Translations under genes and position numbers: made by a program
The notes under the pieces: generated by a model
Database searches by the model: none
What the model was told of the DNA's origin: nothing
The model's input: only the letters and a program-made list of their open reading frames with translations
Source: an uncultured virus (IMG/VR IMGVR_UViG_3300001460_000018)
Lineage: Duplodnaviria > Heunggongvirae > Uroviricota > Caudoviricetes
Strand: one strand, 5' to 3'
IMG/VR virus record: IMGVR_UViG_3300001460_000018
Location: 56,226 to 76,225 of that record
DNA: 20,000 nt
Shown: positions 1-20,000 of the stretch, one piece after another
How positions within the stretch are numbered: the first letter of the stretch is position 1
How the letters are laid out: each line of letters begins with the position of its first letter

Positions 1-336
1 TGCATTTGCAGAGTAACTGATAAACTCAGTTTTGTCTAATGTATCATTAAGAGCTCTTAGGTTTAGAGCAATGATAGGCGACTCTCTTAGCATTTCTAAA
101 GCAGATAAATGAAAGTAAGAACCTTTTCTCTCTAGAGATTTGTCTCTTTCACCATAAATGCCAGTAAAGAATTTAGTGTCTTCGCAGAAAACAGGCGTAT
201 TGAATGGACCAACTTTTGAAAATCCTATAATCATTCTTAATGTACTAACAGTACTTGTAATGATTTGACTTTGGTCAAACTCAAACGTGTATACTCCTGA
301 AGACTTTATCGTAGTTAAATAACTCGGTAATGCCAT
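1..336 (-). CDS. Tail sheath protein, N-terminal part (runs off the window)
   Basis: Not in the ORF track. ATG at 336-334, open to base 1: MALPSYLTTIKSSGVYTFEFDQSQII...IGFSKVGPFNTPVF. This matches the SPGVY.xE.D.S / G.F.KGP.N.P N-terminus of contractile tail sheath proteins. Confidence 0.8.
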   Translation of the reverse strand, partial: MALPSYLTTIKSSGVYTFEFDQSQIITSTVSTLRMIIGFSKVGPFNTPVFCEDTKFFTGIYGERDKSLERKGSYFHLSALEMLRESPIIALNLRALNDTLDKTEFISYSANA

Positions 337-354
337 TGTTATATATTTTTTTAA

Positions 355-364
355 TATTTATTTA
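355..364 (-). promoter_or_regulatory. Putative late promoter (TAAATAAATA) for the sheath gene
   Basis: Resembles the T4 late TATAAATA element, about 20 nt upstream of the ATG. The same motif occurs at 13358 (+), 16231 (-), 18297 (-) and 6786 (+). Confidence 0.5.
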
Positions 365-416
365 AGTAAGGTTGTTTGTGGTTTTTATATGAATTTTTAT
401 TTTTTTCATATTTTTT

Positions 417-441
417 TAAACAAAATAAAAAATTGTGTATT
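417..441 (+). promoter_or_regulatory. Putative phage-sigma (ECF-like) promoter TAAACAA-N12-TGTATT
   Basis: Bipartite motif that recurs at 4469-4494 and 14301-14326 with N13 spacing, each time upstream of a gene. Confidence 0.45.
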
Positions 442-463
442 TAATATATTGTAAAATATCTGA

Positions 464-486
464 AAGAATCTGAGACTCTGATTCTT
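464..486. repeat. 23-bp near-perfect dyad AAGAATCTGAG-A-CTCTGATTCTT
   Basis: 11-bp arms with one mismatch, in the divergent intergenic region between the sheath and sigma genes. Confidence 0.55.
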
Positions 487-530
487 CTAGAGCAACACCA
501 AAAAAAATTATAATAAAAAAACTAAAATAA

Positions 531-563
531 TTTGTATTACCGGAAAAGATTTTTATATATTTA
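531..563 (+). promoter_or_regulatory. Bacteroidota sigma-A-type (early) promoter for the sigma factor gene
   Basis: TTTG (531-534), 21-nt spacer, TATATTTA (556-563); close to the TTTG / TAnnTTTG consensus. Confidence 0.5.
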
Positions 564-593
564 AAACTTCAATTACTAAATCCAATAAACACT

Positions 594-1253
594 ATGAGTA
601 GACTAAAACTGACTCCTATTAACACACTAGGAGCAGAGTTCAAACGCACTAAATCTGAAAAAGCATTTAAAGAAATTTATGATAGGCTTAGAGGAGGCGT
701 CATAAATTATTATTCTAATTTTGGCAAAGATCATCAAATTGTTGAAGACTCTTATAATGAAGCAATGATTTCATTTTGGGCAAACATCGATAAATTAGAT
801 ATTGTTAATTATTCTGTAAGTACCAATGTATACCTTAAAACAAAACAAAGTATTATAAGACATAATCTAAAAAAAGAACGAGCGACTGGGAATGGAAGCG
901 ATTTTATGCAAGAAAATTCTGAAATATCTGATAATATTAGTTTTACTAATGTTGATGTAGCTAGTGGCAAACATGGAAAATATATAAATGCAATTAATTC
1001 TAGGGTAACCTTAAGTGATGAAGATGTTTATATAGATAATGAAACTAGAAATATCTTTTGGTCATTGGTTAAAAAAGCAAAGTTCTTTGAAATTGTTTAT
1101 GATCATTATTATAATGGCCTTAAATATAAAGAATTGGCTAATAAGTATAACATTGAAATACAAATAGTTAAAAATAGAATATTTCATGGCAAAAAACAAA
1201 TAAAGCAAATACTAACAAAAGAATATGAAGAAATTTCTAAAATATTTGATTAA
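594..1253 (+). CDS. Phage RNA polymerase sigma factor, ECF/sigma-70 family
   Basis: Region 2 (AFKEIYDR...VEDSYNEAMISFWANIDK) and region 4 HTH (YYNGLKYKELANKYNIEIQIVKNRIFHGKKQIK). Confidence 0.85.
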   Translation: MSRLKLTPINTLGAEFKRTKSEKAFKEIYDRLRGGVINYYSNFGKDHQIVEDSYNEAMISFWANIDKLDIVNYSVSTNVYLKTKQSIIRHNLKKERATGNGSDFMQENSEISDNISFTNVDVASGKHGKYINAINSRVTLSDEDVYIDNETRNIFWSLVKKAKFFEIVYDHYYNGLKYKELANKYNIEIQIVKNRIFHGKKQIKQILTKEYEEISKIFD

Positions 1254-1710
1254 TTATGATTTTTGGAAATCATATAACAGTGAAAAGAATCTTAAAAAAG
1301 GTCTTGCTATATTTTTTGAGTCAGAATCGAAAGGTTTACAAAAACTATTTTTAAAGAATTTTAGTTATCCAGCTAATATGGTTGAAGACCCTGTTAGATT
1401 AAACCCAGAGACTAGTCAAGTTTATTACATTATAAACTTTACAAGTAAAGAGCTATTTTTAAATGAGGCTACATTACAAGCAGCATTTTCTCAAAGTTTA
1501 TCTATATTACAAGTTCAATTACCTATTGGCGTAACTGAGTATATGGTTCCTGAAATTGAAGGTAGGATAGATGAGAGCTATAGTATCTTAATTACATTAA
1601 CTCCGTCATATGAACATTTAGGATATGGAAATATTTTTAAAGCGCTTGTTAAACCATTCTTGATTACTCTTATATTAATCAGTATAATATCAATTATTAC
1701 ATATGTCTAA
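1225..1710 (+). CDS. Hypothetical protein with C-terminal transmembrane helix
   Basis: 161-aa ORF overlapping both neighbours; hydrophobic end PFLITLILISIISIITYV. Confidence 0.75.
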   Translation: MKKFLKYLINYDFWKSYNSEKNLKKGLAIFFESESKGLQKLFLKNFSYPANMVEDPVRLNPETSQVYYIINFTSKELFLNEATLQAAFSQSLSILQVQLPIGVTEYMVPEIEGRIDESYSILITLTPSYEHLGYGNIFKALVKPFLITLILISIISIITYV

Positions 1711-3490
1711 ACCTAAATATCAAAAGCTTACTAATGTTGAGCATGTTTTACATAGACCTGATATGTACATAGGATCACTTATAACTGAGCCTATTACAGC
1801 TTGGGTATGTAAAGAAGGTAATGTATTTGAAAAAGATGTTAAGCATAATCCAGGATTCTTAAAACTCTTTGATGAAATTATTAGCAATTCATCAGATGAA
1901 CATAAGAGAAACCCTAAACTTAATAAAATAGATGTACATATAGATGTTAGAGGAACTATTCAAATTAAAGATAATGGAGGCATACCTGTTGAAAAGCATA
2001 AAGAGTATGGTGGATATATTCCTGAAATGATTTTTAGTGAAATGTATTCAGGATCAAATTTTGATGACACTGAGGAGAGAACTACTGTGGGAACCAACGG
2101 ATTAGGATCAGTTCTTGTTAACATTTATTCTAAAAGCTTCACAATAGATACAGCAGATGGAAAGAAGCAATATACTCAAAAGTTTTCAAATAATATGGCT
2201 AAAAAAGAAAGTCCTATTATTAAACCATCTAAACTTAAAGGAACTTCTATTACATATGTGCCTGATTTAGAAAGATTTAACATGGTTTCTATTGATGATG
2301 ACCATGTTCTTCAATTAAGAAAGAGATGTTTAGATGTGGCTGCAAGTAACCCAGGATTATCCGTAAACATAATAATTAAATCAAGTACTTCTAAAGAAAG
2401 TGATAAGTTTAAGTTTAAAGACTTTACAGAATATATTAAGTTTTACCTTGATGATTTTACAGATCATTTCTTTATCAAGAATAAAAGAGCTGATATTGCT
2501 ATTGTGGCAAGTGATAGAGGTTTCTATCAAAAGTCTTTTGTTAATTCAGTTGATACTTTTGGTGGAGGTACTCACATTAGACAAATAGAGAATCAGATTA
2601 TTGATTTTACCAGGACATACATTAAAAGAAAAACTAAATATGATATTAAACCTAGTGATGTTAGAAATCATTTTGGTATTTTTGCTAACTGTCTTGTAAC
2701 TAATCCTAGATTTAAAGGCCAAACTAAAGAAGTATTAAGTACAGCTGCTAAAGATTTAGGATGTGACCTTACTATACCTGATAAGATTCTTAAACAAATA
2801 GTAAAATCTGACATCACTGCATCTATAATGGATTGGGTTGATAAGAAAAAGGCAGCTGATGAGAAGGCTGAAATGCGTAAGCTGAATAAAAAAATCGGCG
2901 GAGCTCTACCTATTAATTTATTAGATGCAAAAACTAAAAGACGTCATGAAGCTAAACTCTACATAATGGAAGGTAAGTCAGCAATGTCAGCAGTAAGAAA
3001 ATTCAGAAATCCACAAATACATGGATGTTATCCACTTAAGGGTAAATTTATGAATGTGCTTGAAAAATCTAATGTAGATGTTATTCAAAATAATGAAGTA
3101 CAAGATCTTGTAAAATCACTAGGTCTTAAGTTAGGAGAAGATGCGTTTGAAATGGTCCCATTAAGTGGTAAGAAAGTTAAGATACTTCTAAATGATGGTT
3201 ATATAACAGTTGATGAAAACGAGGAGATTTTAGTAAATGGAAAATGGGTACTTGCAAAAAAATTAGTTAATCTTAAACCAAAAGAAGTTAAAATAGATTT
3301 AATAACTAAACAGGTTAAGACGGAAGTGATTAAGACTAAAACCAAAATTATAACAGAAGAACCTGTGATTGATACATCTCAAGTAAAAGGAAAGGAAAAG
3401 GAAATTGAGAAATACTTAAAAGAAAAAGGCTTATCAGATGATAAGGTTAAAGAAGTTATTAAAAAAGGTAAAACAAAGGGATTATTTTAA
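1703..3490 (+). CDS. DNA topoisomerase II ATPase subunit (T4 gp39-like; GHKL, transducer and N-terminal half of TOPRIM)
   Basis: EHVLHRPDMYIGS, FDEIISNSSDE, DNGGIP, GTNGLGS, EGKSA and PLKGKFMNV motifs; ends before the TOPRIM DxD motif. Confidence 0.95.
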   Translation: MSKPKYQKLTNVEHVLHRPDMYIGSLITEPITAWVCKEGNVFEKDVKHNPGFLKLFDEIISNSSDEHKRNPKLNKIDVHIDVRGTIQIKDNGGIPVEKHKEYGGYIPEMIFSEMYSGSNFDDTEERTTVGTNGLGSVLVNIYSKSFTIDTADGKKQYTQKFSNNMAKKESPIIKPSKLKGTSITYVPDLERFNMVSIDDDHVLQLRKRCLDVAASNPGLSVNIIIKSSTSKESDKFKFKDFTEYIKFYLDDFTDHFFIKNKRADIAIVASDRGFYQKSFVNSVDTFGGGTHIRQIENQIIDFTRTYIKRKTKYDIKPSDVRNHFGIFANCLVTNPRFKGQTKEVLSTAAKDLGCDLTIPDKILKQIVKSDITASIMDWVDKKKAADEKAEMRKLNKKIGGALPINLLDAKTKRRHEAKLYIMEGKSAMSAVRKFRNPQIHGCYPLKGKFMNVLEKSNVDVIQNNEVQDLVKSLGLKLGEDAFEMVPLSGKKVKILLNDGYITVDENEEILVNGKWVLAKKLVNLKPKEVKIDLITKQVKTEVIKTKTKIITEEPVIDTSQVKGKEKEIEKYLKEKGLSDDKVKEVIKKGKTKGLF

Positions 3491-3970
3491 ATGGAAATAA
3501 TAAAGTTAGATTTAGATAAAGAAAATGTTAGGAGAAGGCGCCCTATAGTTAATAATATTCTTAGATACGGTACAGTTGTTATATGTACTGATGCTGATAC
3601 GGATGGTTATTCAATATGCGCACAGCTTATTAATTTTTTCTATAAGTATTGGCCTGAAATAATCCAACATAATAAATTAGAAATATGCAACACTCCTATA
3701 CTTCAAGCAAAGGATGGAAAAACCACATTGGATTTCTATTCTATTGATGAATATAAATTATGGGAATCTAAAAATTCTTCAAAATTATCAAGATATAAAG
3801 TTGCATATAAAAAAGGTCTTGCGGCATTAGATGATAAGTCATATAAAAAAATACTTCATGAACCTAATATTACAATTATTGATGAAGATTATATAACAGA
3901 GAAAACCTTAATAGATTGGTTTCATAAAGATAAAGAATTTAGAGATAAGCGAAAAGAAAAAATAAAATAA
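3491..3970 (+). CDS. DNA topoisomerase II small subunit (T4 gp60-like; C-terminal half of TOPRIM)
   Basis: ICTDADTDG (DxDxDG), YKKGLAAL and terminal RDKRKE motifs; starts immediately after the gp39-like stop. Confidence 0.93.
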   Translation: MEIIKLDLDKENVRRRRPIVNNILRYGTVVICTDADTDGYSICAQLINFFYKYWPEIIQHNKLEICNTPILQAKDGKTTLDFYSIDEYKLWESKNSSKLSRYKVAYKKGLAALDDKSYKKILHEPNITIIDEDYITEKTLIDWFHKDKEFRDKRKEKIK

Positions 3971-3972
3971 TT

Positions 3973-4482
3973 ATGGAAAAAGAAATTAAATTACCGATAA
4001 AAGAAGATGACTTAGATGATTTTAGAGATAGGATTAGTGAAACAGTGTTTATTGAAGTAGACATACTTAATAAAATATACTTTGAGTTTTTTGCTGATGA
4101 TGATTTTGTTAATAATTTGATTATGGCTGATTTAAAGTTCATTCAAAATAACTGGGCATTTTTATTAAAGACTCATGAGAATGATCATAAGCTTTATAAT
4201 GTTAATTTACAAGAAATTGATATACCAAAATCTAAATATACTGATGATGATGGTAATATTATAAATAAAGTATATGATCTTAATGATGATGATAGAATAA
4301 ATTATTGCATAAATTTGCTTGCTAATACTAAAGATGCTGTAATAGAATTAATGCGCTCTAATTATTTTAATAATATAAATGATGATGACTCTATATTACC
4401 TGTTAATGATATTATCATTCATATAATAAAAAAGCTCGATGAAATTATGTTAAGAATTAATGCTAACTTAAACAAATTATAA
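3973..4482 (+). CDS. Hypothetical acidic protein
   Basis: 169-aa ORF, 2 nt after the previous stop; D/N/I-rich. Confidence 0.75.
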   Translation: MEKEIKLPIKEDDLDDFRDRISETVFIEVDILNKIYFEFFADDDFVNNLIMADLKFIQNNWAFLLKTHENDHKLYNVNLQEIDIPKSKYTDDDGNIINKVYDLNDDDRINYCINLLANTKDAVIELMRSNYFNNINDDDSILPVNDIIIHIIKKLDEIMLRINANLNKL

Positions 4483-4494
4483 AAAACTTGTATT
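4469..4494 (+). promoter_or_regulatory. Putative phage-sigma promoter TAAACAA-N13-TGTATT
   Basis: Recurring motif, about 20 nt upstream of ATG 4514. Confidence 0.5.
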
Positions 4495-4513
4495 AAAAAA
4501 TAAATAGATTATT

Positions 4514-5047
4514 ATGGAAAAAGTAACAGAAAACCCAACAAGACAAATGGCAAAGACAGTTTTAAAAAGCTTCTACGAAAAGGATGTAGATGAATTAGGA
4601 AAAGATTTTCAAGTATTGTTAGATTCTTATGAAAAAGAAAAGTATGGTATTGAATTATCTACTGCTGAAATTCAGTTTATTGGAATACAGGTTCTTGAAG
4701 GAGCTAAGTGGAAAGGAACTGAAGTATATGGAATTAAAGCACTTAGAGAAATTTCAACTACATTAGTAGCTGATAAAATAGTACTTTGTGAAAGAGAATC
4801 TGTGAGAGCTCTATTTCATTACCTAAATGAGTATGCAAGTAAAGGTACGGAATTTATGAACTTGCAAATGAGTGTTCTTGAAAAGGTATCATTAGTTGTT
4901 AAGGAAATTAATGAGGCTGAAACTAACTTAAGAGATGCTTCTTTTGAAATGGAAGCTAAGAGACAAGGGATTGATCCTGAGCAATTAAGAGAACAATCTG
5001 CTGAAGTTCAATCATCTACACAACTTTCTGATGGACCACAAATATAA
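4514..5047 (+). CDS. Hypothetical protein (helical/coiled-coil)
   Basis: 177-aa ORF with A-rich leader. Confidence 0.8.
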   Translation: MEKVTENPTRQMAKTVLKSFYEKDVDELGKDFQVLLDSYEKEKYGIELSTAEIQFIGIQVLEGAKWKGTEVYGIKALREISTTLVADKIVLCERESVRALFHYLNEYASKGTEFMNLQMSVLEKVSLVVKEINEAETNLRDASFEMEAKRQGIDPEQLREQSAEVQSSTQLSDGPQI

Positions 5048-5061
5048 AAAACCTGCTTTAA

Positions 5062-5388
5062 ATGGAAAAGATTAAACATTACATTCCTATCACCGCAGTA
5101 GTATTTATGATAATAGTATTTATGAATACCTGTGGTACAAAAAGTAAAATAAAATCATTAAAGAAAGATATTGTTAAATTAGAAAATGTTGTTAAGTTAC
5201 AAGATTCTTTAATAAGTAATACAGTTTCTAAAAATGATTTAAGACTTATCATTGAGCTTGAAGGTTTAAAAATTTCAAAAAGAAATTTATATGATCAGAA
5301 TTCTATTATAAGAACAAAGATTAGGCCTGATGATAAGATGAATGAATATGATCAGCAAATGAATGATATTCGTAAAAAGCTGAAATAA
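5062..5388 (+). CDS. Hypothetical membrane-anchored or lipoprotein-like coiled-coil protein
   Basis: N-terminal hydrophobic segment ending in NTC, followed by a Lys-rich coiled coil. Confidence 0.7.
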   Translation: MEKIKHYIPITAVVFMIIVFMNTCGTKSKIKSLKKDIVKLENVVKLQDSLISNTVSKNDLRLIIELEGLKISKRNLYDQNSIIRTKIRPDDKMNEYDQQMNDIRKKLK

Positions 5389-5391
5389 ACT

Positions 5392-5424
5392 AAAACGGGA
5401 TTCGATATTGAGTCCCGTTTTTTT
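5392..5424 (+). terminator. Intrinsic terminator
   Basis: AAAACGGGATTC-gatatt-GAGTCCCGTTTT stem (one G-U pair) ending in a T7 run. Confidence 0.8.
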
Positions 5425-5438
5425 ATTAAGTAAACTCC

Positions 5439-6779
5439 ATGAACAATAAAATAACAGTAACTAATTATTTAGATACTAAATATTTAGAATATGCTAAAGG
5501 TGTTGTAGAAGATAGGGCTATACCATCAGTCATTGATGGATTTAAGCCAGTTCATAGAAAAATTATAACTGCAGCATTACAAAAAGCTAAAACAAAATAC
5601 TATAAAATATTTCAGTTAACTGGAATAGTTGCATCAGATATGAATTATGCTCACGGCGATGCATCACTTAATAGTTCAATAATAAATATGTCACAGGACT
5701 TTAAAAATTCTTTGCCATATTTTGATAGAGATGGTCAATTTGGTTCATTAAGAAGCCCTGAAGCAGGTGCACCTAGATATATAGGAGTTAAAGTAAATGA
5801 TGTATTTAGTAAACTATTTAGAGATCTTAATATAGTTGAATATAAATATGAAGAAGGGCAGAAAATAGAGCCTGTTTTATATTATCCTATAATTCCTACA
5901 GTTTTATTAAATGGACAAAAAGGTATAGCAGTAGGTCACGGTAGCGAAGTTCTTAATAGAAATCCTCTAGATTTAGTAAATTCAATAACAAGTCTTGTAA
6001 AAAATGGAAAGTGGAAAGAACCTTCTCTTTATCTTAAAGGATTTAATGGACCAATAACACTCACAAACGGTTCTTGGGAATATTCAGGTACTTATGATGT
6101 AGTTAATTCAACTACTTTAAAAATAACTGAAATACCTCCAAGTAAGTCATATGAAGATTTTGAAGAACACTTGGTAAAATTGCAAGATAACGGATTAATA
6201 AAATCATATGAAGATAATTCTTCTGAATTTCCTGAGTACACGATAAAAATGGAAAGAAAGATATTATCTGACCTAATCCAAAAAGATTTTATTTTTAAAG
6301 CCTTTAAGTTAACGGAGAGCAAAACAGAAAATCTTACACTGCTTGATGAAAACTTTCAAATAATTAAGTTTAGTACTATACAATCTCTCTGTGATCACTT
6401 TATTAAGTATAGGCTTGGTATATATTCAAAAAGAAAAGAAGTTCTTTTAAAGCAATATAAATACGAGCTAGAGTTTAAGAAGAATCTTATAAGGTTTATA
6501 AAAATGTATATGGATGGAAGTCTTATAATTGCTAAAAGACCTATTGAAGATGTACTTAATGATTTTGAAAAACTTAACTTTAAAAAAATAGATGGATCAT
6601 ATGAATATTTGATAAAGCTACCTCTTAAGAAATTAACAAAGGAAGAATTGATAAAGCTTAAAGATGATTTAATAGAAACTGAATCTAATATTAAGAATCT
6701 TAAGGCAAAAACAGAACAAGATCTATACTTACAGGATTTATATGATCTTAAAAAAGATCTTTCTAAAATAGTTAATTAG
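5439..6779 (+). CDS. DNA topoisomerase II breakage-reunion subunit (T4 gp52 / GyrA-ParC-like)
   Basis: RAIPSVIDGFKPVHRK, YAHGDASL, GAPRYI (catalytic Tyr) and LLNGQKGIAVG motifs. Confidence 0.95.
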   Translation: MNNKITVTNYLDTKYLEYAKGVVEDRAIPSVIDGFKPVHRKIITAALQKAKTKYYKIFQLTGIVASDMNYAHGDASLNSSIINMSQDFKNSLPYFDRDGQFGSLRSPEAGAPRYIGVKVNDVFSKLFRDLNIVEYKYEEGQKIEPVLYYPIIPTVLLNGQKGIAVGHGSEVLNRNPLDLVNSITSLVKNGKWKEPSLYLKGFNGPITLTNGSWEYSGTYDVVNSTTLKITEIPPSKSYEDFEEHLVKLQDNGLIKSYEDNSSEFPEYTIKMERKILSDLIQKDFIFKAFKLTESKTENLTLLDENFQIIKFSTIQSLCDHFIKYRLGIYSKRKEVLLKQYKYELEFKKNLIRFIKMYMDGSLIIAKRPIEDVLNDFEKLNFKKIDGSYEYLIKLPLKKLTKEELIKLKDDLIETESNIKNLKAKTEQDLYLQDLYDLKKDLSKIVN

Positions 6780-6800
6780 ATATAAAAATAAATAAGTAAC

Positions 6801-7430
6801 ATGAAAAGAATTACATGGTTATTAGATGCAGGTCATGGAGGAATGATTAATGATGGTAAAGGAAAATTAGTATATGCTACAGCACCAGCAAAGATGCATA
6901 CATTTGAAGATGGGTTCGTCTTATATGAAGGTGTTTTTAATAGACAAGTCATTGAAATGGTTAAAGACATTATGAATGTTAAAGGAATGAAGTATATTGA
7001 TGTTGTTGATACGGAATATGATAAGCCTTTAAGACAGCGAGTAGAAAAAGCTAATGATTTTTATAGAGGCGATAGAAGATGTGGTTATTTTTCTATGCAC
7101 GGTAATGCAGCCAACACAAAAGCACATGGCATAGAGATATTTACAAGTAAGGGAGAAACTATGTCTGATAAGTATGCTACAGCTGTGATGGAATCAATAA
7201 TGAAGAACTTTCCAGATGAAAAGTTTAGATTAGATACATGGTCTGATGGTGACATTGATAAAGAAGCAAACTATTATGTTCTTAGAAAAACTGCAATGCC
7301 TGCTATGTTGCTTGAAATGTGGTTTTTTGATAATAGAAAAGATGCTGAAAAAATGAATAATCCTGAAATGAGAAGACGAGTTGCAGAAGCAATTGTTGAA
7401 GGATTTGAAGAGATTGAAAAACAATATTAA
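6801..7430 (+). CDS. N-acetylmuramoyl-L-alanine amidase (Amidase_3), probable endolysin
   Basis: LDAGHGG, E..FN, SMHGNA and AMLLEMWFFDN zinc-binding/catalytic motifs; late-type AAATAAATA at 6786-6794. Confidence 0.9.
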   Translation: MKRITWLLDAGHGGMINDGKGKLVYATAPAKMHTFEDGFVLYEGVFNRQVIEMVKDIMNVKGMKYIDVVDTEYDKPLRQRVEKANDFYRGDRRCGYFSMHGNAANTKAHGIEIFTSKGETMSDKYATAVMESIMKNFPDEKFRLDTWSDGDIDKEANYYVLRKTAMPAMLLEMWFFDNRKDAEKMNNPEMRRRVAEAIVEGFEEIEKQY

Positions 7431-7459
7431 GAAACTTTTAATTTAACAATAAAAAGACT

Positions 7460-8131
7460 ATGTGGTATAATTCATTCACTAATGCACAAGATGCATTTGA
7501 AAAATTATTTGATGCAATAAATGAAAATGGCTTAGTGTACATAGGTACTAAAGCCATTTTCGATATCGGCTTCATTATAGAAAACCCTGAAGATAATCAG
7601 ATAAATACTCCTTGGCGAAAATGGAATAAAGAATATGCTGATTATGAATGGGAATGGTACTTAAGTGGTGATAGATCTGTTGAGCAATTAGAGAAGCGTG
7701 CAAAGATTTGGTCAAAAATGTATAACCCAGATGATGCAGAGAAAAAAGTAAACTCTAATTATGGTTATCAATGGGAAAGAAATAATCAGTTACAAAAGGT
7801 AATTGATAAATTAAGAAAAGATCCTTACACAAGACAAGCTGTTATTTCAATATATGACGGTAAAGAAATAGATGATTATGAATTTGATACTCCATGTACA
7901 AATGCAATCACTTTTTACAGTACACCACAAACTCCTGAAAAATTAAACATGAGTGTTCAAATGAGAAGTAATGATTTAGTATTTGGTTTTTGTAATGATC
8001 AGTATTTTTTCTCTAAGCTCCAAAAAATGGTTGCAGATAAATTAGGATTAGATGTTGGTTATTATTATCATCATGCAGTTAATCTACATGTATATAAAAG
8101 ACACTTTAATTTAAAGAAAATAGATAGATAA
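7460..8131 (+). CDS. Thymidylate synthase-family enzyme, most like dCMP hydroxymethylase (T4 gp42-like)
   Basis: EWYLSG, NSNYG, DTPCT (catalytic Cys), MRSNDLVFGFCND (Asp at the specificity position) and NLHVY. Confidence 0.8.
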   Translation: MWYNSFTNAQDAFEKLFDAINENGLVYIGTKAIFDIGFIIENPEDNQINTPWRKWNKEYADYEWEWYLSGDRSVEQLEKRAKIWSKMYNPDDAEKKVNSNYGYQWERNNQLQKVIDKLRKDPYTRQAVISIYDGKEIDDYEFDTPCTNAITFYSTPQTPEKLNMSVQMRSNDLVFGFCNDQYFFSKLQKMVADKLGLDVGYYYHHAVNLHVYKRHFNLKKIDR

Positions 8132-8134
8132 ATC

Positions 8135-8166
8135 TTTGATAATCTCATTATTTCTAGTTATATTTG
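8135..8166 (+). promoter_or_regulatory. Bacteroidota sigma-A-type promoter for DNA ligase
   Basis: TTTG (8135-8138), 20-nt spacer, TATATTTG (8159-8166); full consensus match. Confidence 0.7.
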
Positions 8167-8189
8167 TATTGTACTAAAACAAATAAAAT

Positions 8190-9581
8190 ATGATTAAAAA
8201 CATCCTAAACGAGATTGCTTCAGAATCATCCACGAATAAAAAAATGGATATTCTGAAAACTTACAAAGACAATGAAATTCTAAAAGCTGTCTTGTATTTA
8301 GCAGAGTCAAAAAGAGTAAAATTCTACATCAAGCAAATTCCTGAATACTCAGAGAATACTGGTGAACTAAGTTTAAAAAATGCTATAACTGAACTCTATC
8401 AAATATATAAGAGAAACGTGACTGGTAAAGATGCAAGTAATTTTCTTAGTAATTTATTATCTAAAGTTTCTGAAGATAATGCATATGTTATTGAAAGAAT
8501 TATAGAAAAAGATGTAAAGATCGGCATGGGCTCAACTAATATTAATAAAATATTAGGAAAGAATTTTATTGAAAAGACTCCATATATGGGAGCTGTTGCA
8601 TTTAAAGAATCTATCGCTAAAGATATTTTAAGTACAAGTAATGGAGCAGTATCCGATGTTAAGATGGATGGAAGATATTGTAATGCATTAATTGACGGTG
8701 GAACAATTAGATTAGAATCAAGAGGAGGAGAACCAAGTTACTTAGAAGGATCAAAATTCTTAAATGAATTAAAAGAATTTAATGATAACATTGTTTTGAA
8801 TGGTGAACTTACTATGGATAATGTTACTAGGTATGAATCTAATGGTATTATTGCTTCATGTATTTCAATCGGGAAAAAGCGAACTGAAGGTAAAGATATT
8901 GATAAAGAACTTATCAAGTTTAGCAAAAAACATAAAATGAGCTTACAAGATGCGTTAGACCGTATCGTGTTTACTGTATGGGATTGCATAACACCTGATG
9001 AATATGCGGATAATAAGTCAGATACAGTATACTCAGTAAGACTTAATACACTACATAAACTAATATCAACATATAATCCTATAATGATTAGGTTAGTTGA
9101 ATCTAAACAAGTTAATTCATATAGTGAAGCTGTTGAACATTTTCTTGAATGTTTAAACAGAGGAGAGGAAGGTACAATTCTTAAATCATTGAACGGTGCA
9201 TGGAAAGATGGAAAGCCTAAATGGCAATGTAAAATGAAATTAGAAATGGATCTTGATATGGAAATTATAGGTTTTAATTTAGGTACACCTGGATCTAAAA
9301 ACGAAAACCTAATATCATCTGTCACTGTTCAATCATCTGATGGAATTGTAAAAACTAGTCCAGCTGGAATGTCAGAAGATGATATGGAATATGTAACTGC
9401 TAACCAACAAGATTTATTAGGTAAGATTATTAAAGTAAAATGTTCAGGATTATCTGAAAATAGTAAAGGGTCTAAATCATTACTTCACCCAGTGTTTATT
9501 GAAATAAGAGATGATAAATCAACTGCAGATTCTTATGATGATATGTTACAAATTGAGAATATGAAAAAGAAATTATCTTAA
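8190..9581 (+). CDS. ATP-dependent DNA ligase (T4 gp30-like)
   Basis: KMDGRY (motif I), LNGEL, VWD, EEGTILK, KMK and C-terminal HPVFIEIRDDK. Confidence 0.93.
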   Translation: MIKNILNEIASESSTNKKMDILKTYKDNEILKAVLYLAESKRVKFYIKQIPEYSENTGELSLKNAITELYQIYKRNVTGKDASNFLSNLLSKVSEDNAYVIERIIEKDVKIGMGSTNINKILGKNFIEKTPYMGAVAFKESIAKDILSTSNGAVSDVKMDGRYCNALIDGGTIRLESRGGEPSYLEGSKFLNELKEFNDNIVLNGELTMDNVTRYESNGIIASCISIGKKRTEGKDIDKELIKFSKKHKMSLQDALDRIVFTVWDCITPDEYADNKSDTVYSVRLNTLHKLISTYNPIMIRLVESKQVNSYSEAVEHFLECLNRGEEGTILKSLNGAWKDGKPKWQCKMKLEMDLDMEIIGFNLGTPGSKNENLISSVTVQSSDGIVKTSPAGMSEDDMEYVTANQQDLLGKIIKVKCSGLSENSKGSKSLLHPVFIEIRDDKSTADSYDDMLQIENMKKKLS

Positions 9582-9601
9582 AAACCAATAAATAATTTAA
9601 T

Positions 9602-9811
9602 ATGAATTACACACTCTATGAAAAAACAATAAAAGAGATTCCAAACGATTGGGAACTAGGAAAAACACTAAGATCTTTAATCCCATTTAGTATAAGTAAA
9701 CTTGTTCCTAATGATAGGGAATTAGGAACTCTTTGTAGGGCAGATGCTTTCTTTTTCAAAAAGAAGAAATACTTAAAGCTCATTGAATGGCCTAGCGAAG
9801 TAACTATTTAA
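9602..9811 (+). CDS. Small hypothetical protein with duplicated PNDxELG motif
   Basis: IPNDWELGKTLR and VPNDRELGTLCR repeats. Confidence 0.65.
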   Translation: MNYTLYEKTIKEIPNDWELGKTLRSLIPFSISKLVPNDRELGTLCRADAFFFKKKKYLKLIEWPSEVTI

Positions 9812-9815
9812 AATA

Positions 9816-9864
9816 TAAAATCCCTGCATTTTTAAAATATGTTTTTAAATCTGCAGGGATTTTA
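9816..9864 (+). terminator. Long hairpin, probable intrinsic terminator
   Basis: Perfect 13-bp stem TAAAATCCCTGCA / TGCAGGGATTTTA with further inner pairing (TTTAAAA/TTTTAAA). Confidence 0.7.
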
Positions 9865-9919
9865 GTGTAATCACGTTTTTAAATATTAGCAATAATTAAA
9901 TATAGTAAATAAGATATGT

Positions 9920-10909
9920 ATGAAAAGTTTAAAGTATTTCATAAATGAATTAGTTTCATATAATATGCCAATGCAAATTATAATGAGAGGTAACATAGGA
10001 CTTACCTCAAAAGAAGAAGACTTTACAAAGAAAGCAATGAAACGCCTTTATGAAAAATACATTAGGCTAGTTCTTATTAAAAAAGAAAGCAATTATAATA
10101 CTGATGATGATGTTCCAGAAAATAGGAAAAATAAAATATCATATGAATATCCTATTTTAAATTTTACATCTACTCCTAATGACTTTATTGAATCTGATGA
10201 TGCTGTTATCTTTAACAAAATAGATGATTATGCAATAAGCGCAGATAAGAAAGTATTTTCAAAAGAGCTTGGTGATACTTGTGAATGTATTCCTAAAACC
10301 GTATATTCATTAGATGATATTGAAGATCTTACATTACCTATTATTGCTAAACCTGCTGAAGGATTTAGCGCACAGGGGATTGAAAAATTTGATTCATATG
10401 AAGATGCTAAAAAATCTGATTTAGAATTTGATATTTGGTGCGAAGCTAAAGATCTTGATAGAGAATTTAGAGCATTTATCATGAATGGCAAAATTCTTTT
10501 AATTGCTGAGAGAATAACAAATACACAAAATGATAAATCAGTTGGTGAAAAAGACGCTGAAGAAAAAATAGATTTAATTTATATTGACCAAGATATGGAT
10601 AAATTTCCATACATGGATAAAATAAAAAAGATTCAAAAGCAATTAGAAACCAAAGTTAAATTAGATTTTTATAATATTGACCTAATGCTTGATAATGATG
10701 GTGAGTTATGGGTTCCTGAAATTAATGGAGCTCCAGGGATAGGCCCATCACATTTTAAAGTTCTATATGAAGCATGGCTAAAAATGGCATATAATGCAAA
10801 AATGTCAAATGATGTTAATAAAGAACTTACAGATATACAAAATAAGCATAGGAAAGATATGAAAAACGAATATCCTAAAGAATATAAGTCATCATTATCA
10901 CCTTTATAA
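9920..10909 (+). CDS. ATP-grasp (RimK-like) ligase with capsid-targeting-like N-terminus
   Basis: IPKTVY, PIIAKPAEGFSAQGIEKF, REFRAFIMNGK and IDLM...EINGAPG motifs; starts MKSLKYFINE. Confidence 0.8.
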   Translation: MKSLKYFINELVSYNMPMQIIMRGNIGLTSKEEDFTKKAMKRLYEKYIRLVLIKKESNYNTDDDVPENRKNKISYEYPILNFTSTPNDFIESDDAVIFNKIDDYAISADKKVFSKELGDTCECIPKTVYSLDDIEDLTLPIIAKPAEGFSAQGIEKFDSYEDAKKSDLEFDIWCEAKDLDREFRAFIMNGKILLIAERITNTQNDKSVGEKDAEEKIDLIYIDQDMDKFPYMDKIKKIQKQLETKVKLDFYNIDLMLDNDGELWVPEINGAPGIGPSHFKVLYEAWLKMAYNAKMSNDVNKELTDIQNKHRKDMKNEYPKEYKSSLSPL

Positions 10910-10920
10910 ATAGAATTATA

Positions 10921-11067
10921 ATGGAAAGCAATCACTGGAAAGGCAGATACATATCATCATGTAATGGAAACTATATATTACAACCAAACGGTAATGTAAT
11001 AATTTGTGATGATACTTATGTATATGACGAATTTAAAGAACCTGTTAATAATATAGAAAATGATTAA
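10921..11067 (+). CDS. Small hypothetical protein (48 aa)
   Basis: Not in the track: MESNHWKGRYISSCNGNYILQPNGNVIICDDTYVYDEFKEPVNNIEND. Fills the gap and overlaps gcvH via ATGATTAA. Confidence 0.6.
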   Translation: MESNHWKGRYISSCNGNYILQPNGNVIICDDTYVYDEFKEPVNNIEND

Positions 11068-11431
11068 AGAAGATTTATTATACACTGAAGACCATGAATG
11101 GATTCAGATAGAAGATGGTGTGGCTATTATAGGAATTACCTATTTTGCTCAAGATCAGTTAGGAGATATCGTTTATGTTGAAATAGAAAATGAGGCAGCA
11201 GTTTCTGGTGAAGTAATGGGATCAATAGAGGCAGTTAAAACAGTAAGTGATATATATGCTCCTATAACTGGAAATATTATAGAAATAAATGATAGCCTAG
11301 AAGATATGCCTGACCAAGTAAACAATGATCCTTACGGTACAGGGTGGTTAGCAAAGATAAGTATAGATGATGAAAGCGAAATAGGCTCTTTACTTACAGC
11401 TTCTCAATATAAAGAATTGGTAGGATCATAA
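11060..11431 (+). CDS. gcvH: Glycine cleavage system H protein (lipoyl carrier)
   Basis: YTEDHEW, GITYFAQDQLGDIVYVE, IEAVKTVSDIYAP (lipoyl Lys) and VNNDPYGTGWL. Confidence 0.93.
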   Translation: MIKEDLLYTEDHEWIQIEDGVAIIGITYFAQDQLGDIVYVEIENEAAVSGEVMGSIEAVKTVSDIYAPITGNIIEINDSLEDMPDQVNNDPYGTGWLAKISIDDESEIGSLLTASQYKELVGS

Positions 11432-11434
11432 TAT

Positions 11435-11734
11435 ATGAAAAGCATTTACATAATATATAATGAAGAGCGTGATAGGTTTAAGATAGGATTTTCAAAAAAT
11501 CCGTTAAAGAGATTAAAGGCTTTACAGACTGGTAATGATGATGTTATTAAATTATATTATGAAAGAGAAGTAAAGCACTATTCAAAAATAGAAGCATATC
11601 TTAAAAGATACTATAAAGAGTACAAAATACAAGGAGAGTGGTTTGAGTGTCCTTTAAGTTTTTCAGCTCTTGATGACATGATTACATCAGCAGATAGACG
11701 TTTTGAATCTTTAATAGATAATCCTTTCTTTTAA
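11435..11734 (+). CDS. GIY-YIG family protein (T5orf172/MUG113-like)
   Basis: IYII...FKIGFSKNPLKRLKALQTGN...IEAYL...GEWF. Confidence 0.8.
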   Translation: MKSIYIIYNEERDRFKIGFSKNPLKRLKALQTGNDDVIKLYYEREVKHYSKIEAYLKRYYKEYKIQGEWFECPLSFSALDDMITSADRRFESLIDNPFF

Positions 11735-11736
11735 TT

Positions 11737-11766
11737 TTTGTATCATAAATAATTTTATTATATTTA
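11737..11766 (+). promoter_or_regulatory. Bacteroidota sigma-A-type promoter
   Basis: TTTG (11737-11740), 18-nt spacer, TATATTTA (11759-11766); leader CCAATAA resembles that of the sigma gene. Confidence 0.45.
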
Positions 11767-11787
11767 AAGTAACCAATAACATTAATC

Positions 11788-12390
11788 ATGACAACTTTAA
11801 ATAGGCTCGCCATCATTTTCATGGCTTCAATAATACTATCAAACTTAACAATTCCTAAAAGAATAATAACTGATATTGAACCTGGTGTATTTTATAAAGA
11901 TAGCATATCTTTAAATAAAACAGATTTTATTAAGTTAAAAAAACAAAAGACTTTTAAGGAGTTTCTTGATAAATTATCTTTTAGAGAATCTAGCAGAAAC
12001 TGGAAAGTAATAAACAGGTTTGGATATGCTGGCAAATATCAAATGGGAAAGGCTGCTCTAACTGATCTTAACTACACTCTTAACATTGATTCATTCAGAA
12101 TTAATCCTAATACATTTCCTGAACATGTACAAGACTCTCTGGTTGTTGAGTTGTTTAAATTAAATAGAAAAAGAATTAAAACATATATCAAAAAATATGT
12201 AGGGAAAGTTATAAATGGGGTATATGTTACTGAAAGTGGAATACTTGCAGCAGCCCATTTAGTAGGCGGAGGTAACGTACGAAAATGGCTTAAAAGCAAT
12301 GGAAAGAAATGTCCTACTGATGGCAACGGAACTAGCATAGAAGAATATTTAATATTATTTTCAAATTATAAAATAAGCATACACTCTTAA
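11788..12390 (+). CDS. Lysozyme-fold peptidoglycan hydrolase / lytic transglycosylase with N-terminal signal anchor
   Basis: Catalytic-type FRESS, GYAGKYQMG and SGILAAAHLVG motifs; hydrophobic LAIIFMASIIL N-terminus. Confidence 0.7.
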   Translation: MTTLNRLAIIFMASIILSNLTIPKRIITDIEPGVFYKDSISLNKTDFIKLKKQKTFKEFLDKLSFRESSRNWKVINRFGYAGKYQMGKAALTDLNYTLNIDSFRINPNTFPEHVQDSLVVELFKLNRKRIKTYIKKYVGKVINGVYVTESGILAAAHLVGGGNVRKWLKSNGKKCPTDGNGTSIEEYLILFSNYKISIHS

Positions 12391-12399
12391 CTAATAAAA

Positions 12400-12684
12400 A
12401 TGAAAGAAACTGTTATTAAATTAGCAAAAAGCGGATGGAACATATCAGATACTAAAAATGGCCCAATTGCATGGTTATATAAAGATCAGGTTACTAAAGA
12501 ACATCGTACAGATATTAAGCATATTTTATCGGATCCAGCTCTTTTAGAATGTTCATACACTGATACTCTATCGGTTATACTTAACTTTCCTATTGATGGC
12601 ATTAAAGAACATTTATTAAAGAATAGGTTATTGCCTAATAATTACAATGAATTACAAATGACTGCAACATATATTAAATTATGA
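12400..12684 (+). CDS. Hypothetical protein
   Basis: 94-aa ORF with ATGA overlap into the next gene. Confidence 0.7.
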   Translation: MKETVIKLAKSGWNISDTKNGPIAWLYKDQVTKEHRTDIKHILSDPALLECSYTDTLSVILNFPIDGIKEHLLKNRLLPNNYNELQMTATYIKL

Positions 12685-13088
12685 GACCTACTTGGGATGA
12701 AACTTGGATGAATTTTACAAAAGAAATTGCCAAGAGAAGCGTTGATGCTAAATATAAGATTGCGTGCGTAATCATAAATAAAGATAACACAAGAGTACTT
12801 TCAGTTGGGTATAATGGAGATGAACATGGTGGATCTAATGAACGTGAAAGTATGGATACTGGAGGTAGCGGATTTATTCATGCCGAAGAGAATGCTTTAA
12901 TAAAATTAGATTATAGTGAACCATATAAAAAGGTATACATTACACATAGCCCATGTAAGTCTTGTGCAAAGAAATTAATTCAAGCAAAGGTAAATGAAAT
13001 TATTTATGAAAATGTATATTGCCCAGATTCATTAGATTGGTTGATGAATCATCCTATAGGAAAAAACATAAAAATTAGAAAATTATAA
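12681..13088 (+). CDS. dCMP deaminase (ComEB/cytidine deaminase family)
   Basis: RPTWDE, GYNG, HAEENAL and SPCKSC zinc motifs. Confidence 0.9.
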   Translation: MRPTWDETWMNFTKEIAKRSVDAKYKIACVIINKDNTRVLSVGYNGDEHGGSNERESMDTGGSGFIHAEENALIKLDYSEPYKKVYITHSPCKSCAKKLIQAKVNEIIYENVYCPDSLDWLMNHPIGKNIKIRKL

Positions 13089-13090
13089 TT

Positions 13091-13348
13091 ATGGACATAA
13101 GAGTAACCAAACATTTTCAAGGAGTACTTAAGCATAACAAAATTCTCTGTGTTACATTCACTAGAGATAATGAAGATCCTTTAGAATATTCATTTGGGTT
13201 AGCGCCTTCATATGATGATATTCCAAAAAACGAATTGCCTACATTTCAAAACTTGCTTATAAATGGATTAATGATGGATGAGCAAATAAAAAATATTAAA
13301 ACCGTATCAGTATTAATAAAATATCCTAAGCCTAACAGATTATTTTAA
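13091..13348 (+). CDS. Hypothetical protein
   Basis: 85-aa ORF, tightly packed with neighbours. Confidence 0.7.
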   Translation: MDIRVTKHFQGVLKHNKILCVTFTRDNEDPLEYSFGLAPSYDDIPKNELPTFQNLLINGLMMDEQIKNIKTVSVLIKYPKPNRLF

Positions 13349-13357
13349 TAGCATCTT

Positions 13358-13367
13358 TAAATAAATA
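13358..13367 (+). promoter_or_regulatory. Putative late promoter TAAATAAATA
   Basis: Same motif as upstream of the sheath gene; precedes two genes with capsid-targeting-like N-termini. Confidence 0.5.
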
Positions 13368-13372
13368 ATAAT

Positions 13373-13759
13373 ATGAAGAGTTATAAACAAATAATGAATG
13401 AAAAAGCTGAAGGTCATATATCTAGAAAGATTAAGTTTGATATTGATATAGAGTCAACATCACATGCAATTAAAAGACTAAATAGAAAAGATGAGCAAGG
13501 AAATTCTTCATATGAACCTGTTACATTTAAAGAAGTTAATTCTATCATAAGCAAGGCAACTGAAATACTCATAAGAGATTTAGTTAATGACACTACAGAT
13601 ATTAACAAAGATAGGGTTATTTTGCAAAGAGAAGGCGATGGACTAACAGTTGTAGGAATAATGGAAAAGAAAGGAAATGAACTATCATTTGTTGTTATTA
13701 CTTTATATAGAGGAGCTGAATTTAGAGTAGGTCGAAATCAAAAAATCATTAAAGTATGA
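13373..13759 (+). CDS. Hypothetical putative internal head protein, possible RelE/DUF4258-like fold
   Basis: Starts MKSYKQIMNE; contains TSHAIKRLNR and FVVITLY. Confidence 0.65.
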   Translation: MKSYKQIMNEKAEGHISRKIKFDIDIESTSHAIKRLNRKDEQGNSSYEPVTFKEVNSIISKATEILIRDLVNDTTDINKDRVILQREGDGLTVVGIMEKKGNELSFVVITLYRGAEFRVGRNQKIIKV

Positions 13760-14286
13760 AGTACTTAAACGAATTTTATCAATCATATAAAGATTATAAA
13801 AACTCTAAATCTAAATTTGGAACTCCTGAAGATTTATTAGAAGATGCATTAATTAGTATAAATCCTGCATTACCTAATGGTAAAAAAGACATTGATAGCA
13901 TATCTGACGAATCTTCTGATAAAGGAATTAAGTTTAAGATAGTTATAGGTAAAGACGTAGTTCATATGTATAAAGTAGGTTCATATAGATATGAATGGGA
14001 ATTTTACCTAAATAAGCGCAAGTCAAGTAAATATGAAATAAGTAATTACTTTGCTGATAAGCTCTTATCTCCATATGAAAAGGTTTTAAGAAGCCTATTA
14101 AGCTATGATTTCACTACAGATTATATAGATAGTGGATCACAATATAAAAAAGCAACAGAATCTAATAATGAAAAGATTAAAGAATTTAATAAGCTATCAA
14201 AATCAGATAAGAATAAAGTAATTAAATCTTTAATCAAATCAATGCCTAATCAAGCAAATAGTATTAAAAGAATTTTCATAAGCTAA
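13756..14286 (+). CDS. Hypothetical putative internal head protein
   Basis: Starts MKYLNEF; ATGA overlap with the previous gene. Confidence 0.7.
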   Translation: MKYLNEFYQSYKDYKNSKSKFGTPEDLLEDALISINPALPNGKKDIDSISDESSDKGIKFKIVIGKDVVHMYKVGSYRYEWEFYLNKRKSSKYEISNYFADKLLSPYEKVLRSLLSYDFTTDYIDSGSQYKKATESNNEKIKEFNKLSKSDKNKVIKSLIKSMPNQANSIKRIFIS

Positions 14287-14300
14287 GTACTATAATTTCT

Positions 14301-14326
14301 TAAACAATTATCTTAATATTTGTATT
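14301..14326 (+). promoter_or_regulatory. Putative phage-sigma promoter TAAACAA-N13-TGTATT
   Basis: Third copy of the recurring motif, about 27 nt upstream of ATG 14354. Confidence 0.5.
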
Positions 14327-14353
14327 AAAATAATAACTAAAATAAATTATATT

Positions 14354-14569
14354 ATGAAAGTATTTGTAACTATTGATGATGATGGCCAATTGTCTGCTGC
14401 ATCAACTAAAAACCCAATTGAGTGTATGGAGCTAATTGAAAAAGATAAGTCTCTATCAAGTACATTTGATAAAAATGGGAATCAGCCAGAAGATATGATT
14501 AATTTTGAAGATTTCTTAACTCAATTTATTAGCACAGGAAAGGCTAACATTATTGAAATAGTAGAGTAA
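14354..14569 (+). CDS. Hypothetical protein
   Basis: 71-aa ORF between a candidate promoter and a terminator. Confidence 0.7.
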   Translation: MKVFVTIDDDGQLSAASTKNPIECMELIEKDKSLSSTFDKNGNQPEDMINFEDFLTQFISTGKANIIEIVE

Positions 14570-14570
14570 A

Positions 14571-14610
14571 ATAAAAGAAACCCTCAGAGTAGCGAATTCT
14601 GAGGGTTTTA
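14571..14610. terminator. Bidirectional intrinsic terminator between convergent genes
   Basis: AAACCCTCAGA / TCTGAGGGTTT stem with T-rich tails on both strands. Confidence 0.8.
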
Positions 14611-14649
14611 ATAGCCGAAACTATACACGGTCCTAAAAACGTATTTCGT

Positions 14650-15372
14650 TTATTCTAATAATTCTTTTGCTCTCTGTGTAAATACAATAACATCATTTAC
14701 TTTATATCCCATTTCTCTGGTAATATCTTCAAGATTCTGATAACCTTTTTCAAGATTTTTTGGCCAATCACCCTTTCCTTTCATCTTTTCTCTATTTGAT
14801 TTAATTGAGTGATTAGATGAAGGCTGTTCAAATGAATACTCTCCATATTTAGAAAGATCTAAGGTTTTCATATGATCATCAACAGATTTCTTATATGAAA
14901 CATATTCCTTTTCAAGAGTGCTTAATAATTTATTAAATTCTGGGCTATCAACTTTAGTTCTCTTACCCCAATAATTAGTAACTCCGTGCCAGTTATCATC
15001 ATCTATTGCTCCTTTAAGAGATTTTAATTCTGACAATGCTTGGTCATATCTAAACTCTGTTCTATTAATCTTAGGAAGATACTTCGTTAATATCTTTTTA
15101 ATAAAATCATCAAGCAATTCCTCAAGAGCATTTTCAATCTGATCAGGATGGTTATATTTACCTATTCCTTTACTAGAAAGAGCACGCGGAAAATCACCAT
15201 CATTATAATATCTATAATATTGTCTAAATATTGAATCTTTCTTATTCTTTTCACCTTTTCCTAAAATGTCTTTATCATATAGCCATGACATAAGTCCATC
15301 TATTTGATTAATCTTTCCAGACCAGGCTCTTCCTTTTTTAGCCTCGTTTATAAATTCATTTAAATCTCTCAT
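14650..15372 (-). CDS. Hypothetical putative internal head protein
   Basis: 240 aa, starts MRDLNEFINEA. Confidence 0.75.
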   Translation of the reverse strand: MRDLNEFINEAKKGRAWSGKINQIDGLMSWLYDKDILGKGEKNKKDSIFRQYYRYYNDGDFPRALSSKGIGKYNHPDQIENALEELLDDFIKKILTKYLPKINRTEFRYDQALSELKSLKGAIDDDNWHGVTNYWGKRTKVDSPEFNKLLSTLEKEYVSYKKSVDDHMKTLDLSKYGEYSFEQPSSNHSIKSNREKMKGKGDWPKNLEKGYQNLEDITREMGYKVNDVIVFTQRAKELLE

Positions 15373-15682
15373 ATTATTTCTTTTCTTTTGTTTTATTTTT
15401 TTCTAGGAGTTATTTATTCCAGTTTTCAGACTCGTTTAAAAATTCATTTAAAACTTTTTGGCGGACTATATGGTTTCCTAAAATAAATTCTATGTTATCA
15501 TCAATATCCTCTCTGGTATTAATGTCACCGCTGTCATATATATCTTCCAGTTCTCTTTTTAAGTTATTGAATTGTGTTTTAGTTTTTATAATATTTTTTG
15601 GTAATTGTTGTATAATTTCTATAACAGCAGCATTAAATGTTTTTCTATCCATCTTACTTGCTTCGTTTAAAAATTCGTTTAA
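15344..15682. repeat. Three near-identical 20-bp direct repeats encoding LNEF(I/L)NE
   Basis: TCGTTTATAAATTCATTTAA (15344), TCGTTTAAAAATTCATTTAA (15432) and TCGTTTAAAAATTCGTTTAA (15663). Confidence 0.75.
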
Positions 15683-15691
15683 GTTTTTCAT
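15410..15691 (-). CDS. Hypothetical putative internal head protein
   Basis: 93 aa, starts MKNLNEFLNEA and ends VLNEFLNESENWNK. Confidence 0.75.
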   Translation of the reverse strand: MKNLNEFLNEASKMDRKTFNAAVIEIIQQLPKNIIKTKTQFNNLKRELEDIYDSGDINTREDIDDNIEFILGNHIVRQKVLNEFLNESENWNK

Positions 15692-15711
15692 AGCTTAAAA
15701 TCATTCTTTTA

Positions 15712-16206
15712 TTATTTAATTCGCTTATTCTTACTTTCAATAATATCATAGTATTCAAAACAATCACAAGTTGCATTATAGTTTACTTGATAAATCTCCC
15801 ATCTATTATTCCTTTCAAAAATATACCAATACATTGAATATCCACTACTATTTTTATTAGAGCGATAAAAGAGTTTACCTTTATATGGATATGGATCAAA
15901 TTCTGCATTAAGACCATGTACAGATTGATTTAGAAAAAATTCATTAAGGTTAACTTGTTTCTCTAACGGTTTAAAATAATCAGAGCTTATGCTTGATATT
16001 ATACTATCCCTTTCGTTTTTAGCTTCTTTATGATATGTAGAGATTTCAGCCTTAATAGCATCTTTAGCTCTGGATACTATAAATTCATCTGCCTTCCAAT
16101 AAAAGTTTATTACAACTGATATAGCAGCTGCTATAGTTAACATAGAAGCCCAATTAGATTTAATTGATGATAGTATATTTAATTTAGGCTTTTGTTCATT
16201 ACTCAT
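15712..16206 (-). CDS. Single-pass membrane protein (holin candidate)
   Basis: One transmembrane segment (WASMLTIAAAISVVINFYW) then a soluble domain; late motif TAAATAAATA at 16231-16240. Confidence 0.6.
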   Translation of the reverse strand: MSNEQKPKLNILSSIKSNWASMLTIAAAISVVINFYWKADEFIVSRAKDAIKAEISTYHKEAKNERDSIISSISSDYFKPLEKQVNLNEFFLNQSVHGLNAEFDPYPYKGKLFYRSNKNSSGYSMYWYIFERNNRWEIYQVNYNATCDCFEYYDIIESKNKRIK

Positions 16207-16358
16207 TATCTTAAGTTAATTTTACTAATATATTTATTTAGGATATTCAAATTTTATATAAATAAAATAAATAATCGTGATAATTATAGATCATTTATAA
16301 ATGATAAAAATGATTAAAAAATAATTAATATAATGTATTAATATTAAAGTTTCTTTTT

Positions 16359-16366
16359 TATATTTG
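16359..16366 (+). promoter_or_regulatory. Bacteroidota -7 element TATATTTG
   Basis: Consensus -7 box about 40 nt upstream of ATG 16408; the -33 box is not clear. Confidence 0.4.
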
Positions 16367-16407
16367 ATTTGTACTATTTAAAACATAAACAAAAAAATTA
16401 AACAACT

Positions 16408-16842
16408 ATGGGTAAAGGTTATCAAGGAAGGCATAAAGGCGATGTTGCATTAGACAACATGATGAGAGAAGCTAAAAATGCTAATTACAAAGAAAGAAAA
16501 GGTATTAAAGACGTCACGGCAGTTGACCAATGCTTGACAGAAAACCAAAAGAAAATTAAGTATAAAGAAAGAGAAACTGATCCAGGTTTAACTGCAGCTG
16601 TTGCAGGTGGGTATAGCCACGCAAAAGAGCGTAAGGCTAAATCAGCCGCAAGATTAGCAGAAAAAAACAAGGAATTAGAATTAAAGGAATTATCAGATAA
16701 AACAGGAATCCCTGTTGAAATTCTTAGAAAGAATCCTAATCTTAAACCTCTTGATTGGATAGAGACACCAGACGCATTAACAGACGTAGAACTAAATACT
16801 GATGCTGATGCTGAAGAAGAGGCTACTGAAAATAACGATTAA
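16408..16842 (+). CDS. Hypothetical protein (basic N-terminus, acidic C-terminus)
   Basis: 144-aa ORF with A-rich leader. Confidence 0.8.
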   Translation: MGKGYQGRHKGDVALDNMMREAKNANYKERKGIKDVTAVDQCLTENQKKIKYKERETDPGLTAAVAGGYSHAKERKAKSAARLAEKNKELELKELSDKTGIPVEILRKNPNLKPLDWIETPDALTDVELNTDADAEEEATENND

Positions 16843-17176
16843 GCTAAGTAATCTACTAGAGATAAGTAGACTTTCAATAGAAGATTTAGAATTTCTTAGA
16901 GATATTCTAAATAAAAATATTGAAGATATCTTAATATTTGAAACGCATGAGCTAATTGATGCGTTAAAGATAATAATAGATAGCAATAGTAATAATTCTA
17001 TAAAAGAATTGTATAATCTAGGAAACTCTCTACACCACACCAAGATAGTAAAAAAATAAGAATGCAAAAGAATGGGTATGATAGGCGGACTATTCATAGC
17101 TACAACCATTTTAGGAGTGCTGACCAAGTATGTTTTATCAAATTATGATAATGCTGATGTTAATGATAATGATTAA
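16835..17176 (+). pseudogene. Possible decayed gene (ACG in place of start codon, internal TAA at 17057-17059)
   Basis: The frame of track ORF 16802-17059 continues past TAA into ECKRMGMIGGLFIATTILGVLTKY...; ACGATTAA overlap sits at the upstream stop. Confidence 0.4.
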
Positions 17177-17197
17177 ATATAGAAAATAATTATAATT

Positions 17198-17674
17198 ATG
17201 AACATTGCTTACTTGCATGGATTGGAGTCTGATGGCATTGGACGTAAAAACACTTTTTTAAAAAAGAACTTTAATAGAGTGTATGATCCTGTTATTGATT
17301 ATAGTGAGCCAGATATATGGAATAAAATATATAATGATCTTATTAAGTTTAGGCCTAACTATATTATAGGAAGCTCAATGGGTGGATGGTTTGCATATAA
17401 TTTAGGCAAGAAGATGGGAATCCCTACATTACTATTCAATCCTGCATTACAAGGAAGAAGCATAGAACCTAAAATTGATAAAACCGGGTCAAGATATCCT
17501 ATGAATACTTTGGTTCTTGGTAACTTTGATAAGGTTGTAAAACCAGACCAAACAGAGAGGTCGATTAATAAAGGAATGAATAAGTTTAAAATACATAGAG
17601 AACCTATTGGACACAGAACACCTTTCAACGTTTTTGAAAAATATGTAATGAAGTTAAAAAAAGGGAATCTCTAA
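17198..17674 (+). CDS. YqiA/YcfP-like alpha/beta hydrolase (esterase)
   Basis: YLHGLES, GSSMGG nucleophile elbow, LFNPAL, D.VV and GH triad residues. Confidence 0.85.
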   Translation: MNIAYLHGLESDGIGRKNTFLKKNFNRVYDPVIDYSEPDIWNKIYNDLIKFRPNYIIGSSMGGWFAYNLGKKMGIPTLLFNPALQGRSIEPKIDKTGSRYPMNTLVLGNFDKVVKPDQTERSINKGMNKFKIHREPIGHRTPFNVFEKYVMKLKKGNL

Positions 17675-18276
17675 ACTCCCTTTGGTTTTCCTAATAATAT
17701 TTTAGTATGATTTCCACCAGCAATCTTTCTGCTGTACCAACCATCTCCAGGTGTTTTACCATCAGGATGTTTACCATGCCATGTAATATCTTTCTTAAGA
17801 ACTTTCTTAACAGCTTCTTCACTAGTGACCGCAGGTACTTTATATTTACCTAGCATAATTTCCGCAATCTTTCCAGATACTTCATTATAGTAACCAGGCA
17901 TTGAGAGTGTTTTTGCTTTACTGTTTAGGTATGTTCTTTTACTATCCTTTTCACCATCATGGCCTACTCCAGTATACTTAATACCAAACTTACCTTCTTT
18001 ACCAAAAACTATAACATCGGCATCATTTGTTCCATGTAAGTCAATTACTTCCCAAAATTCTATTGAGCTATCGCTAAATACATCATCAGCTGTTGTAAAT
18101 TTAACATGACCTCCGATAGGTGCATATGCAGTTTGTATAAGATCTATAAATTCTTTACTAAGTTCTTCTTTTTCTGTGTCAGATAATTTCTTTGGATCAA
18201 ACTTAACCCACTTATCTCTTTTGGTTTTTAATATGTCACCGCTTGACTCTTTTAGAAAATAATTAAGACTTTTCAT
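17671..18276 (-). CDS. Hypothetical putative internal head protein
   Basis: 201 aa, starts MKSLNYFLKES; late motif AAATAAATA at 18297-18305. Confidence 0.75.
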   Translation of the reverse strand: MKSLNYFLKESSGDILKTKRDKWVKFDPKKLSDTEKEELSKEFIDLIQTAYAPIGGHVKFTTADDVFSDSSIEFWEVIDLHGTNDADVIVFGKEGKFGIKYTGVGHDGEKDSKRTYLNSKAKTLSMPGYYNEVSGKIAEIMLGKYKVPAVTSEEAVKKVLKKDITWHGKHPDGKTPGDGWYSRKIAGGNHTKILLGKPKGV

Positions 18277-18338
18277 ATTTTTATATATTCTTTATATATT
18301 TATTTCAGGTTGTGAAAACTATTGTATATAATTGTTAA

Positions 18339-18599
18339 ATGGAATCTAAAAATATAAAGGTATTAAAAACAGCATTTCATTATGGAATAACTTATGCTAA
18401 AAGCGATAAGATGGCTGTTAAAATGCTAAAGCTAAAAAATAAACTGTTAAAGAAAATGAAAAAGAAGAACAGCCGAATTGTTTTAGACAATGACGTTATA
18501 ATTAAAATGATTAAAAATAGTAAATCAGAAAAAGATTTAGGAAATAAACTAAATAAGTATTATAAGTACCTTAAGCAAAATAAAAATGAAAAGAATTGA
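18339..18599 (+). CDS. Hypothetical Lys-rich protein
   Basis: 86-aa ORF overlapping the next gene. Confidence 0.6.
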   Translation: MESKNIKVLKTAFHYGITYAKSDKMAVKMLKLKNKLLKKMKKKNSRIVLDNDVIIKMIKNSKSEKDLGNKLNKYYKYLKQNKNEKN

Positions 18600-18969
18600 T
18601 GATAGCATAAACGACCATATGTTTTTTAGACATAGTGATGGTGAAATTGAAATCGGAATTCACCCTGTCATGTTTGGCAATAGAATAAGAGTTGGGTTTG
18701 TTGGTTCATGGGCATATGAACTAGATTATTGTGCAGGAGCAATCCAAGAAGATATTGAAGAAGTTTACTCAATGACTCTTCATATTTTAAAAAACCAAAA
18801 GGTTAGAGATTTTAGAGTATTTCCATCATTTGAAAGAAAACCAATTCTTAATGACCCAAGTTGTATCAATAAGCTAAGAGAAATGTCAATAGGAATGGAA
18901 AAGATTAGCATACCGCCTATTCAGATATACAGAAATATTAGTTTAAGTAAAGTATTTAAAGACTCTTAA
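18586..18969 (+). CDS. Hypothetical protein
   Basis: 127-aa ORF. Confidence 0.75.
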   Translation: MKRIDDSINDHMFFRHSDGEIEIGIHPVMFGNRIRVGFVGSWAYELDYCAGAIQEDIEEVYSMTLHILKNQKVRDFRVFPSFERKPILNDPSCINKLREMSIGMEKISIPPIQIYRNISLSKVFKDS

Positions 18970-19113
18970 ATGAACTACCCTATAAAAGGAACTCTTAATG
19001 ACTTGGCTGGTGTTGTGCCAGCAGAAGTAATTAGTATGATGGTATCCCAAAAACGAAGAAGCAGTTACATATTTACAATCGATGCACAAAATGGATTTTT
19101 ATTAGTATGGTAA
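18970..19113 (+). CDS. Small hypothetical protein (47 aa)
   Basis: Not in the track; ATG directly after the previous TAA: MNYPIKGTLNDLAGVVPAEVISMMVSQKRRSSYIFTIDAQNGFLLVW. Confidence 0.55.
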   Translation: MNYPIKGTLNDLAGVVPAEVISMMVSQKRRSSYIFTIDAQNGFLLVW

Positions 19114-19128
19114 GTTACAATAAAAGAT

Positions 19129-19368
19129 ATGAAAAAAATACAATATTTTAAAGCTCAAAATAATAGCAATAGATACCGAAAAGGGCAAAAAGTTTGGATA
19201 AGACTAAATTGCGCTAATCATTTAATAACCTATCATAAATGGCGTGGAAGTGGCAGGCATGTAGAAGGTACTATTGATAAGTTTAGCCCTTTGGTTGGTG
19301 AAATACAGACAATAGATGTAGATAGCGATTTTGCTGAAAGAATTAGTAAAATAAAAGATTATGGATAA
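19129..19368 (+). CDS. Hypothetical protein
   Basis: 79-aa ORF overlapping the next gene by 8 nt. Confidence 0.7.
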   Translation: MKKIQYFKAQNNSNRYRKGQKVWIRLNCANHLITYHKWRGSGRHVEGTIDKFSPLVGEIQTIDVDSDFAERISKIKDYG

Positions 19369-19651
19369 ATTAAAAGAACTATTAAGTAAATGTAAAGCAA
19401 GTGTTACAATATCTGTAAACCGACATAGAGATTATCACCAAAGTGTTAAAGATTACATTGAAGAACAAGAATTGATGGATAAAGGTTTGATTGATGAAAT
19501 TGGCAGTGAAGTATATGAAGAAATGAAAAAGACTAATACCATTATTGAAATACAAGCTTACCCGGATACACCAGTAGGAAGTTATAGAGTATTTCATTAT
19601 GACATTGATAAAGCGGTAGATATAATGCTAAGTTGTGTTAATGGTGGGTAA
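19361..19651 (+). CDS. Hypothetical protein ending in the TAAC of an attC-like site
   Basis: 96-aa ORF; its stop TAA is part of GGGTAAC. Confidence 0.75.
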   Translation: MDKLKELLSKCKASVTISVNRHRDYHQSVKDYIEEQELMDKGLIDEIGSEVYEEMKKTNTIIEIQAYPDTPVGSYRVFHYDIDKAVDIMLSCVNGG

Positions 19652-19769
19652 CGTTAAATCTATAATGCGTGACCTAAGTGCAACCTAAATAATAAATTTA
19701 CCTTAATAAAGAATATGGAAAACGAAAAGAACAATAACTCTCAGTCATGCAATATAGATGCTGTTATGA
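19646..19769. mobile_element. attC-like recombination hairpin 1
   Basis: TAAC-gttaa-ATCTATAATGCGTGAC ... GTCATGCAATATAGAT-gct-GTTA imperfect inverted repeat, 124 bp. Confidence 0.7.
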
Positions 19770-19903
19770 GTCGCTACAAAGCATTAAAAAATGAATATAA
19801 TGAATGTAAGGTTGGATATATGAAGACTAGCAGCCCTATTTATATGGCTAGAATGAGGGAGATTGAAGTAATTTTTGACTTCTTTAATGGTAATGACTCA
19901 TAA
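19715..19903 (+). CDS. Cassette-borne hypothetical protein
   Basis: 62 aa; starts inside hairpin 1 and stops in the TAAC of hairpin 2; alternative start at 19766. Confidence 0.65.
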   Translation: MENEKNNNSQSCNIDAVMSRYKALKNEYNECKVGYMKTSSPIYMARMREIEVIFDFFNGNDS

Positions 19904-19991
19904 CGGTTTGGCTAAGGTTAGTTGCCATAAATACTAACTATCAAATTATAACAAGACCTTGCAAGGCAATTAACTTTAGCTGTTGTTAGGC
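19898..19991. mobile_element. attC-like recombination hairpin 2
   Basis: TAAC-ggtttg-GCTAAGGTTAGTTGCC ... GGCAATTAACTTTAGC-tgtt-GTTAGGC, 94 bp, ending in a canonical GTTRRRY. Confidence 0.72.
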
Positions 19992-20000
19992 ACTTTTAAA

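What the first reader, a model, noticed from the sequence alone, without database searches (positions are those of the whole stretch)
19643..20000. Integron-like gene-cassette array (attC-type sites) in a large phage genome
Seen: two tandem imperfect inverted repeats (124 and 94 bp), each bounded by TAAC...GTTA, with unrelated internal sequences. The preceding ORF stops at the TAA of each TAAC. The right end of site 1 (GTTATGAGTC, 19763-19772) is the exact reverse complement of the left end of site 2 (GACTCATAAC, 19895-19904), not of its own left end (GGTGGGTAAC). Known: this offset complementarity is the hallmark of excisable integron cassettes, whose core sites pair in the circular form. Inference: the phage carries a site-specific gene-shuffling array of small accessory genes that begins here and continues past the window. 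No integrase is visible, so it may be elsewhere in the genome or supplied by the host.
Basis: partly seen in the sequence, partly recalled or inferred. Interest (0 to 1): 0.85.

Follow-up and report, generated by a model that had tools for sequence, protein, structure and literature searches.

The report
Integron-like gene cassettes in a phage
The end of this large marine phage contig is the start of a short row of swappable mini-genes separated by folding DNA hairpins of the same family that separates gene cassettes in the chromosomes of Bacteroidota bacteria, so phage and host probably trade genes through one shared recombination system.

Summary
Both TAAC...GTTA inverted repeats exist as described, and GTTATGAGTC (19763-19772) is the exact reverse complement of GACTCATAAC (19895-19904). 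Inside the window alone the evidence is borderline: the folds are no more stable than shuffles, and such repeats occur at chance frequency in the contig. Comparison settles it.

- **The array continues.** A metagenome contig identical but for one base reads past the window end. It shows three more sites and three more cassettes, all with offset-complementary ends.
- **The site family.** Site 2 and the next site match a covariance model built from 119 independent sites of a roughly 60-bp hairpin family, (T)AAC-spacer-stem-CGTTTTAATG-stem-TGTTA.
- **Where the family occurs.** It is widespread in Bacteroidota phages and chromosomes. In chromosomes it forms arrays of up to about 110 kb. Four arrays start with a co-oriented Xer/IntI-like tyrosine recombinase, the published rAID-1 layout.
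- **Prior description.** One member was published as the putative attC site P12002L_attC1 and failed to recombine with IntI1.
- **Gene orientation.** Phage genes lie on the model strand; bacterial genes lie on the opposite strand.
- **No phage recombinase.** No tyrosine recombinase was found in the phage records searched.

Recombination itself is inferred, not shown. This scan has met the family before on other DNA.

The parts
19361..19651 (+). 96-aa gene of unknown function. It is the only stretch shared with the unrelated 37.8-kb siphovirus-like record G001 and with G002 (86-87% DNA identity). In G001 it is a cassette bracketed by GTTACCCACC...GGTGGGTAAC. In the window its 5' box is missing, because the 79-aa ORF (19129-19368) overlaps its start.
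19643..19652 (+). Left outer box of site 1, GGTGGGTAAC. The TAA is the stop codon of the 96-aa gene. Contigs of the source sample branch directly after position 19652.
   Evidence: left end aligns to the model consensus AUUnnnnnUAACGUU
19649..19766 (+). Site 1: TAAC, GTTAA, a 16-nt arm, a 70-nt loop, a 16-nt arm, GCT, GTTA. It is a divergent, large-loop member of the family. The loop holds the ribosome-binding region and start codon of the next ORF.
   Evidence: the large-loop architecture recurs in G001 and in L414 site 4
19715..19903 (+). 62-aa ORF. It starts in the loop of site 1, runs through the right arm and GTTA, and ends at the TAA of the next TAAC. A full-length homologue exists (P0002, 81% identity, 62 aa).
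19763..19904 (+). 142-bp unit bracketed by GTTATGAGTC and GACTCATAAC, a perfect 10-nt offset complementarity.
   Evidence: (I4)
19893..19996 (+). Site 2 with its boxes: GACTCATAAC, GGTTTG, a 16-nt arm, a 38-nt loop, a 16-nt arm, TGTT, GTTAGGCAC. It matches covariance model R1 at 29.6 bits.
   Evidence: E 0.0013 over 198,612 bases; E 4.6e-5 in L414
19985..20000 (+). GTTAGGCACTTTTAAA: the right outer box of site 2 and the first letters of the next cassette. In L414 that cassette encodes a 46-aa ORF and ends in GTACCTAAT.

Best explanation
**What it is.** The last 360 bases of the window are the first two sites of a five-site, co-oriented array of very small gene cassettes (ORFs of 46-96 aa) in a T4-like phage of roughly 250-280 kb.

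**The site.** Each site is a structure-specific recombination site of a Bacteroidota-wide family. Its parts, in order:
- a cassette-specific box of about 6 nt,
- a conserved (T)AAC,
- an unpaired spacer of 4-7 nt,
- an imperfect hairpin with a loop that varies in length,
- a conserved (T)GTTA,
- the box of the next cassette.

**Why the boxes pair in offset fashion.** The box after a GTTA is complementary to the box before the next TAAC. This is what a circular excised cassette would produce, with its two ends pairing to complete the outer stem of its own site. That is the logic of integron attC sites.

**Inferred mechanism.** A host-encoded Xer/IntI-like tyrosine recombinase cuts the folded single strand at the AAC. 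This is the enzyme found at the head of chromosomal arrays that carry the same sites. It would excise, insert and reorder cassettes, moving genes between phages and probably between phage and host arrays.

**The phage unit.** In phages the folding (model) strand is the coding strand. The mobile unit would therefore be hairpin, then 5' leader, then ORF, ending in its own TAA stop.

**Shown:** the anatomy; family membership; offset and compensatory complementarity; breakpoints at TAAC; one cassette shared between unrelated phages; continuation of the array.

**Inferred:** recombination itself; the cleavage point; the enzyme; the single-stranded substrate.
For: **1. The array continues beyond the window.**
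- L414 equals window 18837-20000 but for 1 base and adds sites 3-5.
- Site 3 scores 50.1 bits (E 1.5e-9).
- The box pairs are 10/10, 7/9, 9/9 and 8/9 complementary.

**2. The sites belong to a large family.**
- 119 sites from viral contigs align with 13 predicted pairs. Ten of these pairs show changes on both sides in tens of sequences.
- Model R1 hits window site 2.
- R1 gives 9 hits at E<0.01 in G001 and 7 in Polaribacter phage P12002L.
- It gives 64 hits in 40 Bacteroidota genome loci, but none in the Helicobacter, Mannheimia, Colwellia or Bacillota loci that matched the search pattern.

**3. Offset complementarity holds at scale.**
- G001 has 10 perfect GTTA+6...6+TAAC brackets against 0.73 in shuffles.
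- Among viral sites, 16 of 74 have a downstream partner (shuffled control 1.4) and 20 of 62 an upstream partner (control 1.2).
- In bacterial arrays, 15 of 30 adjacent site pairs are complementary at 5 or more of 6 positions. Random pairs reach this 2.4% of the time.

**4. The boxes change in a compensatory way.** Two homologous methyltransferase cassettes (127 of 215 aa identical) carry GTTA-GGCAC...GTGCC-TAAC in one phage and GTTA-CCAAC...GTTGG-TAAT in the other.

**5. Cassettes move as units, with breakpoints at the core.**
- The 96-aa gene is the only similarity between the T4-like contig and the siphovirus-like G001.
- The G000-G002 and G001-G002 homologies end exactly at TAAC.
- In the probable source run, depth rises from 23.6 to 233 at 19624-19667, and other sequences follow directly after 19652.
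- In another run, site 2 is preceded by a different sequence up to 19900.

**6. A recombinase is linked to the same sites in bacteria.**
- In Flavobacteriaceae chromosomes the sites form same-strand clusters.
- Four clusters have a co-directional tyrosine recombinase at the 5' end.
- That enzyme scores 229 bits on NF040815 and 199 bits on the integron-integrase model TIGR02249, below its cut-off of 265.

**7. A DNA-level, strand-specific role fits the gene orientation.**
- In viral loci, genes lie on the model strand at 54 of 79 sites and on the opposite strand at 0.
- In bacterial loci, genes lie on the opposite strand at 50 of 82 sites and on the model strand at 8.
- Extra bases in the stem occur on the 3' arm in 22 of 119 sites and on the 5' arm in 1 of 119.
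- G.T pairs number 30 on the model strand against 15 on the other strand.
Against: - **No recombination product was seen.** There were no joints in the laid contigs, which were contigs only and not raw reads.
- **No tyrosine recombinase was found in the phage records.** This covers G000, G001-G006 and P12002L. Among them are two records classed as complete that lack arrays, the complete P12002L genome, and G001 with terminal repeats.
- **The one tested family member failed.** P12002L_attC1 did not recombine with IntI1 (PMC9892861, section 3.4 and supplement).
- **Hairpins do not stay with one neighbour.**
  - The same hairpin sequence occurs with many different flanking boxes on both sides.
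  - G001 and G002 have different hairpins upstream of the same 96-aa gene.
  - A strict integron would keep each hairpin with one cassette. Homologous recombination between similar hairpins could do part of the shuffling.
- **The two window sites are atypical.**
  - Their loops are 70 and 38 nt, and they lack the CGTTTTAATG loop.
  - Site 1 is not found by R1 as a whole.
  - Their folds are not more stable than shuffles.
- **The rest of this phage has no such sites.** R1 gave no hit at E<=0.01 in the 171.8-kb record G006. In the rest of G000 it gave only two weak matches of about 12.5 bits (E>7).
- **The assembly join is not proven.** The link of the last 350 bases to the T4-like contig crosses a roughly 36-nt stretch shared with other genomes. 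The similar depths on either side (23.6 and 21.3) support the link but do not prove it.
Confidence: 0.65

Rival explanations
1. **Recombination linkers without a dedicated recombinase.** The conserved AAC-hairpin-GTTA modules are short shared sequences. The phage's own general recombination machinery exchanges neighbouring genes at these modules, as proposed for the promoter-stem-loop cassettes (PeSLs) of T4-type phages. The machinery would be UvsX and gp46/47 in this phage, or the Rad52-like protein in G001.
For: - Identical hairpins occur with many different flanking boxes on both sides.
- G001 and G002 have different hairpins upstream of the same gene.
- Both phage types encode general recombination proteins and no tyrosine recombinase.
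- PeSL-mediated shuffling and mini-circles in T4-type phages are recalled from Arbiol et al. 2010, which I did not read here.
Against: - It does not explain why the cassette-specific boxes are complementary in offset fashion, nor why they change in a compensatory way.
- The window's sites share only 4-5 conserved letters at each end, which is too little for homologous exchange.
- The same sites sit in chromosomal arrays headed by a tyrosine recombinase.
- No sigma-70-type promoter forms part of the sites.
Confidence: 0.13
2. **An RNA-level element.** The hairpins and the box pairing act in the polycistronic mRNA. They would enclose each small ORF in a long-range stem for processing, stability, termination or translational coupling at the TAA stop.
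For: - In phages the sites are always on the coding strand, and TAAC supplies the stop codon. TAAC is present at 72 of 79 viral sites.
- The 7th box position is systematically T opposite G, which is a good pair in RNA.
- Covariation of stems and boxes is what a structured RNA would also show.
Against: - In bacterial chromosomes the same family, with the same strand-specific loop CGTTTTAATG, lies on the non-coding strand at 50 of 82 sites. The mRNA there carries the complement.
- No Rfam family matches.
- No T-run follows the hairpin, and the terminator scan finds none here.
- The observed box mismatches are A.G, G.A, G.G and C.A, not wobbles.
- An RNA element does not explain breakpoints at TAAC or the transfer of a cassette between unrelated phages.
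Confidence: 0.12
3. **Classical integron attC sites** (a CALIN), substrates of a true integron integrase IntI.
For: - The sites share the hairpin with AAC/GTT cores and the offset complementarity.
- HattCI called one family member an attC site. A neighbouring non-family site of the same phage did recombine with IntI1 (PMC9892861).
Against: - The tested family member, P12002L_attC1, gave no recombinants with IntI1 and was not found by the Infernal attC model.
- The array-associated recombinases score below the integron-integrase cut-off: 199 bits against 265 for TIGR02249, and 130 against 435 for NF011946.
- IntegronFinder 2.0 reports hardly any integrons in Bacteroidetes (PMC9024848 passages), although arrays of these sites are common there.
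- The spacer is unpaired on one arm only, and two or three extrahelical bases are not a regular feature.
Confidence: 0.05
4. **Chance inverted repeats** at the AT-rich end of a contig, or a chimeric contig end.
For: - Generic inverted repeats of this quality are at chance frequency in the contig.
- The folds are not unusually stable.
- Assemblies break near here: G006 ends at window 18988.
- The unitig graph branches at 19617-19663.
Against: - An independent metagenome contig carries the same 1164 bases with 1 mismatch and continues the array.
- Site 2 and site 3 match a model built from unrelated loci.
- Four of four cassettes have complementary boxes.
- Depths on either side of the shared stretch agree, at 23.6 and 21.3.
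Confidence: 0.02

Closest known systems
rAID-1 (recombinase-associated acquired interbacterial defence) gene clusters of Bacteroidales. Ross et al. 2019, preprint 10.1101/471110 (passages read); 2025 preprint 10.1101/2025.05.03.651265 (passages read).
   Same: [quoted passage not shown]
- Flavobacteriaceae arrays that carry the R1 sites have this layout and carry SUKH/SMI1-KNR4, SUFU and DUF695/RraB-type cargo.
- The window's sites belong to the same site family.
   Different: - The window is a phage, not a chromosome. It has no recombinase, its genes lie on the other strand relative to the site, and its cargo is 46-96-aa proteins of unknown function.
- The passages I read do not describe hairpins, offset complementarity or phage copies. 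Neither 'hairpin' nor 'attC' occurs in the 2025 text.
- I did not test that the Bacteroides fragilis rAID-1 motif is the R1 family.
Clusters of attC sites lacking an integrase (CALINs) in virulent phages. Qi et al. 2023, PMC9892861 (abstract, sections 2.1 and 3.4, legends and supplementary primer table read).
   Same: - These are attC-like sites between co-oriented phage genes, with no integrase in the phage.
- Their P12002L_attC1 is a canonical member of the family found here. R1 scores it at 67.6 bits, and the published primer sequence equals L158 30000-30064 on the minus strand.
- In that phage a methyltransferase cassette runs from GTTAGGCAC to GTGCCTAAC.
   Different: - The paper treats the sites as integron attC sites.
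- The family member was found by HattCI only and was the one site of six that IntI1 did not recombine.
- In the sections I read, the paper does not describe the family, its Bacteroidota-wide spread, its link to Xer-like recombinase arrays or the mirrored gene orientation.
Integron attC sites and cassette arrays. Features taken from Nivina et al. 2016, PMC5027507 (passages read).
   Same: - Both are imperfect hairpins of about 60 bp or more, with conserved AAC and GTT at the outer ends.
- Both have an unpaired spacer between the outer and inner stems, and a loop of variable length.
- In both, the outer box of one site is complementary to that of the next.
- Sites within one array or clade are homogeneous, as in sedentary chromosomal integrons.
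   Different: - The recombinase is not IntI.
- The spacer is unpaired on the 5' arm only: 4-7 nt, against 0-3 nt on the 3' arm.
- There is at most one extra base, in 22 of 119 sites.
- The cassette-specific box is 6 nt and is followed by a conserved T.G.
- The loop sequence CGTTTTAATG is conserved.
- In phages the ORFs lie on the strand that carries the 5' AAC.
PeSL (promoter-early stem-loop) cassettes of T4-type phages.
   Same: Small non-essential genes in a hyperplastic region of a T4-like genome are separated by stem-loop modules, which are proposed to shuffle genes and to give mini-circles.
   Different: - PeSLs are homologous repeats with a strong sigma-70 promoter and a terminator, and they are exchanged by homologous recombination.
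- Here the hairpins differ in sequence and have no promoter or terminator signature.
- Here the cassette ends carry specific complementary boxes.

Membership tests
   - Site 2 scores 29.6 bits, with E 0.0013 over 198,612 bases and E 4.6e-5 in L414.
- Site 3, just past the window, scores 50.1 bits.
- Site 1 aligns only at its two ends: 9.5 bits for the left end.
   The four box pairs in window plus L414 are 10/10, 7/9, 9/9 and 8/9 complementary. The same rule holds in G001, in viral loci and in bacterial arrays.
   Window sites 1 and 2 have loops of 70 and 38 nt without this motif. Site 3 in L414 has it. Large-loop variants also occur in G001.
Classical integron attC site / CALIN | Imperfect hairpin with conserved 5'-AAC-3' and 5'-GTT-3' at the outer ends (PMC5027507) | tested here: met
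   (AAC and the last TTA of the right-hand core are invariant in the 119 sites; the G before them is in at least 90%)
Classical integron attC site / CALIN | Unpaired central spacer of 5-6 nt on each arm, and two or three extrahelical bases on one arm (PMC5027507) | tested here: not met
   - The spacer is 4-7 nt on the 5' arm only.
- An extra base occurs in 22 of 119 sites on the 3' arm and in 1 of 119 on the 5' arm.
- The window sites have spacers of 5/3 and 6/4 nt and mismatches rather than bulges.
Classical integron attC site / CALIN | Detection by the attC covariance model of IntegronFinder | not testable with these tools
   The model is not available here. According to PMC9892861, the family member P12002L_attC1 was predicted by HattCI only, not by HattCI plus Infernal.
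Classical integron attC site / CALIN | Recombination by an integron integrase (IntI) | not testable with these tools
   - In the literature, P12002L_attC1 gave no recombinants with IntI1.
- No PF00589 protein was found in G000, G001-G006 or P12002L.
- The array-linked bacterial recombinases score below the IntI cut-offs.
rAID-1-type recombinase-associated array | XerD-like tyrosine recombinase gene at the 5' end of the array | tested here: not met
   - None is present in the window, in G000 or in G006.
- One is present at the 5' end of four bacterial arrays with the same sites.
rAID-1-type recombinase-associated array | Two or more co-oriented short genes separated by conserved intergenic motifs | tested here: met
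   Five co-oriented ORFs of 46-96 aa are separated by five sites.
rAID-1-type recombinase-associated array | Cargo of orphan immunity genes; GC content lower than the surroundings | tested here: not met
   - The window and L414 cassette proteins have no Pfam or PHROG family.
- GC is 0.31 in the array against 0.31 and 0.33 in the flanks.
PeSL cassettes of T4-type phages (definition recalled) | Repeated homologous module with a strong sigma-70 promoter and a terminator stem-loop | tested here: not met
   The hairpin sequences of sites 1 and 2 are unrelated. The promoter and terminator scan places none in the sites.

The most novel reading that the evidence does not exclude
Bacteroidota phages, from 38-kb siphoviruses to T4-like jumbo phages, and their hosts share one structure-specific cassette-exchange system run by the host's Xer-like recombinase. 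Phages keep their cassettes in mirror orientation, so that the folding, recombining strand is the coding strand. A phage cassette is then a self-contained unit of hairpin, leader and ORF ending in its own stop codon. This would let virulent phages without any recombinase of their own swap small accessory genes, such as DNA methyltransferases, during infection. Phages and hosts would draw on a common gene market.
Probability: 0.35. Interest if true: 0.85.

Novelty: new variant of a known kind. Interest (0 to 1): 0.62.

Why it matters
**If the sites are active,** virulent phages of marine Bacteroidota have a site-specific way to gain, lose and reorder small genes inside an otherwise conserved genome, using an enzyme they do not encode.

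**What this would explain.**
- The hypervariable 'small ORF' regions of such phages, and the assembly breaks at them.
- How one gene can pass between a siphovirus-like and a T4-like phage.

**Two literatures it would link.** So far these are separate:
- attC-like clusters in phages, interpreted as integron parts;
- the recombinase-associated arrays of Bacteroidales, whose mechanism is undescribed in the passages I read.

**Practical use.** The covariance model gives a way to find such arrays, which the integron tools largely miss in this phylum according to the passages read.

**A testable feature.** The mirrored gene orientation in phages (0 of 79 viral sites against 50 of 82 bacterial sites have genes on the opposite strand) is an unexplained regularity. 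It bears on how strand choice works in structure-specific recombination.

Tried and rejected
- **Circular contig.** I treated the contig as circular. It has no terminal overlap, and no further TAAC...GTTA site lies at its start. G000 is a fragment, estimated 27% complete, so this says nothing.
- **First pattern scan of viral contigs.** Only 1 of the 99 matches examined was a hairpin (L113, a copy of the G001 site); the rest were chance.
- **Second pattern scan.** The pattern TAACANCTNGCTATACGGAATA found only G001 itself.
- **DNA search of the phage collection.** Window 18300-20000 gave no match.
- **62-aa protein in viral contigs.** No relative was found. The metagenome scan then found L414.
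- **Relatives of the G001 terminase and phage P12002L.** The simple bracket scan found 0-1 perfect brackets per locus in 21 loci, at or near the shuffle expectation. The covariance model later did find sites in P12002L, so the bracket scan was too strict for sites whose cores are not exactly GTTA/TAAC.
- **Distant homologues of the 96-aa gene** (L006-L009, 35-48% identity). These have tightly packed genes and no sites.
- **Rfam.** No family reached its gathering score in the window. In nine site-bearing loci there were only four weak microRNA-model matches, far below their gathering scores.
- **R1 with filters off** on window 18000-20000. This broke the large-loop sites into end pieces of 14.1, 9.5 and 7.8 bits. 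I rely on the default-filter score.
- **Laid contigs.** No joints or indels were seen. All four runs were contigs, which cannot show rare excision products. The parts of the stretch without cover in X2-X4 are not evidence.
- **Which hairpin travels with which ORF.** I could not settle this, because the evidence conflicts.
  - Breakpoints at TAAC and ORFs that start in upstream loops favour 'hairpin plus downstream ORF'.
  - The different hairpins upstream of the 96-aa gene in G001 and G002 argue against a strict link.
- **Literature searches for this family in phages or marine Flavobacteriia.** These were. I found only the papers cited. The figures of the rAID preprint, which show its motif logos, are not held, and bioRxiv supplements are closed. 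They may show the same motif.
Full report
**Setting**

The window is the last 20 kb of a single 76,225-bp virus record (G000:C1:56226-76225, 29% G+C). Its genes are T4-like: endonuclease VII, UvsX, gp41-type helicase, gp46/47, portal, prohead protease, major head protein, topoisomerase II, DNA ligase, thymidylate synthase, dCMP deaminase and a late sigma factor.

The record is classed as linear and 27% complete. A second record, G006 (171,834 bp, 67% complete), is 100% identical over the 2,500 bases compared. It ends at window position 18988. The phage is therefore large, roughly 250-280 kb by these completeness estimates. Assemblies tend to break close to the finding.

**The observation**

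- Site 1 is TAAC (19649), GTTAA, a 16-nt arm, a 70-nt loop, a 16-nt arm (14 of 16 complementary), GCT, GTTA (19766).
- Site 2 is TAAC (19901), GGTTTG, a 16-nt arm, a 38-nt loop, a 16-nt arm (14 of 16 complementary), TGTT, GTTA (19988).
- The 96-aa and 62-aa ORFs stop at the TAA of the two TAAC.
- GTTATGAGTC (19763-19772) is the exact reverse complement of GACTCATAAC (19895-19904).

Taken alone this is not compelling.

- Repeats of this quality are as frequent in the contig as in shuffles: 11 against a mean of 10.9.
- The four single-strand DNA folds have z-scores between -0.70 and 0.17.
- The framed pattern gives 2 hits against a mean of 0.27 in shuffles, but I derived that pattern from the sites themselves.
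- The right arm and GTTA of site 1 lie inside the 62-aa ORF, which begins in the loop. This ORF is conserved at full length elsewhere (P0002, 81% identity).

**Relatives show cassettes**

The 96-aa gene (19361-19651) has close relatives, at 82-83% amino-acid identity, in two viral records.

G001 is a 37.8-kb record with terminal repeats and siphovirus-type genes. These include a Rad52-like protein, VRR-NUC, terminase and portal, and the terminase is nearest to those of Riemerella and Flavobacterium phages.

- In G001 the gene is preceded by a hairpin site that ends in GTTACCCACC, the exact complement of its own end GGTGGGTAAC.
- G001 holds 10 perfect GTTA+6...6+TAAC brackets, against 0.73 in shuffles, arranged in two arrays.

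This gene is the only similarity between G001 and the T4-like contig. The homologies G000-G002 and G001-G002 stop exactly at TAAC, and the three records have different downstream neighbours.

In contigs of the probable source run, the depth rises from 23.6 to 233 over 19624-19667, and two other continuations branch off at 19652 and 19663. In another run, site 2 follows a different sequence up to 19900.

**A large site family**

Several G001 sites share the loop CGTTTTAATG. All 125 distinct matches are hairpins of 43-52 nt.

- An alignment of 119 of them gives 13 consensus pairs. Ten of these show changes on both sides in many sequences.
- The consensus is a semi-conserved AT, a 6-nt variable box, (T)AAC, G.T.. 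(unpaired), a 10-13-bp stem, the loop, the return stem, TGTTA, a 6-nt variable box, then G.
- No Rfam family matches.

The covariance model R1 gives these results:

- window site 2 at 29.6 bits;
- 9 sites in G001;
- 7 sites in Polaribacter phage P12002L;
- site 1 only by its ends.

**The array continues**

A metagenome contig, L414, equals window 18837-20000 but for one base and runs on. Its contents, in order:

- After GTTAGGCACTTTTAAA comes a 46-aa ORF that ends in ATTGTACCTAAT.
- Next is a canonical site (50.1 bits, E 1.5e-9).
- A 51-aa ORF is bracketed by GTTATAAAC and GTTTATAAC.
- A large-loop site follows, and its loop holds the start of a 76-aa ORF.
- That ORF is bracketed by GTTATGCGA and ACGCATAAC.
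- A fifth site follows, and then a convergent 302-aa gene.

In relatives, cassettes that begin GTTAGGCACTTTTA encode DNA methyltransferases and end in GTGCCTAAC. This held in 4 of the 5 loci with enough downstream sequence.

**The pairing rule is general and compensatory**

- Of the loop-type viral sites, 16 of 74 have a downstream partner box and 20 of 62 an upstream one. The shuffled controls give 1.4 and 1.2.
- In bacterial arrays, 15 of 30 adjacent site pairs are complementary at 5 or 6 of 6 positions, against 2.4% of random pairs.
- Two homologous methyltransferase cassettes (127 of 215 residues identical) have GGCAC/GTGCC in one phage and CCAAC/GTTGG in the other, within otherwise homologous flanks.

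**The bacterial side**

The genera and groups include Aquimarina, Tenacibaculum, Polaribacter, Cellulophaga, Algibacter, Cyclobacteriaceae, Saprospiraceae and Bacteroidales, with some Ignavibacteria and Cloacimonadota.

- R1 found 64 sites in 40 such loci. It found none in the four loci from other phyla.
- In whole genomes the sites form same-strand clusters. One Tenacibaculum genome has 46 hits in about seven clusters. One Aquimarina genome has 13 hits, 11 of them spread over 130-241 kb.
- 12 of 100 other Flavobacteriales genomes had a hit. This is a lower bound.
- Four arrays begin with a co-directional tyrosine recombinase. It scores 229 bits on NF040815 and 199 bits on the integron-integrase model, whose cut-off is 265.
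- Cargo includes SUKH/SMI1-KNR4, SUFU and DUF695/RraB proteins.

This is the published layout of rAID-1 clusters. I did not test the Bacteroides clusters themselves.

**Mirror orientation**

- At viral sites, the genes lie on the model strand in 54 of 79 cases, on the opposite strand in 0, and are mixed in 25.
- At bacterial sites, they lie on the model strand in 8 of 82, on the opposite strand in 50, and are mixed in 24.

Because the strand-specific loop is conserved in both settings, a common RNA function is unlikely. In integron terms (definitions from PMC5027507), the model strand carries the 5' AAC. It also carries the occasional extra base on the 3' arm, in 22 of 119 sites against 1 of 119 on the 5' arm. 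This makes it the counterpart of the attC bottom strand. Bacterial arrays then have the canonical arrangement. In phages the unit would be hairpin plus downstream ORF ending in TAA, which fits ORFs that start inside the upstream loop and breakpoints at TAAC.

**What argues against**

- No recombination product was seen (contigs only).
- No phage record searched holds a tyrosine recombinase.
- The only family member tested experimentally, P12002L_attC1, failed with IntI1.
- The same hairpin occurs with many different boxes on both sides. G001 and G002 differ upstream of the same gene. Homologous exchange between hairpins may therefore contribute to the shuffling.
- R1 finds no other site in the 171.8-kb record G006. 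In the rest of G000 it finds only two weak matches of about 12.5 bits.

**Comparison and novelty**

Published work covers two neighbouring facts:

- attC-like clusters in virulent phages, including one member of this family (PMC9892861);
- recombinase-associated arrays with integron-like intergenic motifs in Bacteroidales (10.1101/471110).

My four literature searches found no description of the following:

- the hairpin family as such;
- its offset and compensatory boxes;
- its presence in both Bacteroidota chromosomes and phages;
- the mirrored orientation.

Figures and bioRxiv supplements that I could not see may show the motif. Earlier notes of this scan describe the same family on other DNA, twice in phages. 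They agree with my reading but are not independent evidence.

**Verdict**

The array is a real, integron-like cassette array of the Bacteroidota Xer-linked type in a large T4-like phage. I put the probability at about 0.65 that the sites are substrates of a structure-specific tyrosine recombinase supplied by the host.

Noticed in passing
window 18988 (end of record G006) and 19617-19663: A second assembly of the same phage stops about 1 kb before the window end. In the probable source run the unitigs branch at the end of the 96-aa gene, where summed depth rises tenfold. Both fit a population-variable region.
   Followed up: partly
window 19599-19626: The best sigma-70-like match of the scanned 4 kb, ATGACA-16-TATAAT with 11 of 12 letters, lies inside the 3' end of the 96-aa gene, just upstream of site 1. 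If the host is a Bacteroidota, whose promoters differ, it may be meaningless.
   Followed up: no
L128 10594-10625, 12240-12271 and 14076-14107 (G001): Three cassette ends are followed not by a hairpin but by a conserved TAAC-A(A/T)CT(A/T)-GCTATACGGAATA... motif. It was found in no other viral contig by exact pattern. A 46-nt stretch at one copy (G001 12230-12275) is 85% identical to part of G002. Its role is unknown; it may be an alternative boundary or an expression signal.
   Followed up: partly
L158 (Polaribacter phage P12002L) 29150-29260 and about 37150-37290: The published attC2, which IntI1 did recombine, is the terminal site after a cassette end (GTGCCTAAC-AACGG...). It occurs twice in that phage, the second time after TTGTGGGTAAC. 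It is not a hairpin of the R1 type.
   Followed up: partly
L195 2087-2771, L202 4044-4703, L158 29238-30012 and L128 9018-9728: DNA methyltransferase genes are recurrent phage cassettes of this system, most with the GGCAC/GTGCC box. This suggests anti-restriction cargo.
   Followed up: partly
L298 3288-4542: The array-associated recombinase of this Aquimarina locus reads in two overlapping frames (118 and 343 codons). This is either a frameshift or a sequencing error. Intact versions have 377-397 aa (L411, L413).
   Followed up: no
L005 4739-4767 (G001): A tandem repeat GATTACAAAA x3 lies at the start of a small cassette ORF, which then continues in another frame. It may be a slippage-prone switch.
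   Followed up: no
window 1703-3967 and 11435-11731: The topoisomerase II large subunit is split into two adjacent ORFs of 595 and 159 aa. A 99-aa ORF resembles a homing-endonuclease fragment.
   Followed up: no
L414 1935-2843, minus strand: The array ends against a convergent 302-aa gene with no Pfam family. By eye, its C-terminal stretch resembles a Bacteroidota secretion sorting tail, but Pfam does not confirm this.
   Followed up: partly
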